The notes beneath the pieces were generated by a model, which made no database searches, was not told where the DNA came from, and was given only the letters and a program-made list of their open reading frames with translations. Of a stretch of 64,000 nucleotides of DNA, positions 1 to 64,000 are shown one piece after another (the first letter of the stretch is position 1; each line of letters opens with the position of its first letter). The translations under genes were made by a program, and so were the position numbers. Source of the stretch: Flavobacteriales bacterium (GTDB lineage Bacteria; Bacteroidota; Bacteroidia; Flavobacteriales_F; PHOS-HE28). The stretch covers positions 7,165 to 71,164 of the forward strand of contig JBGTAJ010000322.1 of the NCBI GenBank assembly GCA_041749915.1, given 5' to 3'.

Positions 1-991
1 GGGCGAGGAACGAGCCGAAAGCACCGGGCTCCACCACCTTGCTGTACTTCGCTTCGATGGGCTTGCGTACACGTTCGTGCGTGTCGGCACCGAGGATCAG
101 GTCCACGCCCTCCACCTCGGGTTTGTTGGCGAGGTCCACCTGCTGCGCCAGGCCCATGTGTGTGACCAGGAACACCATCGCGCACTGCTCGTAATCGCGC
201 AGGATGCGGATGTAGCTGGCGACGTTCAACTCCGGTTTGGTGAACTGGATGCCGCAGCTGTATTCCGGCGACTGGCGCTTGGGTGTGAGCGGATCGTTGT
301 AGCCGATGAAGCCCACCTTCACGCCGGCCACCATCTTGGTCCAGTAAGGCTGAAAGATCATGTCACCAGCGAGCGCCGCATTGGGGTCCTGCATGTCGCC
401 GCAATAGTCCGCTGGCTTCTCGTGCCACATGTTGGCGCAGATCTTGGCGCCATTGTATCCGCCGAGGTCCTTCAGCATGTTCTCCTTGCCGTAGACCACC
501 TCCCAGTTGCCGGGCAACAGCAGGTCATAGCCAACGCGGTTCATCAGCGGCACTATGGCGCGCCCTTCGCTCTTGGCCGCCACGCCACCGCCCTGGAAGC
601 AGTCGCCACCATCGACCACGATGGTGTTGGCAGGGTCTTCATTGCGCAGGGTGTCCACCATGGTCTTCAGCACGCCGTAACCGCCGCGTTTCTTGTACAC
701 GGGCTTCCCATTCTCCAGGAAGAACTCGTCGTGCGTGTGTAGCTGCGAATGGATGTCGCTGGTGAAGAGGATGGTGAACTTGCCCGCCTTGCCGCTCTGC
801 ACTGCCCGGCTGCCCACAAGTTCATCGCGACGTTGGACGTCACCCATGGAGCCGAGCGCCACCGTGGGCCCCAGCGTGAGGCCCGCGCCCAGCGCACCGA
901 GGGACTTGAGGGCCTGCCTGCGGCTGAGACCGTATTCCTTCTCATCGTGCGCGCCGCAGGTGCAGCCGGGTGGGTGGTGGATCGTGCTCAT
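1..991 (-). CDS. SoxB/5'-nucleotidase-family metallophosphoesterase, Tat-secreted. N-terminal ~330 aa only; the gene runs off the left window edge.
   Basis: Absent from the ORF track because there is no stop in the window. My own translation from the ATG at 991..989 gives MSTIHHPPGC...SRRQALKSLGALGAGL (twin-arginine signal). This is followed by metallophosphatase motifs FTSDIHSQLH, VVDGGDCFQGG, GNWEVVYG and VTHMG, and the frame stays open to position 1. The start lies 2 nt after the stop of the upstream cytochrome gene. Confidence 0.8.
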   Translation of the reverse strand, partial: MSTIHHPPGCTCGAHDEKEYGLSRRQALKSLGALGAGLTLGPTVALGSMGDVQRRDELVGSRAVQSGKAGKFTILFTSDIHSQLHTHDEFFLENGKPVYKKRGGYGVLKTMVDTLRNEDPANTIVVDGGDCFQGGGVAAKSEGRAIVPLMNRVGYDLLLPGNWEVVYGKENMLKDLGGYNGAKICANMWHEKPADYCGDMQDPNAALAGDMIFQPYWTKMVAGVKVGFIGYNDPLTPKRQSPEYSCGIQFTKPELNVASYIRILRDYEQCAMVFLVTHMGLAQQVDLANKPEVEGVDLILGADTHERVRKPIEAKYSKVVEPGAFGSFLA

Positions 992-993
992 GC

Positions 994-2082
994 TTATTTC
1001 TTTTTGGCTTCGGCGATGGGGCCGAAGGGGCCGAATTTGTGTTGTGACTCAGGAAAAGTATCCGCGAACGGACCAAAGGGATGGTCGACCGGTTTCTTGC
1101 TGATGTCCGGCCAATCGCCCGTCAGGTCCTTCGCCGGACGTTCCATGGTGTTCACGTAGGCGGCAACGTCCCAGGCCTCCTCGTCCGATAGCAATGGTTC
1201 ATCCCAGGTTGCGCCGAGCGGCATGTTGGCCTTCACGTAGCCTGCGAAACGGCTCATGCGGTACAATCCCGCACCTTGGTTATAGCTGTGTGGGCCCCAG
1301 AGCGGTGGATATTGGTAGGTCTTGCCATCGGGTTTCAGGATGCCCTGTCCGTCGGCACCGTGGCAACTGGCACACTTGCCGCTGTATATAAGGGTGCCAT
1401 GTGCCGGGTCGGCCGCGCGGTCCAGGAAGGCGAGATCCATGATGCCGATGCCCTTGACCTTGTGACCCTTGGCGATGCCCGTACCCAGCCATTCCATGTA
1501 AGCAAGGATACCTTGCATTTCGCGACCGTTCGTATCGAGCGCCGTGCCGTTCAAGCTGCGTTCGAAGCAGTCGTTCACCCGCTTTGACACCGACTCCATG
1601 CGTCCGCTGCGGCCGCGCATTTTTGGGTAGGTGCTCCAGACCGCCCCATAGTTGTTTCCCCATGGCTTGGTGCCGGCATCAAGGTGGCAGTTCTGGCAGT
1701 TCATGCCATTGGTGCCTTGCGATACCGTACCCTGCGGGCCGAGGTAGAGCGCAGTGTTCCGGATCAACTCCTGCCCGTAAAGGATCAGCTCGCGATGGTC
1801 CTTATCCAGATAGGCAAGCCGCGTTGTATCCGCACCGGTCCACAAGCTGTCCGGCCCGTAGGTGGCCTGCTGTGGGGGCGGCGGTTCGAACAGGTCCTGG
1901 GGCACGAAGAACTGTGCCACCACGAGCGCGAGCACCACCCACACGATGCGTTTGGACCAGCGCATGCCGTTGCCCACCGGAAGTCCTGCGCGCTCGTTCA
2001 TCACACGCAGGGCATCGTCGAGCACGTACATCACCACCAGCACCAACAGTGCGGAGATGAGTATGAAGATGGGAATGAGCAT
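994..2082 (-). CDS. Membrane-anchored dihaem c-type cytochrome, TsdA/SoxA-like (thiosulfate-oxidising family)
   Basis: 362-aa ORF with two CxxCH haem motifs (CQNCH, CASCH). The segment RGRSGRMESVSKRVNDCFERSLNG resembles TsdA-type cytochromes. It has an N-terminal hydrophobic helix and is tightly packed between the YeeE and SoxB-like genes. Confidence 0.8.
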   Translation of the reverse strand: MLIPIFILISALLVLVVMYVLDDALRVMNERAGLPVGNGMRWSKRIVWVVLALVVAQFFVPQDLFEPPPPQQATYGPDSLWTGADTTRLAYLDKDHRELILYGQELIRNTALYLGPQGTVSQGTNGMNCQNCHLDAGTKPWGNNYGAVWSTYPKMRGRSGRMESVSKRVNDCFERSLNGTALDTNGREMQGILAYMEWLGTGIAKGHKVKGIGIMDLAFLDRAADPAHGTLIYSGKCASCHGADGQGILKPDGKTYQYPPLWGPHSYNQGAGLYRMSRFAGYVKANMPLGATWDEPLLSDEEAWDVAAYVNTMERPAKDLTGDWPDISKKPVDHPFGPFADTFPESQHKFGPFGPIAEAKKK

Positions 2083-2106
2083 GGCTGCGAAAGTGTTCGT
2101 CCACCA

Positions 2107-2625
2107 TCAATGGGGCAACTTGTCGCGGAACACCCCGTACACGTAGGTGCCCAGCCAGGCGCTCAGGAAGGTCACGATGATCACGGAGTAGCCTGCACCG
2201 ATCTGCGCGAACAACGGGCCCGGACAGGCACCGGTGACGGCCCAGCCCAGGCCGAAGAGCAGACCGCCGTAGATCTGTCCCTTGTTGAAGGTCTTCGCAG
2301 GGATGTGGACCTCCTCGCCGTAGATGGTGCGCACCTTGAAACGCTTGATGAGCTGGATGCTGATCAGGCCCACCACCACGGCGGTGCCGATCACCCCGTA
2401 CATGTGGAAGCTCTCGAAGCGGAACATCTCCTGGATTCGGAACCAGCTGATGATCTCGGCCTTGAAGAACACGATGCCGAAGAGCACGCCCCAGGCACTG
2501 TATTTCAGGTTGTACCACCAGGGGTGTTGCAGTTCACTCTCGTTGACGCAGATGGAATCGAGTTCCCGTGCCTGAAGGTCGGCAAGCTCCTGCGGGGTCG
2601 GAGTATGTTGAAAGGTATGTGCCAT
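2107..2625 (-). CDS. YeeE/YedE family sulfur-compound transport membrane protein
   Basis: 172-aa polytopic membrane ORF with the GACPGP motif typical of YeeE/YedE (sulphur transport) proteins. It is the second of a tandem pair. Confidence 0.85.
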   Translation of the reverse strand: MAHTFQHTPTPQELADLQARELDSICVNESELQHPWWYNLKYSAWGVLFGIVFFKAEIISWFRIQEMFRFESFHMYGVIGTAVVVGLISIQLIKRFKVRTIYGEEVHIPAKTFNKGQIYGGLLFGLGWAVTGACPGPLFAQIGAGYSVIIVTFLSAWLGTYVYGVFRDKLPH

Positions 2626-2628
2626 GGG

Positions 2629-3192
2629 TCAGAGCGTGAGGAGATGGGGAAGGATGAACCAGGTCATGATGATGCCGCCCACCATGAAACTGATGGTGGC
2701 CACCAGACTGGGCCATTGCAGGCTGCTGAGGCCCATGATGGCATGGCCGCTCGTGCAACCACCGGCGTAGCGTGTTCCGAAGCCCACCATGAATCCGCCG
2801 AGCACGAAGAAGATGAGGCCACGTACGGTGAAGAGCTGCTCCCAGCTGAAGATCTCCGAGGGCAGCAGGCTTGAGGTGTCGGTGATGCCTTTCGATGCCA
2901 GGTATTCCTGCGTGGGTGCGGCCAGCACGATGGGGTTCGGGTCGCTCAGGAACTGCGCCGCGAGGAACGCGCCCACGGCGATGCCGCCCACGAAGAAGAG
3001 GTTCCAAGCCTCCTTCTTCCAGTCGTACTTGAAGAATTTTACATCGCCAGGAATGCAGGCGGCACAGAGGTGGCGCAGCGAACTGCTGATGCCGAAGGTC
3101 TTGTTGCCAACGAGCAACAGGAAGGGCACGGTGAGGCCGATGAGGGCACCCGCCACGTACCAGGACCAGGGTTGTTTGAGTGTCTCGAGCAT
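2629..3192 (-). CDS. YeeE/YedE family sulfur-compound transport membrane protein
   Basis: 187-aa membrane ORF with the GGCTSGH motif of YeeE/YedE. There is a 3-nt gap to the downstream paralogue. Confidence 0.85.
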   Translation of the reverse strand: MLETLKQPWSWYVAGALIGLTVPFLLLVGNKTFGISSSLRHLCAACIPGDVKFFKYDWKKEAWNLFFVGGIAVGAFLAAQFLSDPNPIVLAAPTQEYLASKGITDTSSLLPSEIFSWEQLFTVRGLIFFVLGGFMVGFGTRYAGGCTSGHAIMGLSSLQWPSLVATISFMVGGIIMTWFILPHLLTL

Positions 3193-3201
3193 GAGGGGAG
3201 G

Positions 3202-3240
3202 GATCAGAAGATCAGAGGATCAGACGATAAGACGATCGCC
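3202..3240 (+). repeat. Tandem 8-bp array GATCAGAA GATCAGAG GATCAGAC GATAAGAC GATCG
   Basis: Read directly from the sequence. The period is 8 and every unit carries GATC. It lies between the upstream YeeE gene start (3192) and the four-helix-bundle gene stop (3259). Confidence 0.9.
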
Positions 3241-3258
3241 ATGATCCGATGATATCGT

Positions 3259-3714
3259 TCAGGGTTTCAGTTTGGCGTTGCTGGATGAGATGATCTTGTT
3301 GAGGACGCGAATGATCGGGATCAGCTTGTCGAGGCAAGGCTTTGCTGCCTCGATGTTCCGCGCACTGCTGAGCAGGAGCCAGTATTCCGTTTCGTCAGCC
3401 TCCTTCAGGGCTACCTTCATCTTGTGGATGAAGTCAGCGAGGCTTTCGCCGTTCTGCGCTTCACGGACCAGTGCACCAATGGCGGTCCCACTTCGGAACA
3501 ACTGGTTCGACAGGGCGAATTTCTTCCGTTCCTGCAGCTCCTCGGAAAGGTCCCAGATCGCCAATGCGAAGTCGAAGGTGAGGTTGACGATCGCGTTGTC
3601 CTTGTAGCGATCATTGTACGAGGCTGGCGGTTCGGCCGTCAGGGATGAACCGAACAACTCATCATGGACGATGACGTTCTGCCATTCCTTGATATCGATG
3701 TCCTGGATGCTCAT
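3259..3714 (-). CDS. Four-helix-bundle protein (23S rRNA intervening-sequence protein / Avd-like family)
   Basis: The 151-aa ORF contains ...FDFALAIWDLSEEL...LSNQLFRSGTAIGALVREAQNGESLADFIHKMKVALKEADETEYWLLL..., the characteristic core of TIGR02436/PF05635-type proteins. The N-terminal ~35 aa are atypical, so the true start is uncertain. Confidence 0.75.
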   Translation of the reverse strand: MSIQDIDIKEWQNVIVHDELFGSSLTAEPPASYNDRYKDNAIVNLTFDFALAIWDLSEELQERKKFALSNQLFRSGTAIGALVREAQNGESLADFIHKMKVALKEADETEYWLLLSSARNIEAAKPCLDKLIPIIRVLNKIISSSNAKLKP

Positions 3715-3727
3715 GGTCGCGTGAATT

Positions 3728-3759
3728 GTCTGATCGTCTGATCAACTGATCGTCTGATC
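3728..3759 (+). repeat. Tandem 8-bp array GTCTGATC GTCTGATC AACTGATC GTCTGATC (reverse complement of the 3202-3240 unit)
   Basis: Read directly from the sequence. Positions 3728-3743 are the reverse complement of 3218-3233 at 15 of 16 positions. It lies between the four-helix-bundle start (3714) and the upstream gene stop (3764). Confidence 0.9.
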
Positions 3760-3763
3760 GGGC

Positions 3764-5179
3764 TTACTTCTTCAACGTGCTGGGGCAGACGTAGTCCGTC
3801 ACCTTCACGTCGGTGTTGGTCTTGATGGCGTTGAACCCTCCGGCCACATCGATCACGTTGTGGTAACCACGCGATTTCAACAGGCTGGCCGCGATCATGC
3901 TGCGGTAGCCACCGGCGCAGTGGATGTAGTTGGGCTCCTCCTTACTGAAGGCCGCCAGGTTCTGGTTGATGAACTGCAACGAGGCGTGCCACGCACCGTC
4001 CACATGCTCGGCCTCATACTCACCGTCCTTGCGCACGTCCACCACACGGAGCTTGTTCGCACCGAAGCGCTTGGCGAACTCCTCGGCGGAGATGCTCTCC
4101 ACCGTGTCCACGTCAAGGCCGGCGGTCTTCCACGCGTCGATGCCGCCTTTCAGGTAGCCGAACACGTTGTCGTAGCCCACGCGGGCCAGACGTGTCACCA
4201 CTTCATCTTCCATGCCCTCGTCGGTCACCAGCAACAGCGGGTGCTTCACGTCGGGGACCATCGCACCGACCCAGGGTGCGAAGTCGCCCTTGATGCCGAT
4301 GTTGATGCTGCGGGGTACGAAGCCGTCCTTGAAGGTCTGTGCACCGCGGGTGTCCAGTACCAAGGCTCCCTCGGTCTCGGCCACGAGCTCGAACTGTTCG
4401 GGGGTGAGGGCACGGAGGCCTTTCTCCTTTACCGTATCCACGCTCTCGATCATGCCCTTGTTCATGGCCACGTTCTGCGGGAAGTAGGCGGGCGGAGGCA
4501 ACAGACCGTCGGTGACCTCCTTGATGAACTGCTCCTTGGTGGCGGCCTTCAGCGCGTAGTTGGTCTTCTTCTGGTTGCCCAGCGTATCCCAGGTCTCCTT
4601 GCTCATGTTCTTGCCGCAGGCGCTGCCGGCGCCGTGTGCAGGGTACACCAGCACGTCATCGGGCAGGGTCATGATCTTGTTGTGCAGGCTGTCGTAGAGG
4701 TAACCTGCCAGGTCCTCCTGGGTCAGCGAACCCATTTTCTGGGCCAGGTCGGGACGGCCCACGTCGCCGATGAACAGCGTGTCGCCGCTGAAGATCGCGT
4801 GCGGTCTGCCCTTCTCGTCGCTCAGCAGGTAGGTGGTGCTCTCCATGGTGTGGCCAGGGGTGTGCAGCACCTTGATGGTGATCCGGCCCACCTTCAGTTC
4901 CTCACCGTCCTTGGCGATGTGCGCCTCGAAGCTCGGGTTGGCGTTCGGACCGTAAACGATGGGCGCACCGGTCTTCTTCGACAGGTCGAGGTGACCGCTC
5001 ACGAAGTCGGCGTGGAAGTGGGTCTCCAGCACGTACTTGATGATGGCACCGCTTTGCTCTGCGCGTTCCATGTACGGCTGCGTTTCACGCAGTGGGTCGA
5101 TGATCACGGCCTCACCGGCGCTTTCGATGTAGTAGGCGCCCTGTGCCAGGCAGCCGGTGTAGATCTGCTCGATCTTCAT
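3764..5179 (-). CDS. MBL-fold persulfide dioxygenase fused to two rhodanese domains (Blh/CstB-like)
   Basis: I chose the start at MKIEQIYTGC (ATG 5179..5177). The 41 aa upstream in the track ORF are low-complexity. It has the metallo-beta-lactamase motif THFHADFVSGH and a C-terminal rhodanese active-site loop CAGGYRS. Confidence 0.9.
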   Translation of the reverse strand: MKIEQIYTGCLAQGAYYIESAGEAVIIDPLRETQPYMERAEQSGAIIKYVLETHFHADFVSGHLDLSKKTGAPIVYGPNANPSFEAHIAKDGEELKVGRITIKVLHTPGHTMESTTYLLSDEKGRPHAIFSGDTLFIGDVGRPDLAQKMGSLTQEDLAGYLYDSLHNKIMTLPDDVLVYPAHGAGSACGKNMSKETWDTLGNQKKTNYALKAATKEQFIKEVTDGLLPPPAYFPQNVAMNKGMIESVDTVKEKGLRALTPEQFELVAETEGALVLDTRGAQTFKDGFVPRSINIGIKGDFAPWVGAMVPDVKHPLLLVTDEGMEDEVVTRLARVGYDNVFGYLKGGIDAWKTAGLDVDTVESISAEEFAKRFGANKLRVVDVRKDGEYEAEHVDGAWHASLQFINQNLAAFSKEEPNYIHCAGGYRSMIAASLLKSRGYHNVIDVAGGFNAIKTNTDVKVTDYVCPSTLKK

Positions 5180-5186
5180 GGTATGG

Positions 5187-5212
5187 GGAGTTGAGGAGTT
5201 GAGTGTTGAGGT
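5187..5212 (+). repeat. Short tandem repeat GGAGTTGA GGAGTTGA GTGTTGAG
   Basis: Read directly from the sequence. It sits immediately upstream (minus-strand sense) of the persulfide dioxygenase start codon. Confidence 0.8.
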
Positions 5213-5246
5213 GGTCGGGGAGGGGAATTTTCCGCCCGTATGGACC

Positions 5247-6059
5247 TTAAGATAGGTGCGTGAGCTCCCTTCCGATGATGTAGACGCCCATGGCCAGCAC
5301 AAACCAGCCGAAGGCGGGCTTGAGCTTTTCGTTCGGGATATGCTTGCTTAGCATGCTGCCCCCGATGATCCCGCCGATCGCAATGGCAGAGAACAGGAAG
5401 AGGAAGTTCCAGTCGATGATCTCTTCACCCTTCAGATCGCCGGTGAATCCGATCAAGGATTTCGCTGCGATGATGATCAGCGAGGTGCCCACGGCCTTCT
5501 TCATGGGAAGCTTGGCCAGCAGGACCAAGGCAGGAATGATCAGGAAGCCACCGCCGGCACCCACAATGCCGGTGACCATGCCCACCACGATCCCTTCGGC
5601 CAGGATCAGGGGGTAGTTGAACTTGATCGCTTCATCGGCAGGCTCGTTCGGCCCCATGGGGACCTTCGGTTTGCGGATCATGCTGTACGCGGCGGCCACC
5701 ATGATGAGCGCGAAGAAGATGAGGATGCCGATGGCCTTGCTCACCGGCGTGCTGCCCAAGGTGAAGATGGGATCGGGGATCGCGGGGACCAGCCAGGCCC
5801 GGGTGGCATACACCGCCAGGATGCTGGGGATGCCGAACACGATGGCCGTGCGCCAATGGATGTTGCCCAAGCGCATGTGGCTGAAGCTGCCGACCAGGCT
5901 GGTGAGGCCAACGATGAACAGGGAATAGGCCGTGGCCAGGACCGGGTCGATCACGAAGAGGTAGACCAGGATGGGAACGGTGAGGATGCTGCCACCGCCT
6001 CCGATGAGGCCGAGGGACAGACCCATGATGATGGCGCCGATGTAACCGAGGATCTCCAT
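5247..6059 (-). CDS. TauE/SafE (TSUP) family sulfite/anion exporter
   Basis: Start at MEILGYIGAIIMG (ATG 6059..6057). It is a ~270-aa polytopic protein with the GGGGSIL and GAGGGFL glycine motifs of the TSUP family. Confidence 0.85.
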   Translation of the reverse strand: MEILGYIGAIIMGLSLGLIGGGGSILTVPILVYLFVIDPVLATAYSLFIVGLTSLVGSFSHMRLGNIHWRTAIVFGIPSILAVYATRAWLVPAIPDPIFTLGSTPVSKAIGILIFFALIMVAAAYSMIRKPKVPMGPNEPADEAIKFNYPLILAEGIVVGMVTGIVGAGGGFLIIPALVLLAKLPMKKAVGTSLIIIAAKSLIGFTGDLKGEEIIDWNFLFLFSAIAIGGIIGGSMLSKHIPNEKLKPAFGWFVLAMGVYIIGRELTHLS

Positions 6060-6073
6060 GTTCACAACGTGGT

Positions 6074-6388
6074 TCAGAGGGTGGGGCAGCAGATCTCCAG
6101 GCAGTTCACGATCTTCAGGAATTCGGGGCGCTTCAAGTGCCAGAAGGTGTACTTGCCCTCCTTCTCGAATTCCAGCAGGCCTTTGTCGCGCATCAACGTG
6201 AGGTGCTGGCTCAGTATCGCCTGCTCGATCTGGAGCAGTTCCTGCAGCTCGCGATTGCACAGCCGGGTATGGTGGCCCAAAGCATCAAGGATGGCCAGGC
6301 GCTGGGGATGCGCGGCCGCCCGCAACAGCTCACTCGCCCGGGTGAGCTTGTCGGTACCGACGCGTTCTTCAAGTGTGATGGTCGACAT
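6074..6388 (-). CDS. ArsR/SmtB-family winged-helix regulator, BigR/SqrR-like candidate persulfide sensor
   Basis: The sequence HPQRLAILDAL...RLCNRELQELLQIEQAILSQHLTLMRDKGLL is a typical ArsR HTH. I prefer the ATG at 6388 (104 aa) because a TACTTTTG -7 box lies at 6414..6407, inside the longer track ORF. Cys44 plus C-terminal Cys96/100/101 are present. Confidence 0.8.
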   Translation of the reverse strand: MSTITLEERVGTDKLTRASELLRAAAHPQRLAILDALGHHTRLCNRELQELLQIEQAILSQHLTLMRDKGLLEFEKEGKYTFWHLKRPEFLKIVNCLEICCPTL

Positions 6389-6406
6389 GACGTTCGTCAT
6401 TGACCA

Positions 6407-6414
6407 CAAAAGTA
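6407..6414 (-). promoter_or_regulatory. Bacteroidota-type -7 promoter box (TAnnTTTG) for the sulfur operon
   Basis: The minus strand reads TACTTTTG, 19 nt upstream of the ATG at 6388. Confidence 0.5.
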
Positions 6415-6436
6415 TAGCGAGATCACTATGTGAATA

Positions 6437-6452
6437 TGTGACAAGGGTCACA
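6437..6452. promoter_or_regulatory. Perfect 6-4-6 palindrome, candidate ArsR/BigR-like operator
   Basis: TGTGAC-AAGG-GTCACA lies 23 nt upstream (minus-strand sense) of the -7 box, i.e. over the expected -33 region. Confidence 0.4.
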
Positions 6453-6480
6453 CGCCCACGAAAACTGTTGGAAGCAGCTT

Positions 6481-7605
6481 CTACAGAGCCTTCAGGAGGC
6501 CTTCGCCGAAATGCTTGACCTGGTAACGGCGCATGCCCGGCAGTGCAGCCAGCGCATCAAGGTCACCGGGAAGGGTGCGGGCAATGTCCATCAGCAACTG
6601 GTTGGCCGCCACGATACCAGGCCGAAGATCATGTTGCAAGGTGAGCTGGTCACGCGTCTGCTTCAAGCGCTTCAGGCGGTTCTCGTAGTCATCGTCGCGC
6701 TGCCAGCGCTTGCCCTTGGGAGCCCTCGGCCACTCCTCCTTGGGAAGGTCCAGACCGCGTTGCACGGCGGACATGATGGCCGCGCCGTACCGTTCGATCA
6801 CCCGTTCATTGACGCCTTTGCGCTGCAGGATGTCCTTCATGCCCTTGGGTGGGTCCGTGGCCAGTGACAGGAGCACATCGTTGCCCAGGATCATGAACGA
6901 TGCGCGGTCCTGCTTTTCGGCGATGCCGTCGCGCCATTGGAAGAGCTCCCGCAGGATGGCGAGCTCATGGGGTTTCAGTGTCTTGGCTCCTTTCATTCGA
7001 AGGAATGCAGGCTCGTCGTTCACCGGAAGGTTGAACGGTGCATCCGTCAGCAGGGCGAATTCTTCCTCGGCCCATTCCCATCGGTCCTTGGCGCGCAACT
7101 TCTCTTCAAGGATGTCACGGAGCGCGATCAGGTGACTGGTGTCCCCGGCCGCATATTCCAACATGGGTTGTGGCAGTGGTCGTTTGCTCCAGTCCGCCTT
7201 TTGGAACCGTTTGTCGATCTGCAGTCCCTGGTACTTGCCCAGCAGCGCCGCCAATCCGATCTCAGGCTCGTTCACCAGTTCCGCGGCGACCAGCGTATCG
7301 AAGACGTTCTCCACCCGGATGCCGTGGTGCTTGGCCAGGATCCGCAGGTCGTAGTCAGCGTCGTGGATCACCACCTCCATGCCAGGGTCGGCGAGCAGCC
7401 TGCCCAACGAGCTCAGGTCCGGAAGGCTCAATGGATCCACCAGGAAGGTGTGCGAGCGCGTGCTCAACTGCACCAGGCAGACGCTTTCGCGGAAGCGGTG
7501 GAAGCTGGAGGCCTCCGTGTCCAAGGCGATGACGCGTTCACCGGCGAAGCTTTCCAGCGTGGCCGCGAGCGTGTCCGTGTGCGTTATGAGCTGGAAGTCG
7601 TTCAA
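6481..7605 (-). CDS. rnd: Ribonuclease D (DEDD 3'-5' exonuclease plus HRDC domain)
   Basis: It has the motifs VIALDTEASSF and HDADYDLRIL plus a C-terminal HRDC-like region. The track ORF extends to 7701 but would then overlap manC by 79 nt. A TTG at 7605..7603 leaves a 17-nt spacer, so the start is uncertain. Confidence 0.8.
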   Translation of the reverse strand: MNDFQLITHTDTLAATLESFAGERVIALDTEASSFHRFRESVCLVQLSTRSHTFLVDPLSLPDLSSLGRLLADPGMEVVIHDADYDLRILAKHHGIRVENVFDTLVAAELVNEPEIGLAALLGKYQGLQIDKRFQKADWSKRPLPQPMLEYAAGDTSHLIALRDILEEKLRAKDRWEWAEEEFALLTDAPFNLPVNDEPAFLRMKGAKTLKPHELAILRELFQWRDGIAEKQDRASFMILGNDVLLSLATDPPKGMKDILQRKGVNERVIERYGAAIMSAVQRGLDLPKEEWPRAPKGKRWQRDDDYENRLKRLKQTRDQLTLQHDLRPGIVAANQLLMDIARTLPGDLDALAALPGMRRYQVKHFGEGLLKAL

Positions 7606-7622
7606 GAGATGGTCGTTCCAGT

Positions 7623-8714
7623 TCAGATGTAGCGGTCGCCGCTTTCGGCCTTCAGGTCGTTGACGAAGCCGCGGATCATCTGCTCGTCCTGCTTTTTGCA
7701 CACCAACAGGGCATCATCGGTGCTCACCACGATGTGGTCGTCAAGGCCCTGCAGCACCATCAAGCGGTCATCGTGGGCGTGCACCACGCTGTTGTGGCAG
7801 TCATAGAGTTTCACATGGTCACCGACCGCCGCATTGCCGCGCTCGTCCTTGGCCAGATGAGTATAGAGGCTGCCCCAGGTGCCCAGGTCGCTCCAGCCGA
7901 AATCGCTCATGACCGTGTAGACGTTGTGCGCCTTCTCCAGCACACCGTAGTCGATGCTGACGTTCTCGCAATCGGCGTAGGTCCCTTCGATGAAGGTGTG
8001 TTCCGCAGGCGTGCCATAGCTGCCCGTGCCCCTCGCGAACTGTGCCTCCATCTCGGGCAGGTGCGTGCGGAAGGCATTGTTGATGCTCTTCAGGCTCCAG
8101 ATGAAGATGCCCGCGTTCCAGAGGAAGTCGCCGCTCTCAATGAACTGGCGCGCGGTATCCAGGTCGGGCTTCTCGGTGAAGGTGCGTACGGGGCGTACAC
8201 GGTGGTGCACCGTGCCTTGCGCGTCGCCGAACTGGATGTACCCATAGCCGGTGTCCGGTCGGCTCGGCATGATCCCCAGGGTCACCAGGCAGTCCTTGCT
8301 ACCGGCCTGTTCCAGACCGATGGCAACCGTCTCCACGAAGGCCTTGCGGTCCATCACCAAGTGGTCGCTGGGGGCCACGATGATGCGTGCCTGTGGATCG
8401 CGGGCAGCGATCACATGGTTCGCGTAGGCGATGCAAGGCGCCGTGTTCCGGCGGCTGGGTTCCTGCAATATCTGTGCGTCGGTGAGCGAGGGCAGTTGCT
8501 CCTTCACGATCGAGGCGTACTGCGCATTGGTCACCACCAGGATGTTCTCCGGCGGGCAGATGTCCAGGAAACGATCGTAGGTCTGTTGCAGAAGCGTGCG
8601 GCCCAGTCCCAGAAAATCCAGGAATTGTTTGGGGTAGGCACTACGGCTCATGGGCCAGAAGCGGCTGCCGACACCGCCGGCCATGATCACGCAGTAAGTA
8701 TGTTCGTTCGTCAT
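7623..8714 (-). CDS. manC: Mannose-1-phosphate guanylyltransferase
   Basis: 363 aa. The N-terminus YCVIMAGGVGSRFWPMSRSAYPKQFL is the nucleotidyltransferase signature of GDP-mannose pyrophosphorylases. Confidence 0.9.
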   Translation of the reverse strand: MTNEHTYCVIMAGGVGSRFWPMSRSAYPKQFLDFLGLGRTLLQQTYDRFLDICPPENILVVTNAQYASIVKEQLPSLTDAQILQEPSRRNTAPCIAYANHVIAARDPQARIIVAPSDHLVMDRKAFVETVAIGLEQAGSKDCLVTLGIMPSRPDTGYGYIQFGDAQGTVHHRVRPVRTFTEKPDLDTARQFIESGDFLWNAGIFIWSLKSINNAFRTHLPEMEAQFARGTGSYGTPAEHTFIEGTYADCENVSIDYGVLEKAHNVYTVMSDFGWSDLGTWGSLYTHLAKDERGNAAVGDHVKLYDCHNSVVHAHDDRLMVLQGLDDHIVVSTDDALLVCKKQDEQMIRGFVNDLKAESGDRYI

Positions 8715-8739
8715 CGGTAGGTCATGGAACAGCCGACCC

Positions 8740-9387
8740 TCAGGACGCTTTACGCGCGATCAACGGGCCGTTCACATGGACCTCGGCCAGAGGGTCGATG
8801 AAATAGATGCGCCTGTCGTTCAGGCAATGGCATTTGTAACGCTTGCGCAACTGCGGCCCCTTCACGAAGATGCGATCGTTGAAGCGGAACACCGTGCGGT
8901 CCGGCAGCTCCTCCAACATGGGACGCGGATCGCGATCGTACTTGCGCAATACGCGCATCAACTGATGGTCCGTGCAACTGCTGGCCGGCGCGTCGTAAAG
9001 GTGATGCTCCAAGGCACGCAGCACATCAGCAGGCAACACTGCACGGCTCATGAAGGGTCGCATCAATCGGTGATACTCCTCCTTCCAGTGTTTGCCATGA
9101 GGGTCCTTCCAACGCTTGGTGCGCGCAACAGTACTGTAGTGCGCGAACTCGTGGATCAAGGTGACCAGGAACGCATACTTGTTCAGGTCGTTGTTCACAG
9201 ACACCCGATGCGGTTGCGTCTTCGTGGCGTTGCGGTAATCGCCCAGCTTGGTGGTGCGCGGCGCCGACACACGAACAAGCACCGGATTGCGCCGCAACCA
9301 TTGTTGCACCACCGGCCATGCTCCGGAAGGGAGATGGCTTCGCAGCAACTCCAGATCGTTGGCGACGAAAGTGGTGGACACAGGCAT
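8740..9387 (-). CDS. SprT-like zinc metalloprotease domain protein
   Basis: 215 aa with the HExxH motif (LIHEFAHY) in a SprT-like context. Confidence 0.75.
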   Translation of the reverse strand: MPVSTTFVANDLELLRSHLPSGAWPVVQQWLRRNPVLVRVSAPRTTKLGDYRNATKTQPHRVSVNNDLNKYAFLVTLIHEFAHYSTVARTKRWKDPHGKHWKEEYHRLMRPFMSRAVLPADVLRALEHHLYDAPASSCTDHQLMRVLRKYDRDPRPMLEELPDRTVFRFNDRIFVKGPQLRKRYKCHCLNDRRIYFIDPLAEVHVNGPLIARKAS

Positions 9388-9399
9388 GGTGGACGGAGG

Positions 9400-9609
9400 T
9401 CAGGCGGGTGGTAAGGTCCCGCTCCTCTGAGGGTGCAAATTAGCATGCGTACCTGAACCCTGCATGACCGGCCGCTGATTCCACTTCGGGCAATCGCATT
9501 CCTTCTTTCTCCGGTACTTGGCAGGCTGGGATGAACAACCTGCCAAAATGGCCGAAAGCAACATCAGGCCTACGAGCAGGGTGTGCCAACGGAGAATTGA
9601 AGCATACAT
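9400..9609 (-). CDS. Small putative lipoprotein
   Basis: An internal ATG at 9609 gives MYASILRWHTLLVGLMLLSAILAGC, a signal peptide plus LAGC lipobox. A basic KYRRKKECDCPKWN segment follows. The track's longer N-terminus is Arg/Ser-rich and implausible. Confidence 0.5.
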   Translation of the reverse strand: MYASILRWHTLLVGLMLLSAILAGCSSQPAKYRRKKECDCPKWNQRPVMQGSGTHANLHPQRSGTLPPA

Positions 9610-9703
9610 GATGATGCAAAGGTAGAAGCTTGATCGGGTGGCCCGGTCGGGTAGGGGGCCACTGGTTCGATGCGAAGGCGCTACTTTCGCACGGGACCGG
9701 GAA

Positions 9704-10444
9704 ATGACCATTCTTCTTCATATCGGGCGCTATTTCCTGCTTCTGCGGGATACCCTGAGCCGACCCGAGCGGATGAGCCTCTATTGGCGCCGGACTTTGG
9801 AGGAGATGGACCTTCTGGGGGTCAACAGCATGGGTATCGTGGCCCTCCTGTCGGTCTTCATGGGGGCGGTCATCACCATCCAGACCACCTCGAACATCGA
9901 TTCGGCCTGGATCCCCGCCTATGTAGTGGGTTTCACCACCCGCCAGAGCACCATTCTGGAGTTCAGCCCCACGATCATCTCCCTGATCCTGGCCGGCAAG
10001 GTGGGATCCAACATCGCTGCCGAGATCGGCTCCATGCGCGTGAAGGAGCAGATCGATGCCCTGGACATCATGGGCGTCAACTCGGCGGGCTACCTCATCC
10101 TGCCCAAGATCGTGGCGTCCGTGATCATGAACCCCTTCCTGATCATCATCAGCATGTTCCTCAGCATCTTCGGTGGCTGGCTGGCCGGTGTGGGAACGGG
10201 GATCATCAGCTCCGAGGCCTTCATCGAGGGGATCCAGTACAGTTTCGATCCCTACACGGTCACCTATGCCCTGATCAAGACGGTGGTCTTCGCCTTCATC
10301 ATCACCACCATTTCGGCCTACCAGGGGTACTACACCAAGGGTGGCACCCGGGAGGTGGGCATCAGTAGTACGCGTGCCGTGGTCTACAGTGATGTGGTGA
10401 TCCTGATCACCAACTATGCGCTGACCCAATTGCTGCTGATATGA
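9704..10444 (+). CDS. MlaE-family ABC transporter permease
   Basis: Start at MTILLHIGRYF (ATG 9704). The motifs GSMRVKEQIDALDIMGVN and TKGGTREVG are characteristic of MlaE/TTG2B permeases. Confidence 0.9.
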   Translation: MTILLHIGRYFLLLRDTLSRPERMSLYWRRTLEEMDLLGVNSMGIVALLSVFMGAVITIQTTSNIDSAWIPAYVVGFTTRQSTILEFSPTIISLILAGKVGSNIAAEIGSMRVKEQIDALDIMGVNSAGYLILPKIVASVIMNPFLIIISMFLSIFGGWLAGVGTGIISSEAFIEGIQYSFDPYTVTYALIKTVVFAFIITTISAYQGYYTKGGTREVGISSTRAVVYSDVVILITNYALTQLLLI

Positions 10445-11205
10445 TCGAGGTACAGGGTCTGAGCAAGCGTTTCGGTGATGTGCAGGTGTTGACGGACATC
10501 AACGCCACCTTCTCCAAAGGGCTCGTGAACCAGATCATCGGTATGAGCGGTTCGGGAAAGAGCGTGCTGGCCAAATGCATGGTGGGGCTGCACAAGCCCG
10601 AGGAAGGGAAGGTCCTGTACGAAGGACGCTCGTTCCACGACATGGACATCGAGGAGAAGCGGGGCATCCGGCAGGAGATCGGCATGCTCTTTCAAGGTGC
10701 CGCGCTGTTCGACAGCATGAGCGTGCTGGAGAACGTGATGTTCCCGCTGAAGATGTTCTCCGATATGCCGCGGAGCGAGATGCAGGACCGTGCGCATGTC
10801 TGTCTGGACCGCGTGAACATCGTGGACAAGGACAGCCTGTTCCCAGCCGAGCTCAGCGGTGGCATGCAAAAGCGGGTGGGCATCGCCCGGGCCATCGCCA
10901 TGAACCCGAAGTACCTGTTCTGCGATGAGCCCAACAGTGGCCTGGACCCCCAGACCAGCATCGTGATCGATGAACTGATCAAAGAGCTCACCCAGGAGTT
11001 CGACACCACCACCATCGTCATCACCCACGACATGAACTCGGTCATGGAGACGGGTGAGAACATCGTCTTTGTGCATAAGGGTCGGATGTGGTGGTCAGGT
11101 ACCCGCGAGGAATTGCTGAACAGCGATAACGCCGAGCTCAATGACTTCATCTTCGCCAGCGAGATGATGCGCATCGTGAAGCGTTCCCTGTCAGGTAAGG
11201 CGTGA
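10441..11205 (+). CDS. ABC transporter ATP-binding protein (MlaF-like)
   Basis: It has Walker A GMSGSGKS, signature LSGGMQKR and Walker B LFCDEP. A 4-nt ATGA overlap couples it to the upstream permease. Confidence 0.9.
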   Translation: MIEVQGLSKRFGDVQVLTDINATFSKGLVNQIIGMSGSGKSVLAKCMVGLHKPEEGKVLYEGRSFHDMDIEEKRGIRQEIGMLFQGAALFDSMSVLENVMFPLKMFSDMPRSEMQDRAHVCLDRVNIVDKDSLFPAELSGGMQKRVGIARAIAMNPKYLFCDEPNSGLDPQTSIVIDELIKELTQEFDTTTIVITHDMNSVMETGENIVFVHKGRMWWSGTREELLNSDNAELNDFIFASEMMRIVKRSLSGKA

Positions 11206-11250
11206 AAGGGACGCTGCTCAGCGGCCCATTGAACAACACATACGGGAATG

Positions 11251-11291
11251 AAAAAGCCCCCCAACAGCCAACCGGCCGTGGGGGGCTTTTC
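11251..11291. terminator. Bidirectional rho-independent terminator between the convergent ABC ATPase and T9SS paralogue 1 genes
   Basis: AAAAAGCCCCCC (11251-11262) pairs with GGGGGGCTTTT (11280-11290). A-runs and T-runs flank it on both sides. Confidence 0.75.
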
Positions 11292-11302
11292 GATTGAATA
11301 AC

Positions 11303-13099
11303 TTACTGGAGCGTTACGCGCTCGGTCAGGGTGCCACGCTCGTTGTAGATACGAACGGTGTAAACGCCCTTGGCCAGTTCGCTGAGGTCCATGGTGCTCG
11401 TGCCATTGATGCGGGCAGTGCGCACCAGCTCACCGGTCACGTTCATCACGTCCACGTTGAAGACCTCGTTCTCCGACGTGCGGATGTTCACCAGGCCGTT
11501 CGTCGGGTTCGGGAACATGCTCACACCCTCCAGGGCGTTGTTCTCACCCACGCTGATCTGGATCGGCTCGGTGATCAGACGTACGGCAGATGCCTCTCCA
11601 TTGGTGAACAGATCATCGTTCGGTATGTAGATCAGGCTGGCTCCACCGGGCTGGGGAACGGTCTGGTCATCCAATACGCGGATGGTGCCTGCTCCGGCAT
11701 TGCTGTTCAGGATGGCGTTGGCGTAGTAGCCACCAGGCTGAAGCGTGAAGGACGAGTTGAACAGGATGCGGATGGCCCCGTTGTTCAGGTCGCTCTGCAC
11801 CAGGTCATAGGTCTCGCTCTCCACAACAGGGTTGTTCAAGATCGGCGTGGCAGCGAACACATCTGCGGTGTCCAGAATGTTGGCCACGATGAAACCACCG
11901 AGCACAGTACCGTTGGCAGGGATGATCTCGATGCCGTACACTTCCAATGGGGCAATCACTTCATAGTATGTCATCACTTGCAGACCATCCTCTGCTCCTT
12001 CGAAGCTGTTGGTGCCCAGGGAATTCAGCACCTCGTAACCTTCGGGGTGGTTGTCGATGCCATCCAGTGAATAACGGTCCTCAGAGATCGCAAAAGCACG
12101 CAGGAACACGTTGTTCGCCAGGTTGGCGTCCTGGTCATCCTCAGCGCTGGTGGCCGTGTAGGTGGCCGTATATACACCTGTAGCCAATGTGGGCAGGGTG
12201 AGGTCTTCCTCCAAGGCTCCGGTAGCGCCGGAAGCCAGACTGGCCACCGTGGTGGATGAGGAGAAGACCAGATCGTTCGCAGCGTTGCGGACCTCCATCA
12301 CCACGTTCACATCAGTGAGCTCACTGGCGCCATTGTTCAGGAAGGTGCCACCCACCAGCATGGTGGGGTTCAGCTGGTTGGCGGGGATGCGGCCATACTC
12401 CTCACCGGTGCCGGTGTGGGTCAGGTAACCGTCCACCATCACCAGGTCGTAGGGGACCTGTTCAGCGAGGCAGACATCGTCCACCATCCAAGCGTAATCA
12501 CAACCACCCACATAGCGGAAGCGCACCCAAACGGAACCTTGGTTCCCCGCAGTGGCCGAAATGTTCAGCTCGAACAATTGTGGGTTGGCGGTAAAGGCGT
12601 TCACAGCCACATTCTCGTTCACGGCGTATTCCGTCCACGTGCTTCCGTCGTTACTGACGTCCACGAAGCAGAAGCCCTGGAAGGCACGATAGTATTGCTC
12701 GAACTGCAGCACCACGTTGTTGATACCCTGCAGATCGACAGGGGTGGCCATCTGAACGAAGGCGTTCTGGCTGCCGCTGCACAGCAGGTCACTGTCGAAC
12801 AGTGCGAAGCCGTTGGCAGCGGTGGTGGAGGCGATACCGGGGATGTCGAACGGCCCTGAAGGTACAGTTGTCCCGATCACCCAGCTATCCGTGGTGCCGT
12901 CCAAGGTGCCGAGCTCCCAGTTCGCAGCGTTGGAGAAATCATCGCACCAGATCGTGCTGCCACGCTCGGAGCTTGGGGTGGCCACCCGGTCCAGGGTGGG
13001 CTTGTAGCGGTATTCCAGCGGAAGCTGGCTCTTGGACTGCGCCATCACACCGGTTCCGGTGATCAGGAGGCCCAAGGCGGCGGAGTAAACTTTTTTCAT
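11303..13099 (-). CDS. Secreted T9SS cargo protein, paralogue 1 (MAM/choice-of-anchor-J-like N-domain, T9SS C-terminal sorting domain)
   Basis: It has the signal peptide MKKVYSAALGLLITGTGVMAQ and the shared family motif YLTHTGTGEEYGRIP. The C-terminus FPNPTNGLVNIRT...AKGVYTVRIYNERGTLTERVTLQ is a typical type-A T9SS CTD. Confidence 0.85.
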   Translation of the reverse strand: MKKVYSAALGLLITGTGVMAQSKSQLPLEYRYKPTLDRVATPSSERGSTIWCDDFSNAANWELGTLDGTTDSWVIGTTVPSGPFDIPGIASTTAANGFALFDSDLLCSGSQNAFVQMATPVDLQGINNVVLQFEQYYRAFQGFCFVDVSNDGSTWTEYAVNENVAVNAFTANPQLFELNISATAGNQGSVWVRFRYVGGCDYAWMVDDVCLAEQVPYDLVMVDGYLTHTGTGEEYGRIPANQLNPTMLVGGTFLNNGASELTDVNVVMEVRNAANDLVFSSSTTVASLASGATGALEEDLTLPTLATGVYTATYTATSAEDDQDANLANNVFLRAFAISEDRYSLDGIDNHPEGYEVLNSLGTNSFEGAEDGLQVMTYYEVIAPLEVYGIEIIPANGTVLGGFIVANILDTADVFAATPILNNPVVESETYDLVQSDLNNGAIRILFNSSFTLQPGGYYANAILNSNAGAGTIRVLDDQTVPQPGGASLIYIPNDDLFTNGEASAVRLITEPIQISVGENNALEGVSMFPNPTNGLVNIRTSENEVFNVDVMNVTGELVRTARINGTSTMDLSELAKGVYTVRIYNERGTLTERVTLQ

Positions 13100-13230
13100 G
13101 GGAATAGAGTTCGTTTTGTTGGTCAGATCTCGGGGAAAGATAACCGATCGGCACGCTTTTCCGGCGCAGAGGAGTTACCGTTCCTTGCTCCGAAGCACCT
13201 TTCCTACAGCACCTGTGTGTGTAAATGCAC

Positions 13231-13268
13231 GAAGCCCGATCGGGCGGCGGACCGCTCGATCGGGCTTC
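13231..13268 (-). terminator. Hairpin terminator after T9SS paralogue 2
   Basis: There is a perfect 12-bp stem, GAAGCCCGATCG (13231-13242) with CGATCGGGCTTC (13257-13268), 17 nt after the stop codon. The U-tract is weak. Confidence 0.55.
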
Positions 13269-13284
13269 ATGCATTGCGTTCAGC

Positions 13285-15069
13285 TTACTGTAGCGTGATG
13301 CGCTGGGCCGAACTTCCGTTCGTCCCCACCACACGCAGGGTGTATACCCCCTTGGCAAGTCCGCTCAGGTCGATCGTATTGGAACCCTGCACCGTGCTGT
13401 TGTGCACGAGCTCCCCCGCCACGTTCAGGACCTCCACCACCTGGGTGTCGTTCCCGGCCACCCGGATGTTCACCAGACCGGTGCTCGGGTTCGGGAAGAT
13501 CTGGGCCAGCGGGTTCGCTGCCGTTTCGCTCACACTGATGTTGATGGGCTCGGTGAGCAGACGGATCGCCAAGGCGTTGCCGTTGGAGAACACCTGGTCG
13601 TTCGGGATGAAGATGGCGCTGGCCACGTTGGGCTGGGGCACCGTCAGGTCGTCCACCACACGGATATGACCGGCTCCAGCGTTGCTGTTCATGGTCACAG
13701 CCGCGTAGTAGCCACCGGGTTGTACGGTGGTTACGTTCGGGAACAGCACCTGCACCACACCCGAGGAGATATTGTCCGCATTGATGTCGAAAGCATCACT
13801 TTCAACTACAGGGTTGCTGAACAACGGCACAGCCGCGAACACATCAGCCGTGTCAAGGATGCTCGTCGTCACGAAACCGCCCGTTACGGTGGTGGACGTG
13901 ATCAGGAATTCGATGCCGTACACTTCCACCGGCTCGATCACCTCATAGTAGGTCATCACTACGAGGCCGTCCTCACCACCGTCGAAGGAATTGGTGCCCA
14001 GCGAACCCAGCAACTGTGTGCCGGCCGGGTGCAGATCCACGGCATCCAGCGAGTAGCGTCCGCTGTTCACTTCGAACACGCGCACCTTGGCGTTGTTGGC
14101 CGTGTTGGCATCGCTGGCCTGTTGGTCGCTCGTCACGGAAAGCGTGGCGGTGTACAGTGCATCGTCCAATGCTGGCAGTGTCACGAACTGCTCCATGAAG
14201 AAGGACGTGTTGGCGGCCAGGCTACCGATGTTCGTGGTGGCAGTGAAGGCCACTACGTCATCGGGGTTCCGCACTTCCATGGTGGCGACCACGTTGGTCT
14301 GTTCCTGCGAACCGTCGTTCTTCAGTTCACCGCCCACCAGCATGGTGTTGCCCAGCTGCGATGCAGGGATCCGGCCGTACTCCTCACCGGTGCCGGTGTG
14401 GCTCAGGAAGGCGCTCACGGCGATCATGTCGAACTGGAACTGTTCTACGATGGCGATGTTGTCCACCTGCCAACCGTAGTCCCAGCTGGCCTCGTAGCGG
14501 AAACGGAGCTGCACGTTGGCAGGGTTCACGGCCACCCAGTCGGTAATGCTCACTTCCACCACTTCTGGGTTCGGGCGGCCTTCGCGGCCAACTCCGTCGT
14601 TGATCTCCACTTCGTTCCAAGTGGTGCCGCCGTCGGTGCTCACGCCCACGAAAGTGGCATCGGCCTGAAACTCCTGGAAATATTGGTCGAAACGCACGCG
14701 CAGGTTGGTCGGGGCGCTGGACAGGTCGATGACGGGAGAGATCAGCGAGGCATTGGTCTGCTGGCCGCTGGTTCCATCGAAGTCATCGTCAATGATGGCC
14801 CAACCGCTCGGTGTACTGGTGTTCAGCGGTGGTACTGGGTAGGTGGATGACGTGGTACCTGGACCGACATCCGTCCACTTCCAGTCCACCACACCCACTT
14901 CGGTCACGGAAGACCATCCGTTCAGGTCAGCATCGAAGGACTCGGAATAGAAGGAAACACCTTTCTGGTGCGTGTTGGCCGCATTCGTGGCGGTTCCGTG
15001 CGTCCGCAACTGTTGGGCGAAGGCAAAAGCGGGTAGGGCAAGGGCAACTACAGCGTAGATCTTTTTCAT
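13285..15069 (-). CDS. Secreted T9SS cargo protein, paralogue 2
   Basis: It has the signal peptide MKKIYAVVALALPAFAFAQ and motif LSHTGTGEEYGRIP. It is collinear with paralogues 1 and 3 over its full length. CTD: FPNPSTGLVNIRV...AKGVYTLRVVGTNGSSAQRITLQ. Confidence 0.85.
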   Translation of the reverse strand: MKKIYAVVALALPAFAFAQQLRTHGTATNAANTHQKGVSFYSESFDADLNGWSSVTEVGVVDWKWTDVGPGTTSSTYPVPPLNTSTPSGWAIIDDDFDGTSGQQTNASLISPVIDLSSAPTNLRVRFDQYFQEFQADATFVGVSTDGGTTWNEVEINDGVGREGRPNPEVVEVSITDWVAVNPANVQLRFRYEASWDYGWQVDNIAIVEQFQFDMIAVSAFLSHTGTGEEYGRIPASQLGNTMLVGGELKNDGSQEQTNVVATMEVRNPDDVVAFTATTNIGSLAANTSFFMEQFVTLPALDDALYTATLSVTSDQQASDANTANNAKVRVFEVNSGRYSLDAVDLHPAGTQLLGSLGTNSFDGGEDGLVVMTYYEVIEPVEVYGIEFLITSTTVTGGFVTTSILDTADVFAAVPLFSNPVVESDAFDINADNISSGVVQVLFPNVTTVQPGGYYAAVTMNSNAGAGHIRVVDDLTVPQPNVASAIFIPNDQVFSNGNALAIRLLTEPINISVSETAANPLAQIFPNPSTGLVNIRVAGNDTQVVEVLNVAGELVHNSTVQGSNTIDLSGLAKGVYTLRVVGTNGSSAQRITLQ

Positions 15070-15189
15070 GCTTGAGAGGGATTGGAGTGACGAATATAGA
15101 TCTCTCCTTCACTGTCCCCGCTGCAAATACCACGGTCGTTCACCACGGAATGAACTGTTGAGCGCTGTTTCGGCATGTTGTCCCTCACG

Positions 15190-15225
15190 AAAAAGCCCCC
15201 GACACCAGATGGTGCCGGGGGCTTT
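15190..15225 (-). terminator. Rho-independent terminator after T9SS paralogue 3
   Basis: AAAGCCCCCGACACC (15192-15206) pairs with GGTGCCGGGGGCTTT (15211-15225), with 1 mismatch. On the minus strand it is followed by TTTTT. Confidence 0.7.
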
Positions 15226-15243
15226 CATGTCGATCGTTCAGGA

Positions 15244-17109
15244 TCACTGCAGCGTGATACGCTCCACCATGCTGCCTTCAGCATTATAGACGCGCACCAT
15301 GTACACACCCTTCGCTTCGCCGTTCAGGTCGAGCGTGGTGCTGCCGTTGAAAGTGCCTTGGTTCACCACCTCGCCGAGGAGGTTGGTCACTTCCACATTG
15401 TACATACCGGCATTCTCGGTACGCACGTTCACCAGACCGTTGGTCGGGTTCGGGAACAGGCTCACACCGGTGAGCACCTCGGACTCCTCCACTTCAGAGG
15501 TCAGCGAAAGCACCAAGCGGATGGACATGCCATTTCCGTTCGTGTACACTTGATCACCAGGGATGTAGATCAGCGTCATGGCGTTCGGCTGTGGAACCGT
15601 GGCGTCATCCAGGATACGGATCTGGCCTGCGTTCTGGTTGCTGAAGAGGGTCACAGCAGCGTAGTAACCGTTGGGGCTCAAGGTCACAGCGTTCGGGAAC
15701 AGCACCCGTACACGTCCGTCGGCAACGTTCTCAGGGGTGATATCCCAAGCATCGCTCTCCACGATGGGGTTCGTCACCACATCATTGAATACGTCTACAG
15801 TGTCCAAGAGGCTCACGGTGACATATCCACCGGTCACGGTGGTGGTGGTGGTCAGGAAATCGATGCCGTAGACGGTCAGCGGTTCGACCACCTCATAGTA
15901 GTTCATGATCGCCAAGCCATCTGCAGCATCGGTGAAGCTGTTGGTGCCGATGGAGCTCAGGACCTGATAACCTTCCGGGTGGTTGCCGATACCGTCAACC
16001 GTGTAGAAGTCATCGTTCACCTCAAAGCGACGCAGGAAGGTGTTGTCCGATGGGTCATCATCTGTGGCATCAGCACTTACGGTAAAGGTCGCCGTATACA
16101 GATCGTTCGCCAAAGAAGGAAGTGTCACGAATTCCTCGAGGGCATCCGTTGCACCGGAAGCAAGGGCCGGGATGTTCTTCACAGCCGTGAACACCTCGGT
16201 GCCACCGCTGCCGGTCACGCTCATGTTGATGACCACGTTGGTCTGCTCCACACTGCCCGAGTTGGTGATGCCACCGCCCACCAGCATGGTGGCGTTCAGT
16301 TGTGCCGTAGGGATGCGGCCGTACTCTTCACCTGTGCCGGTGTGGGTCAGGTAGCCGTCCTCCATGGTCAGGTTGTTCGGGAACAACTCCACCACTTCAA
16401 CGTCATCGATCTGCCAGTGGTAGTGCGATGCCGTGGGGCTGTGCTTGAACCGGAACTTCACATTCCCGGCATTGCCGGCAATGGCGCTGCTGATGTTGAC
16501 GCGGGTCTCCTGGGTGCCGCTGTCATCATTGGCATTGAAGATGCCCGATGTGGGGAAGGTGATGGGCCATGAAGCACCACCGTCCAAGCTCAACTCGAGC
16601 GAGTGCGGGGAGGCGGCCTGGCAGCACCAACGGAAACGCTGGGAGAACTTGATCTCCACGAAGGGTGAAGCACTGAGGTCCAGAACAGGGGATTCCAACG
16701 CGGCATCCCATTCCGTTGGGGAAGGAACGATCACGGGAGGGGTGACGCTGAAATCCGCGTTGGCGGAATCGCCGGCGAAGATCATGAAACCGTTGGCCAC
16801 CGTGGGCGAGGCGATTCGCTGACCCGTGTTCGAGAATGCACCGGTAGGGCCGTACAAGGTGAAGCGCCAGATGCCGGCATGTTCACCGGATGGGGTCCAT
16901 TCGCCGATACCGTTGTTACCGGCCAATCCGTTCGAGAAATCCTCGGAGAACACCACATCCCGCTGGGCACCATTGGCCTGGCTTGACGTGTTGCGCACAC
17001 CGAAACTGTCGTCGTTCTTCTGCAGACGAGCAGGGAATGGGCTCGCCTGCTGTGCCATGCAGGTGCCCGCGATGGCCGTAGCCAAGATCAGGGAGTAGCG
17101 TTTGTTCAT
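15244..17109 (-). CDS. Secreted T9SS cargo protein, paralogue 3
   Basis: Start at MNKRYSLILATAIAGTCMAQ (ATG 17109..17107). It has motif YLTHTGTGEEYGRIP. CTD: FPNPTNGLVNVRT...AKGVYMVRVYNAEGSMVERITLQ. Confidence 0.85.
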   Translation of the reverse strand: MNKRYSLILATAIAGTCMAQQASPFPARLQKNDDSFGVRNTSSQANGAQRDVVFSEDFSNGLAGNNGIGEWTPSGEHAGIWRFTLYGPTGAFSNTGQRIASPTVANGFMIFAGDSANADFSVTPPVIVPSPTEWDAALESPVLDLSASPFVEIKFSQRFRWCCQAASPHSLELSLDGGASWPITFPTSGIFNANDDSGTQETRVNISSAIAGNAGNVKFRFKHSPTASHYHWQIDDVEVVELFPNNLTMEDGYLTHTGTGEEYGRIPTAQLNATMLVGGGITNSGSVEQTNVVINMSVTGSGGTEVFTAVKNIPALASGATDALEEFVTLPSLANDLYTATFTVSADATDDDPSDNTFLRRFEVNDDFYTVDGIGNHPEGYQVLSSIGTNSFTDAADGLAIMNYYEVVEPLTVYGIDFLTTTTTVTGGYVTVSLLDTVDVFNDVVTNPIVESDAWDITPENVADGRVRVLFPNAVTLSPNGYYAAVTLFSNQNAGQIRILDDATVPQPNAMTLIYIPGDQVYTNGNGMSIRLVLSLTSEVEESEVLTGVSLFPNPTNGLVNVRTENAGMYNVEVTNLLGEVVNQGTFNGSTTLDLNGEAKGVYMVRVYNAEGSMVERITLQ

Positions 17110-17243
17110 TGTTCGCTGGGTTTTTCCGTTAGATGGAGAGCCGAAGTTAGGAGTTTCCTGTGATGGTCCGTTCAGGGCAGGATGAAATGAGAGCCACGAT
17201 CGGTCGACAGAGAAATGGTGTTGCTTGTGATCCTGAGGGCCGC

Positions 17244-19028
17244 TCAATGCACGATCATGAACCTGCCGGACCAATTCGCCCCCGGCGATCCAATGACCAG
17301 CAAGTAGCTGCCATTGGGCAGCATCGACGTGTTCAGCTCACCTTCCCGGCCACTTGACCGGACCGCAGAGCTGTGGGTGCGTGACCACTCCCGCCCCGTG
17401 GCATCCAGCACACGGACCGTAAAGTCCGTTCCGGCATCCGCTGGAATCGAGAAAGATAAACGGTCGGAGGCCGGTGAGGGGTACACGCGCAGCAGGGAGG
17501 CCGCACGGTCGGGACCATCGATGCCCACGCCGTAAGAGCTGTAATGAAGGCGGACCATGGGCGTCTCGCGCGGGTATTCCACCTCGAAGATGGATCCGAG
17601 CATGAGCAGCGATGCACCCGGGGCATTGTTGCCACTGGTGGCGATGTACAGGCTGCCCCCCTGACCCAGGAACTGGATGCCCGCGAAATGATCGCCGGAC
17701 AAGGTCGCACCATTGACCAGCGGCAGGTACAAGGGGATGCCCGCACCGATGTTCGCCAGGTCCTCCTCGGTGATCGTATGGCGCTCCGTGGTATCCACGA
17801 AGGCGATGTTCGCATCGAAAAGAATGCCCCGCACCTGGGCACCGACCGTGGTCCCGTTCCCCAGCAATGCACTGATGCCGGCAGGTGCGATCGGCAGGCT
17901 TACGAGCTCCATCCGGCTGCAGGCCACGAACTCCTCCTCTCCTCCAAGCATGCCTTCGGCCGGTCCGGCCAGCATGGCCATCGCTCCGTAGCGGTTCTCC
18001 CAACCTGCTCCGGTGATGTGGATGACGGACATCCCTGAATTGTCGTTCGTGTCGTCGTCCGGGCCGTCGGCTGTGCCCAGCATGTTCAGGTCAACAGCAC
18101 CCAGGGCGGTCGGTGTCCATTCGGTGGGTATCCGCACCAACACCTCCTCGCCGGGCATCAGACTGTCCACCACGGCACCCGTGAACGGACCGAACTCCTG
18201 ACCATCGTGAAGGATGGTCGTTGACACGATCACATTGCGCAAGGTCCCGGTACCGGAGTTGCGCACGTCAGCCGATACGGTGAGCGCCTCCACCTGCTCC
18301 AAGGGGATCTCGGTGTAGCGCAAGGTCCGTTCGGCGGTGTTGAAAGGGGAAGGTGCCGGGTCATGGGGATACACGGCCACGATGCTCAGGTCCTGGGCGA
18401 GGCGCTGCCTGACGCATACATCATCCACGGCGATGCCGCTGGCCCAGACCCCACCGTCGTTCCACCGGAACCGGAGCCGTGCCGAGGTCGATCCACTGAG
18501 TGCGGAAAGGTCCACGAACAACCGCTGCCATTCGCCTTCCACAGCGGGGATGGTCAACAACAGGTTCCACGTATTGTCGTCCGTGGTCCCTTCGATGATA
18601 GCCTCGCCACTGCCGAAGCGCTGGTCGTGGAACACCCGGCATTCCAGGACGTGGTCCGCACCGATGCTGAGGTCCAGGACCGGCGTGGTCAGCGTCACGT
18701 CCTCCATGGCGCAGTCGCAGGGAGCCGCATCATCGTTGGCCATGAAGAAGCGGTTGCCTACGGGCTCGTTCGGCACCGGGAAGAAGCCGTTCGTGTTCGC
18801 CTCAGCTGCAGTACCCGTGCGCCACGCGTCGACAAGTTCGCCACTGCCATCCAGGCGCAGGGCCTGGGCGCCGATGTCCCAGCCGGCCGGTGTTCCGCCT
18901 GCGCTGAAGTCCTCGCTGAAGAGACAGGCCAATGCCTTGTCCTGGCCCCAAGCAGTCGAGGAAGCCAGCAGCAGGAACAGTCCCGGGAGGGCGGTGGACC
19001 GAAAAGAAGGGAATGGAGAAAGTACCAT
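17244..19028 (-). CDS. Secreted T9SS cargo protein, divergent fourth member of the tandem family
   Basis: It has a signal peptide (...LLLASSTAWGQ) and the same N-domain logic (FSEDFS..., RLRFRWN..., AVDDVCV). There is a CARDB-like middle region and the CTD VYPSPASDRLSF...LPNGSYLLVI. Confidence 0.8.
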   Translation of the reverse strand: MVLSPFPSFRSTALPGLFLLLASSTAWGQDKALACLFSEDFSAGGTPAGWDIGAQALRLDGSGELVDAWRTGTAAEANTNGFFPVPNEPVGNRFFMANDDAAPCDCAMEDVTLTTPVLDLSIGADHVLECRVFHDQRFGSGEAIIEGTTDDNTWNLLLTIPAVEGEWQRLFVDLSALSGSTSARLRFRWNDGGVWASGIAVDDVCVRQRLAQDLSIVAVYPHDPAPSPFNTAERTLRYTEIPLEQVEALTVSADVRNSGTGTLRNVIVSTTILHDGQEFGPFTGAVVDSLMPGEEVLVRIPTEWTPTALGAVDLNMLGTADGPDDDTNDNSGMSVIHITGAGWENRYGAMAMLAGPAEGMLGGEEEFVACSRMELVSLPIAPAGISALLGNGTTVGAQVRGILFDANIAFVDTTERHTITEEDLANIGAGIPLYLPLVNGATLSGDHFAGIQFLGQGGSLYIATSGNNAPGASLLMLGSIFEVEYPRETPMVRLHYSSYGVGIDGPDRAASLLRVYPSPASDRLSFSIPADAGTDFTVRVLDATGREWSRTHSSAVRSSGREGELNTSMLPNGSYLLVIGSPGANWSGRFMIVH

Positions 19029-19065
19029 GGTCGGGGTGCGAAGGTACCGGTTAGGTGGACGGGCC

Positions 19066-19098
19066 GGAAAGTGAAAAGCCCCATGATGTGGTCACACC
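19066..19098 (-). terminator. Hairpin terminator after gcvP
   Basis: GCCCCATG (19068-19075) pairs with CATGGGGC (19088-19095), with a 4-bp inner extension. On the minus strand it is followed by TTTT. Confidence 0.6.
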
Positions 19099-19124
19099 AT
19101 GGGGCCTTGATCCGCCGTTTCAAC

Positions 19125-21995
19125 TCATGCTTCCTGCATCGCATAGTCCTCCACCGGCGGGCAGGTGCAGATCAGGTTGCGGTCGCCGAAGGCGCTGTCC
19201 ACCTTGCTCACCGAGGGCCAGAACTTCCAGTCGCGGTTCACGCTGGCCGGGAAGGCCGCCTTTTCGCGACCGTAGGGATGGTTCCAGGTGTCGGCACAGA
19301 CCTCATCGCTGGTGTGCGGGGCCATCTTCAGCACGTTGTCCGCCTTGTCCGCCTGGCCGCTCTCCACTTCCGCGATCTCCATGCGGATGCCGATCATGGC
19401 CTCGATGAAGCGGTCCAATTCCGGCTTGGCCTCGCTCTCGGTGGGCTCCACCATCAGCGTGCCGGCCACCGGGAAGCTCACCGTGGGCGCATGGAATCCG
19501 TAATCCATCAGGCGCTTGGCGATGTCCTCCACCTCGATCCCCGCCGTGCGCTTGAACTCTCGGCAATCGAGGATCATCTCGTGCGCCACCATGCCTTCGG
19601 TGCCGGTGTACAGGATCGGGTAGTGCTTCTCCAGCTTCGCCTTGATGTAGTTGGCGTTGAGGATGGCGTAACGGGTGCTGTCCGTGAGCCCGGTACCGCC
19701 AAGCATCTTGATGTATCCGTAGCTGATGAGCAGGATGAGCGCACTACCCCAGGGGGCACTGCTCACCGCAGGTACGGCGTGTTCTCCTCCGGTCCTGATC
19801 AATGGGTGACCGGGCAGGAAGGGCTTCAGCTTGTCGTTCACACAGATGGGACCCATGCCGGGGCCGCCACCGCCGTGCGGGATCGCGAAGGTCTTGTGCA
19901 GGTTCAGGTGGCACACGTCCGCTCCGATGTCGCCGGGGCTCGTAAGGCCCACCTGCGCGTTCATGTTCGCGCCGTCCATGTAGACCAGGCCGCCGTTCAT
20001 GTGGATCGTGGCGGTGATGTCCTTGATGCTCTCCTCGTACACGCCGTGCGTGCTGGGGTAGGTCACCATCAGGCAGCTCAGCGTGTCCTTGTACTGTTCG
20101 GCCTTGGCCTTCAGGTCGGCTACATCGACGTGTCCTTCCTCATCGGCCTTCACCACCACCACCTGCATGCCGGCCATCACCGCGCTGGCCGGGTTGGTGC
20201 CGTGGGCGCTGCTGGGGATGAGGGCTATGTTGCGATGATGGTCGCCGCGTGCCGCATGGTACGCGCGGATCACCAGCAGACCGGCGTATTCGCCCTGGGC
20301 CCCGCTGTTGGGCTGCAGGCTCACGGCCGTGAAACCCGTGGCCTTCGCCAGCGCATCGCTCAGTTCGGCGAAGACCTGTTGGTAGCCCTGCGTCTGGTCC
20401 ACCGGAGCGAAGGGATGCAGGCCGCCCCACTCGGGCCAGCTCAACGGCATCAGCGTGCTGGCGGCGTTCAGCTTCATCGTGCACGAGCCCAGGGGGATCA
20501 TGCCGTGCATCATGCTGAAGTCCTTGTTCTCCAACTTCTTGATGTAGCGCTGGAGCTCGAGTTCGGTGTGGTGGGTGTTGAACACCGGATGCGTCAGTAC
20601 CGCGCTCGTGCGCTGCAGGTCGGCCGGCACCGCCATGGTGGAACCGTTGCCCGGGACCGCCGGAGCCTTGGCGCCACAGGCTTCCGCCAGAGCCGCCACG
20701 GTATCGTTCACATCGTTGGGACGCACGGTCTCATCAAAGGCGATGCTGACATGATCGCCTTCGTAGCGGAAGTTGATGCTGCGTGCCTCGGCAGCCTTCT
20801 TCACCTGCTCCGCCTTGATCCCAGCTGGGAGCGTGAGGGTGATGGTGTCGAAGAAACTGGCGTTGACGAGGCCATAACCCAGTCCCTTGGCGGCTTCCGC
20901 CAGATGACGCGTGTGGGCGTGCACGTTCCCGGCGATACGCTTCAGTCCGCTGGGGCCATGGTACACGGCATACATGCCGGCCATCACCGCAAGCAGGGCC
21001 TGTGCCGTGCAGATGTTGCTGGTGGCCTTGTCGCGACGGATGTGCTGTTCGCGGGTCTGGAGCGCCATGCGCAACCCGCGGCGACCACGACGGTCCTGGC
21101 TGACGCCGATGATGCGGCCCGGGATCAGGCGCTTGTACTCCTCCGTGGTGGCGAAGAACGCGGCGTGAGGCCCACCGTAGCCCATGGGAACACCGAAACG
21201 CTGGCTGTTGCCCACGCAGACATCGGCGCCCCATTCGCCCGGAGGCGTCAGCAACACCAATGCAAGGATGTCCGCACACACGGCCACCCGGACACCGGCC
21301 GCCTTGGCTTTGCTGACCAATGCACGGTGATCGGCTACGTTGCCATCGGCGGCGGGATACTGCAGCGCCACGGCGAAGTAGCTGCCGTCCGGAGTGAAGT
21401 CCTTGGCATCACCGACCACCAGTTCCACACCGATGGGTGCGCAACGCGTGCGGAGCACATCGATGTTCTGCGGATACAGGCCTTTATCAGCGAAGAACTT
21501 GTGAGCGTTCGCCAGTTCCTTCGGACGCGCTGCGTAGAGCATGTGCATCGCCTCGGCGATGGCGGTGGCTTCATCCAGCAGGGAGGCATTGGCGATGGGC
21601 AGGCCGGTGAGCTCACTCACCATCGTCTGGTAGTTCAGCAGGGCCTCCAAGCGGCCTTGCGCGATCTCCGCCTGGTACGGCGTATAGGCCGTGTACCATC
21701 CCGGGTTCTCGAACACGTTGCGCTGGATGGCCGGGGGCAGCACGGTGCCGCTGAAGCCCAGGCCGATATAACTGCGGAACACCTTGTTCTTCGCGCCCAG
21801 GGCCTTCATGTTGTCGAGGTGCTCGCGTTCGGTCAGCGCGGGTCCCACGTCCAGGGCTTTCGGCGAACGGATGCCCTGGGGCACGGTGCGCCTGATCAGC
21901 TCATCGAGCGAGCTGACGCCGATGGCACGAAGCATCTCTTCCGTCGCACCGGCATCGGGGCCGATGTGACGCTCCTGGTAGGTCACGAAGTTCAT
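19125..21995 (-). CDS. gcvP: Glycine dehydrogenase (aminomethyl-transferring), single-chain P protein
   Basis: Start at MNFVTYQERHIGPD (ATG 21995..21993). The 956-aa product shows collinear GcvP hallmarks throughout, e.g. NLHKTFAIPHGGGGPGMGPI. Confidence 0.95.
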   Translation of the reverse strand: MNFVTYQERHIGPDAGATEEMLRAIGVSSLDELIRRTVPQGIRSPKALDVGPALTEREHLDNMKALGAKNKVFRSYIGLGFSGTVLPPAIQRNVFENPGWYTAYTPYQAEIAQGRLEALLNYQTMVSELTGLPIANASLLDEATAIAEAMHMLYAARPKELANAHKFFADKGLYPQNIDVLRTRCAPIGVELVVGDAKDFTPDGSYFAVALQYPAADGNVADHRALVSKAKAAGVRVAVCADILALVLLTPPGEWGADVCVGNSQRFGVPMGYGGPHAAFFATTEEYKRLIPGRIIGVSQDRRGRRGLRMALQTREQHIRRDKATSNICTAQALLAVMAGMYAVYHGPSGLKRIAGNVHAHTRHLAEAAKGLGYGLVNASFFDTITLTLPAGIKAEQVKKAAEARSINFRYEGDHVSIAFDETVRPNDVNDTVAALAEACGAKAPAVPGNGSTMAVPADLQRTSAVLTHPVFNTHHTELELQRYIKKLENKDFSMMHGMIPLGSCTMKLNAASTLMPLSWPEWGGLHPFAPVDQTQGYQQVFAELSDALAKATGFTAVSLQPNSGAQGEYAGLLVIRAYHAARGDHHRNIALIPSSAHGTNPASAVMAGMQVVVVKADEEGHVDVADLKAKAEQYKDTLSCLMVTYPSTHGVYEESIKDITATIHMNGGLVYMDGANMNAQVGLTSPGDIGADVCHLNLHKTFAIPHGGGGPGMGPICVNDKLKPFLPGHPLIRTGGEHAVPAVSSAPWGSALILLISYGYIKMLGGTGLTDSTRYAILNANYIKAKLEKHYPILYTGTEGMVAHEMILDCREFKRTAGIEVEDIAKRLMDYGFHAPTVSFPVAGTLMVEPTESEAKPELDRFIEAMIGIRMEIAEVESGQADKADNVLKMAPHTSDEVCADTWNHPYGREKAAFPASVNRDWKFWPSVSKVDSAFGDRNLICTCPPVEDYAMQEA

Positions 21996-22023
21996 GGGTG
22001 GGGTAGGGGTCGAGGAACGGCGA

Positions 22024-22031
22024 CAAATATA
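22024..22031 (-). promoter_or_regulatory. -7 promoter box for gcvP
   Basis: The minus strand reads TATATTTG, 28 nt upstream of the gcvP ATG. Confidence 0.5.
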
Positions 22032-22103
22032 CAGGGTGGGCGAACGGCGCACCTGTCGCCTGTCATCCTCAACAAGCCGGCCTCAGGCCTGTTCGGCAAG
22101 GTC

Positions 22104-22111
22104 TATATTTG
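22104..22111 (+). promoter_or_regulatory. -7 promoter box for the divergent hypothetical gene
   Basis: TATATTTG lies 8 nt upstream of the ATG at 22120, which implies a near-leaderless mRNA. The octamer is identical to the gcvP box. Confidence 0.45.
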
Positions 22112-22119
22112 GCCGCTCC

Positions 22120-22749
22120 ATGCGCATCCTCCTCCTATGCCTGTTCCTTGCCCTCCTTTCCAGCGATGGCCGTGCCCAGGATAGCATTCTGCTGATGAAC
22201 GGCAGGGTGATCAAGGCCGACGTGCTGGGCCAGAGCACCCTGGAGGTGCGCTACCTGGAGTTCGGCAAAAGGGGCCAGGCCCGCGAACGCCAGGAGCCCA
22301 CCAGCGATGTGTTCAGCGTGACGGACAGCCTGGGGCGCGAGCGGATCTGGTACTTCTACGACACCATCTTCGGCAACGACCTCACCGTGGACGAAATGCG
22401 GTGGTTCATCAAAGGACAGCAGGATGCGGGAGATGGATACAAGCCCACATGGACCACGGTGGGCGGTTTCCTGTTCGGTGCAGGCACCACCATCGCCGCC
22501 AACCTGGAGGTGAACGCCTTCTTCCTTCCGCCCATCTATGCCGGTGCCATGCTGCTGCCGCGCGTGAACGTCACGCCGGGCTCCATCCGCGATCCCCTGA
22601 TGGAAGGCAATGACCATTATGCCTACGGCTATGCCCGGGTGGGCAGGACGAAGCGCGTGGTGCGCGGTCTGCTCTCCACCTTCGCCGGTGTCGCGGTGGG
22701 TCTGGCGGTGCGCCAGTTCATCATCAACCCCAACCTGGACGGGTATTGA
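22120..22749 (+). CDS. Hypothetical signal-peptide/membrane protein
   Basis: Start at MRILLLCLFLALLSSDGRAQ (ATG 22120), 9 nt after a TATATTTG box. It has C-terminal hydrophobic segments. I recognise no family. Confidence 0.65.
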   Translation: MRILLLCLFLALLSSDGRAQDSILLMNGRVIKADVLGQSTLEVRYLEFGKRGQARERQEPTSDVFSVTDSLGRERIWYFYDTIFGNDLTVDEMRWFIKGQQDAGDGYKPTWTTVGGFLFGAGTTIAANLEVNAFFLPPIYAGAMLLPRVNVTPGSIRDPLMEGNDHYAYGYARVGRTKRVVRGLLSTFAGVAVGLAVRQFIINPNLDGY

Positions 22750-22756
22750 TGGAGCC

Positions 22757-23659
22757 ATGAAGGATGCTGCCCTGCATCCGGTCCTGCGTGTCCTGGTCCA
22801 TGGTCATGTGCTGCTGGTGCTGGGAGCCGTCGCACAACTGTGGTGGGTCGACCGCCTCTTCCACTTTCACAGTGATCCCGGGCTGTTGGGTGTGGTCGCC
22901 CTGGCTACGTTCAGCGCCTACGGTGGCATGCGACTGCTACGGATGATGGTGCCCGGCCTTGCTACCAACGCGATGATGGGCTGGTACCGATCGAACGCGG
23001 TCCTCCTTCGCGTGCTGGTGCTCGTCTCGGGGCTGGCGGCGCTGGTCCTCGCCTGGCCCTTGCGACACTTGGTGTTCCATGCACTTTGGTTGCCGATGGT
23101 GCTGGCCGCCGGCTATACCCTGCCACTGGCAATGACCGGCGGACGACCGACCGGACTTCGACGGACGCCCTTCCTGAAGGCGGCGATCATCGGCTTCGTG
23201 TGGGCGAGCATCGTGGTGCTGCTGCCGGGCACGGATGAACGGAACGCTGTGCCCTACATCAGCGATGACGTGTGGTGGGTGGCCGCGATCTGGACCTGCT
23301 ATTTCACGGCCATCGCCATCACCTTCGACATCCGGGACCTGCCCCATGACCTGCCCTCCCTGCGCACCATGCCCCAGGTGTTGGGGATCCGAGGAGCCCA
23401 AGTGCTATCCATCCTGCTTCTCCTTCCCCTGCTGCTGACGCTTGTGCTGCTGCTCGTGGCGGGCTACCATCCGATCGAAGCGGGCTGGCGGGAACCGCGG
23501 ATCGACCTGTCCATACTGTTGCCGGCGTTGGGCGTGGTCTGGACGGGCGTCGTCATCGCACGGGCCCACACCCTGCGCGCCTGGTGGTACTGGGACCTGC
23601 TGCTCGATGGCTCCCTGATCCTGTTGCCCCTGCTCGCCTTCGCGGGCGGCCTGCGTTGA
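22757..23659 (+). CDS. Polytopic membrane protein, possibly UbiA-like prenyltransferase family
   Basis: Start at MKDAALHPVL (ATG 22757). It is 300 aa with 8-9 hydrophobic helices and an Asp-rich loop FDIRDLPHD resembling the second UbiA motif. The functional call is weak. Confidence 0.6.
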   Translation: MKDAALHPVLRVLVHGHVLLVLGAVAQLWWVDRLFHFHSDPGLLGVVALATFSAYGGMRLLRMMVPGLATNAMMGWYRSNAVLLRVLVLVSGLAALVLAWPLRHLVFHALWLPMVLAAGYTLPLAMTGGRPTGLRRTPFLKAAIIGFVWASIVVLLPGTDERNAVPYISDDVWWVAAIWTCYFTAIAITFDIRDLPHDLPSLRTMPQVLGIRGAQVLSILLLLPLLLTLVLLLVAGYHPIEAGWREPRIDLSILLPALGVVWTGVVIARAHTLRAWWYWDLLLDGSLILLPLLAFAGGLR

Positions 23660-23698
23660 GCGGATCGACGATCGTCAGGTGCGGCGATCCGGGACCGG

Positions 23699-23706
23699 CT
23701 ACTTTT
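23699..23706 (+). promoter_or_regulatory. -7 promoter box upstream of kynU
   Basis: TACTTTTG lies 11 nt upstream of the ATG at 23718. Confidence 0.45.
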
Positions 23707-23717
23707 GGGCGCCGCCC

Positions 23718-24995
23718 ATGAGCACTTACCACAACACCCTGGCCTTCGCTCACGCCCAGGACGCCGCCGATCCCTTGCGCGCGTTCCGGGAAGAATTCCA
23801 CTTTCCGCAGCATGCCGGTGCGCCCGTGATCTACTTCACCGGCAACTCCCTCGGACTGCAGCCCAAGGCCGCTGCCGCTGCCTTGCAGCAGGAGCTGGAC
23901 GATTGGGCACGCTATGGTGTGGAAGGTCACTTCCTCGCGAAGCATCCGTGGTACAGTTACCACGAAGAGCTCACCGCCAGCACCGCGCGCATGGTTGGTG
24001 CATTGCCGGAGGAGGTGGTGGTGATGAACCAGCTCACCAGCAACCTGCATTTCCTGTTGGTGTCCTTCTATCGACCGCAGGGAAGGCGTGTGAAGATCCT
24101 CACCGAGACCCGCCCGTTCCCGAGTGACACTTATGCCTTTGCTTCACAGATCGCCTTCCATGGCGGTGATCCTGAGCAGGACCTGGTGGAGGTGCAGCCC
24201 CGTGCCGGTGAGCACACCCTGCGCACCGAGGACATCGTGGCGAAGATCAACGAGTTGGGCGACACGCTCGCACTGGTCTGCTTCGGCGGGGTGAACTTCT
24301 ACACGGGCCAGGCTTTCGACATGGCGGCGATCACCATGGCGTCGCATGCGGTCGGTGCCAAGGCCGGCTTCGATCTCGCACATGCCGCCGGCAACTTGCA
24401 CCTGAAGCTTCACGACTGGAACATGGACTTCGCGTGCTGGTGCAGTTACAAGTACCTCAACAGCGGTCCGGGCAGTGTGGCCGGTGCCTTCGTGCATCAG
24501 CGCCACCTCGGGAAGGACCTGCCGCTCTTCGCCGGCTGGTGGGGACACGACAAGGCCGAGCGCTTCAAAATGGAACGCACCTTCAGGCCCATGCCCACGG
24601 CGGAGGCCTGGCAGGTGAGCAATGCGCCGGTCTTCAGCATGGCCGTTCACCGCGTCGCGCTGGAGCAGTTCGATCGCGCCGGGATCGCCCGGCTGCGGGT
24701 CAAGAGCGAACAACTCACCGGGTACCTGGCGTTCATCATCGCGGAGGTCGCGAAGGACACCGACACCGATCTCGAAGTGATCACCCCCAACGATCCCGCC
24801 CAGCGTGGGTGCCAGCTCAGTGTCCTCGCACACGGCCACGGCAAGGCCCTGTTCAACCGCCTCACCGAACGTGGTGTGGTCGCCGATTGGCGTGAACCCA
24901 ATGTGATCCGCGTCGCCCCGGTCCCGATGTACAACAGTTTCGAGGACGTGCATCGATTCGGTGAGATCCTGAAAGCCGCGCTGGTAAACGCGTAA
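23718..24995 (+). CDS. kynU: Kynureninase
   Basis: Start at MSTYHNTLAF (ATG 23718), 12 nt after a TACTTTTG box. The sequences FTGNSLGLQPK, DFACWCSYKYLNSGPG (PLP-lysine region) and VIRVAPVPMYNSF are typical of kynureninases. Confidence 0.9.
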   Translation: MSTYHNTLAFAHAQDAADPLRAFREEFHFPQHAGAPVIYFTGNSLGLQPKAAAAALQQELDDWARYGVEGHFLAKHPWYSYHEELTASTARMVGALPEEVVVMNQLTSNLHFLLVSFYRPQGRRVKILTETRPFPSDTYAFASQIAFHGGDPEQDLVEVQPRAGEHTLRTEDIVAKINELGDTLALVCFGGVNFYTGQAFDMAAITMASHAVGAKAGFDLAHAAGNLHLKLHDWNMDFACWCSYKYLNSGPGSVAGAFVHQRHLGKDLPLFAGWWGHDKAERFKMERTFRPMPTAEAWQVSNAPVFSMAVHRVALEQFDRAGIARLRVKSEQLTGYLAFIIAEVAKDTDTDLEVITPNDPAQRGCQLSVLAHGHGKALFNRLTERGVVADWREPNVIRVAPVPMYNSFEDVHRFGEILKAALVNA

Positions 24996-25018
24996 CACGC
25001 AATACGTCAACTCGCAAC

Positions 25019-26368
25019 ATGAGCGGAAAGAACATCACCATCGTCGGCGGCGGACTCGTCGGAAGCCTGCTCACCGTGTTCCTCGCCAAGCGCGGACACA
25101 CCGTGAACCTCTACGAGCGACGCGCCGATCCCCGCAAGGCGAGCCTATACGCTGGGCGCAGCATCAACCTGGTGGTGAGCCACCGCGGCTGGACCGCGCT
25201 GAAAGCAGCTGGTGTGCACGAGGCCGTGGAGCGTATCGTCGTTCCCGTGTATGCCCGCATGACGCACGACCGCGATGGCGAACTGACCCGCCTGCCGTAC
25301 AGCATCGATGAGCGCGCCATCCACAGCGTGAGCCGTGGCGAACTGAACCGCGTGATGCTCAACGAGGCGGAGAAGCTCCCCGGCGTGAAGCTGCATTTCG
25401 AACACCGATGCACCGGTGTGCACCTCGACACCGGCACCTGCAGTTTCCATAACGAACTGAATGGCGAGAACGTCGCCGTTCCCGCGGACGTCGTCTTCGG
25501 CAGCGATGGCGCGCCCAGTGCCGTGCGCCAGGAGATGATGAAGGGCCGCTTCAACTTCAGCCAGAGCTTCATCGAGCACGACTACAAGGAGATCGCCTTC
25601 CCCAGCAAGGCCGACGGCAGCCCTCAGATGGACCCGCACTGCCTGCACATCTGGGCGCGCCGCTACTTCATGATGATGGGCCTGGCCAACCAGGACGGCG
25701 GCTTCACCGGTACCCTTTTCATGCCGCACGAAGGCGAGTTCTCTTTCGATACCATCACCGACGAGAAGGACCTGACGCGCTTCTTCGAGGCTCACTTCAA
25801 GGACGCCATTCCCATGCTGCCCGACCTGGCCGAGCAGTACTTCCGCAATCCCCAGAGCAACCTGGCCATCATCCGCTGCGGGCCCTGGACCCACAAGGAC
25901 AAGGTGGCGCTGATCGGTGATGCGGCCCACGCTATCGTACCCTTCTATGGCGAAGGCATGAACGCCGGCTACGAGGATTGCAAGGTGCTGAACGACCTGC
26001 TGAACACCCACGGTGACGACAACTGGGGCACTGTGCTCGATGCCTACAACAAGGCCCGCAAGCCCAACGGTGACGCTATCGCCGACCTCAGCCTGCGCAA
26101 CTTCGTGGAGATGCGCGACCTCGTGGCCGACCCGCAGTTCATCCTGCGCAAGAAGATCGAGGGCCGCCTACAGGCCAGGCACCCGGACAAGTGGCTGCCG
26201 CTCTACAGCCAGGTGAAGTTCAGCGACATCGCCTACGTGGACGCCTGGAACGAGGGCCTGCGTCACGACCGCATCATGGAGGAGGTGCTGGCCATGCCCG
26301 GCATCGCCGAGAAGTGGGAGAGCGAGGAGGTGGAGAAGGTGGCGTTGGGGTTGTTGGAGAAGGTTTGA
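25019..26368 (+). CDS. kmo: Kynurenine 3-monooxygenase (FAD-dependent)
   Basis: It has the Rossmann N-terminus ITIVGGGLVGSLL, plus GRSINLVVSHRGW and LIGDAAHAIVPFYGEGMN, characteristic of KMO. Confidence 0.9.
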   Translation: MSGKNITIVGGGLVGSLLTVFLAKRGHTVNLYERRADPRKASLYAGRSINLVVSHRGWTALKAAGVHEAVERIVVPVYARMTHDRDGELTRLPYSIDERAIHSVSRGELNRVMLNEAEKLPGVKLHFEHRCTGVHLDTGTCSFHNELNGENVAVPADVVFGSDGAPSAVRQEMMKGRFNFSQSFIEHDYKEIAFPSKADGSPQMDPHCLHIWARRYFMMMGLANQDGGFTGTLFMPHEGEFSFDTITDEKDLTRFFEAHFKDAIPMLPDLAEQYFRNPQSNLAIIRCGPWTHKDKVALIGDAAHAIVPFYGEGMNAGYEDCKVLNDLLNTHGDDNWGTVLDAYNKARKPNGDAIADLSLRNFVEMRDLVADPQFILRKKIEGRLQARHPDKWLPLYSQVKFSDIAYVDAWNEGLRHDRIMEEVLAMPGIAEKWESEEVEKVALGLLEKV

Positions 26369-26413
26369 CCAAAGGGGACAAGGACCACATCTTAACCGCT
26401 TACTTCCATTTGA

Positions 26414-26911
26414 ATGACCGACACGGATCGGGGAAAGCTGATGGTTCGATCGGCCATTGGAATGAACCTATTGTTCTGCATCATGGGGGCCAACTCATGC
26501 GTAACTGCGGAGGTCAGGGAGCAACAGGCTTCAGCAAGGCGTATCTCCGGCCATTTGGACTCGCTCTCGTCTATTGGTGAACATGGGTACCATGTTGCGT
26601 ACTTCCTAGTTGGACGGTTCAAGAACTCGCCCATGGAGAGGTCGACGTTCCCAATTTCCGTCACCAGAATGGACGACCGACTTCTGGAACGCGCGATCAG
26701 GTTCCGAGTCGTTGATGCGTTGACCTACCAGTTGACCTATTCGTTGGATCACAGCGAAACCGTGTTGATCGGCTATTTCGATCAGGAGTTGGACACTGAC
26801 CTTTTTCAGATCCTGATCGCACGACCGCCCTCATCGGATAGCGCATCACTTGAGCGATCGATGAAGAACGCATCCTACATCGACCACGAGCTTAGGGTGT
26901 ACCGGTATTGA
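26414..26911 (+). CDS. Hypothetical protein in an AT-richer islet
   Basis: This 165-aa ORF is the only sizeable frame in 26369-27173. A possible lipoprotein-like start is MNLLFCIMGANSC. I recognise no family, so its coding status is uncertain. Confidence 0.4.
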   Translation: MTDTDRGKLMVRSAIGMNLLFCIMGANSCVTAEVREQQASARRISGHLDSLSSIGEHGYHVAYFLVGRFKNSPMERSTFPISVTRMDDRLLERAIRFRVVDALTYQLTYSLDHSETVLIGYFDQELDTDLFQILIARPPSSDSASLERSMKNASYIDHELRVYRY

Positions 26912-27173
26912 TCCAACCTATGGTCCTGCGAAGGCCGTCCATTGGGTCTCGTCAGCCGCTTTCAGCTGCACCTCGTATATGAGGACCGGCGGCTCCTTGT
27001 CATCTGACAGTTCGGAATAGTGCCAGCGGGATCATCTCTTTCGGCATCCAGCTGGTTTGATCCTGAAGTTCATCGCGAGCCTTTCGCTGAAAGTGATCCA
27101 CACACGCTTTCGTTGATACGTTCCGGCCTTAGCCCGCGTTGGACCAGTGCCATCCTGGCCAACTTGCGGTGCG

Positions 27174-28016
27174 ATGAAACGTGTTCCATTCCTCCTTCTT
27201 CTACTGGTGCTGTCCCTGACCTCGGTCCAGGCCCAAAGCCTTTACGGCCGCAAGAAGAAGGACATCATCCCATTGGAGGGCCAGGCCAAACGCATCGGCT
27301 GGTTCGTGTCGCCGGGGATCACCTGGACGCACACCCGCATCAAGAACAGCGAAGAGGAGGTATTCCGGAATGCGGACACGTCCTATAGTGCGACCTATGA
27401 TCCCGCTGGAAGGATCGGCTTCTATCTGGAGGGCGGCTTCACTTGGTACACCCGTGACCCTGTGATCGTGGACTATTTCGATGCCGGCTTCGCTTACAAG
27501 AACCTGCGTGGAAGCGAATCCTTTGAGGGCAACCTGATGCGCGGCGACAGCCTGGCGCCATTGGCCGGTGAGGGCACCTTCGCGGAACGCCAGTTGACCT
27601 TCAACATCAACGCCAACAAGTTCATCCAGACGGGCGATTACCAGTTCGTACAGCTTAGCCTCGGCGCCAACGTGGACTATCGGCTGGGTAACGATCTGGA
27701 GCATACAGGTGATCCTTTGTTGAACGAGCACGAGTTCCCGCCCGACCTGATCGCCCAGGCACACTTCAAAGTGGGCTACGGCTTCAAGCTCACCGGCACC
27801 CTGATCATGATCCCCACGTTGGAGAGCCCGATCTTCAGCATCACACCGAAAGATCAAGGCTTCGGCCAGTTGCAGTGGTTCAGCAGCCGATACCGCCCCC
27901 TCATCCTCACCGTACGGTTTCTTTTCCTGCGCGCTCGCAACGGCTTTGATTGCCCACCGCCCATCCGGAACAAGGGGGACATCAAGCAGTACCGGCAGGA
28001 CGGGTATCATCCGTAG
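27174..28016 (+). CDS. Hypothetical outer-membrane beta-barrel-like protein
   Basis: Start at MKRVPFLLLLLVLSLTSVQAQ (ATG 27174). It has alternating aromatic/glycine beta-strand patterns (FYLEGGFTWYT, FKVGYGFKL). Confidence 0.7.
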   Translation: MKRVPFLLLLLVLSLTSVQAQSLYGRKKKDIIPLEGQAKRIGWFVSPGITWTHTRIKNSEEEVFRNADTSYSATYDPAGRIGFYLEGGFTWYTRDPVIVDYFDAGFAYKNLRGSESFEGNLMRGDSLAPLAGEGTFAERQLTFNINANKFIQTGDYQFVQLSLGANVDYRLGNDLEHTGDPLLNEHEFPPDLIAQAHFKVGYGFKLTGTLIMIPTLESPIFSITPKDQGFGQLQWFSSRYRPLILTVRFLFLRARNGFDCPPPIRNKGDIKQYRQDGYHP

Positions 28017-28020
28017 GGGG

Positions 28021-28080
28021 AGTTGTGTGTTGGCAGTTGGCAGGAGTTGGGAGTTGGAACAACCCTCAACCACTCAAACC
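28021..28080. repeat. AGTTGG microrepeats followed by inverted CAACC repeats
   Basis: GTTGG occurs at 28029, 28036, 28046 and 28053. Then CAACCCTCAACCACTCAAACC runs from 28060 to 28080. The spacer is convergent and the dyad is imperfect. Confidence 0.75.
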
Positions 28081-28090
28081 CGGCCCCCAA

Positions 28091-28726
28091 CTACCTCAAG
28101 AACGGATTGCTCCGCTTTTCCCTGCCGATGGTCGTTTCCGGTCCGTGGCCGGAATAGACCACCACCTCATCGCCCAAGGGGAACAGCTGTTCCCGGATGC
28201 TCCGTAGCAGGGTGTCCAGGTCGCCACCGGGCAGGTCCGTCCGGCCGATGCTGTTCATGAACAGCACGTCGCCGGCGATGACGAAGTGCTGTGCCTCGCA
28301 GAACAGCGCCACGTGGCCCGGTGCATGTCCGGGGACGAACAGCACCTTGAGGGTGTCGCTTCCCAGGGTGATGGTCTCGCCCGGCACCAAGGCCCGGCCT
28401 GGGGAAGGGCCTTCCTCGTAGGGCAGGCCGTACATCCGGGCCATCTGTGGAGCCCCGGCGTAGAGCTCGTGGTCCGCGGGATGCAGGTCGGGCGTAAGGC
28501 CATAGCGCGAATTCGCCCAGGCGCAACCGAACACATGGTCGATGTGGGCGTGGGTGAGCACAAGATGTACGGGGGTCAGTGCGTTCTCCGCCAGATAGGC
28601 CTCCAGCTCATGTTCCTCCGTCGCGTTCCAGCATCCCGGGTCGATCAAAATGGCCTGCGAACCATTGTGGATGACATAGGTGTTCTCCTGGAACGGGTTG
28701 AAGGTGAACTTGGCAACTCTTAGCAT
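28091..28726 (-). CDS. MBL-fold metallo-hydrolase (glyoxalase II-like)
   Basis: 211 aa with the motif LTHAHIDHVFG (HxHxDH) and a downstream GHAPGH. Confidence 0.9.
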   Translation of the reverse strand: MLRVAKFTFNPFQENTYVIHNGSQAILIDPGCWNATEEHELEAYLAENALTPVHLVLTHAHIDHVFGCAWANSRYGLTPDLHPADHELYAGAPQMARMYGLPYEEGPSPGRALVPGETITLGSDTLKVLFVPGHAPGHVALFCEAQHFVIAGDVLFMNSIGRTDLPGGDLDTLLRSIREQLFPLGDEVVVYSGHGPETTIGREKRSNPFLR

Positions 28727-28796
28727 GGCAGGAAAAGCCCGAAATTCGCAGGGAATTGCCTTCGGGCAAGGCTCCGAAAGTAGCTATCTTCAGCAC

Positions 28797-31700
28797 GTGC
28801 ACGCCCGTTCGACCGTTTCCCTCCGCCGCCTCCTGCCCGCGGTCATCCTGGCCCTTGCGGCGGTGATGGGCCATGGGCAGTTCTATTCCGGCTCGCAGCA
28901 GGAGTATGGCAAGAACCGGGTGCAGTACCAGGACTTCCTGTGGCAGCAGTACCGCTTCCAGGACATGGAGGTGTTCTTCTACAAGGAAGGTCGGGACCTG
29001 GCCAAATACACGGCACAGGCCGCCACCCGCCACCTCAAGGAACTGGAGAAGGACATGGACTATGCGTTGGACGAGCGCCTGCAGTTCATCGTCTACAACT
29101 CGCTCACCGACTTCCGGCAGAGCAACATCGGCCTCGCCGGCATGCAGGGCGACAACAACATCGGAGGCCTCACCCGGATCGTGGGCACCAAGATCTTCGT
29201 CTATTTCGAGGGGGATCACATGCTGCTGGAGCGGCAGATCCGATCGGGCATCGCGCACGTGATCATCGATCAGATGATGTTCGGGGGCAACTGGCGCGAG
29301 ATGCTCAAGAACTCCACCTTTATGAGCCTGCCCACCTGGTTCACGGAGGGCATCATCTCCTACCATTCCCGTCCCTGGGACGCCGAGCTGAACAACCGTG
29401 TGCGGGATGGTGTGCTCAGCGGTCGCTATGCCAAGCTCAACCGGCTTTCCGGTGAGGATGCCCGCTTCATGGGGCATGCCATCTGGAAGTACGTGGCAGA
29501 TGTATACGGGCCGGCCGTTCTGCCCAACATCATGTACATGACCCGGGTGAGCCGCAATGCGGAAAGCGGCTTCCTCTATGTGCTCGGTGTGTCGTTGAAG
29601 ACCTTGTCACAGGAATGCCTGGACCATTACCGGGGCAAGTTCACCGAGGAGGACCGGTCGCGTCAGCGGATCACCCAGGAACCGCTTCCCATCCGCACCC
29701 GGAAACAGCGCAGCTACAGCCAGTTCAAGGAAAGCCCCGATGGGCGCCACATGGCCTGGGTGAGCAATGAGCTGGGTCAGTACAAGGTGTGGATCTATGA
29801 GGTGGGCACGGGCAAGTTGCGGCGCATCGTGAAGGGGGAGAAGAAGCTGGACCGCATCGTGGACCGCAGCTATCCGGTGCTGGCCTGGCATCCCTCGGGG
29901 CAGGCCCTGAGCTACGCGGTGGAACGGAAGGGCGAGCTCGTGCTGCGCACCTACACGCTGGATGATGGCAAGACCTCCGAGAAGGACGTGTTCCAACTGG
30001 AGAAGATCCTCTCTATGGACTACTCCGCCGATGGTCGGAACATGGTGTTCAGCGGCATCCGCGAGGGGCGCACGGACCTGTACCTCTACTACGTGATCGG
30101 CAATCGCCAGGAACAGCTCACCGACGATCAGTTCGATGACCTGGACCCCCGCTTCGCGGATGAGGACAAGCATATCATCTTCAGCAGTGACCGGCCTGAC
30201 GACACGCTCCGGACCAATGCCGACGTGGCTTTGGTGAACGGCACCAAGGACATCTACCTGCTCGATGTGGCCACGCGTTCACGCCTGCTGACCCGGCTCA
30301 CCAATACCCCTGGCGTGAACGAGGTGCAGCCCTCCCGCTTTGACAGCGTGAACTACACCTTCCTGAGCGATGTGGACGGTCTGCTGAACCGCTTCATGGT
30401 ACGCTACGACAGTGCCGTGAGCCACATCGATACCACGGTGCATTACCGCTACTACACGGTGGAGGAACGCTCCACGGACCTCCAGCGTTCGATCCTGGAG
30501 CAGCACGTAAATGCTCGCCGGGGCCGCTTCACGCAGCTTCAATTAGTGGATGGGCGCTATGAGTTCCGTTCCGGACGCACGTCCGATGGGCGCATGGCCG
30601 GGAATGGTGGCGAAGGTCCTTCCGGAATGGGCGTCCCAAATGCCGACCCTGGCAATGGCAACGGTGAATTGAGCCCGGTGGTGAAGGTGGACCCCCAGGT
30701 GCCCAGACCCACCGGAGCCGACGCGGTGGACATCCGCAACTACACCTTCCTGGACGAGGCCAATGGTGCCGTGCGCGCACCGGACCCGCGCAAGGCCAAG
30801 GTGGCCGCACCGGTTTCGAAAGGCAGCGATACCACTGCCGTGAGCGTGTTCCGCTTCCCGGACCAACGAAATTACAACCTCAACTTCACCATTGATGAGG
30901 TGGTAACCCAGGTGGACAACAGCTACAGCAACCAGTTCTATCAGCCCTTCACCGGACCCGGCGAATTGAACCCTGGACTTAGCGGACTCACCCGGATGGG
31001 GGCCAGCGACCTCTTCGAGGACCATCGTATCCTGGGCGGTTTCCGCTTTGCCCTGGACCTGAACAACAACGACTACCTGCTGGCCTATGAGAACCTGAAG
31101 AACCGACTGGACAAGCGGATCTCTTTCCAGCGACAGGCCATCCAGAGCGTTGGGCTCTTTGGTGTGATCAAGTCCCACACCCACAACGTGCGCTTCCAGG
31201 TGAGCTGGCCCTTCAGTGAGCTCGCCAGCCTGCGGGCATCGGCGATGTACCGCAATGACCGGTACGTGCAGCAGAGCATCGATCCATTGAGCCTGCGTAC
31301 GCCGAACTTCAATGATCACATGGTCGGTGGGAAGTTGGAATATGTGTACGACAGCTCCATGCCCCGGGGGCTGAACCTGTGGACGGGGTGGAAGCTGAAG
31401 TTCTTCGCCGAGGTTTACCAGCAGCCGACCGAGGATGGTGACATGCAGGTGGTGGGGATGGACCTTCGCCACTCCCTGAAAGTGCACCGCGAACTGATCT
31501 GGGTGAGCCGCATCGCCGGTAGCAGTTCCTTCGGAAGCCGAAAGGTCATCAATTTCCTGGGTGGCGTGGACAACTGGTTGTGGGCCAAGGTGGACCCGAG
31601 CATTCCCATCGACTTCAACCAGAACTATTTCTACCAGACGATGTCGGTGCCCATGCGCGGTTTCTTCTACAACGCCCGCAATGGCTCCAGCTTCGCCGTG

Positions 31701-32045
31701 TTCAACACCGAACTGCGCCTGCCCATCGTGCGCTACCTCGTGAACCGTCCGGTGCGGTCCGATTTCTTCAACCACCTGCAGGTCTGTGCCTTCGGTGACG
31801 TCGGTGCCGCCTGGACCGGGTCCGACCCCTATTCGGAGGACAACACCTTCAACCAGGTGACGGTCGTCCGGAATCCGCTGACCATCACCATCGACAGCCA
31901 GCGCGAACCCATCATCGCCAGTTACGGTTTCGGATTGCGCACCCGGTTGCTCGGCTACTTCGTGCGCGGCGATTGGGGATGGGGGATCGATGACGGGGTG
32001 ATCCAGCCCAGCGTGTTCCACTTCTCGCTCAGCCTCGACATCTGA
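28797..32045 (+). CDS. Large envelope protein: N-terminal peptidase-like domain, TolB/PD40-type beta-propeller, Gly-rich linker, Omp85-like C-terminal barrel
   Basis: The track ORF is 28680..32045. The first ATG (28725) overlaps the divergent MBL start codon (CATG), so I prefer the GTG at 28797, which gives (M)HARSTVSLRRLLPAVILALAAV, a signal peptide. It has PD40-like repeats (SPDGRHMAWVS, YSADGRNMVFSG). The C-terminal ~330 aa have an alternating beta-strand pattern ending ...FHFSLSLDI. Confidence 0.85.
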   Translation: MHARSTVSLRRLLPAVILALAAVMGHGQFYSGSQQEYGKNRVQYQDFLWQQYRFQDMEVFFYKEGRDLAKYTAQAATRHLKELEKDMDYALDERLQFIVYNSLTDFRQSNIGLAGMQGDNNIGGLTRIVGTKIFVYFEGDHMLLERQIRSGIAHVIIDQMMFGGNWREMLKNSTFMSLPTWFTEGIISYHSRPWDAELNNRVRDGVLSGRYAKLNRLSGEDARFMGHAIWKYVADVYGPAVLPNIMYMTRVSRNAESGFLYVLGVSLKTLSQECLDHYRGKFTEEDRSRQRITQEPLPIRTRKQRSYSQFKESPDGRHMAWVSNELGQYKVWIYEVGTGKLRRIVKGEKKLDRIVDRSYPVLAWHPSGQALSYAVERKGELVLRTYTLDDGKTSEKDVFQLEKILSMDYSADGRNMVFSGIREGRTDLYLYYVIGNRQEQLTDDQFDDLDPRFADEDKHIIFSSDRPDDTLRTNADVALVNGTKDIYLLDVATRSRLLTRLTNTPGVNEVQPSRFDSVNYTFLSDVDGLLNRFMVRYDSAVSHIDTTVHYRYYTVEERSTDLQRSILEQHVNARRGRFTQLQLVDGRYEFRSGRTSDGRMAGNGGEGPSGMGVPNADPGNGNGELSPVVKVDPQVPRPTGADAVDIRNYTFLDEANGAVRAPDPRKAKVAAPVSKGSDTTAVSVFRFPDQRNYNLNFTIDEVVTQVDNSYSNQFYQPFTGPGELNPGLSGLTRMGASDLFEDHRILGGFRFALDLNNNDYLLAYENLKNRLDKRISFQRQAIQSVGLFGVIKSHTHNVRFQVSWPFSELASLRASAMYRNDRYVQQSIDPLSLRTPNFNDHMVGGKLEYVYDSSMPRGLNLWTGWKLKFFAEVYQQPTEDGDMQVVGMDLRHSLKVHRELIWVSRIAGSSSFGSRKVINFLGGVDNWLWAKVDPSIPIDFNQNYFYQTMSVPMRGFFYNARNGSSFAVFNTELRLPIVRYLVNRPVRSDFFNHLQVCAFGDVGAAWTGSDPYSEDNTFNQVTVVRNPLTITIDSQREPIIASYGFGLRTRLLGYFVRGDWGWGIDDGVIQPSVFHFSLSLDI

Positions 32046-32419
32046 TGACCCTCGACACCCAGACCATCCTGCTCCTCGTGGTCATCGGGCTGGTGGCCGG
32101 GATGCTCAGCGGCCTGGTCGGCATCGGTGGTGGATTGCTCATGGTGCCCGCACTGGTGTGGCTCCTGAGCTATTCGCAGCACCAGGCGCAGGGCACCAGC
32201 CTGGCCGTGCTGATGCTGCCGGTGGTCTTCCTGGCGGTGCGCAACTACTACAAGGCCGGCGTCATCGACCCCAAGGTCGTGGGCATCATCGCACTGTCCT
32301 TCGTGCTCGGTGGTGCGCTGGGGAGCAAATGGGCCATCGCACTCCCTGCCGAGCCCCTGAAGAAGGTGTTCGGCGTCGTGCTTCTCCTGGCCTCCATCAA
32401 GCTCATCTTCGGCAAGTGA
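32045..32419 (+). CDS. Half-size TauE/SafE (TSUP) family membrane protein
   Basis: 124 aa and about 4 TM segments, with the motif GLVGIGGGLLMVP. Its ATG shares one base with the upstream stop (TGATG). Confidence 0.75.
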   Translation: MTLDTQTILLLVVIGLVAGMLSGLVGIGGGLLMVPALVWLLSYSQHQAQGTSLAVLMLPVVFLAVRNYYKAGVIDPKVVGIIALSFVLGGALGSKWAIALPAEPLKKVFGVVLLLASIKLIFGK

Positions 32420-32494
32420 ACCATGCGCGGGCGAGCATATGTTCGGTACGATGGGCCGGAGGTGAAATAGGACCATGACATATTCCGCAACGGT

Positions 32495-33703
32495 ATGATC
32501 GATCACATCAAACACCAGGTGGCGCAGCTGCGACCGGCCATGTTGGAATGGCGCCGCCATCTTCACCAACATCCGGAGCTCTCCTTCCAGGAACACCAGA
32601 CAGCCGCCTACGTCCAAGCGGTGTTGAACGCCGAAGGCATCGGGACGCGTGCCGGTGTCGGCAAATTGACACCGGAGTCCCCTGGCACCGGCATCATCGC
32701 GGTGGTGCGGGGTGAAGCGGGACCCTCGGACCGCTGCATCGCGCTGCGCGCTGACCTGGATGCCCTGCCGATCCAGGAGGTGGGCAAACCGGACTATTGT
32801 TCCACGGTGCCCGGCGTGATGCATGCCTGCGGGCATGATGTGCACACCAGCATGGTGCTCGGCGCGGGCATCGCCCTTCACCGCCTGCGCAAGGAATGGT
32901 CAGGCGCGGTGATGCTGGTCTTCCAACCCGGCGAGGAGAAGGAACCCGGTGGCGCATCCCTGCTGGTGAAGGAGGGTGTGTTCAACGATCCAAAGCCATC
33001 GGGGATCCTGGGTCAGCACGTCACACCAGAGCTGCCGGTGGGCAAACTCGGCTTCCGCAGTGGTGCGTTCATGGCGGCTGCGGATGAGTTGTACATCACC
33101 GTGAAGGGCAAGGGTGGTCATGCCGGGTCGCCGCATCTCTGCATCGATCCGGTGCTCATCGCAGCGCAATTGTTGACCGCGTTGCAACAGGTAGTGAGCC
33201 GACGCAACAAGCCCGGCCAGCCGATGGTCCTGTCCTTCGGTAAGGTGATCGCCAACGGCGCCACCAACATCATCCCCGATACCGTCACACTGGAAGGAAC
33301 GCTACGCACCTTCGATGAACCGTGGCGTGCAGAGCTGCATGAGCTACTGCCAAGGATGGCCATGGATCTGGCGCGCAGCATGGGCGGCGACGTGGACTTC
33401 CGGCTGGTGAAAGGCTCTCCCGTGGTGAAGAACGATCCGGAGCTGAACGCCCGCATCCGTGCAGTGGCCGTGGACTTCGTGGGCGCCGGGAACGTGGTGG
33501 ACATGGACATCCGCATGGGCGCCGAGGACTTCGCGTACTACACGCATGTGATGCCCGGATGTTTCTTCCGACTGGGAACGGGAAACCCGGCAAAAGCCGG
33601 CACCACCAGCGGACTTCACCGCGCCGAATTCGATGTGGACGAGGATGCCATGGCGATCGGGGCGGGGATGATGGTGGCGGGGGCGCTGAGCGAGTTGCAA
33701 TGA
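32495..33703 (+). CDS. M20 family amidohydrolase (N-acyl-L-amino-acid amidohydrolase/hippuricase-like)
   Basis: 402 aa with ELSFQEHQTAAYV, MHACGHDVHT and FQPGEE, which are typical M20D motifs. Confidence 0.9.
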   Translation: MIDHIKHQVAQLRPAMLEWRRHLHQHPELSFQEHQTAAYVQAVLNAEGIGTRAGVGKLTPESPGTGIIAVVRGEAGPSDRCIALRADLDALPIQEVGKPDYCSTVPGVMHACGHDVHTSMVLGAGIALHRLRKEWSGAVMLVFQPGEEKEPGGASLLVKEGVFNDPKPSGILGQHVTPELPVGKLGFRSGAFMAAADELYITVKGKGGHAGSPHLCIDPVLIAAQLLTALQQVVSRRNKPGQPMVLSFGKVIANGATNIIPDTVTLEGTLRTFDEPWRAELHELLPRMAMDLARSMGGDVDFRLVKGSPVVKNDPELNARIRAVAVDFVGAGNVVDMDIRMGAEDFAYYTHVMPGCFFRLGTGNPAKAGTTSGLHRAEFDVDEDAMAIGAGMMVAGALSELQ

Positions 33704-34272
33704 GGCTGAATGTGGTCGGTTCGATGCGCGTCTTCCGTGGCATTGTGCAGTGGCTCGTCATGATGGTGGCGTTGTGTGCGGTAGGATGTGGCGCGCCCGG
33801 TGCGGTCCCCGATGCGGATCCCACTGCGACGGACACCAGCGGATCGTGGCCTTCACCTGAGTTGGAGGAGATCGCCAGCACTTTGGCAGCGGATACAATC
33901 CTCACCGACATCGCATTGAGCCTCTTCAACGACCGGCATCACTTGCGCATCATTGGAATGGGGCAAGGTGGGTTTAATCACGACCGTGCATTCCGTGTCC
34001 AACTTACGGGGCCTGGAGGCGTGGTGTTGGACACTGTGCTGACCAAGGCTTCCTTCGCGGATAGTTTGGATGCCGAGTTCCTTGACCGTGCAGGCCTGTA
34101 TGCACTGGACTTTGACTTCGTGCGCTCACGAAGCCTTTACTTCAACGCGTACGTCGGCGTGGATGAGACCGACTACGTGCAGCCTATAGATCTGTTCATG
34201 ACGTATGCAGGCGAGCAGAAGGGCCGAATGCACTATTGGCTTGTTCCCGAGGACATCGGCGCGCAGGAATGA
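33700..34272 (+). CDS. Hypothetical lipoprotein
   Basis: The ATG at 33700 overlaps the upstream stop (ATGA). The sequence ...WLVMMVALCAVGCGAP forms a signal peptide and lipobox. I recognise no family. Confidence 0.6.
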   Translation: MRLNVVGSMRVFRGIVQWLVMMVALCAVGCGAPGAVPDADPTATDTSGSWPSPELEEIASTLAADTILTDIALSLFNDRHHLRIIGMGQGGFNHDRAFRVQLTGPGGVVLDTVLTKASFADSLDAEFLDRAGLYALDFDFVRSRSLYFNAYVGVDETDYVQPIDLFMTYAGEQKGRMHYWLVPEDIGAQE

Positions 34273-34302
34273 CCATCGTCCAGGCAATGCCTGGATCACC
34301 GA

Positions 34303-34638
34303 TCACCGCTGCACGATATCATCCAGCTCGATCACCGGCCTCCCGCTCTTCTCGTGAACGGTCATCTCCACCACATGCGTGGAACGCCCGTGGGCGGTGT
34401 ACAGGTCCACATGTACCGAGAACGCGCCTGGCCAGTTGCGCACCGCAGTGACCTGCAGGTTGTTCCACACCGTGGGCGGTGGCATCACCAATGGTGCTCC
34501 TATGTCCTCCGCGGCATCCATCATGGCATCCGCACTTAGCCGAACACCGCCGGTGACCTGTTCCAACTCATCGTAACGCCGTTCCACCAGCAGCTTCAAT
34601 ACATGCTTGGCGACGAGAGAAAGTTCGTTGGGGCCCAT
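34303..34638 (-). CDS. Small cytoplasmic hypothetical protein (immunity-protein-like fold suspected)
   Basis: The 111-aa ORF has the pattern LLVERRYDELEQVTGGVRLSADAMMDAAEDIGAPLVMPP...VDLYTAHGRSTHVVEMTV. This resembles small orphan immunity-type or DUF proteins I know from memory only. Confidence 0.6.
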   Translation of the reverse strand: MGPNELSLVAKHVLKLLVERRYDELEQVTGGVRLSADAMMDAAEDIGAPLVMPPPTVWNNLQVTAVRNWPGAFSVHVDLYTAHGRSTHVVEMTVHEKSGRPVIELDDIVQR

Positions 34639-34657
34639 CGTTCAGATACGCATCCAA

Positions 34658-34822
34658 CTAGGCCCACAATAACCAGTAGAGCCCTCCCCATATACCGAGG
34701 AACATGAGCCCAAGCACCAAGGTCCCTCGGTGTTCCATAAGGTCGTGTTTTACAAGTGCACGGTAGAGTATCCAACCCAGGAAAAGGGCGACAAGGCCCA
34801 CTACCATCACCATACGTCCCAT
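34658..34822 (-). CDS. Putative 54-aa two-helix membrane micro-protein
   Basis: It is below the track's size cut-off. My own translation is MGRMVMVVGLVALFLGWILYRALVKHDLMEHRGTLVLGLMFLGIWGGLYWLLWA*. It fills the gap between recQ and the 111-aa gene on the same strand. Confidence 0.35.
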   Translation of the reverse strand: MGRMVMVVGLVALFLGWILYRALVKHDLMEHRGTLVLGLMFLGIWGGLYWLLWA

Positions 34823-34849
34823 GTTCACTGGTGTTGATCCGGTGGAAAA

Positions 34850-37036
34850 TTAGTTGGCCACCTCGCTCATGAACTTCAGCCGCACCATGCGCAGTTCCTC
34901 CTCGCTGTAATCACCGTCGAACTCCTGGCGCGCCGTCTCGATGTCATCGGTCTCGGCATCCTTGAAGTAGTCCATGATCTCTTCCAGGGTCTCCGGTTCG
35001 AACACGTCGTTCAGGTGGTAATTGATGTCCAGCTTGGTGCCGCTCTGCACGATGCTCTCCAGCTCGATCAGCAAGGCATCCATGGTGAGGTTGCGCGCCT
35101 TGGCGATGGCATCCAGGGGCAGTCGCTTATCGATGTTCTGGATGATGTGCACCTTGTTGCCGCTCTTGTTCACCACGGAGCGCACGGTGACCTCCTCGGC
35201 GCGCTCGATGTCGTTCTCTTCCACGTAGCGGGCGATGAGGTCGACGAAGGGCTTGCCGAATTTCTGCGCCTTGCCGGGCCCCACGCCGCTCACCTGCGTG
35301 AGCTCCTCGATGGTGACCGGGTAGCGCATGGTCATCTCCTCCAGGGAGGGATCACCGAAGAGCACCCAGGGCTGCAGCTTCCGCTTCTGGGCCTCGCTGC
35401 GACGCAGGTCCTTCAGCATCACCATGAGCTTCTCATCGGCCGCAGCACCGGGCCGCGCGATGGGCTCGTCGTCAGCGCCCTCGTAATCGCTGTAGTCCCG
35501 CTCCTTCACGAATTTGATGGAGACGGGTTTGGCGAGGAATTTCTTGCCGGCCTCGGTCAGGCTCAGGTTGCCGTAGGATTCGATGTCCTTGTGCAGGTAG
35601 CCCCCCACATTGGCCTGGCGAACGACGGCCATCCAATGGTGAAGGTCCTTTTCGGAGCCTTCGCCGTAGACCTTCAGCTTGTCGCCCTTGTAGTTCTTGA
35701 TCTCGCTCGTCTCGGTACCCGTGATCAGGTCGCAGATGAACTTGGCCCGATGGCGCTCCTTGCTCTCCTTCACCGCCTTCAGCACCATCACCAGGTCCTC
35801 CTTGCCTTCGAACTGCTCCTTGGGGTTGGCGCAGTTGTCGCAGCCTTTCTGGCATTTCGAGTCGTCGTAGAGCTCGCCGAAGTAGTGCAGGATGAACTTC
35901 CGGCGGCACATGCTGGTCTCGGCGAAGCTCACGGTATCCGCCAGCAACTGCTTGCCGATCTCCTGCTCGGCCACGGGCTTCCCTTGCAGGAACTTCTCGA
36001 GCTTCTCGATGTCCTTGTAACTGTAGAAGGCGATGCACTTGCCTTCCCCGCCATCGCGGCCGGCGCGACCGGTCTCCTGGTAGTAGCTCTCCAGGCTCTT
36101 CGGGATGTCGTGGTGGATCACGAAGCGGACATCAGGCTTGTCGATCCCCATGCCGAAAGCGATGGTCGCCACGATGACGTCCACTTCCTCCATCAGGAAC
36201 TGGTCCTGGTGGCTTGCCCGCTGGTGCGCGTCCATGCCGGCGTGGTAGGGCAGCGCCTTGATGCCGTTCACATTGAGCATCTCTGCCATCTCCTCCACCT
36301 TCTTGCGGCTCAGGCAGTAGATGATGCCGCTGCGCCCATCATGCTGCTTGATGAAGCGGATGATCTCCCGGCCCACGTCCTTCTTCGGGCGGATCTCATA
36401 GTACAGGTTCGGCCTGTTGAAACTGTCTTTGTAGACCTTGGCGTCAGGGATGTCGAGGTTCTTGAGGATGTCCTCCTGCACCTTCTCAGTGGCCGTGGCG
36501 GTGAGCGCGATCACCGGTACCCGCTTGATCTCGTCGAAGATGGTCCGCAGGCGGCGGTATTCCGGTCGGAAGTCATGTCCCCACTCACTGATGCAATGCG
36601 CTTCGTCGATGGCGAAGAAACTGATCTTGATGTCGGTGAGGAACTCGACGTTCTCCTTCTTGGTGAGCGACTCGGGCGCCACGAAGAGGATCTTGGTCCG
36701 GCCCTCGGTGATGTCCTTGCGCACCTTCAGGGTCTCGTTCCGGGTGAGCGAGCTGTTGAGGAAGTGCGCCACGCCCTCCACGTCGCTGAACCCGCGGATG
36801 GAATCCACCTGGTTCTTCATCAGCGCGATCAGCGGGCTCACCACGATCGCGGTGCCCTCCATCATCAGCGCCGGAAGCTGGTAGCACAGGCTCTTGCCTC
36901 CGCCGGTGGGCATGATCACGAAGGTGTTCTGGCCATCCAGGACGCTCTGGATGATGGATTCCTGTTCGCCTTTGAATTTGCTGAATCCGAAGAACTGTTC
37001 GAGGGCTTCTCGTGGGGTGAGGTCGACTTGTATCAT
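34850..37036 (-). CDS. recQ: ATP-dependent DNA helicase RecQ
   Basis: 728 aa with motifs MPTGGGKSLCYQLPA, DEAHCISEWGHDFRPEY and IAFGMGIDKPDVRFV, plus a C-terminal HRDC. Confidence 0.95.
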   Translation of the reverse strand: MIQVDLTPREALEQFFGFSKFKGEQESIIQSVLDGQNTFVIMPTGGGKSLCYQLPALMMEGTAIVVSPLIALMKNQVDSIRGFSDVEGVAHFLNSSLTRNETLKVRKDITEGRTKILFVAPESLTKKENVEFLTDIKISFFAIDEAHCISEWGHDFRPEYRRLRTIFDEIKRVPVIALTATATEKVQEDILKNLDIPDAKVYKDSFNRPNLYYEIRPKKDVGREIIRFIKQHDGRSGIIYCLSRKKVEEMAEMLNVNGIKALPYHAGMDAHQRASHQDQFLMEEVDVIVATIAFGMGIDKPDVRFVIHHDIPKSLESYYQETGRAGRDGGEGKCIAFYSYKDIEKLEKFLQGKPVAEQEIGKQLLADTVSFAETSMCRRKFILHYFGELYDDSKCQKGCDNCANPKEQFEGKEDLVMVLKAVKESKERHRAKFICDLITGTETSEIKNYKGDKLKVYGEGSEKDLHHWMAVVRQANVGGYLHKDIESYGNLSLTEAGKKFLAKPVSIKFVKERDYSDYEGADDEPIARPGAAADEKLMVMLKDLRRSEAQKRKLQPWVLFGDPSLEEMTMRYPVTIEELTQVSGVGPGKAQKFGKPFVDLIARYVEENDIERAEEVTVRSVVNKSGNKVHIIQNIDKRLPLDAIAKARNLTMDALLIELESIVQSGTKLDINYHLNDVFEPETLEEIMDYFKDAETDDIETARQEFDGDYSEEELRMVRLKFMSEVAN

Positions 37037-37212
37037 TGGGAGGTAACGGCAGGAGCAGATGCCGGAGATTTGAACGCTTAAATGTACGGCAACGCGACGA
37101 AATGGGAACGCCTAATTCAGGCCAATGTCGAACGGCCCGACGCGCCCCCCATTTCTGGCCTGTATCGTTGATAACTGCCGCTCGTTGGGGCGGGCCTGGC
37201 ATGCACCCCGTC

Positions 37213-37220
37213 TATCTTTG
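37213..37220 (+). promoter_or_regulatory. -7 promoter box upstream of tatC
   Basis: TATCTTTG lies 47 nt upstream of the ATG at 37268. Confidence 0.45.
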
Positions 37221-37267
37221 GTCCCTTAGCCCCCGACCTATTGGCAGCGCAACAGCCCGGCCAGGAA

Positions 37268-38092
37268 ATGACCTTTCTCGAGCACCTGGAGGAACTCCGG
37301 TGGACGCTCGTGCGCTCGGCCATCGCTATCGTGGTGGCCATGTTGGCGGCGTTCATGGCCAAGGACTTCGTGTTCGACGAGATCATCCTTGCACCCAAGC
37401 AAGGCGGGTTCATCACCTATCGCCTGTTCTGCGGGCTGGGACATGCACTGGGCATGGGCGAGGCCCTGTGCATCGGTGATCTGAACTTCACGCTCCAGAA
37501 CATCAGCATGAGCGGCCAGTTCTTCACCCACCTCATGGTCTCGTTCGTGGCCGGCTTCATTCTCGCGTTTCCCTATGTCCTCTGGGAGTTCTGGCGCTTC
37601 ATCGGCCCCGGGCTGCATCCCACCGAGCAACGTTCCCTGCGCGGTGTGGTGGTCTTTGCGACCATCCTCTTCCTGCTGGGCGTGGGGTTCGGCTATTATA
37701 TGCTGGCCCCCTTGAGCATCCAGTTCTTCGGCAGTTACCAGGTCAGCGGCTCCGTGGCGAACGCCGTTGCCTTGGACAGCTACGTGGCGATGATCACCTC
37801 CGTGACCCTTTGGACGGGCATCCTCTTCGAGATGCCCTTGGTGATCCTGTTCCTGACCAAGGCCGGCCTGGTGGGTCCTGCATTCCTGCGCACCTACCGC
37901 AAGCATGCCTTCGTGGCCATCCTGATCGCTTCTGCCATCCTCACACCACCCGATGTGGTGAGCCAGCTGATCGTTTCCGGGCCGCTGATGCTGCTCTATG
38001 AGTTCAGCATCCTGCTTTCCGCCCGGGTGGAACGGCAGATGATCAAGGAACGTCAGGCAAGCACTTCAACGCTTAAGAGCCAGCCTGCATGA
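37268..38092 (+). CDS. tatC: Twin-arginine translocase subunit TatC
   Basis: Start at MTFLEHLEELRWTLV (ATG 37268), the canonical TatC N-terminus. A TATCTTTG box lies 48 nt upstream. The track start at 37241 is a TTG. Confidence 0.9.
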   Translation: MTFLEHLEELRWTLVRSAIAIVVAMLAAFMAKDFVFDEIILAPKQGGFITYRLFCGLGHALGMGEALCIGDLNFTLQNISMSGQFFTHLMVSFVAGFILAFPYVLWEFWRFIGPGLHPTEQRSLRGVVVFATILFLLGVGFGYYMLAPLSIQFFGSYQVSGSVANAVALDSYVAMITSVTLWTGILFEMPLVILFLTKAGLVGPAFLRTYRKHAFVAILIASAILTPPDVVSQLIVSGPLMLLYEFSILLSARVERQMIKERQASTSTLKSQPA

Positions 38093-40587
38093 TGTCCCGG
38101 ACAGGCCTCTGCTTGAGATCCGTGCTGCTGATGGTCGCGACCACCGCTGCAGGGTGGGGACATGCCCAGACCACGCGGGTCAGCGGCAAGGTCACCGATG
38201 CCTCCACCGGCGAAACGCTGCCTTTCGTGAACATCGCCTTCGTGGACAGCCGCATCGGCACCACCACGGACATCGATGGCAACTACGCCATCGACACCTA
38301 TTACGCCACCGATTCCCTCAGGGTCTCCTCCGTGGGCTTCCTCCCCCGCACCCTGCCCGTGCGCAAGGACCGTGCGCAAGTGCTGGACATCGCCCTGGAG
38401 CCCAACAAGGTGCAACTCGCCGAAGTGGTGATCCGCCCGCCCGATGAGAACCCTGCCTTCACCATCCTGCGTCGCGTGGTGCAGCACAAGCCCGCCAACA
38501 ACCGCGAGAAGCTGGAGGCCTACGAATACCAGGCGTACAACAAGATCGAGTTCGACCTGAACAACATCACCGAGGAGTTCACGCAGAAGAAGCTCTTCAA
38601 GCCCTTTGCCTTCATCTTCGACAACATCGACAGCACTGGTGCCAAACCCTACCTGCCGATCTTCATGACCGAGACCCTTTCAGAGGTCTTCTACCGTCAG
38701 CGACCAAAGACCCAGCGGGAGGTGATCAAGGGGACGAAGGTGAGCGGTATCGAGAACGAGAGCGTGTCGCAGTTCATGGGCGACATGTACCAGAACATCA
38801 ACATCTACGACAACTACCTGGTGATCTTCGGGCGCAACTTCATCAGCCCCATCGCTGATGGTGGCAAGGGCTTCTACGAATACTTCCTCACCGACAGCGC
38901 CTTTGTGGGGAAGTACTGGTGCTACAAGCTTGAGTTCAAGCCCAAGCGCCCGCAGGAACTGGCCTTCCAGGGCGAGATGTGGATCAATGACACCACCTAT
39001 GCCGTGCGCCGGATCGAGGCCGGCATCCCCGAAGGGGCGAATCTGAATTTCGTGCAGGGATTCTGGGTGCGGCAGGAGTATGACCAAGTGCAGAACGAAG
39101 TGTGGATGCTGACCCGGGACGAGCTGGTCGCCGACCTGAACGTGGTCCGCGACACCGGAAAGCCCAACAAGAACCCTGTGCAGGGTCTGTATGGTCGACG
39201 GACGGCGAGCTACCGCGATTTCCTGGTGAACCGACCCCGGGAGGAGGAGTTCTATACCGGGGCGGAGCAGGTAGTGATGGCCGTTGACCCGCTCAGCGAG
39301 CAGGATGGTTACTGGGAACAGAACAGGCACGTGCCGCTGACCGAAAAGGAGGCCGCCATCTACCACATGGTGGACACCATGAAGACCATCCCACGATTCC
39401 GGACCTACATCGATATCGTGCAGACCGTAGTGACCGGTTACTATCCGATGGGGAACATTGAGCTCGGTCCCTACTTCACCACGTACAGCTTCAATGCGGT
39501 GGAGGGGAATCGTTTCCGCATGGGTGCGCGCACCAGCAGCCAGTGGAGCCGACGGGTGGAACTGGAAGGCTACACCGCCTATGGAACGAAGGACCAGGAG
39601 CTGAAATACGGTTTCGGGGGGAAAGCTTTGATCTCGAAAGCACCCCGCGTGATCATCGGGGCGTATTTCCGGCATGACATCGAGCAGTTGGGCCAGAGCG
39701 TGGGGGCCTTCCGCGAGGACAACATCCTGTCCTCGCTGTTCAGGCGACTGCCTAATGACAAGCTCACCTTGGTGGACGATTATCATGCCTACGTGGAGCG
39801 GGAGTGGTTCATGGGCTTCAGCAATACGGTGGCTTTCCGGCACCGCACCATGTTCCCGCGCGGAAGTCTGGCCTACGTCAGTGTGAGCGACGCCCAGGAG
39901 CCCGAGATCATCAACAGCATCACCACCACGGAATTGGCGCTCAACACCTACTTCGCCTACAAGGAGAAATACGTCAGCGGTGATTTCTCCCGGGTGAGCA
40001 TGGGCACGCCTTATCCCGTGCTGCAGGCCCATCTGGTGCACGGTTTCAAGGATATCCTGAACGGCGACTACGATTACACGAAGCTCATCCTGCGTGTCCA
40101 GCAACGGATCCCCTTGGGTGCGCTGGGTTTCCTGCGTTACACACTCACCGGGGGCAAGGTGTGGGGCACGCTTCCCTATCCGCTGTTGATCATCAATGCC
40201 GGCAACGAGACCTTCTACCTGGATGATATCGCCTTTAACTCCATGAACTTCTTTGAGTTCATCAACGACCGCGGCGCCACCATGTTCCTGGAGCAGCATT
40301 TCGACGGGCTCTTCTTCAACCGGGTACCGCTGTTCCGACGCCTGAAATGGCGGGAAGTGGTGGGGTTCAAGGCGGCCATCGGTGATCTGGACCCCAAGCA
40401 ACGCGAGGAGATGGAGCTGCTGCCCTTCATGAACGACCTATCCGATGGTCCCTTCATGGAGGCCTCACTGGGGGTGGAGAACATCTTCAAGGTGATGCGT
40501 GTGGACGCGGTGCGCCGCCTGACCTATCTGGACCTCCCGAATACCAAACCGTGGTCCCTCCGTTTGAAGCTTAACATCACCTTCTGA
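38089..40587 (+). CDS. CarboxypepD_reg-like plus DUF5686 domain outer-membrane protein
   Basis: 832 aa. After the signal peptide comes [36 protein letters not shown] (CarboxypepD_reg-like). The long C-terminal region is typical of Bacteroidota DUF5686 proteins. It overlaps tatC by ATGA. Confidence 0.85.
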
Positions 40588-40591
40588 TCAC

Positions 40592-41323
40592 GTGCTCAAG
40601 GCTGTCAACATCTTCAAACACTACAAGCGCCGCACCGTGGTGAACGGTGTGAGCGTGCAGGTGGACCAGGGCGAGATCGTGGGCCTGCTGGGTCCCAATG
40701 GTGCCGGCAAGACCACGAGCTTCTACATGATCGTGGGCCTGGTGAAGCCCAATGAGGGCAAGGTCCTGTTGGACGACGAGGACATCACGGACCTCGCCAT
40801 GTACCGACGGGCGCAGAAAGGGATCGGCTACCTGCCGCAGGAGGCCAGCGTGTTCCGCAAGCTGAGCGTGGAGGATAACATCCGCGCCATCCTGGAAATG
40901 ACGGGCAAGAGCAAGGCGGAGCAGGCGGCCAAGCTGGAGGAACTGCTCAATGAGTTCAGCCTGCAGCATGTGCGCAAGAACATGGGCGATGTGCTGAGCG
41001 GCGGCGAACGGCGGAGGACGGAGATCGCCCGGGCGCTGGCCACCGAGCCCCGGTTCATCCTGCTCGATGAGCCCTTTGCTGGGGTGGACCCCATAGCCGT
41101 GGAGGACATCCAGGCGATCGTCGCCAAACTGAAGGAGAAGAACATCGGCATCCTGATCACGGACCACAACGTGCAGGAGACCCTGAGCATCACCGATCGC
41201 GCCTACCTGCTGTTCGAGGGCAAGATCCTGAAGCAGGGGACGGCCGAGGAGCTGGCCGCGGATGAGACGGTGCGGCGGGTGTACCTCGGGAAGAACTTCG
41301 AGCTACGGAAGAAGGTGGTGTAA
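40592..41323 (+). CDS. lptB: LPS export ABC transporter ATP-binding protein LptB
   Basis: GTG start 4 nt after the upstream stop. It has Walker [10 protein letters not shown], signature LSGGERRR and Walker [10 protein letters not shown], and LptB-like sequence throughout. Confidence 0.9.
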
Positions 41324-41346
41324 TCCGAGGGTCGTCGACCCTCGGG

Positions 41347-41601
41347 TCAAACCTCCTCCACGGAGAAGCTGTACTTCTCCATGATCTGGTTGGCCAGCAG
41401 CTTCTTGCAGGCCTCGTCCACCTTGGCCTCAGCCCCTTTCTTGTCGGCGGCCTCCACGTGCAGGGTGATGTGTTTGCCGATGCGTACCCCGCTGATCTCG
41501 GGCAGGCCCAAGTTGCCCATCGCACCGGTCACAGCCTTGCCTTGCGGGTCCAGCAGGTTGTCGTGTGGCATCACATCGATGGAGGCGCGGAAGTTCTTCA
41601 T
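41347..41601 (-). CDS. purS: Phosphoribosylformylglycinamidine synthase subunit PurS
   Basis: 84 aa. The segment VMPHDNLLDPQGKAVTGAMGNLG is typical of PurS. Confidence 0.9.
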   Translation of the reverse strand: MKNFRASIDVMPHDNLLDPQGKAVTGAMGNLGLPEISGVRIGKHITLHVEAADKKGAEAKVDEACKKLLANQIMEKYSFSVEEV

Positions 41602-41618
41602 GGTGCAAAGATGCGAAT

Positions 41619-41690
41619 GCGAGCGGCTAGTTGCCAGTTGGCGAGCGGCTAGTTGGCGCTTTCCTGGCCGCTTGCCGCTTGCCGACTTGC
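41619..41690. repeat. Composite repeat: GCGAGCGGCTAGTTG x2 (22-bp period) followed by GCCGCTT heptamers
   Basis: The copies lie at 41619-41633 and 41641-41655. CCGCTTGCCGCTTGCCGACTTGCC follows at about 41667-41690. This fills the pssA-purS spacer. Confidence 0.8.
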
Positions 41691-41692
41691 CA

Positions 41693-42517
41693 CTACGTCG
41701 TGGAGACTTTGGTGGGACCGAAAAGTCTACCCCACAACGGGCTGAGCAGGTACAGCACCAAGATCAGCGGCACGGCCAGCATGCCATACAGCACAACCAA
41801 CACAGCCCCGATGCCCAGGAGCAGGTAGATGACCTCGTTCCCCTTCCACTGGAAGTGCTTGAACTTGAGGGAGGGGAGGGGGATTTCGGAGAGCATTAAG
41901 GCGCCAAGAATTGCAGCGATCACAGTGATAAACGGAGTCGAAAAGAGGAAGAGGAGGAACAGTCTTATCGAGCCGTCGAAAGGGTTCAACACACCCCAGT
42001 CTGTCGCGATGGTAATGGGAATGCTTGCCCAGAAAAGACCATTCGCCGGTGTTGGAAGCCCTAAGAATCCATGTGTCTGACGTGTATCGATATTGAACTT
42101 GGCCAAGCGCCAAGCTGAGCAGATGGCAATGATCAGTGCAGCTAGGGGCGACGAACTATAGAACATTTGCATCGGCTTACCACCCATATTCATAGGTTCA
42201 TTCGATGTAGATGCTGCCAACATTAAGAACTGGTCAGGTGAAGAAGAAGGCAGAAACATCATTACCCACACAAGGAACGCCGGCGCCACCCCGAAGGTCA
42301 CCATGTCCGCCAGACTGTCCAGCTGGGCTCCCAAGGGTGAGCCGCCGCCCAGCGCCCGGGCCGCCAATCCGTCGAAGACATCGAAGAGCGCGCCGATGAA
42401 CACAAGCCAACACGCCCATGTTAATTGTCCCTGGGAGGCCAACAGGATGGAACCCATGCCGCACGCTAGGTTCGCGGTCGTGAGCAGGTCCGGAATGCGC
42501 GGTAGGCGTGCCATCAT
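41693..42517 (-). CDS. pssA: CDP-diacylglycerol--serine O-phosphatidyltransferase (CDP-alcohol phosphatidyltransferase family)
   Basis: It has the motif DVFDGLAARALGGGSPLGAQLDSLADMVTFGVAP (D-G-x2-A-R...D-x3-D) and multiple TM helices. Confidence 0.85.
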   Translation of the reverse strand: MMARLPRIPDLLTTANLACGMGSILLASQGQLTWACWLVFIGALFDVFDGLAARALGGGSPLGAQLDSLADMVTFGVAPAFLVWVMMFLPSSSPDQFLMLAASTSNEPMNMGGKPMQMFYSSSPLAALIIAICSAWRLAKFNIDTRQTHGFLGLPTPANGLFWASIPITIATDWGVLNPFDGSIRLFLLFLFSTPFITVIAAILGALMLSEIPLPSLKFKHFQWKGNEVIYLLLGIGAVLVVLYGMLAVPLILVLYLLSPLWGRLFGPTKVSTT

Positions 42518-42625
42518 TGAGCGCCTTCTGGAGGCGGGTGTGTGTTGTGGGGCCGAAGTTGGGATAAATTCGGGGCAATATCAGAGGCCACCAGGAGTTA
42601 GTAGCTGCGTCAATACATCATCGGA

Positions 42626-43729
42626 ATGAAGATCGGGAGCATGAAGGGTATGCGCAGCATGGTGGCCATTTCACTGGCCGTTTGGGGAGCTTCGGGCGCC
42701 ACGGCGCAGGATGCCCCCAAGTACAGCAACGAGTTCCTCGCCATCGGCGTGGGCGCCCGCGCCCTGGGCATGGGCAGCGCCTACACCAGCGTGGTGAACG
42801 ATGTGACCAGCGGCTACTGGAACCCGGCAGGCCTGCTGGGCGTGAAGGGCGACCTGCAGGTGGGGGCCATGCACAGCGAGTACTTCGCGGGCATCGCCAA
42901 GTATGACCACATCGGCATCGCCAAGCCCATCGATTCGCTCAGCACCATCAGCTTCACCTTCGTCCGCTTCGGCATCGACAACATTCCGAACACCATCGAC
43001 CTGATCGATCCTTCGGGCAACATCGATTATGACCGGATCACGTCCTTCAGCTCGGCGGACCACGCCTTCATCATCAGTTACGCCCGCAAGTTGAGCGTTC
43101 CCGGCCTGCGCCTGGGAGGCAGTGCCAAGGTGATCTACCGGCGCGTGGGCGAGTTCGGCAAGGCCTGGGGATTCGGGCTCGATGCCGGGGCGCAGTACGA
43201 GCGGAACCGCTGGCGTTTCTCCGCTGTGGCCCGTGACATCACCGGCACGTTCAACGCCTGGAGCTACACACTGGACCAGCGCACCATCGATGTCTTCAGC
43301 CAGACCGGCAACGACATTCCGGTGAACAGCGTGGAGGTGACCCTGCCCCGCCTGATGCTGGGCGCGGCGCACCAGTTCAAGTTCGGCTCTAAGTTCGATC
43401 TCATCGCTGCCGTCGAGCTGGAGAACACCTTCGACGGACAACGGAACACGCTCATCCAAAGTGATGCGATCAGCACCGACCCGCGTCTGGGGCTCGAGCT
43501 GGGCTATGCGGGCATCGTGTACATCCGGACAGGGATCTCCAACATCCAGTACGTCACGGACATCGCCGATCAGCGGGAACTGTCCATCCAACCCAACATC
43601 GGACTGGGCCTGAAGATCAAGAGCTTCTCCCTGGATTACGCCCTCACGGACATCGGGGATAACAGTGTGGCGCTGTACTCCAACATCTTCTCCATCAAGT
43701 TCGACCTCTTCAAGAAGACCGCTACATGA
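42626..43729 (+). CDS. PorV/PorQ-family outer-membrane beta-barrel (PorV2-like T9SS shuttle candidate)
   Basis: After the signal peptide comes YSNEFLAIGVGARALGMGSAYTSVVNDVTSGYWNPAGL, the conserved PorV/LptO-family N-terminal strand region. It overlaps the next gene by ATGA. Confidence 0.8.
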   Translation: MKIGSMKGMRSMVAISLAVWGASGATAQDAPKYSNEFLAIGVGARALGMGSAYTSVVNDVTSGYWNPAGLLGVKGDLQVGAMHSEYFAGIAKYDHIGIAKPIDSLSTISFTFVRFGIDNIPNTIDLIDPSGNIDYDRITSFSSADHAFIISYARKLSVPGLRLGGSAKVIYRRVGEFGKAWGFGLDAGAQYERNRWRFSAVARDITGTFNAWSYTLDQRTIDVFSQTGNDIPVNSVEVTLPRLMLGAAHQFKFGSKFDLIAAVELENTFDGQRNTLIQSDAISTDPRLGLELGYAGIVYIRTGISNIQYVTDIADQRELSIQPNIGLGLKIKSFSLDYALTDIGDNSVALYSNIFSIKFDLFKKTAT

Positions 43730-46700
43730 CAAGAGCCTTACTCGCGGTCCTGGTGTTCCTGAACGTGACCAATGCGGTCGCACAGTTGTCCTACGGCAAC
43801 GAATGGATCGATCATGACCGCCAGTACTGGCGCTTCGAGGTGGTAAAGGACGGGTTGCACCGCATCGACCGGGACGTGCTCATCGCAGCGGGTTTCCCGG
43901 TCAGCTCGATCGACCCCCGCGACCTGATGCTCTACAGCCGGGAGAAGCAGGTGCCCCTCTTCGTTTCCGGGGAAAATGACGGGGTGTTCGATCCGGACGA
44001 CTTCATCGAGTTCCGGGGCTTCCGCAACGATGCCTGGCTCGATGCCAAGATGTTCCCCGCACCGGAGATGCTGGGCAACCCCTACTACAGCTTCGTGAAC
44101 GACACCATCCGCTACTTCCTGACCTGGGACAGCGACCCGCTGGTGGATAAGAAACACATCGTGGCCCAGGCCGAACTCCCCACGGACGCTTACCCGATCG
44201 TTCCCTACTACTGGGGCGAATCCTTCATTTCCCGTGTGGGGCGGTACTTTCTCGGACCCACTGCGAACTTCGGAGGCAGCAGTGGGCTGTATGTGGAAGG
44301 GGAAGGATGGTTCGACAGCAACCCGACCGCCCTGGCCGGTGATTCCGTGGATCGGCAGGTGACGGTGCCCACGCCGCGCAAGTATACCGGTGCCGATGCA
44401 CCCGACGCCACGATCCGGGCCACCGTGGTGGGGGTGGGCAACCCTGGTCGCAACTACAATGCGGATGACCACCATGTGAAGATCGTCTATGGTCCGGCAC
44501 CCGGGATCCAAGGCGTGGATACCATTTACCGGGGTTACAAGGTGATCCACACATCGTTTCCGGCGCCTCTGGCGAACCTCACGGCCAACACCGTCATCCG
44601 GTTCAGGGTGATCCGTGACCTGTTCGATGGTCCCGGACAGGTGGGCTATTTCCAATCAGGCTATACGGACCAGCAGACCATGGCCTTTGGCGCCGTGCGC
44701 TACGTCAAGCAGTTCCACATGAACAACGACACCGCCCAGGCGATGGGGATCCCGGACCTGGACGGGGACGGTTTCCTGCACCTGGATTTCGGCAATTTCA
44801 CCGGCACGCCCGTGATCTATGCCCAAGGCGACACCATGCGGCGCGTGATCCCCACTGCGTCAGGCAACCGGTGGAAGGCGCTGTTGATGGCCGATCCCGA
44901 CTCGGTGCTCACGGATGCGTTCATGTTCGCGCAGGAGAACATTGCACCCATCACTTCATTGAGGCGGGTGAACGGCACCGGCTTCTTCACGGACTTCACG
45001 GCCAACCCCGTGGACTCCGCCATGCTTTTCGTGGCCCACAGCACACTGATGGGAGTGGCCCAGGATTATGCGAACTTCCGGGAGACCAGCCAACGTAACC
45101 GCTACAATACCTTGGTGGTGGATGTGGACGAGCTCTACGACCAGTTCGGGGGCGGGATCCCCAAACATGCCTTCGCCATCCGGCGCTGGGCCAGCTTCCT
45201 CCTGGATTCATGGAACAGTGATCCCCGGGCATTGTTCCTCATCGGCAAGTCGGTGCAGAACGTGAAGGTCAACGCCTCCACCCAAGGCATCCGCCCTGAT
45301 TCTGATGGTGCCTATGCCACCTGCCTGGTCCCCACGTTCGGACATCCGGCCTCCGATGTGGGCTTCACCATCGGTCTGCGCTTCGACCCGCGCAAGGTGG
45401 AGATCCCCGTGGGACGGCTGAGCGTGTACACGCCCGATGAGGTCACCTCCTACATGCAGAAGGTGCAGGCCCTCGAGTCACAGGAGCCCGACGTGTGGAT
45501 GAAGAACATCCTGCATTTCGCGGGCGGCCTTTTACCCGGTGAGGCGGAAGGTTTCGTGAACACGCTCAATACGTTCAAGGCGGTGGCCGTGGACACCTCC
45601 TTCGGTGCGAACGTGGCGACGTTCAAGAAGAACACCTCGGACATCTTCCAACAAGCCTCTGCGGATTCCGTGCGCCAGTACATTGAGGAAGGGGTGACCG
45701 TGATGACCTTCCTGGCCCACGCCTATGCCAGCAGTTTCGATATCACCATTGATGAGCCATCCAATTACCAATGGAACGGGAAGCATCCTTTGGTGATCGG
45801 CAACTCCTGCTACATCGGCAACATCCACCAGAACAACCGCCTCAGCAAGGGCGAGGACTGGGTGCTGGAACCGGCCACGGGCCCCATAGCCTTCCTGGCC
45901 ACCACGGAACTGTCCCTGGCCGGTTTCCTGACCTCGTACACGGATGCGTTCTACCGCAGTTTCTGCCGCCTGAACTACGGTGGCAGCATCGGGGATCACA
46001 TGCAGCACGCCGTGTTCCAATCCATGAGCAACAGCACCGACCTCAACGCGGTGCATACGGCGCACACCTTCACCCTGCAGGGTGATCCCACCATCGTCCT
46101 GAACTCCTTTGATAAACCGGACTACAGTGTGGACGAGGCGGATGTGTACTACGATCCCGATCCGGTGACCGCTGATGCCGATACTTTCCAGGTGAAGGCG
46201 GTGGTGGTCAATAATGCCAAGGCTGTGAACGGTCCGGTGCGCGTGGTGCTGCAGCGGTCGAACCCGTCATTGGGAGCGACGCAGGAATATTTCACCGAGA
46301 TCAACAATGTGTACCTGCGTGATACCGCCTACTTCAGCGTGCCCACCATGGGCAATGCCGGAGGGCAGGGCATCAACGGCATGCAGGTGCGTGTGGACCT
46401 CGATCCGGACGCGATCCCGGAGCTCGATGATACCGGCAACAACTCCACGGTGAGCTCGCTCTTCATCACCTCCGGCGATCTGATCCCGATCTATCCCTAC
46501 GACTTTGCCATCGTGCCCGATCCCGTCCAGCCGCTGAAGGCCAGCACCGGTGACCCCTTTGCGGTGCCCCGCAACTATGTGTTCCAGATCGATACCACGG
46601 ACCTGTTCAACAGCCCGCAACGGGAGGTCGCCACGGTATCGGCTGCCGGCGGGGTGGTGAGCTGGACACCCCAGTCCATTTACAATTTGAACAACCTGCA

Positions 46701-48876
46701 GGACAGCACGGTGTTCTACTGGCGCTGCAGCATCGACAGTGCGGGGAACGGTGGATACAACTGGTACGAGCGTTCGTTCCAATACATCCCGGGCAAGCAT
46801 GGCTGGGGGCAATCGCACTACTTCCAGTTCAAGAACAACAGCTTCTCGAACGTGGTCTACGACAGGCCGCAGCGCGATCTTGATTTCTTCACGGGTCAGC
46901 GCAACATCAGGGCGCAGGTGCATGACAGTGTCTACAGTCCCTACACCGAATGGTCCATCGACCTGGAACCCCAGGACTACAACGGCTGCGGTACTGCGCC
47001 GGGTTGGCACGTGGCCGTGGTGGACCCGGGGTCCTTCGAAGCCTGGGGAACGAGCTACGATGGCGAGAACCCGCAGAACGATTTCGGGAACCTGAACCAG
47101 AACGGTGTATGCGGGACCCGTGTGCGCAAGTTCTTCACCTTCCTCACCAACAGCCCGACCCAACTGGCCGGCATGCGCAACATGCTGGAGAACGCCGTGC
47201 CCAACGGTCACCATGTGCTCTGCTACACGTGGTTGTACCTGGACAAGGATGGTATGGACGTCAACGCACCCGGTTTCGTGGATTTCCTTTCCACGCTGGG
47301 TGCCGACCTCAGCACGGTGCCGGACAGTGTGGCCTACATCTTCTACTATCGCAAGGGTGTTCCGGGCTCCTTCCAACAGGCCATCGCACCACAGGTGTTC
47401 CCGCCCAATGATCCGGGTTACCTGAACCTTTCCGTGTGGGTGGACAGCCCCGCGAACCAAGGGACGATGACCACCATGGAGGCCGGGCCCGCACGGTCAT
47501 GGGGCAAACTGTATTGGAACGATCGTGCGCAGGACGCAGGTGACAGCACGCGGATCCAACTGCGCGGCATTACCACTTCGGGTGCCGAGGTCGATCTGGC
47601 CAACGAATTGACCAATGACCTGTCGCCCATCGATTCGTTGGACCTCAGCCAGCTCATCAGCGCGGAGAACTATCCCAAGCTGCGGATCCGGGGCCATTTC
47701 TTCGATACCGACCAAGCCACAGTTCCGGATCCTTCGCAAATGGTCCGGTGGCAACTGTTGAGCGCGCCGGTCCCGGAATGTGCCATCGATCCGCCATTGG
47801 GCTTCGTCCAGATCCAGGAGGGTCTGTTCGAGGGCCAGGAAGCGCTCGTTGCCGTGGCGGTCCACAACGTGAGCCTGTTCGATATGGACAGCCTGCTGAT
47901 GGGTGCCTGGGTGCTGGATCGCAACAACCAACGCCGCACGGTGCACTACCGCTTGAACGCCCCCCTCGCGGCCGGCGCCACGCTCCTGGATACCATCCGC
48001 TTCTCCACCGATGGCTTCGGCGGGCCCAACACACTGATCATCGAGGCCAACCCCATCGATACCCTCACCGGAGCGTATGACCAGGTGGAGCAGTACCGCT
48101 TCAACAACATCGCCCAGCTCCGCTTCGAGGTGGATGTGGATGAACTGAACCCCATCCTTGACGTCACTTTCGATGGCATGCGCATCCTCGATGGCGACAT
48201 CGTGTCCGCGCGGCCGGAGATCGAGATGGTCCTGGATGACGAGAACACGGTGCTGCTGCATGATTCACCTGCGGATACGGCCCTGTTCAAGGTATACCTG
48301 ACGCGCCCGGGAACCGCCCTGGAACGCGTCTATTTCCGCACGAATGCGGGCGTGGAGAACATGCAGTTTATCCCGGCATCAGGCCCGGACAACGAGGCGC
48401 GCATCCTCTTCCGTCCGGTGTTCACGGTGGATGGCACCTACACCCTGACCGTGCAGGCCAATGACCGCAGCAACAACGTGTCTGGTGACCGCGAGATGAA
48501 GGTCAGCTTCGAGGTCGTCAACCGCCCCACGATCACCGAGGTGCTGAACTACCCGAACCCCTTCACCACCAGCACCCGCTTCGTGTTCACCGTCACAGGC
48601 ACCGAGCCGCCCACGTACATGAAGATCCAGATCATGACCATCACCGGCAAGGTGGTGCGGGAGGTGCGCATGCACGAGCTGGGCCCCCTGCGCGTTGGGC
48701 GCAACATGACGGAGTTCGCGTGGGACGGTACGGATGAGTTCGGTGACCGGCTGGCCCGAGGGGTCTACCTGTACCGCGTGATCGCACAGTTGCACGGGCA
48801 GGACATCGAGCAGCGTGAGACCAATGCCTCCCAATACTTCTCCAAGGGCATCGGTAAAATGTACCTGTTGCGATAG
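43726..48876 (+). CDS. Giant peptidase C25 (gingipain-fold) protein, PorU-like T9SS sortase paralogue (PorU2-like)
   Basis: 1716 aa with a signal peptide. The central region has a candidate His/Cys dyad, FLAHAYAS (His codon 45718-45720) and VIGNSCYIGN (Cys codon 45808-45810), in a C25-like context. The C-terminal Ig-like/CTD-like tail is NYPNPFTTSTRFVF...GVYLYRV. Confidence 0.85.
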   Translation: MTRALLAVLVFLNVTNAVAQLSYGNEWIDHDRQYWRFEVVKDGLHRIDRDVLIAAGFPVSSIDPRDLMLYSREKQVPLFVSGENDGVFDPDDFIEFRGFRNDAWLDAKMFPAPEMLGNPYYSFVNDTIRYFLTWDSDPLVDKKHIVAQAELPTDAYPIVPYYWGESFISRVGRYFLGPTANFGGSSGLYVEGEGWFDSNPTALAGDSVDRQVTVPTPRKYTGADAPDATIRATVVGVGNPGRNYNADDHHVKIVYGPAPGIQGVDTIYRGYKVIHTSFPAPLANLTANTVIRFRVIRDLFDGPGQVGYFQSGYTDQQTMAFGAVRYVKQFHMNNDTAQAMGIPDLDGDGFLHLDFGNFTGTPVIYAQGDTMRRVIPTASGNRWKALLMADPDSVLTDAFMFAQENIAPITSLRRVNGTGFFTDFTANPVDSAMLFVAHSTLMGVAQDYANFRETSQRNRYNTLVVDVDELYDQFGGGIPKHAFAIRRWASFLLDSWNSDPRALFLIGKSVQNVKVNASTQGIRPDSDGAYATCLVPTFGHPASDVGFTIGLRFDPRKVEIPVGRLSVYTPDEVTSYMQKVQALESQEPDVWMKNILHFAGGLLPGEAEGFVNTLNTFKAVAVDTSFGANVATFKKNTSDIFQQASADSVRQYIEEGVTVMTFLAHAYASSFDITIDEPSNYQWNGKHPLVIGNSCYIGNIHQNNRLSKGEDWVLEPATGPIAFLATTELSLAGFLTSYTDAFYRSFCRLNYGGSIGDHMQHAVFQSMSNSTDLNAVHTAHTFTLQGDPTIVLNSFDKPDYSVDEADVYYDPDPVTADADTFQVKAVVVNNAKAVNGPVRVVLQRSNPSLGATQEYFTEINNVYLRDTAYFSVPTMGNAGGQGINGMQVRVDLDPDAIPELDDTGNNSTVSSLFITSGDLIPIYPYDFAIVPDPVQPLKASTGDPFAVPRNYVFQIDTTDLFNSPQREVATVSAAGGVVSWTPQSIYNLNNLQDSTVFYWRCSIDSAGNGGYNWYERSFQYIPGKHGWGQSHYFQFKNNSFSNVVYDRPQRDLDFFTGQRNIRAQVHDSVYSPYTEWSIDLEPQDYNGCGTAPGWHVAVVDPGSFEAWGTSYDGENPQNDFGNLNQNGVCGTRVRKFFTFLTNSPTQLAGMRNMLENAVPNGHHVLCYTWLYLDKDGMDVNAPGFVDFLSTLGADLSTVPDSVAYIFYYRKGVPGSFQQAIAPQVFPPNDPGYLNLSVWVDSPANQGTMTTMEAGPARSWGKLYWNDRAQDAGDSTRIQLRGITTSGAEVDLANELTNDLSPIDSLDLSQLISAENYPKLRIRGHFFDTDQATVPDPSQMVRWQLLSAPVPECAIDPPLGFVQIQEGLFEGQEALVAVAVHNVSLFDMDSLLMGAWVLDRNNQRRTVHYRLNAPLAAGATLLDTIRFSTDGFGGPNTLIIEANPIDTLTGAYDQVEQYRFNNIAQLRFEVDVDELNPILDVTFDGMRILDGDIVSARPEIEMVLDDENTVLLHDSPADTALFKVYLTRPGTALERVYFRTNAGVENMQFIPASGPDNEARILFRPVFTVDGTYTLTVQANDRSNNVSGDREMKVSFEVVNRPTITEVLNYPNPFTTSTRFVFTVTGTEPPTYMKIQIMTITGKVVREVRMHELGPLRVGRNMTEFAWDGTDEFGDRLARGVYLYRVIAQLHGQDIEQRETNASQYFSKGIGKMYLLR

Positions 48877-48890
48877 CCCGGTCTACTTTC

Positions 48891-50597
48891 GTGCCCATGC
48901 CGGGCTCTCCCATCCGTCGGTTCCATGTAGCACTGTGGGCCGCGCTCAGCGGTCTGCTGTGGGCGCTGGCCTGGCCCGGCATCGGAGGGCTCAGCGCAGT
49001 GGCCTTCCTGGCCTGGGTCCCCCTGCTCCGCGCCGAGCAGCTGCACGATGAGCGTACGGCCGGACGAACACGTGCCTTCGTGCCCTACGTGCTGCTCGCG
49101 GTCTTCGTTTGGAATGCGGCCACCTCCTGGTGGTTCTTCCTGGTAAGCGAGCCTGTCTCCACACGCCTGATCAGCGGCCTGTCGCCCATGACGGTGAACG
49201 CCCTGCTCATGTGCGTACCCTGGTTCCTCAAACGCGCGGTGCGTCGCATGGGGGGCGAACGTCTGTCGTTCGTCGCGCTGGTCATCTTCTGGCTTGCATT
49301 GGAACGCATCCACCACGGCTGGGACCTGAAGTGGCCCTGGTTCACCATGGGCAATGTGTTCGCCACCAAGCCCCAATGGGTGCAGTGGTACGAGTACACC
49401 GGCGTTCTGGGTGGCTCGCTGTGGATCTGGCTGGTGAACGTGCTCCTGTTCCGCATATGGCGTGCACGATGCAGGGAACATGCCTGGGCCATGCGCCCCA
49501 TCGTGGCGGTTGGCGCAATGGTGCTGGTACCCATCATACTTTCCATCTGGCGGGCGGAGACCTATGAGGAACAGGGGCCTCCCGTGGAGGTGGTGATCGT
49601 ACAGCCCAACATCGACCCCTACACGCAGAAGTTCGGAGGCATGGATCCCATGGTCCAGCTGGATTCGATGTTGCGTCTGGCCGAAGGGGTGCTTACCCCC
49701 GCCACCCGACTGGTGGTGATGCCCGAGACCGCTTTGCAGGAGGATGCCACCATGGACCTGCGTGGGACGAAGCCGGAACTGCATGGGCTGTGGGAGAACG
49801 ACCTTCAGCGATCACGGAGCGCTCAGCGCATCCGCACATTCCAGGAGACATATCCCAAGGTCGCGGTGCTGGCCGGCATGTCCTCGGCCTATCTCTTCGA
49901 CCCGGGGGCTGAACTACCCGTGAGCGCTCGCCGGGTGCAGGGAACGGACCTGTGGTACGAGGCCTACAACGCGGCCCTGTTCCGGCCGGTGAACGGACCT
50001 CTGGAGCACTACCACAAATCGAAACTGGTGGCCGGGGTGGAAATGATGCCGTTCGAAAGTGTCCTTGGTAAGTTGAGCGCATTGTCCGTGGACCTGGGTG
50101 GAACCAGCGGTTCCTTGGGCCTGCAGGAAGAACGCAGCGTGTTGCGCGATACCACCTCGGGTCTGGCTGTTATTCCGGCCATCTGCTACGAATCGGTGTT
50201 CGGCGAACATGTGGCGGCACACGTGCGGAACGGCGGCAATGTCATCGCCATCATGACCAACGATGGCTGGTGGGGCGACTCCCCCGGCCCCGTTCAGCAC
50301 CTCGGTTTCGCATCCTTGCGGGCGATCGAGACGCGGCGCTCCATCGCCCGTTCGGCCAACACGGGCATCTCCTGCTGGGTGGATCAACGGGGTGTGATCC
50401 ATGACCCCACGGCATGGTGGCAACCCACGGCCATCCGTGCTTCCCTGAGGCTGAATGATGAACGCACCTTTTTCGTGCGGCACGGTGATCTCGTCGGTCG
50501 CTCGGCGATCATCCTGTCCATCCTTCTGTTGCTTGGCATGATGTTCCGCTGGGTGCTGAACAAGCGCTCGCGTTCGGTTACCTCCGATGTACGGTGA
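48891..50597 (+). CDS. lnt: Apolipoprotein N-acyltransferase
   Basis: 568 aa with N-terminal multi-TM segments, then a CN-hydrolase domain (VVIVQPNIDPY, ICYESVFGE, NDGWWG). Confidence 0.9.
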   Translation: MPMPGSPIRRFHVALWAALSGLLWALAWPGIGGLSAVAFLAWVPLLRAEQLHDERTAGRTRAFVPYVLLAVFVWNAATSWWFFLVSEPVSTRLISGLSPMTVNALLMCVPWFLKRAVRRMGGERLSFVALVIFWLALERIHHGWDLKWPWFTMGNVFATKPQWVQWYEYTGVLGGSLWIWLVNVLLFRIWRARCREHAWAMRPIVAVGAMVLVPIILSIWRAETYEEQGPPVEVVIVQPNIDPYTQKFGGMDPMVQLDSMLRLAEGVLTPATRLVVMPETALQEDATMDLRGTKPELHGLWENDLQRSRSAQRIRTFQETYPKVAVLAGMSSAYLFDPGAELPVSARRVQGTDLWYEAYNAALFRPVNGPLEHYHKSKLVAGVEMMPFESVLGKLSALSVDLGGTSGSLGLQEERSVLRDTTSGLAVIPAICYESVFGEHVAAHVRNGGNVIAIMTNDGWWGDSPGPVQHLGFASLRAIETRRSIARSANTGISCWVDQRGVIHDPTAWWQPTAIRASLRLNDERTFFVRHGDLVGRSAIILSILLLLGMMFRWVLNKRSRSVTSDVR

Positions 50598-50657
50598 TCC
50601 CTGCGGTCTGTCGCTGAATTCGTTATCCCTCATGGTCTCCGAGGTCTTCGCGCAACG

Positions 50658-51917
50658 ATGCCAAGGTGCGCTCCGATAACTTGGTCCCCTGTGCGACGGA
50701 CCATTCCCCTCGGTTCCCATGTGCCGCCGATCCCGGCAGTGTTGCGTGAGCATGCTCATTTCCTGTATCGCCGGACCGCCGATCAGGCACGCGCCGTGCT
50801 GGGTATCGGTGCGGTCGCACATGCACCCGCGCCCACGTTCGACGTCCATGGCAAAGCCACGGACTGGTACTTCGGACACCTCTGTTATGAACGGGTCGAC
50901 CCCAATGGTCAGGTCGTGGATAGCAGGGAAGGGCTCCCCAATTCGGACTGGTGGGTGCCCCGGTGGGTGGTGGAATGGGTGAACGGAGAAGCCGTCCTTC
51001 ACGCGAGGGTGGGTGATGAAGAGGCGACGGATGCCCTGATCGCGCGGATCAACGAGCCGGTGGTGGACGATGGCCGTTCCCTGCGTACGCCATGGCAGGT
51101 GCGCACGTCCCGTGAAGAACATCTCGAACGTACCAATGTGCTGATGCAGCACATCCAGCGGGGCGACATCTATGAGGTGAACTATTGCACGGAACGCACT
51201 TCGGATTGGTCCGCCATCGATCCCTTCCTGGCCTTTGTCCGGCTGTTGCGAAGGTCCGATGCCCCCTTCGCCGCCTTCCATCGCCACGGCCAGCACTTCG
51301 CCCTGTGCGCAAGTCCCGAACGCTACCTGGCCATGGACGGCGACCGTGTGGTGGGCGAGCCCATGAAGGGCACGCGCCCGCGTGCGAGCGATCCGGTGGA
51401 TGACGAGCACCTGTGCCAGGAACTGATGTCCGATGCCAAGGAGCGAAGCGAGAACATCATGGCGCTGGATGTGATGCGGCATGACCTGTCTCGCATCGCC
51501 CGGCCGGGCAGTGTGCGCGTGGAAGCCCTGTGTGCCGTTCGGAGCTATCCACGGGTCCATCAACTGGTCAGCACGGTCTCCGCGCTCAGGGCGGATCGGT
51601 TCTCGGCCTTTGATGTGGCGCGCATCGCATTCCCCATGGCCAGCATGACCGGTGCACCCAAGTCCCGGGCCATGGAGCTGATCCAGGAAGCGGAACGTGG
51701 TGGGAGAGGGCTCTTCAGTGGATCGCTGGGCTATTTCACTCCGAACGGACAGGCGGACCTGAACGTGGTGATCCGCGCCGTGCTGTTCAACATGGCCACC
51801 GGACACGCATCCCTGCGCACGGGCAGTGCGCTCACGGCGCGCTGCGTGCCGGCCCTGGAGTGGGAGGAGTGCGAGGTCAAGGCACGTTCGGTCATTGAAG
51901 CCCTGGAACATGCGTGA
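50658..51917 (+). CDS. pabB: Aminodeoxychorismate/anthranilate synthase component I family protein
   Basis: It has chorismate-binding motifs: GDIYEVNYC, PMKGTRPR, ERSENIMALDVMRHDL, SMTGAPK and GSLGYF. Confidence 0.85.
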   Translation: MPRCAPITWSPVRRTIPLGSHVPPIPAVLREHAHFLYRRTADQARAVLGIGAVAHAPAPTFDVHGKATDWYFGHLCYERVDPNGQVVDSREGLPNSDWWVPRWVVEWVNGEAVLHARVGDEEATDALIARINEPVVDDGRSLRTPWQVRTSREEHLERTNVLMQHIQRGDIYEVNYCTERTSDWSAIDPFLAFVRLLRRSDAPFAAFHRHGQHFALCASPERYLAMDGDRVVGEPMKGTRPRASDPVDDEHLCQELMSDAKERSENIMALDVMRHDLSRIARPGSVRVEALCAVRSYPRVHQLVSTVSALRADRFSAFDVARIAFPMASMTGAPKSRAMELIQEAERGGRGLFSGSLGYFTPNGQADLNVVIRAVLFNMATGHASLRTGSALTARCVPALEWEECEVKARSVIEALEHA

Positions 51918-53232
51918 ACGGGTGGCCCGCACCATTGCCCGCCATGCACTGCTGCAACCGGGCGAAGCGCTGTGGGTGGCGGTGAGCGGCGGTGTGGACA
52001 GCATGGTGCTCCTCCACGTGCTGCGCTCATTGGGCCATCCCGTTCAGGTGGTGCATGTGGACCATGGTCTGCGTGGTCCGGAAAGCGATGCCGACCGGGC
52101 CTTGGTGCGGGATCACTGTGCCCAGCACGGCATCCCGTTCCATGTGGAAGCGGTGGATGTGCGCGCGGCCATGGAGCGCATGGGCGGCTCGGTGCAGATG
52201 GCCGCGCGCGCTGAACGGTATACGGTCTTCGAACGCCTCATGAACAGCGGTCCGCACAAGCTGGCCATGGCCCACCACGCGGATGATGTGGTGGAGACCG
52301 CGCTCATGAACCTCCTTCAGGGAATGGGTCAACATGGCTGGAAGAGCATTCCCGTCAAACGCGCCGGTTTCATCCGTCCGCTGATCGATCAGGACCGGGC
52401 CGCCATTGAGCGTTACGCCGCTGAATATGGAATTCCGTTCAGGACAGATGCCAGTAATGTGGACCCGAAGTACCTGCGCGGCCGGGTGCGCAGCACCTTG
52501 CTGCCCATGTTGGAGGAACTGAGGCCCGGTGTCCGTGCTGTGCTCCATCGCAACATGCGCCTCGCCCGCGAGTTGGATGTGCTGGCCCAACAACGTTCGG
52601 CGGAACTGCTGAGCAGCGTTCGGACCGATGAGGATGGAGTGAGACATCTTCCTGCGGAGCTTCTGCTGAAAAGCGGCGCTGCCCACGCCCTGTTGCTGAC
52701 CTTGTTGGAGGGCGAGGGATTCCACCCCGATCGCATCGAGGCCATGGTCACGGCATTGGAGGATGGTCGTGTGGGAAGCAGCTTCCTCGGGAATGATGTG
52801 CTTGTCCACGTGGACCGGAACGAACTGGTCCTCGCCCCGCTGCCGACCGAAGCACCCAGTTGGACCATCACCGATCTCGCTCACCCTCCGCAGGGCCTGC
52901 CCATGGCCATCGATCACGTGGATGCCTGCGACATCGGCGCCGGTCGCGCACCCGCCGACATGGTGGCCTGGTTCGATGCCTCTGCACTCGCGCTTCCGCT
53001 GGAACTCCGTCCGTGGCGACACGGCGATCGTATGCAGCCCGCAGGTAGGGCCGGGACCAAGCTCATCAGCGATGTCCTGATCGATGCCAAGGTGCCCCTC
53101 TACCGGAAACACCGGGTGTATGTGCTCGCCGACCGGGAGCGCATTCTGTGGTGCTGTGGTCTGCGCATGGCCGAGGGTTCCAAGGCCGATCAAGCCACGA
53201 TGCGGGTGGTGCGGTGCACTTGGCAAGGCTGA
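51910..53232 (+). CDS. tilS: tRNA(Ile)-lysidine synthetase
   Basis: Start at MRERVARTIARH (ATG 51910), with an 8-nt overlap with pabB. It has the PP-loop VAVSGGVDSMVLL. Confidence 0.9.
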   Translation: MRERVARTIARHALLQPGEALWVAVSGGVDSMVLLHVLRSLGHPVQVVHVDHGLRGPESDADRALVRDHCAQHGIPFHVEAVDVRAAMERMGGSVQMAARAERYTVFERLMNSGPHKLAMAHHADDVVETALMNLLQGMGQHGWKSIPVKRAGFIRPLIDQDRAAIERYAAEYGIPFRTDASNVDPKYLRGRVRSTLLPMLEELRPGVRAVLHRNMRLARELDVLAQQRSAELLSSVRTDEDGVRHLPAELLLKSGAAHALLLTLLEGEGFHPDRIEAMVTALEDGRVGSSFLGNDVLVHVDRNELVLAPLPTEAPSWTITDLAHPPQGLPMAIDHVDACDIGAGRAPADMVAWFDASALALPLELRPWRHGDRMQPAGRAGTKLISDVLIDAKVPLYRKHRVYVLADRERILWCCGLRMAEGSKADQATMRVVRCTWQG

Positions 53233-53313
53233 GCCGGGAAGTTCCTGTTTCCCGAAAAGTTGGGATCGGTCCAAGCTTGTACTAACTTCAGGTCTCCTCA
53301 ACCCCCCAACGTC

Positions 53314-53604
53314 ATGCTCGACAGTCGCGCAACCCTTATTCCCAAGGAGCATATCCCGGCACTGCGTTTCCCACAGGTACCGGTGGCGATCACCGTGGAC
53401 CAACGACGGGCCATCCTCAGCACCCTGAAGATCGCCACTCGGCTGGGCAACGGCGAGCACGGCAAGTGCCGCATCCTGTTCCAGGATGATGAGGGATTGA
53501 AGGCCGTGGAGACCACCATCTGGACCTACGACCCGGAGAACATCGTGCTGAAATACGGGACCACGATACCCGTTTACAGGGTCGTAAGCATTGACATTCC
53601 TTAA
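53314..53604 (+). CDS. Small conserved-looking hypothetical protein
   Basis: Start at MLDSRATLIP (ATG 53314), 96 aa. I recognise no family. Confidence 0.55.
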   Translation: MLDSRATLIPKEHIPALRFPQVPVAITVDQRRAILSTLKIATRLGNGEHGKCRILFQDDEGLKAVETTIWTYDPENIVLKYGTTIPVYRVVSIDIP

Positions 53605-53672
53605 CATTGACGCGGCCTCATAGGATCGCAAGGATCTTGGCAAGCACTTGGTGAAGGCTATCAGGGGCTGGC

Positions 53673-53680
53673 TAGCTTTG
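53673..53680 (+). promoter_or_regulatory. -7 promoter box upstream of the DsbD-alpha-like gene
   Basis: TAGCTTTG lies 15 nt upstream of the ATG at 53696. Confidence 0.45.
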
Positions 53681-53695
53681 CGACCATTGTATGCC

Positions 53696-54148
53696 ATGAT
53701 CGCCGCACTCATCCTATTTCTTGGGTTGGCCTTGCCCCGACCTTCGACACCTGTCGATTGGAAGTTCAGTGCCATGCTGCGGGCGGATGGAACGGTGGAG
53801 CTCCGCTGTGATGCCCGGCTTGATGAAGGCTGGCATGTGTATGCCACCGAACTACCCAGCTCTGACGGGCCCATCGCGACCTCCATCCGCATCACGCCAT
53901 CCGCATCATATGGCGAGGTGGTCGCGCTTGAGGAGCCCGCACCGAAGGAGGAGTACGACCCGAACTTTGGAATGGTCGTGCGCTACCACGCGGGTACGCC
54001 ACGCTTCGTCGTCCTGTTGAAACCCTCCACCGCCGAGCCCTTCACGGTTAAAGGCGAGGTGGAGTACATGGTCTGTAACGACAAGACCTGCCTGCCACCG
54101 GTCGTAGTACCCTTCGATGTGCCTGTCCAGGCAGAATCCCCGAAATGA
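53696..54148 (+). CDS. Stand-alone DsbD N-terminal (DsbD-alpha-like) domain protein
   Basis: The ATG at 53696 lies 16 nt after a TAGCTTTG box. The sequence ...LDEGWHVYATELPSSDGPIATSI...EVEYMVCNDKTCLPP parallels the N-domain of the downstream DsbD (...QAGWSVYSQ...FEYMTCDDEMCLPP). It overlaps dsbD by ATGA. Confidence 0.75.
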   Translation: MIAALILFLGLALPRPSTPVDWKFSAMLRADGTVELRCDARLDEGWHVYATELPSSDGPIATSIRITPSASYGEVVALEEPAPKEEYDPNFGMVVRYHAGTPRFVVLLKPSTAEPFTVKGEVEYMVCNDKTCLPPVVVPFDVPVQAESPK

Positions 54149-56205
54149 TGATGTATCGCATTCTTCTCGCACTGAGCTCAGTGCTGCTGGCCGGGCTTCT
54201 GAACGCCCAGATGCCGGGTCAGGAGGCCGCCCCCGATCCCGTGAAATGGTCCATCACCTCGAAGTCCGTGGGAGAGGGCGCCTGGGAGCTTGTTTTCCGG
54301 GCTGACATCCAGGCCGGGTGGTCCGTGTACTCACAAGTGAACTACGGGGACATGGGTCCATGGCCGACCTCCGTGGTCATTGACTCCATCGGTGGTGTGC
54401 AGCTGATGGGCGAGGTGGCGGAGACGGGGGAGAAGGTCATCGACGGCCATGACCCGGTCTTCGACATGCAGGTGAAGAAGTTCAAGGGCTGGGCCACCTT
54501 CACCCAACGCATCAGCACGAAGGATGCCGCCACACCGGTCACCGGCCACTTCGAGTACATGACCTGTGATGATGAGATGTGCCTGCCTCCCGCCACGGTC
54601 TACTACATCCTCGGGCTGGGCTCGGGGACCTATGAGCTGGGCGACATCTCCTTCGACCCCAATGACCCGAAGTTCGCCGGGATTAGCACCCGCACCGATG
54701 CCGCTGAACTGAAGATGCCCAACGTGGACCTCGAGAACCCCGTGGTGCGCGACGCCGGTCTTCGCAAGGACGATGAAAGCTCATTGCTGTGGATCTTCAT
54801 GCTGGGATTCATCGGCGGTCTGGTTGCCCTGCTCACGCCTTGTGTGTTCCCCATGATCCCCCTTACGGTGAGCTTCTTCACCAAGAGCAGCCAGGACCGT
54901 GCCTCGGGCTTGAAGAACGCGCTCACCTACGGCGGTTTCATCCTGCTCATCTACCTCATCTTCAGCCTGCCCTTCCACCTCCTCGGCAGTGTGAACCCCG
55001 AGATCTTCAATGAGATCAGCACCAACCCCTGGCTCAACATCTTCTTCTTCGTCATCTTCATCATCTTCTCCATCTCGTTCTTCGGCTACTTCGAGATCAC
55101 CCTGCCGAGCAGTTGGGTGAACAAGATGGACTCCAACGCCAGCAAGTTCGGCGGCCTCATCGGCACCTTCTTCATGGCGCTTACCCTCGCGCTGGTGTCG
55201 TTCAGCTGCACGGGTCCCATCCTCGGGTCCCTGCTGGCCGGTGCGCTCACGGCCGATGGCGGTGCCTGGCAGTTGACCGCCGGCATGGGTGGCTTCGGCT
55301 TCGCGCTGGCCCTGCCCTTCGGCCTCTTCGCGCTCTTCCCCGGATGGCTGAACAGCCTGCCCCGCAGCGGCAGTTGGCTCAACAGCGTGAAGGTGGTCCT
55401 TGGCTTCGTGGAAGTGGCACTGGCGTTCAAGTTCCTCAGCATGGCCGATCTGGTGATGAAATGGGGCCTGATCCCCTATGAGCTCTTCCTGACCATCTGG
55501 GTGCTGTGCGGCCTCGGCATCGTGCTGTACCTGCTCGGCAAGATCAAGTTCCCCCACGATAGCCCGGTGAAGAAGTTCTCCGCCTCACGCATCGCCTTCA
55601 TCGCCATTTTCCTCGGCATCACCGCCTACATGTCCTATGGCTTCCGCTATGATGACAAGGCCAAGACCTTCGCTCCGGTGGGCCTGCTCAGCGGCATATC
55701 GCCATCACCGGGCTACAGCTGGATCTATCCCACCGAATGCCCTGCAGGTCTGACCTGTTTCCACGACCTGGAGAGCGGACAGGCCGAGGCGAAACGCACC
55801 GGAAAGCCCATGCTCGTGGACTTCACGGGATACGGTTGCGCGAACTGCCGGAAGATGGAGGACTACGTGTGGCCCGTGCCGGACATCAACCGGGTGATCA
55901 ACGACGAGTACATCCTCGTTTCGCTCTACGTGGATGCCAAATCCGAGCTGCCGAAAGAGGACCAGTTCATCTATGAGACGGGCAACGGCACCAAGAAACC
56001 GATCCTCACCATCGGGAACAAATGGGCCACGCTGCAGACCGAGACCTTCAAGAGCGCTACGCAGCCCTTGTATGCGCTGCTCAGCCCGGATGGCGAGCTC
56101 CTCACCGATCCCGTGGGATACACGCCCGCCGTGGAGGACTACAAGGCCTTCCTGGAGCGCGGTCTCCAAGGCATGCAGGTACTGGGCGGGCAGGCCTCAC
56201 GCTGA
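54145..56205 (+). CDS. dsbD: Thiol:disulfide interchange protein DsbD (protein-disulfide reductase)
   Basis: 686 aa with an N-terminal alpha domain, a central membrane core with LTPCVFPMIP and SFSCTGPILG, and a C-terminal thioredoxin domain with YGCANC. Confidence 0.9.
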   Translation: MMMYRILLALSSVLLAGLLNAQMPGQEAAPDPVKWSITSKSVGEGAWELVFRADIQAGWSVYSQVNYGDMGPWPTSVVIDSIGGVQLMGEVAETGEKVIDGHDPVFDMQVKKFKGWATFTQRISTKDAATPVTGHFEYMTCDDEMCLPPATVYYILGLGSGTYELGDISFDPNDPKFAGISTRTDAAELKMPNVDLENPVVRDAGLRKDDESSLLWIFMLGFIGGLVALLTPCVFPMIPLTVSFFTKSSQDRASGLKNALTYGGFILLIYLIFSLPFHLLGSVNPEIFNEISTNPWLNIFFFVIFIIFSISFFGYFEITLPSSWVNKMDSNASKFGGLIGTFFMALTLALVSFSCTGPILGSLLAGALTADGGAWQLTAGMGGFGFALALPFGLFALFPGWLNSLPRSGSWLNSVKVVLGFVEVALAFKFLSMADLVMKWGLIPYELFLTIWVLCGLGIVLYLLGKIKFPHDSPVKKFSASRIAFIAIFLGITAYMSYGFRYDDKAKTFAPVGLLSGISPSPGYSWIYPTECPAGLTCFHDLESGQAEAKRTGKPMLVDFTGYGCANCRKMEDYVWPVPDINRVINDEYILVSLYVDAKSELPKEDQFIYETGNGTKKPILTIGNKWATLQTETFKSATQPLYALLSPDGELLTDPVGYTPAVEDYKAFLERGLQGMQVLGGQASR

Positions 56206-56288
56206 GCCGGGGGAAGAACTTTGCGAAGGGGATCTTTCCTCCTTGCTTGGTTTTTCGTCAGAACATTGCCATATTATCCACCGATCGA

Positions 56289-56307
56289 TTGACGAATAAT
56301 CCGTCAA
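56289..56307. promoter_or_regulatory. Palindrome TTGACG-N7-CGTCAA immediately upstream of the ORF6N gene
   Basis: Both 6-bp arms are perfect. It ends 12 nt before the ATG at 56320. Confidence 0.3.
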
Positions 56308-56319
56308 GCGGTCGATAGC

Positions 56320-56847
56320 ATGATAGCAGAAGCATGGCCTGAAGAGGCGATCGCCGCGCGCATCCACTGGATCCGTGGGCAGAAGGTGATCTTGGCGCAC
56401 GACCTGGCCGACTTGTATGCGGTGCCTACCAAGGTGCTGAACCAACAAGTGAAACGCAACCAGGAGCGCTTCCCCGAAGACTTTGCGTTCGAACTGATCG
56501 ATGAGGAGTGGGCTGCTTTGAGGTCACGATCTGTGACCTCAAACGGTAGGGGAGGCAGGCGATACCTGCCGGTAGCCTTCACCGAACACGGAGTGCTCAT
56601 GCTTTCCAGTGTGCTCAACAGCGCAAACGCCATTGCAGTGAACATCCGGATCATGCGGGTCTTCGTGCGGCTCAACCGCGTCCTGCAGAACGACCTGGAA
56701 CTGCAGCTCCGTGTGGAGCGCATGGAGGGTCGGCAGGAGCGGACGGATGATGCGCTCGGTGAGCTCTTCGAAGCCGTGAAACAGCTCATGGAGGCACCCT
56801 CGGGCGACCGCCTGCGGATCGGGTACAAGGGTGGCGATCCCATTTGA
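56320..56847 (+). CDS. ORF6N (KilA-N-related) domain protein
   Basis: The sequence IRGQKVILAHDLADLYAVPTKVLNQQVKRNQERFPEDFAFEL...LPVAFTEHGVLMLSSVLNS is the ORF6N signature. A coiled-coil-like C-terminus follows. Confidence 0.8.
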   Translation: MIAEAWPEEAIAARIHWIRGQKVILAHDLADLYAVPTKVLNQQVKRNQERFPEDFAFELIDEEWAALRSRSVTSNGRGGRRYLPVAFTEHGVLMLSSVLNSANAIAVNIRIMRVFVRLNRVLQNDLELQLRVERMEGRQERTDDALGELFEAVKQLMEAPSGDRLRIGYKGGDPI

Positions 56848-56862
56848 TGCATCTTTGGAACA

Positions 56863-57465
56863 ATGAGCACCGACCGCATCCGATCGCACTTCACCGAAGC
56901 CGGTGATGTGCTCCAGCGCTTCCTGGCCGACCCCGCCAACATCGCCGCCGTGGAGCAGGCCGCCGCATTCATGAGCTACTGCCTCAAGCAGGGCGCCAAG
57001 ATCATCAGCTGTGGCAACGGCGGAAGCATGTGCGATGCCATGCACTTCGCCGAAGAGCTCACCGGCCGATACCGCGATGACCGCGAGCCCATCGCCGCCC
57101 TGAGCATCAGTGATCCCAGCCACCTGACCTGCGTGGGCAACGATCATGGCTTCGACCAGGTGTTCGCTCGCTTCGTGCAGGCGCACGGCCGGGAAGGTGA
57201 CGTGCTGCTCGCCATCAGCACCAGCGGCAACAGCACGAACGTGTTGAAGGCCGCCGAGGTGGCCCGCGACAAGCACATGCACGTGATCGGCCTCACCGGC
57301 AAGGACGGTGGCAAGCTCGCCGACCTCTGCACCGTGGAGATCCGCGTGCCCCACGCCGGCTATGCCGACCGTATCCAGGAGGTGCACATCAAGGTGATCC
57401 ACGCCTTCATCGATCACATCGAACGCGACATGGCCGAACCACGCCGTCGTGACCCCAATGCCTGA
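56863..57465 (+). CDS. gmhA: SIS-domain D-sedoheptulose-7-phosphate isomerase (GmhA/DiaA family)
   Basis: It has [16 protein letters not shown] and [13 protein letters not shown], which are typical GmhA motifs. Confidence 0.85.
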
Positions 57466-57565
57466 TCGATGGGTTCCATTGACATCATCCACCATCCCCG
57501 TGTCCGCATAGGTCGACCCGATGGGTCGACGCTGCGGCGGCTTCGGGTGTGATCGACCATCAGCC

Positions 57566-59104
57566 ATGCTCGTCAAGGTCTTCGGAGCCGCCGTCTTCGG
57601 CATCAACGCCACCATCGTCACCGCCGAGGTGAACGTGGAGCCCGGAGCCTATTTCCAGCTGGTGGGCCTGCCGGACAGCGCCGTGAAGGAAAGCCAGCAG
57701 CGCATCGATGCCGCGCTGCGCAACAATGGGCTCTATGCTCCGCGAGGAAAGGGGGTGACCATCAACCTCGCGCCGGCCGATATCCGCAAGGAGGGCACAG
57801 CGTATGACCTTCCACTGGCCGTGGGTCTGCTGGCGGCCACCGAACAGGTCCCCGCGGAGATGCTGGAGCATTACCTGGTCATGGGTGAACTGTCACTGGA
57901 CGGGGGTGTCCGGCCGATCAAAGGAGCCTTGCCCATTGCCATCGAAGCCAAACTACAAGGCTTCAAGGGTGTCATCCTGCCTGCCGCCAATGCGCGGGAG
58001 GCCGCCATCGTGCATGGCCTCATCGTATACGGTGTCGAGCATTTGAGCGAGGTGGTGCACCTGCTGAAGGGCCAGCCCACCGTGCAGCCCACCGTGGTGG
58101 ACATCGAGGCCGAGTTCGCCAACAGCAGCCGTGCCTATCCCGTGGATATCGCGGATGTGAAGGGACAGCAGAACATCAAGCGCGCCTTTGAGATCGCCGC
58201 GGCCGGTGGCCACAACATCATCCTCATCGGGCCGCCCGGTGCGGGCAAGACGATGCTCGCCAAACGGCTGCCCACCATCCTGCCACCGCTCACCATCGAT
58301 GAGGCCCTGGAGACCACCAAGATCCACAGCGTGGCCGGAAAACTGCGCAAGGAGGACAGCCTGCTCAGTGTGCGCCCCTACCGTTCGCCGCACCACACCA
58401 TCAGCGATGTGGCCCTGGTCGGTGGAGGGTCCTTCCCCCAGCCCGGCGAGATCAGCCTGGCGCACAACGGCGTGCTCTTCCTTGATGAACTCCCCGAGTT
58501 CAAACGCCAGGTGCTGGAAGTGCTGCGCCAACCGCTGGAGGACCGTGTGGTCACCATCAGCCGGGCCAAGTTCACGGTGGAATATCCCGCCAGCCTCATG
58601 CTCGTGGCCGCCATGAACCCCTGTCCCTGCGGCTACTACAACCACCCCGACAAGGACTGTGTATGTGCCCCCGGCGTGGTGCAGAAATACCTGAACAAGG
58701 TCAGTGGACCGCTGCTGGACCGCATCGACATCCACATCGAGGTGACCCCCGTGCCCTTCAGCGAACTGAGCGAGGAGCGGCCGACGGAGAAGAGCGCCGA
58801 CATGCGCGAACGGGTCATCGCCGCACGCAAGGTGCAGCAGGACCGCTATGCCGGCAAGAAGATGCACTGCAACGCGCAGATGGGAAGCAAGGAGCTGCGG
58901 GAGATCTGTCGCATCGACGCCACGGGCAAGGCCTTGTTGGAAAAGGCCATGGACCGCCTGGGACTGAGCGCCCGGGCATATGACCGCATCCTGAAGGTGA
59001 GCCGGACCATTGCGGATATGGCGGGCAGTCCGGACATCCGCACCGAACACCTCGCCGAGGCTATCCAGTACCGCAGCCTGGACCGCGAGAGCTGGGCCGG
59101 GTAG
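57566..59104 (+). CDS. comM: YifB/ComM family Mg-chelatase-like AAA+ ATPase
   Basis: Start at MLVKVFGAAVFGINA (ATG 57566). It has Walker A GPPGAGKT, LFLDELPEF and the zinc-ribbon-like CPCGYYNHPDKDCVC. Confidence 0.9.
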   Translation: MLVKVFGAAVFGINATIVTAEVNVEPGAYFQLVGLPDSAVKESQQRIDAALRNNGLYAPRGKGVTINLAPADIRKEGTAYDLPLAVGLLAATEQVPAEMLEHYLVMGELSLDGGVRPIKGALPIAIEAKLQGFKGVILPAANAREAAIVHGLIVYGVEHLSEVVHLLKGQPTVQPTVVDIEAEFANSSRAYPVDIADVKGQQNIKRAFEIAAAGGHNIILIGPPGAGKTMLAKRLPTILPPLTIDEALETTKIHSVAGKLRKEDSLLSVRPYRSPHHTISDVALVGGGSFPQPGEISLAHNGVLFLDELPEFKRQVLEVLRQPLEDRVVTISRAKFTVEYPASLMLVAAMNPCPCGYYNHPDKDCVCAPGVVQKYLNKVSGPLLDRIDIHIEVTPVPFSELSEERPTEKSADMRERVIAARKVQQDRYAGKKMHCNAQMGSKELREICRIDATGKALLEKAMDRLGLSARAYDRILKVSRTIADMAGSPDIRTEHLAEAIQYRSLDRESWAG

Positions 59105-59143
59105 ACCGATCGTAACCAAAGCCTGTGGGATGCGTTGGAAGGG

Positions 59144-59863
59144 ATGAACCCAGCGTACCCCCACACCGTGCTACACCGTTCCGCCCCCCTCCTTTTCCTG
59201 ATGTTCGTCGGCGCAGGGCTTTGTGCCAGTGCACAGGCACAGATGTCCGAGAAGCAATACCTGAGCGAGGTGCTGGAGTTCACGTCACGGAAGAACGCCG
59301 CCTATTACCGCGTGGCCTCCGGGACCAAGGATGAGCTGACGCTCGCCAAGACCTACACCCTGGACGGCGTTCTGAAGGCGGAAGGCAGCTATGCCGATCC
59401 CGAACTGAAGGTGGAACACGGCGACTTCACCTTCTACCACGCGAACGGTAAGGTGGAAAGCCGCGGCGAGTATGTGATGGGCAACAAGGCCGGCGTGTGG
59501 ATGCGCTATGATCAGTGGGGCCGCCCCCTGGCCGAGAAGGTCTATGACCCCGAGCCCCTCGCGAACATAATCTACACCCGCGCCCAGCAGATGCCGAGCT
59601 TTCCGGAAGGGGAGAAGGCCTTCGTGCGCGTGATCGACCAGAAGATGAGCGGCCCTGCCGGTGACCGCACCAAGGGCAAGGCCACGGCCAGTTTCATCGT
59701 CGAGAAGTCCGGAGACCTCACCGATGTGAAGGTGGTGGAGGGTAGCGACGCGCAGCTGAACGAGAAGCTCGTGGAGGCCATCCGCTCCACCTCACCCTGG
59801 AACCCCGGCGTCGAAAAAGGCCAGCCTGTCCGTGTACAGGTGCGGATGCCTGTCCAATTCTGA
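59144..59863 (+). CDS. TonB C-terminal domain protein with MORN-like repeats
   Basis: The ATG at 59144 gives a signal peptide (...LFLMFVGAGLCASAQAQ). It has MORN-like repeats (HGDFTFYHANGKVESRGEYVMGNKAGVW). The C-terminal segment QQMPSFPEGEKAF...VEKGQPVRVQVRMPVQF is TonB-C-like. Confidence 0.75.
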   Translation: MNPAYPHTVLHRSAPLLFLMFVGAGLCASAQAQMSEKQYLSEVLEFTSRKNAAYYRVASGTKDELTLAKTYTLDGVLKAEGSYADPELKVEHGDFTFYHANGKVESRGEYVMGNKAGVWMRYDQWGRPLAEKVYDPEPLANIIYTRAQQMPSFPEGEKAFVRVIDQKMSGPAGDRTKGKATASFIVEKSGDLTDVKVVEGSDAQLNEKLVEAIRSTSPWNPGVEKGQPVRVQVRMPVQF

Positions 59864-59888
59864 ACCACACTCCATACACCATATGCAG

Positions 59889-59916
59889 GAAGGCCCCCGA
59901 GCGATCGGGGGCCTTC
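59889..59916. terminator. Hairpin terminator between the convergent TonB-like and XRE genes
   Basis: There is a perfect 12-bp stem, GAAGGCCCCCGA (59889-59900) with TCGGGGGCCTTC (59905-59916), and a GCGA tetraloop. Confidence 0.65.
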
Positions 59917-59939
59917 GGCAGTTCTTGGGGGGCGGCAAA

Positions 59940-60317
59940 CTAATTACCCTCCCCCCCCCCCCCCCCGCGTTTTCCGGGATCTTTGATCATGCTTGCCAGC
60001 AGGTCCGTCATGCGGCCCATTAGATCCACGGCCTTGTGTCGCCAGCTATTCTCCTCACCTGTTCCCTGGTCATGCTCATGCCGCAGATGCACGAGCCGCG
60101 GTCCTTGCTCTGTGTTCGGTCCGGGTTCCGGCGCACGCATCCAGGACCAAGCATCCACTTGGAACTCTTTGCATATCCGATCGACCAGGTGACCGGGAGG
60201 GTGTTCCTTGTGCTCGAGACGCGAGTAGGTGCTGCGGTCCATGTTCAAACGGTCGGCCATGCACTGCTGGGTGAGGTCAAGGCGCTTGCGTAGTGCTTTG
60301 AGTTCTTCGCTGAACAT
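59940..60317 (-). CDS. XRE-family helix-turn-helix regulator with a C-terminal extension ending in a poly-Gly tail
   Basis: Start at MFSEELKALRKRLDLTQQCMADRLNMDRSTYSRLE (ATG 60317..60315), an HTH_3-type domain. The 3' end reads through a G16 tract (GGGGG) before a TAG at 59942..59940. Confidence 0.7.
   Translation of the reverse strand: MFSEELKALRKRLDLTQQCMADRLNMDRSTYSRLEHKEHPPGHLVDRICKEFQVDAWSWMRAPEPGPNTEQGPRLVHLRHEHDQGTGEENSWRHKAVDLMGRMTDLLASMIKDPGKRGGGGGEGN
59951..59966. repeat. Homopolymeric C16 (G16 on the coding strand of the XRE gene)
   Basis: There are 16 consecutive C, preceded by CCCT. It is translated as GGGGG near the C-terminus of the XRE ORF. Confidence 0.95.
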
Positions 60318-60424
60318 GTCGCTTGGAATTTGATCACATGGTCTGTCGGCTCGTGTTGCCAAATTAGCACATCTCCGGGGCCTTACGCACGAGGTTGTAG
60401 CTCAGGTGAATAGCATGTTTTCAT

Positions 60425-60501
60425 GTGCACAGATCGCACATCGCGTGCAGATGACGCACCAAGTACGCACAGCAAGTGCAGCATCTGCATTGGAAGTGCA
60501 G
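60425..60501. repeat. Array of eight helically phased YGCAS motifs / ~20-bp direct repeats in the divergent promoter region
   Basis: The motifs are GTGCAC 60425, TCGCAC 60434, GTGCAG 60445, ACGCAC 60454, ACGCAC 60465, GTGCAG 60476, CTGCAT 60485 and GTGCAG 60496. Their spacings are 9, 11, 9, 11, 11, 9 and 11 bp. Confidence 0.8.
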
Positions 60502-60557
60502 GAACGGTTCTGAAAGGTTTGTGAACGGCACTACTGCCGGTTCAAAACCCTACTAGC

Positions 60558-63500
60558 ATGAACACTTGGAAGCAGATACGGTCGGTCGCATGGGCGGCAA
60601 GCATCGTTGTTTGGGGAGGCGCTGGAATATCGGATGCCTCTGGACAGGCGGATGCCCTGGTTCTTACCAATGCCACTGGGACGAACGCCGCGTGGTTGGA
60701 TCTGCCCACTGATATACCGGGCCAGAACGATGCCACCCGCACACTGCCCAGTCCTGGTGGGCCAAATGGCTATGCTGGTAATCCTGCGACCCGGGCCCAA
60801 CATATCCGGACCAATGGAGATGGAAGCATCATTTTCTTCGTGGTTGATGGGGTTGTATACGATGGTGACGGTTATCGAATAGCCGATGCAGCGGGAAGCA
60901 ATTGTACCCAATGCATGGAGGCAGGGGTCATGGAATTCCTGAGCGTACCCGTTCCCGGTACCTGTGGCTTGTATTATCTTTTCGCAGCGACAGCCAAGAA
61001 CACATCCACGGAAGGTCATGTGAACGTGTCTTTGCTGGATATGAGCGCCGACCGTGAAGCCCCCCTGCCCGGACAGCCGGCCTGTTCTGTACGCAAAGGA
61101 CTTCTACTAAGTCTTGATGATACAGACCTCACCGACCTCTACCCCCAGTTCGATCCGTGGTTCACGGAAGCTTTCTTCAGTGGGCCATCATATGTGAAGC
61201 GCTTGAACATCGACGCTTCGGGCAAGAGCAGTTCGCCCATTATAAGAGTGGTGGCAGGTGCAACGCAGAATGACCCTTCGTTTCTCTTCGTGGTCATGAC
61301 CACAACCATTCATCCTTACAAGATCATGGGCAGCGGAGTCTTTCCGGTGAACGCCATATTACCATCCCAAACCTTCCCCTTAGGCCTGAGCTACTACCCG
61401 CTATCGTATAGCCTGAACAGTCCCCTCACACAGAAGGAGTACTATCGGGATGCCGACGCTCGCAGATTGACCAATGGCCAGATCCGTGTGGCGATAACCG
61501 GGGGGCAGGGTTTCGCTGAATGGCCAGAGGACGGCGTTGATAACTTCATCACGCTGGAATTTGATGGTACTTCCGGTGCCGTGGTGCCCGGATCTATTGA
61601 CGGATACGAGATCTTTCCCACTCCGTTGGGGGTGAACTGCAACACGGCGGTTGGCAGTCCGGGAGTTTTGGCGGGGTGTGCCATTGCTGCCGACGGCAAT
61701 AGGGTCTATCTCACATCAGAGGTATACAGCACATGCTCCAACTGGATACCGACCTTCGGATACGTGGACCTATCTTCAGGGCAGTTCGTCGATATGAGTG
61801 CCGATGTGGTTCTGACCAACGAATATGTTCGATCCAGGATCTACCGCAACATCGTTGGGGGGACCGGGGAAGAGATCCTCTACATTCCGGGTAACACTGG
61901 CGTAGGCGTGGTCACTGGGCTGGCCACTTCCACCCCCGCATTCGTTCCCGATGCCTTCGATGATGACCGTGCACCGGTCCTTGTCAGCAGCATTACGCAA
62001 TCCTACTATCGGCCACGGTTCCTGAATCCATCCGTCTCCGGCGACCAACACCTATCCGCTGCAAGTAAGGAACAGTGCTGCGGCTACTTCGAGACCGTGC
62101 CCGGTGCTGCAGTGGAAGGCTACACCCAGGCCGCAGGGACCACAAGCACGTGGAACGGCACCCAGAACGGTGTGCAAGCCGGTACCAGCACCGTGGTATT
62201 CACTTGTGATGTGATCGTGGAACAAGGCGCCCGCTTGGTGGTGAACAACATGAACTTGAAGTTCGCCGCCAACGCACGGGTGATCGTGCAGGAGGGCGGC
62301 TACTTGCAGATGAACAACGCCACCCTCGATGGCATCGATTGCCCCGGCGATCGGTGGCCCGGGATCTCCGTGCTCGGCAACCCAGGTCAATCACAGCAGG
62401 GTCAAGCACCTTGGGGCGTCCCGCTGGGGCAGGGAATGGTCGAACTGACCAACTGCAGCGTTTCGAATGCTTACATCGGTATCCTTACCGGCACAGGAAC
62501 GGTCGGCTTCAACGGCTATCTCTATAACATCTCCAGTTCCCAGGGCGGCGCAGTGGTCATCGCCAACGGATGCACTTTCCGCAATTGCATTACTGCGGTG
62601 GACATGCGCAAGTACCCCGACTTCGTGCCCCAAGGCCAACCACTCCCGCTGAACCGATGCCGCTTCAATGGCAGCACCTTCGTGGTGGACCAACCGTTCA
62701 ATTCCGCGCCCTTCAACTTCAAACGCCACGTCCGCCTGGACCGCGTCAGCGGGATCCTCTTCCGCAAGTGCCACTTCCAGAACCTGGTGAACGACGCTGA
62801 ATACGCGACGCTCGGCAGCGCCGCACTCGGCTACGGCATCGAGAGTTACGAGAGCCAGTTCCAAGTGCTGCCCAGTTGCTCCATCTTGCTCAATGTGGGT
62901 GAGGAGTGCCCCGCAGGCAACATCGTGCCCAGCACCTTCACCGGCCTAGACCACGGCATCCACGCCATCGGCGGACCCAACGCCCTGCGCAACTTCACCG
63001 TGGATGGCGCACGCTTCACCGATAACATCTGCGGGGTGTACACCAGCGGTGTCATCGGCTTTGTGGCCAAACGCAGTATTTTCGAGATCGGAGGGAGAGG
63101 CGTACCACAGACCAACCCCTTGGAATCACCCTTCTGGGCGGATTTCCATCGCGGTTTATACTCCTACAACGGCTATGGTTTCACGGTGCAGGACAATACC
63201 CTGAGCCGATCGGTAAATGCTGGCAATGACATACGCACGGAAGGTGTGGTCATCGGATACAGCAAGGACCATAACGATGTGGTGTTCCGCAACACCGGTG
63301 CCAACCTGCTCCGTGGTTTTGTGGGTGAAGGGGTCTGCGCAAGCCTTGCGCCCAGCTATACGCCCGTCATCGGCTTGCAGCTGAAGTGTAATATTAACCA
63401 GAACAACGAATGGAATCTGGTGAGTAGAAAAGCGAATGACGAGGACGATGACCTTCAAGACTTACACACCATCCGAGCCAATCAAGGGGAGAGCAACCTG

Positions 63501-64000
63501 CCCATGGACAACCAGTTCGATGGCTGGGATGGGACCAATGACAAGTGGGACTTCCTGGTCACGACCACCTACACACCCATTTCGTATTGGCACCGCAACA
63601 GCGGGGTTGATCCGTTCGTGCCGCAGGTGAGTAGCGACCCGGTGATCGCCGCCCAGAACTTCTTGATGAACCCTCAGCAGGTGATCGTCACGCCGACGAA
63701 TACCTGTAACAAACGCATCCAGCGCTTACCCGGCCTGTCGGATGGTTTGTCCCCAGGAGAGGTCAAGGAGTTCATTGAAACGGAGAAGATCGCCTATGGC
63801 ACTACGCGCTACCTGTATGATCAACTGATCGATGGGGGAAGTACGGACGAAGTGGTACAGGAAATTACGGATGCCTGGCCTCAGGATGCCTGGGACCTGC
63901 GTGCTTACCTCATGAGCAAGAGCCCATACCTGAGCACTTCGGTGCTGAAGGACCTGAACGCACAGAACAAGCTCCCTCAAGCCATGTACGTGGAGGTATG
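60558..64000 (+). CDS. Giant secreted Cys-rich protein with parallel beta-helix-like repeats. N-terminal 1147 aa or more; the gene runs off the right window edge.
   Basis: Absent from the ORF track because there is no stop in the window. My own translation from the ATG at 60558 is MNTWKQIRSVAWAASIVVWGGAGISDASGQ..., which stays open for 3443 nt to the window end. It has repeated N-C/x-x-N-x-x-I-G type segments (VELTNCSVSNAYIGIL, VIANGCTFRNCITAV, LNRCRFNGSTFVV). All opposite-strand track ORFs here are short and low-complexity. Confidence 0.8.
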   Translation, partial: MNTWKQIRSVAWAASIVVWGGAGISDASGQADALVLTNATGTNAAWLDLPTDIPGQNDATRTLPSPGGPNGYAGNPATRAQHIRTNGDGSIIFFVVDGVVYDGDGYRIADAAGSNCTQCMEAGVMEFLSVPVPGTCGLYYLFAATAKNTSTEGHVNVSLLDMSADREAPLPGQPACSVRKGLLLSLDDTDLTDLYPQFDPWFTEAFFSGPSYVKRLNIDASGKSSSPIIRVVAGATQNDPSFLFVVMTTTIHPYKIMGSGVFPVNAILPSQTFPLGLSYYPLSYSLNSPLTQKEYYRDADARRLTNGQIRVAITGGQGFAEWPEDGVDNFITLEFDGTSGAVVPGSIDGYEIFPTPLGVNCNTAVGSPGVLAGCAIAADGNRVYLTSEVYSTCSNWIPTFGYVDLSSGQFVDMSADVVLTNEYVRSRIYRNIVGGTGEEILYIPGNTGVGVVTGLATSTPAFVPDAFDDDRAPVLVSSITQSYYRPRFLNPSVSGDQHLSAASKEQCCGYFETVPGAAVEGYTQAAGTTSTWNGTQNGVQAGTSTVVFTCDVIVEQGARLVVNNMNLKFAANARVIVQEGGYLQMNNATLDGIDCPGDRWPGISVLGNPGQSQQGQAPWGVPLGQGMVELTNCSVSNAYIGILTGTGTVGFNGYLYNISSSQGGAVVIANGCTFRNCITAVDMRKYPDFVPQGQPLPLNRCRFNGSTFVVDQPFNSAPFNFKRHVRLDRVSGILFRKCHFQNLVNDAEYATLGSAALGYGIESYESQFQVLPSCSILLNVGEECPAGNIVPSTFTGLDHGIHAIGGPNALRNFTVDGARFTDNICGVYTSGVIGFVAKRSIFEIGGRGVPQTNPLESPFWADFHRGLYSYNGYGFTVQDNTLSRSVNAGNDIRTEGVVIGYSKDHNDVVFRNTGANLLRGFVGEGVCASLAPSYTPVIGLQLKCNINQNNEWNLVSRKANDEDDDLQDLHTIRANQGESNLPMDNQFDGWDGTNDKWDFLVTTTYTPISYWHRNSGVDPFVPQVSSDPVIAAQNFLMNPQQVIVTPTNTCNKRIQRLPGLSDGLSPGEVKEFIETEKIAYGTTRYLYDQLIDGGSTDEVVQEITDAWPQDAWDLRAYLMSKSPYLSTSVLKDLNAQNKLPQAMYVEV

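Follow-up and report, generated by a model that had tools for sequence, protein, structure and literature searches.

The nearest known systems to the locus described here are the intervening sequences (IVSs) of 23S rRNA that bear an S23p gene and, functionally, the RNase III-cut Correia/NEMIS mRNA hairpins of Neisseria (PMC2649163). S23p-bearing 23S IVSs occur in Leptospira, Coxiella burnetii, Xanthomonas and Brucella (PMC4990558). In Coxiella, 3-4 tandem GACAGAT heptamers, a number that depends on the strain, lie immediately before the S23p ATG. They are part of a terminal inverted-repeat stem of 28 bp, whose first repeat is the site of RNase III cleavage, as seen in vitro and by RACE (Warrier et al. 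2016, PMC4990558). Correia hairpins bind RNase III, can be cleaved and alter the expression of adjacent genes (PMC2649163).

A gene of the S23p family lies inside a protein-coding operon in the 64-kb stretch of Flavobacteriales DNA analysed here (the window). On the minus strand, this sulfur operon runs from ArsR and TauE through a PDO-rhodanese gene, the PF05635 gene and two YeeE/Sulf_transp halves to a SoxA/TsdA-like cytochrome c. The PF05635 gene is set within it in the order forward (F) array, leader, gene and inverted (R) array. The features are listed below in the order of the transcript.

3764..5176, minus strand: upstream host gene, encoding a metallo-beta-lactamase-fold (persulfide dioxygenase-like) protein with rhodanese domains (PDO)
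3193..3763, minus strand: whole cassette, equal to the PDO-YeeE spacer (spacer comparison among relatives, GC)
3728..3760, minus strand: 5' arm, the F array (TRF, inverted repeat I1, pattern search), pairing with the 3' arm
3715..3727, minus strand: leader AAUUCACGCGACC, from the F array to the ATG (same leader in relatives, duplex prediction)
3259..3714, minus strand: four-helix-bundle gene, 151 aa, PF05635 / TIGR02436 (S23p family) (profile matches, model, dN/dS)
3238..3258, minus strand: 21-nt spacer from the stop codon to the R array (partial pairing with the leader in the predicted duplex)
3202..3237, minus strand: 3' arm, the R array (TRF, inverted repeat I1, fold and duplex)
2629..3192, minus strand: downstream host gene, encoding a YeeE/Sulf_transp half-transporter (orthologues in relatives)

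On the transcript, the F array lies 4 nt past the PDO stop codon and reads GAUCAGAC GAUCAGUU GAUCAGAC GAUCAGAC (3760..3728 in minus-strand reading, GATCAGAC GATCAGTT GATCAGAC GATCAGAC), while the R array lies 9 nt ahead of the YeeE ATG and reads GUCUUAUC GUCUGAUC CUCUGAUC UUCUGAUC (3237..3202 in minus-strand reading, GTCTTATC GTCTGATC CTCTGATC TTCTGATC). The two arrays that bracket the gene can be written (GATCAGAN)x4 and (NTCTGATC)x4.5. TRF resolved them as period-8 arrays with 4.5 copies of the consensus GATCAGAC at 3202-3237 and 4.1 copies of the consensus GTCTGATC at 3728-3760, and together they form inverted repeat I1, whose 35-nt arms are 86% complementary and lie 488 nt apart. An earlier note on this DNA had described inverted octamer arrays around a 151-aa ORF, with positions 3218-3233 (GATCAGACGATAAGAC) and 3728-3743 reverse complementary at 15 of 16 positions and nine GATC sites in the arrays (5 + 4); all of this is present in the sequence. 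A two-unit pattern with up to three mismatches matched seven times in the 64 kb window, six times within these two arrays and once outside them, with three mismatches, at 63815. The window has no other arrays of this type. Shuffled sequences gave 0.77 ± 0.79 matches, and 0 of 100 shuffles reached seven.

The 13-nt leader (AATTCACGCGACC) is predicted to pair with 3238-3258, which lengthens the stem, and the same leader recurs in the sulfur-context relatives L200, L204, L208 and L209 as well as in L249, where it is fused to YeeE. GC content drops to 0.54-0.55 over the cassette, against 0.60-0.63 in the flanks. A sigma-70 promoter and terminator scan, a tool of little value in Bacteroidota, found no terminator-like site on the minus strand from PDO to YeeE, and the cassette has no evident promoter of its own. 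Rfam returned no rRNA match in 2900-4100, where the flanks are protein genes, and none of its families matched the region (E-value mode) or 18 related loci (gathering mode). PADLOC defence models did not match either, and no further long direct repeat was found in 3100-3900.

The cassette in the window resembles the 23S IVSs in several respects. It carries a gene of the same family between terminal inverted repeats made of short tandem repeats, its forward array leads to the gene start with a repeat number that varies among relatives, and it is sporadic among those relatives, promoterless and dependent on the host operon for its transcription. Unlike the IVSs, which occupy helix 25 or 45 of 23S rRNA, it sits in a protein-coding operon, and its arrays are octamers instead of heptamers. 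Its ORF is under purifying selection, whereas that of the Coxiella IVS is decaying and apparently untranslated. Excision by RNase III is demonstrated for the Coxiella IVS and predicted for the window cassette.

The 151-aa protein scores 68.4 bits against PF05635 (cut-off 33.8) and 79.6 bits against TIGR02436 (cut-off 24), and carries a ~35-aa N-terminal extension. In an AlphaFold monomer model (pLDDT 85), the N-terminal helix has lower confidence and the rest is a four-helix bundle, with helices at 41-62, 66-86, 92-118 and 124-149. The closest structure found by Foldseek was 2RLD (BT_0352), with a target-normalised TM-score (TMt) of 0.88 and 43% identity (phmmer E 5.6e-20); 2GSC (XCC0516) reached a TMt of 0.80 and the phage Avd 4DWL a TMt of 0.79, and 8UBE was also matched. 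The crystals of 2RLD and 2GSC each hold five chains, and the Xanthomonas S23p homologue is a homopentamer, as cited in PMC4990558. The dN/dS of the protein, 0.06-0.16, is similar to that of the neighbour genes; judged from its coding sequence, the protein is under purifying selection, hence functional. It has 2,220 relatives at E <= 0.001. To our knowledge, the S23p/PF05635 family, for which structures have been solved since 2006-2007, has no known function beyond the Avd of diversity-generating retroelements. The window protein has the same fold and superfamily as Avd, but its gene has no adjacent reverse transcriptase or template/variable repeat, the neighbours being PDO and YeeE, and the protein is acidic (pI 5.2) where Avd is basic.

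We then considered whether the arrays can pair. The MFE fold of a 586-nt minus-strand transcript closed the two arrays on each other (z = -3), and the spacer-spacer duplex reached -49.4 kcal/mol, against -18.6 ± 3.9 for shuffles (lowest shuffle, -30.4). The predicted duplex spans ~35-40 bp and continues beyond the arrays, taking in the leader. Long spurious duplexes prevailed when RNAduplex was applied to 200 x 250-nt flanks, and arm-restricted tests took the place of this uninformative comparison. The base of the stem adjoins the PDO stop (4 nt) and the YeeE start (9 nt), so that only the inserted ORF is looped out. Both the MFE fold and the duplex energy bear out the suggestion that the arrays are able to form a stable long-range stem around this ORF alone.

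With moderate confidence, we read the locus as an IVS-type cassette in an mRNA operon, with inverted arrays that loop the insert out of the host transcript. The cassette would have been inserted co-directionally in the spacer that separates PDO from YeeE, which are transcribed together. In the polycistronic RNA, the arrays could pair in several registers to give a stem of ~35-40 bp. Cleavage of this stem by RNase III would be the most likely consequence by homology with the rRNA IVSs, because it has been shown for the homologous Coxiella structure and because the stem length is in range, stems of 28-40 bp being cut by RNase III. Cleavage would yield three pieces of the operon transcript, one with PDO, one with YeeE and, from between them, a free IVP message; alternatively, the host genes may at least be insulated from the insert. 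Stem formation in vivo, its cleavage by RNase III and an effect on the flanking genes are what we infer here.

No signature of RNA-level selection on the stem was found in the asymmetry of G:U and A:C mismatches or in the sense and antisense folding energies. Mismatches between the arms across loci were mostly transversions at free unit positions (305), against 60 G:U and 86 A:C, and the median folding energy of the arms was slightly better in antisense (-31.0 kcal/mol) than in sense (-28.7 kcal/mol). The arms may therefore stay complementary through DNA-level maintenance or because the arrays evolve in concert. This result counts against the looping-out of the insert, as do the extra arrays found at some loci and the occurrence of GATCAGAN arrays away from this gene, both described below.

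Among the matches listed in a scan for GACAGAT arrays, four loci have a PF05635 ORF (97-121 bits). Two of them, L281 (Rhodospirillales) and L328 (Burkholderiales), are true 23S IVSs, the ORF being enclosed by a full-length match to the Rfam LSU rRNA. Upstream of the gene, both carry CAGAA followed by two GACAGAT units and a GACAG that runs directly into the ATG (heptamers GACAGAN); downstream, they carry inverted CTGTCnT units. The same heptamer-array layout is found outside rRNA in L295 (Saprospiraceae) and L327 (Elusimicrobia), and GACAGAT and GATCAGAC are one inserted T apart. The layout of these four loci shows that a unit made of forward array, ORF and reverse array is common to rRNA IVSs and mRNA-embedded copies, across phyla. 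The idea of an IVS-like cassette in an mRNA operon, raised in the earlier note, thus stands for the architecture, which the two true 23S IVSs share, and its processing by RNase III stays at the level of inference.

We further examined 80 loci encoding relatives of the protein with 50-92% identity, from Flavobacteriales, Chitinophagales, Cytophagales, Sphingobacteriales and Bacteroidales. Nearly all of them carry period-8 arrays, forward upstream and inverted downstream of the gene. A flank inverted-repeat score of at least 16 was reached by 59 of 76 PF05635 genes and by 2 of the 271 controls, which were positions 2-3 kb away in these loci, and 57 of 70 loci exceeded all 50 shuffles. The shifted-position control (59/76 vs 2/271) rules out coincidental generic repeats. 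Bracketing by inverted arrays is the normal arrangement of PF05635 genes in Bacteroidota and not a singular oddity of the window. Among 57 low-GC loci, a same-strand neighbour was present within 450 nt upstream in 53 and downstream in all 57, with no opposite-strand neighbour. The cassettes occupy at least eight different operon contexts, including hmgA-hppD, CoA-transferase A-B, sdhA-sdhB, accB-accC, arsC-acr3, enoyl-CoA hydratase-HADH and PDO-YeeE, and a table in PMC5524665 adds gmk-nadD in F. columnare. Some loci hold extra arrays, either four (F1..R1-gene-F2..R2, in Flavobacterium) or three (F1-gene-F2..R, in L002, L004, L006, L208 and L209), which makes local hairpins possible instead of the long-range stem; of the 4 Flavobacterium loci that were folded, 3 had an MFE structure in favour of long-range pairing.

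The array unit differs between lineages. It is AATTAGAN in Flavobacterium, AATTTGAN in Chryseobacterium and Bacteroidales, GATTCGNT in Cyclobacteriaceae and AATTAGCT in Chitinophagaceae, and among the sampled PF05635 loci GATCAGAN is restricted to the high-GC Flavobacteriales lineage of the window. A core RATnnG is kept across orders (R 98%, A 98%, T 95% and G 89% over 100 units from 29 loci, in a register chosen on 'AT', so that conservation at positions 2-3 is partly circular). Unit positions 1-3 and 6 are conserved, and the other positions drift with genome GC. Such a core is not required of a purely structural stem, a further point against the looping-out of the insert.

These properties of the unit would suit iteron-like sites, in which the 8-nt units bind the S23p pentamer or a host factor. 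The bound protein would cover the arrays, as DNA or as RNA, and thereby control the cassette or its operon. Between the arms, complementarity is not maintained at the variable positions, the typical array length of 3-5 units can be set beside the five chains of the 2RLD and 2GSC crystals, and arrays elsewhere in the genome could serve as targets in trans. However, the protein is acidic, unlike the basic Avd, the conservation that suggests a binding site is partly circular at positions 2-3 through the choice of register, and binding to single-stranded RNA would not need the inverted orientation of the arrays. We regard such sites as improbable.

The arrays are also found in places that lack this gene. 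In a scan for three perfect GATCAGAN units, at least 119 loci matched, mostly in high-GC Flavobacteriales MAGs, and a PF05635 ORF lies beside the array at only 4-5 of them, in a search with a narrow home-made family HMM that could miss divergent members among the array-adjacent ORFs. Sufficient flank was available for 72 arrays. Of these, 10 bracket an ORF, 7 make short hairpins and the other 55 lack an inverted partner within 1.3 kb. Pfam searches on the bracketed ORFs showed several to be truly unrelated to PF05635 (TonB_C, GyrI-like), the others being of unknown family. The solo arrays and the brackets around unrelated ORFs rule out that arrays flank only PF05635 genes. The earlier note had named arrays in unrelated spacers as evidence that would speak against its proposal, and such arrays exist in part: 55 of 72 lack an inverted partner, and some unrelated small genes are bracketed.

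In L192, a string of small genes, one of them GyrI-like/Cass2-like, is set apart by arrays. This locus recalls integron cassettes with attC hairpins, in that small, promoterless and co-oriented genes lie between hairpin-forming imperfect inverted repeats. Unlike in integrons, neither an integrase nor an attI was seen, the arms consist of tandem repeats and not of attC R/L boxes, and the array-bracketed cassettes sit singly inside housekeeping operons.

Correia/NEMIS and REP/REPIN elements are non-coding, with unique-sequence arms and defined ends with target duplications. The window cassette shares with them its position as an inverted-repeat element in an intergenic spacer that is co-transcribed into mRNA, and the spacers of relatives hold ORF-less F..R array hairpins, as with Correia/NEMIS. 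It differs from Correia elements and MITEs in carrying a selected 151-aa ORF, and from Correia elements in its tandem-repeat arms; its ends look fuzzy and slippage-prone.

The nine GATC sites clustered in the two arrays had also raised the idea of a Dam-methylation-sensitive switch. GATC is ~2-fold over-represented throughout the window (483 sites vs 228 expected), which makes its clustering in the arrays less special, and homologous arrays of other lineages (AATTAGAN, AATTTGAN, GATTCGNT, AATTAGCT and GACAGAT) have no GATC, the motif being lineage-specific. The sites themselves are real, but these two findings make a methylation switch very hard to credit, and we set it aside.

To follow the cassette at its own site, 80 loci were retrieved through the YeeE protein. 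Six PDO-YeeE sites are filled (the window, L200, L204, L208, L209 and L003), with a spacer of 554-595 nt that holds the gene together with 2-5 forward and 3-4 reverse GATCAGA units. About 55 relatives share this gene order and have a spacer of 5-150 nt, with neither the gene nor GATCAGA units. An NJ tree of PDO and YeeE placed the filled sites in one clade, interleaved with empty ones. Decay products are found at the same site in L249, where a forward array and IVP-type leader are joined directly to the YeeE ATG, and in L221, where two reverse units remain. This comparison of filled and empty orthologous spacers establishes what had been suspected from the window alone, that the gene is an indel in a coherent sulfur operon with the arrays at its boundaries. 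Gene and arrays are gained and lost as a block.

For most pairs of relatives, cassette dS equals flank dS, which points to an insertion made long ago and since then repeatedly lost or replaced. For the pair formed by the window and L200, cassette dS is 0.66 vs 0.08-0.26 for the flanks, and nucleotide identity is 86% vs 96-98%; a diverged cassette between near-identical flanks suggests allele exchange. The array extends into PDO in L200, L208, L209 and L003, where it replaces the last codons of that gene. No target-site duplication was seen at the cassette ends, where inverted repeats are present and the boundary varies among relatives.

This history could also be that of a cassette mobile at the DNA level, in which the arrays act as terminal repeats or single-stranded DNA hairpin ends, mobilisation occurs in trans or by recombination, and RNA pairing is a by-product. 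The joint appearance and disappearance of gene and arrays is consistent with it, as are the presence of the same cassette type in rRNA and in at least eight unrelated operons across phyla, the GC dip, the apparent allele exchange between the window and L200, and the symmetric mismatch spectrum, which fits maintenance at the DNA level. The solo arrays and ORF-less F..R hairpins would in turn resemble footprints or MITE-like derivatives. Yet no transposase, recombinase or reverse transcriptase was found among the ORFs neighbouring the cassette, the ends look fuzzy, with PDO codons overwritten and no target-site duplication seen, the equal dS of cassette and flanks in most pairs speaks for long vertical co-inheritance, and a DNA transposon would not need strict co-orientation with its host operons. 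We therefore consider DNA-level mobility possible, but doubtful as the main explanation. It is compatible with looping-out on the transcript, and the two may coexist; Correia elements, for instance, are mobile and are also targeted by RNase III.

More speculatively, PF05635 genes and their inverted arrays may form an ancient 'operon parasite' that moves between rRNA and mRNA operons across phyla, the pentamer recognising RATnnG/GACAGA units, at about one per subunit, and so steering the excision, protection or re-insertion of its own RNA. We think this unlikely as a whole. If it were true, the scattered solo arrays and ORF-less array hairpins would be its footprints.

In full-text literature searches, no account came up of PF05635 genes flanked by arrays within mRNA operons, and tandem heptamers were mentioned only in the Coxiella IVS paper. 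The Bacteroidota-wide bracketing and the identical layout of true 23S IVSs tie rRNA fragmentation elements, orphan four-helix-bundle genes and intergenic repeat hairpins into one kind of element. This gives a testable handle on the role of the S23p protein and on how a gene can be inserted harmlessly into an essential transcript. For annotation, these genes and arrays would flag sites of processing or insulation within operons, and the arrays account for some of the short repeats found in Bacteroidota spacers.

Many of the PDO-YeeE spacers counted as empty hold hairpins of other kinds, namely inverted (AATGGNN)n heptamer arrays, GATCGGNN arrays and GC-rich stem-loops, and one stem-loop or another seems to be present in this spacer in every case.

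Across window positions 2107-5176, DNA identity to L200, the closest genome, is 96-98% in the flanking genes and only 86% in the cassette, which comprises the four-helix-bundle gene and its inverted repeat arrays, and the YeeE protein is 100% identical. Synonymous divergence follows the same pattern, with a dS of 0.66 in the cassette and 0.08-0.26 in the flanking genes. Judged from these alignments, the cassette looks to have been allelically replaced between operons that are otherwise near-identical. L200 is a MAG whose label, "Chryseobacterium gleum", is probably wrong: its DNA has a GC content of ~60% and groups with that of unclassified Flavobacteriales MAGs.

The forward array has also invaded the 3' coding end of PDO, both in four loci with a cassette-filled spacer (L200, L208, L209 and L003) and in L249, which keeps the forward array and a leader fused to YeeE. 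In all five, PDO ends in ..ST(I/V)IRK* rather than ..STLKK*, with codons read from GATCAGAAAATGA. In relatives that lack the four-helix-bundle gene, other hairpins occupy the same spot between PDO and YeeE:

L202, L203, L205-L207, L217, L219; L210, L235: (AATGGNN)n heptamers in inverted arrays, or else arrays of GATCGGNN
L212, L214, L215: GC-rich terminator-like hairpins

This comparison of sequences indicates that stem-loops in the PDO-YeeE spacer turn over rapidly.

Elsewhere in the window, directly past a stop codon (28017-28100), lies a tandem-repeat hairpin whose unit is unlike that of the cassette arrays: (GGAGTTG / GCAGTTG)x4-5, a short loop, then CTCAACC / CCCAACT units. Array hairpins of several unit types are therefore present in this genome's spacers. 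In the TauE-PDO spacer (5177-5215, -), CTCAACA CTCAACTC CTCAACTCC repeats, in which the GGAGTTG unit of that hairpin stands in reverse, abut the PDO ATG on its upstream side; no clear forward partner was seen for them.

Arrays also surround unrelated genes. In one high-GC Flavobacteriales MAG (L087, 1840-2439), the hmgA-hppD slot holds, in place of the usual four-helix-bundle gene, an unrelated 157-aa signal-peptide ORF with no Pfam match, flanked by two GATCAGAN arrays in the same orientation. At another locus (L192, 1267-3816), GATCAGAN arrays and one forward-reverse hairpin separate a row of small same-strand genes (158, 247, 153 and 130 aa, one being GyrI-like/Cass2-like), and the whole resembles a cassette array.

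GATC occurs 483 times in the whole window (7.5 per kb), against ~228 expected from base composition.
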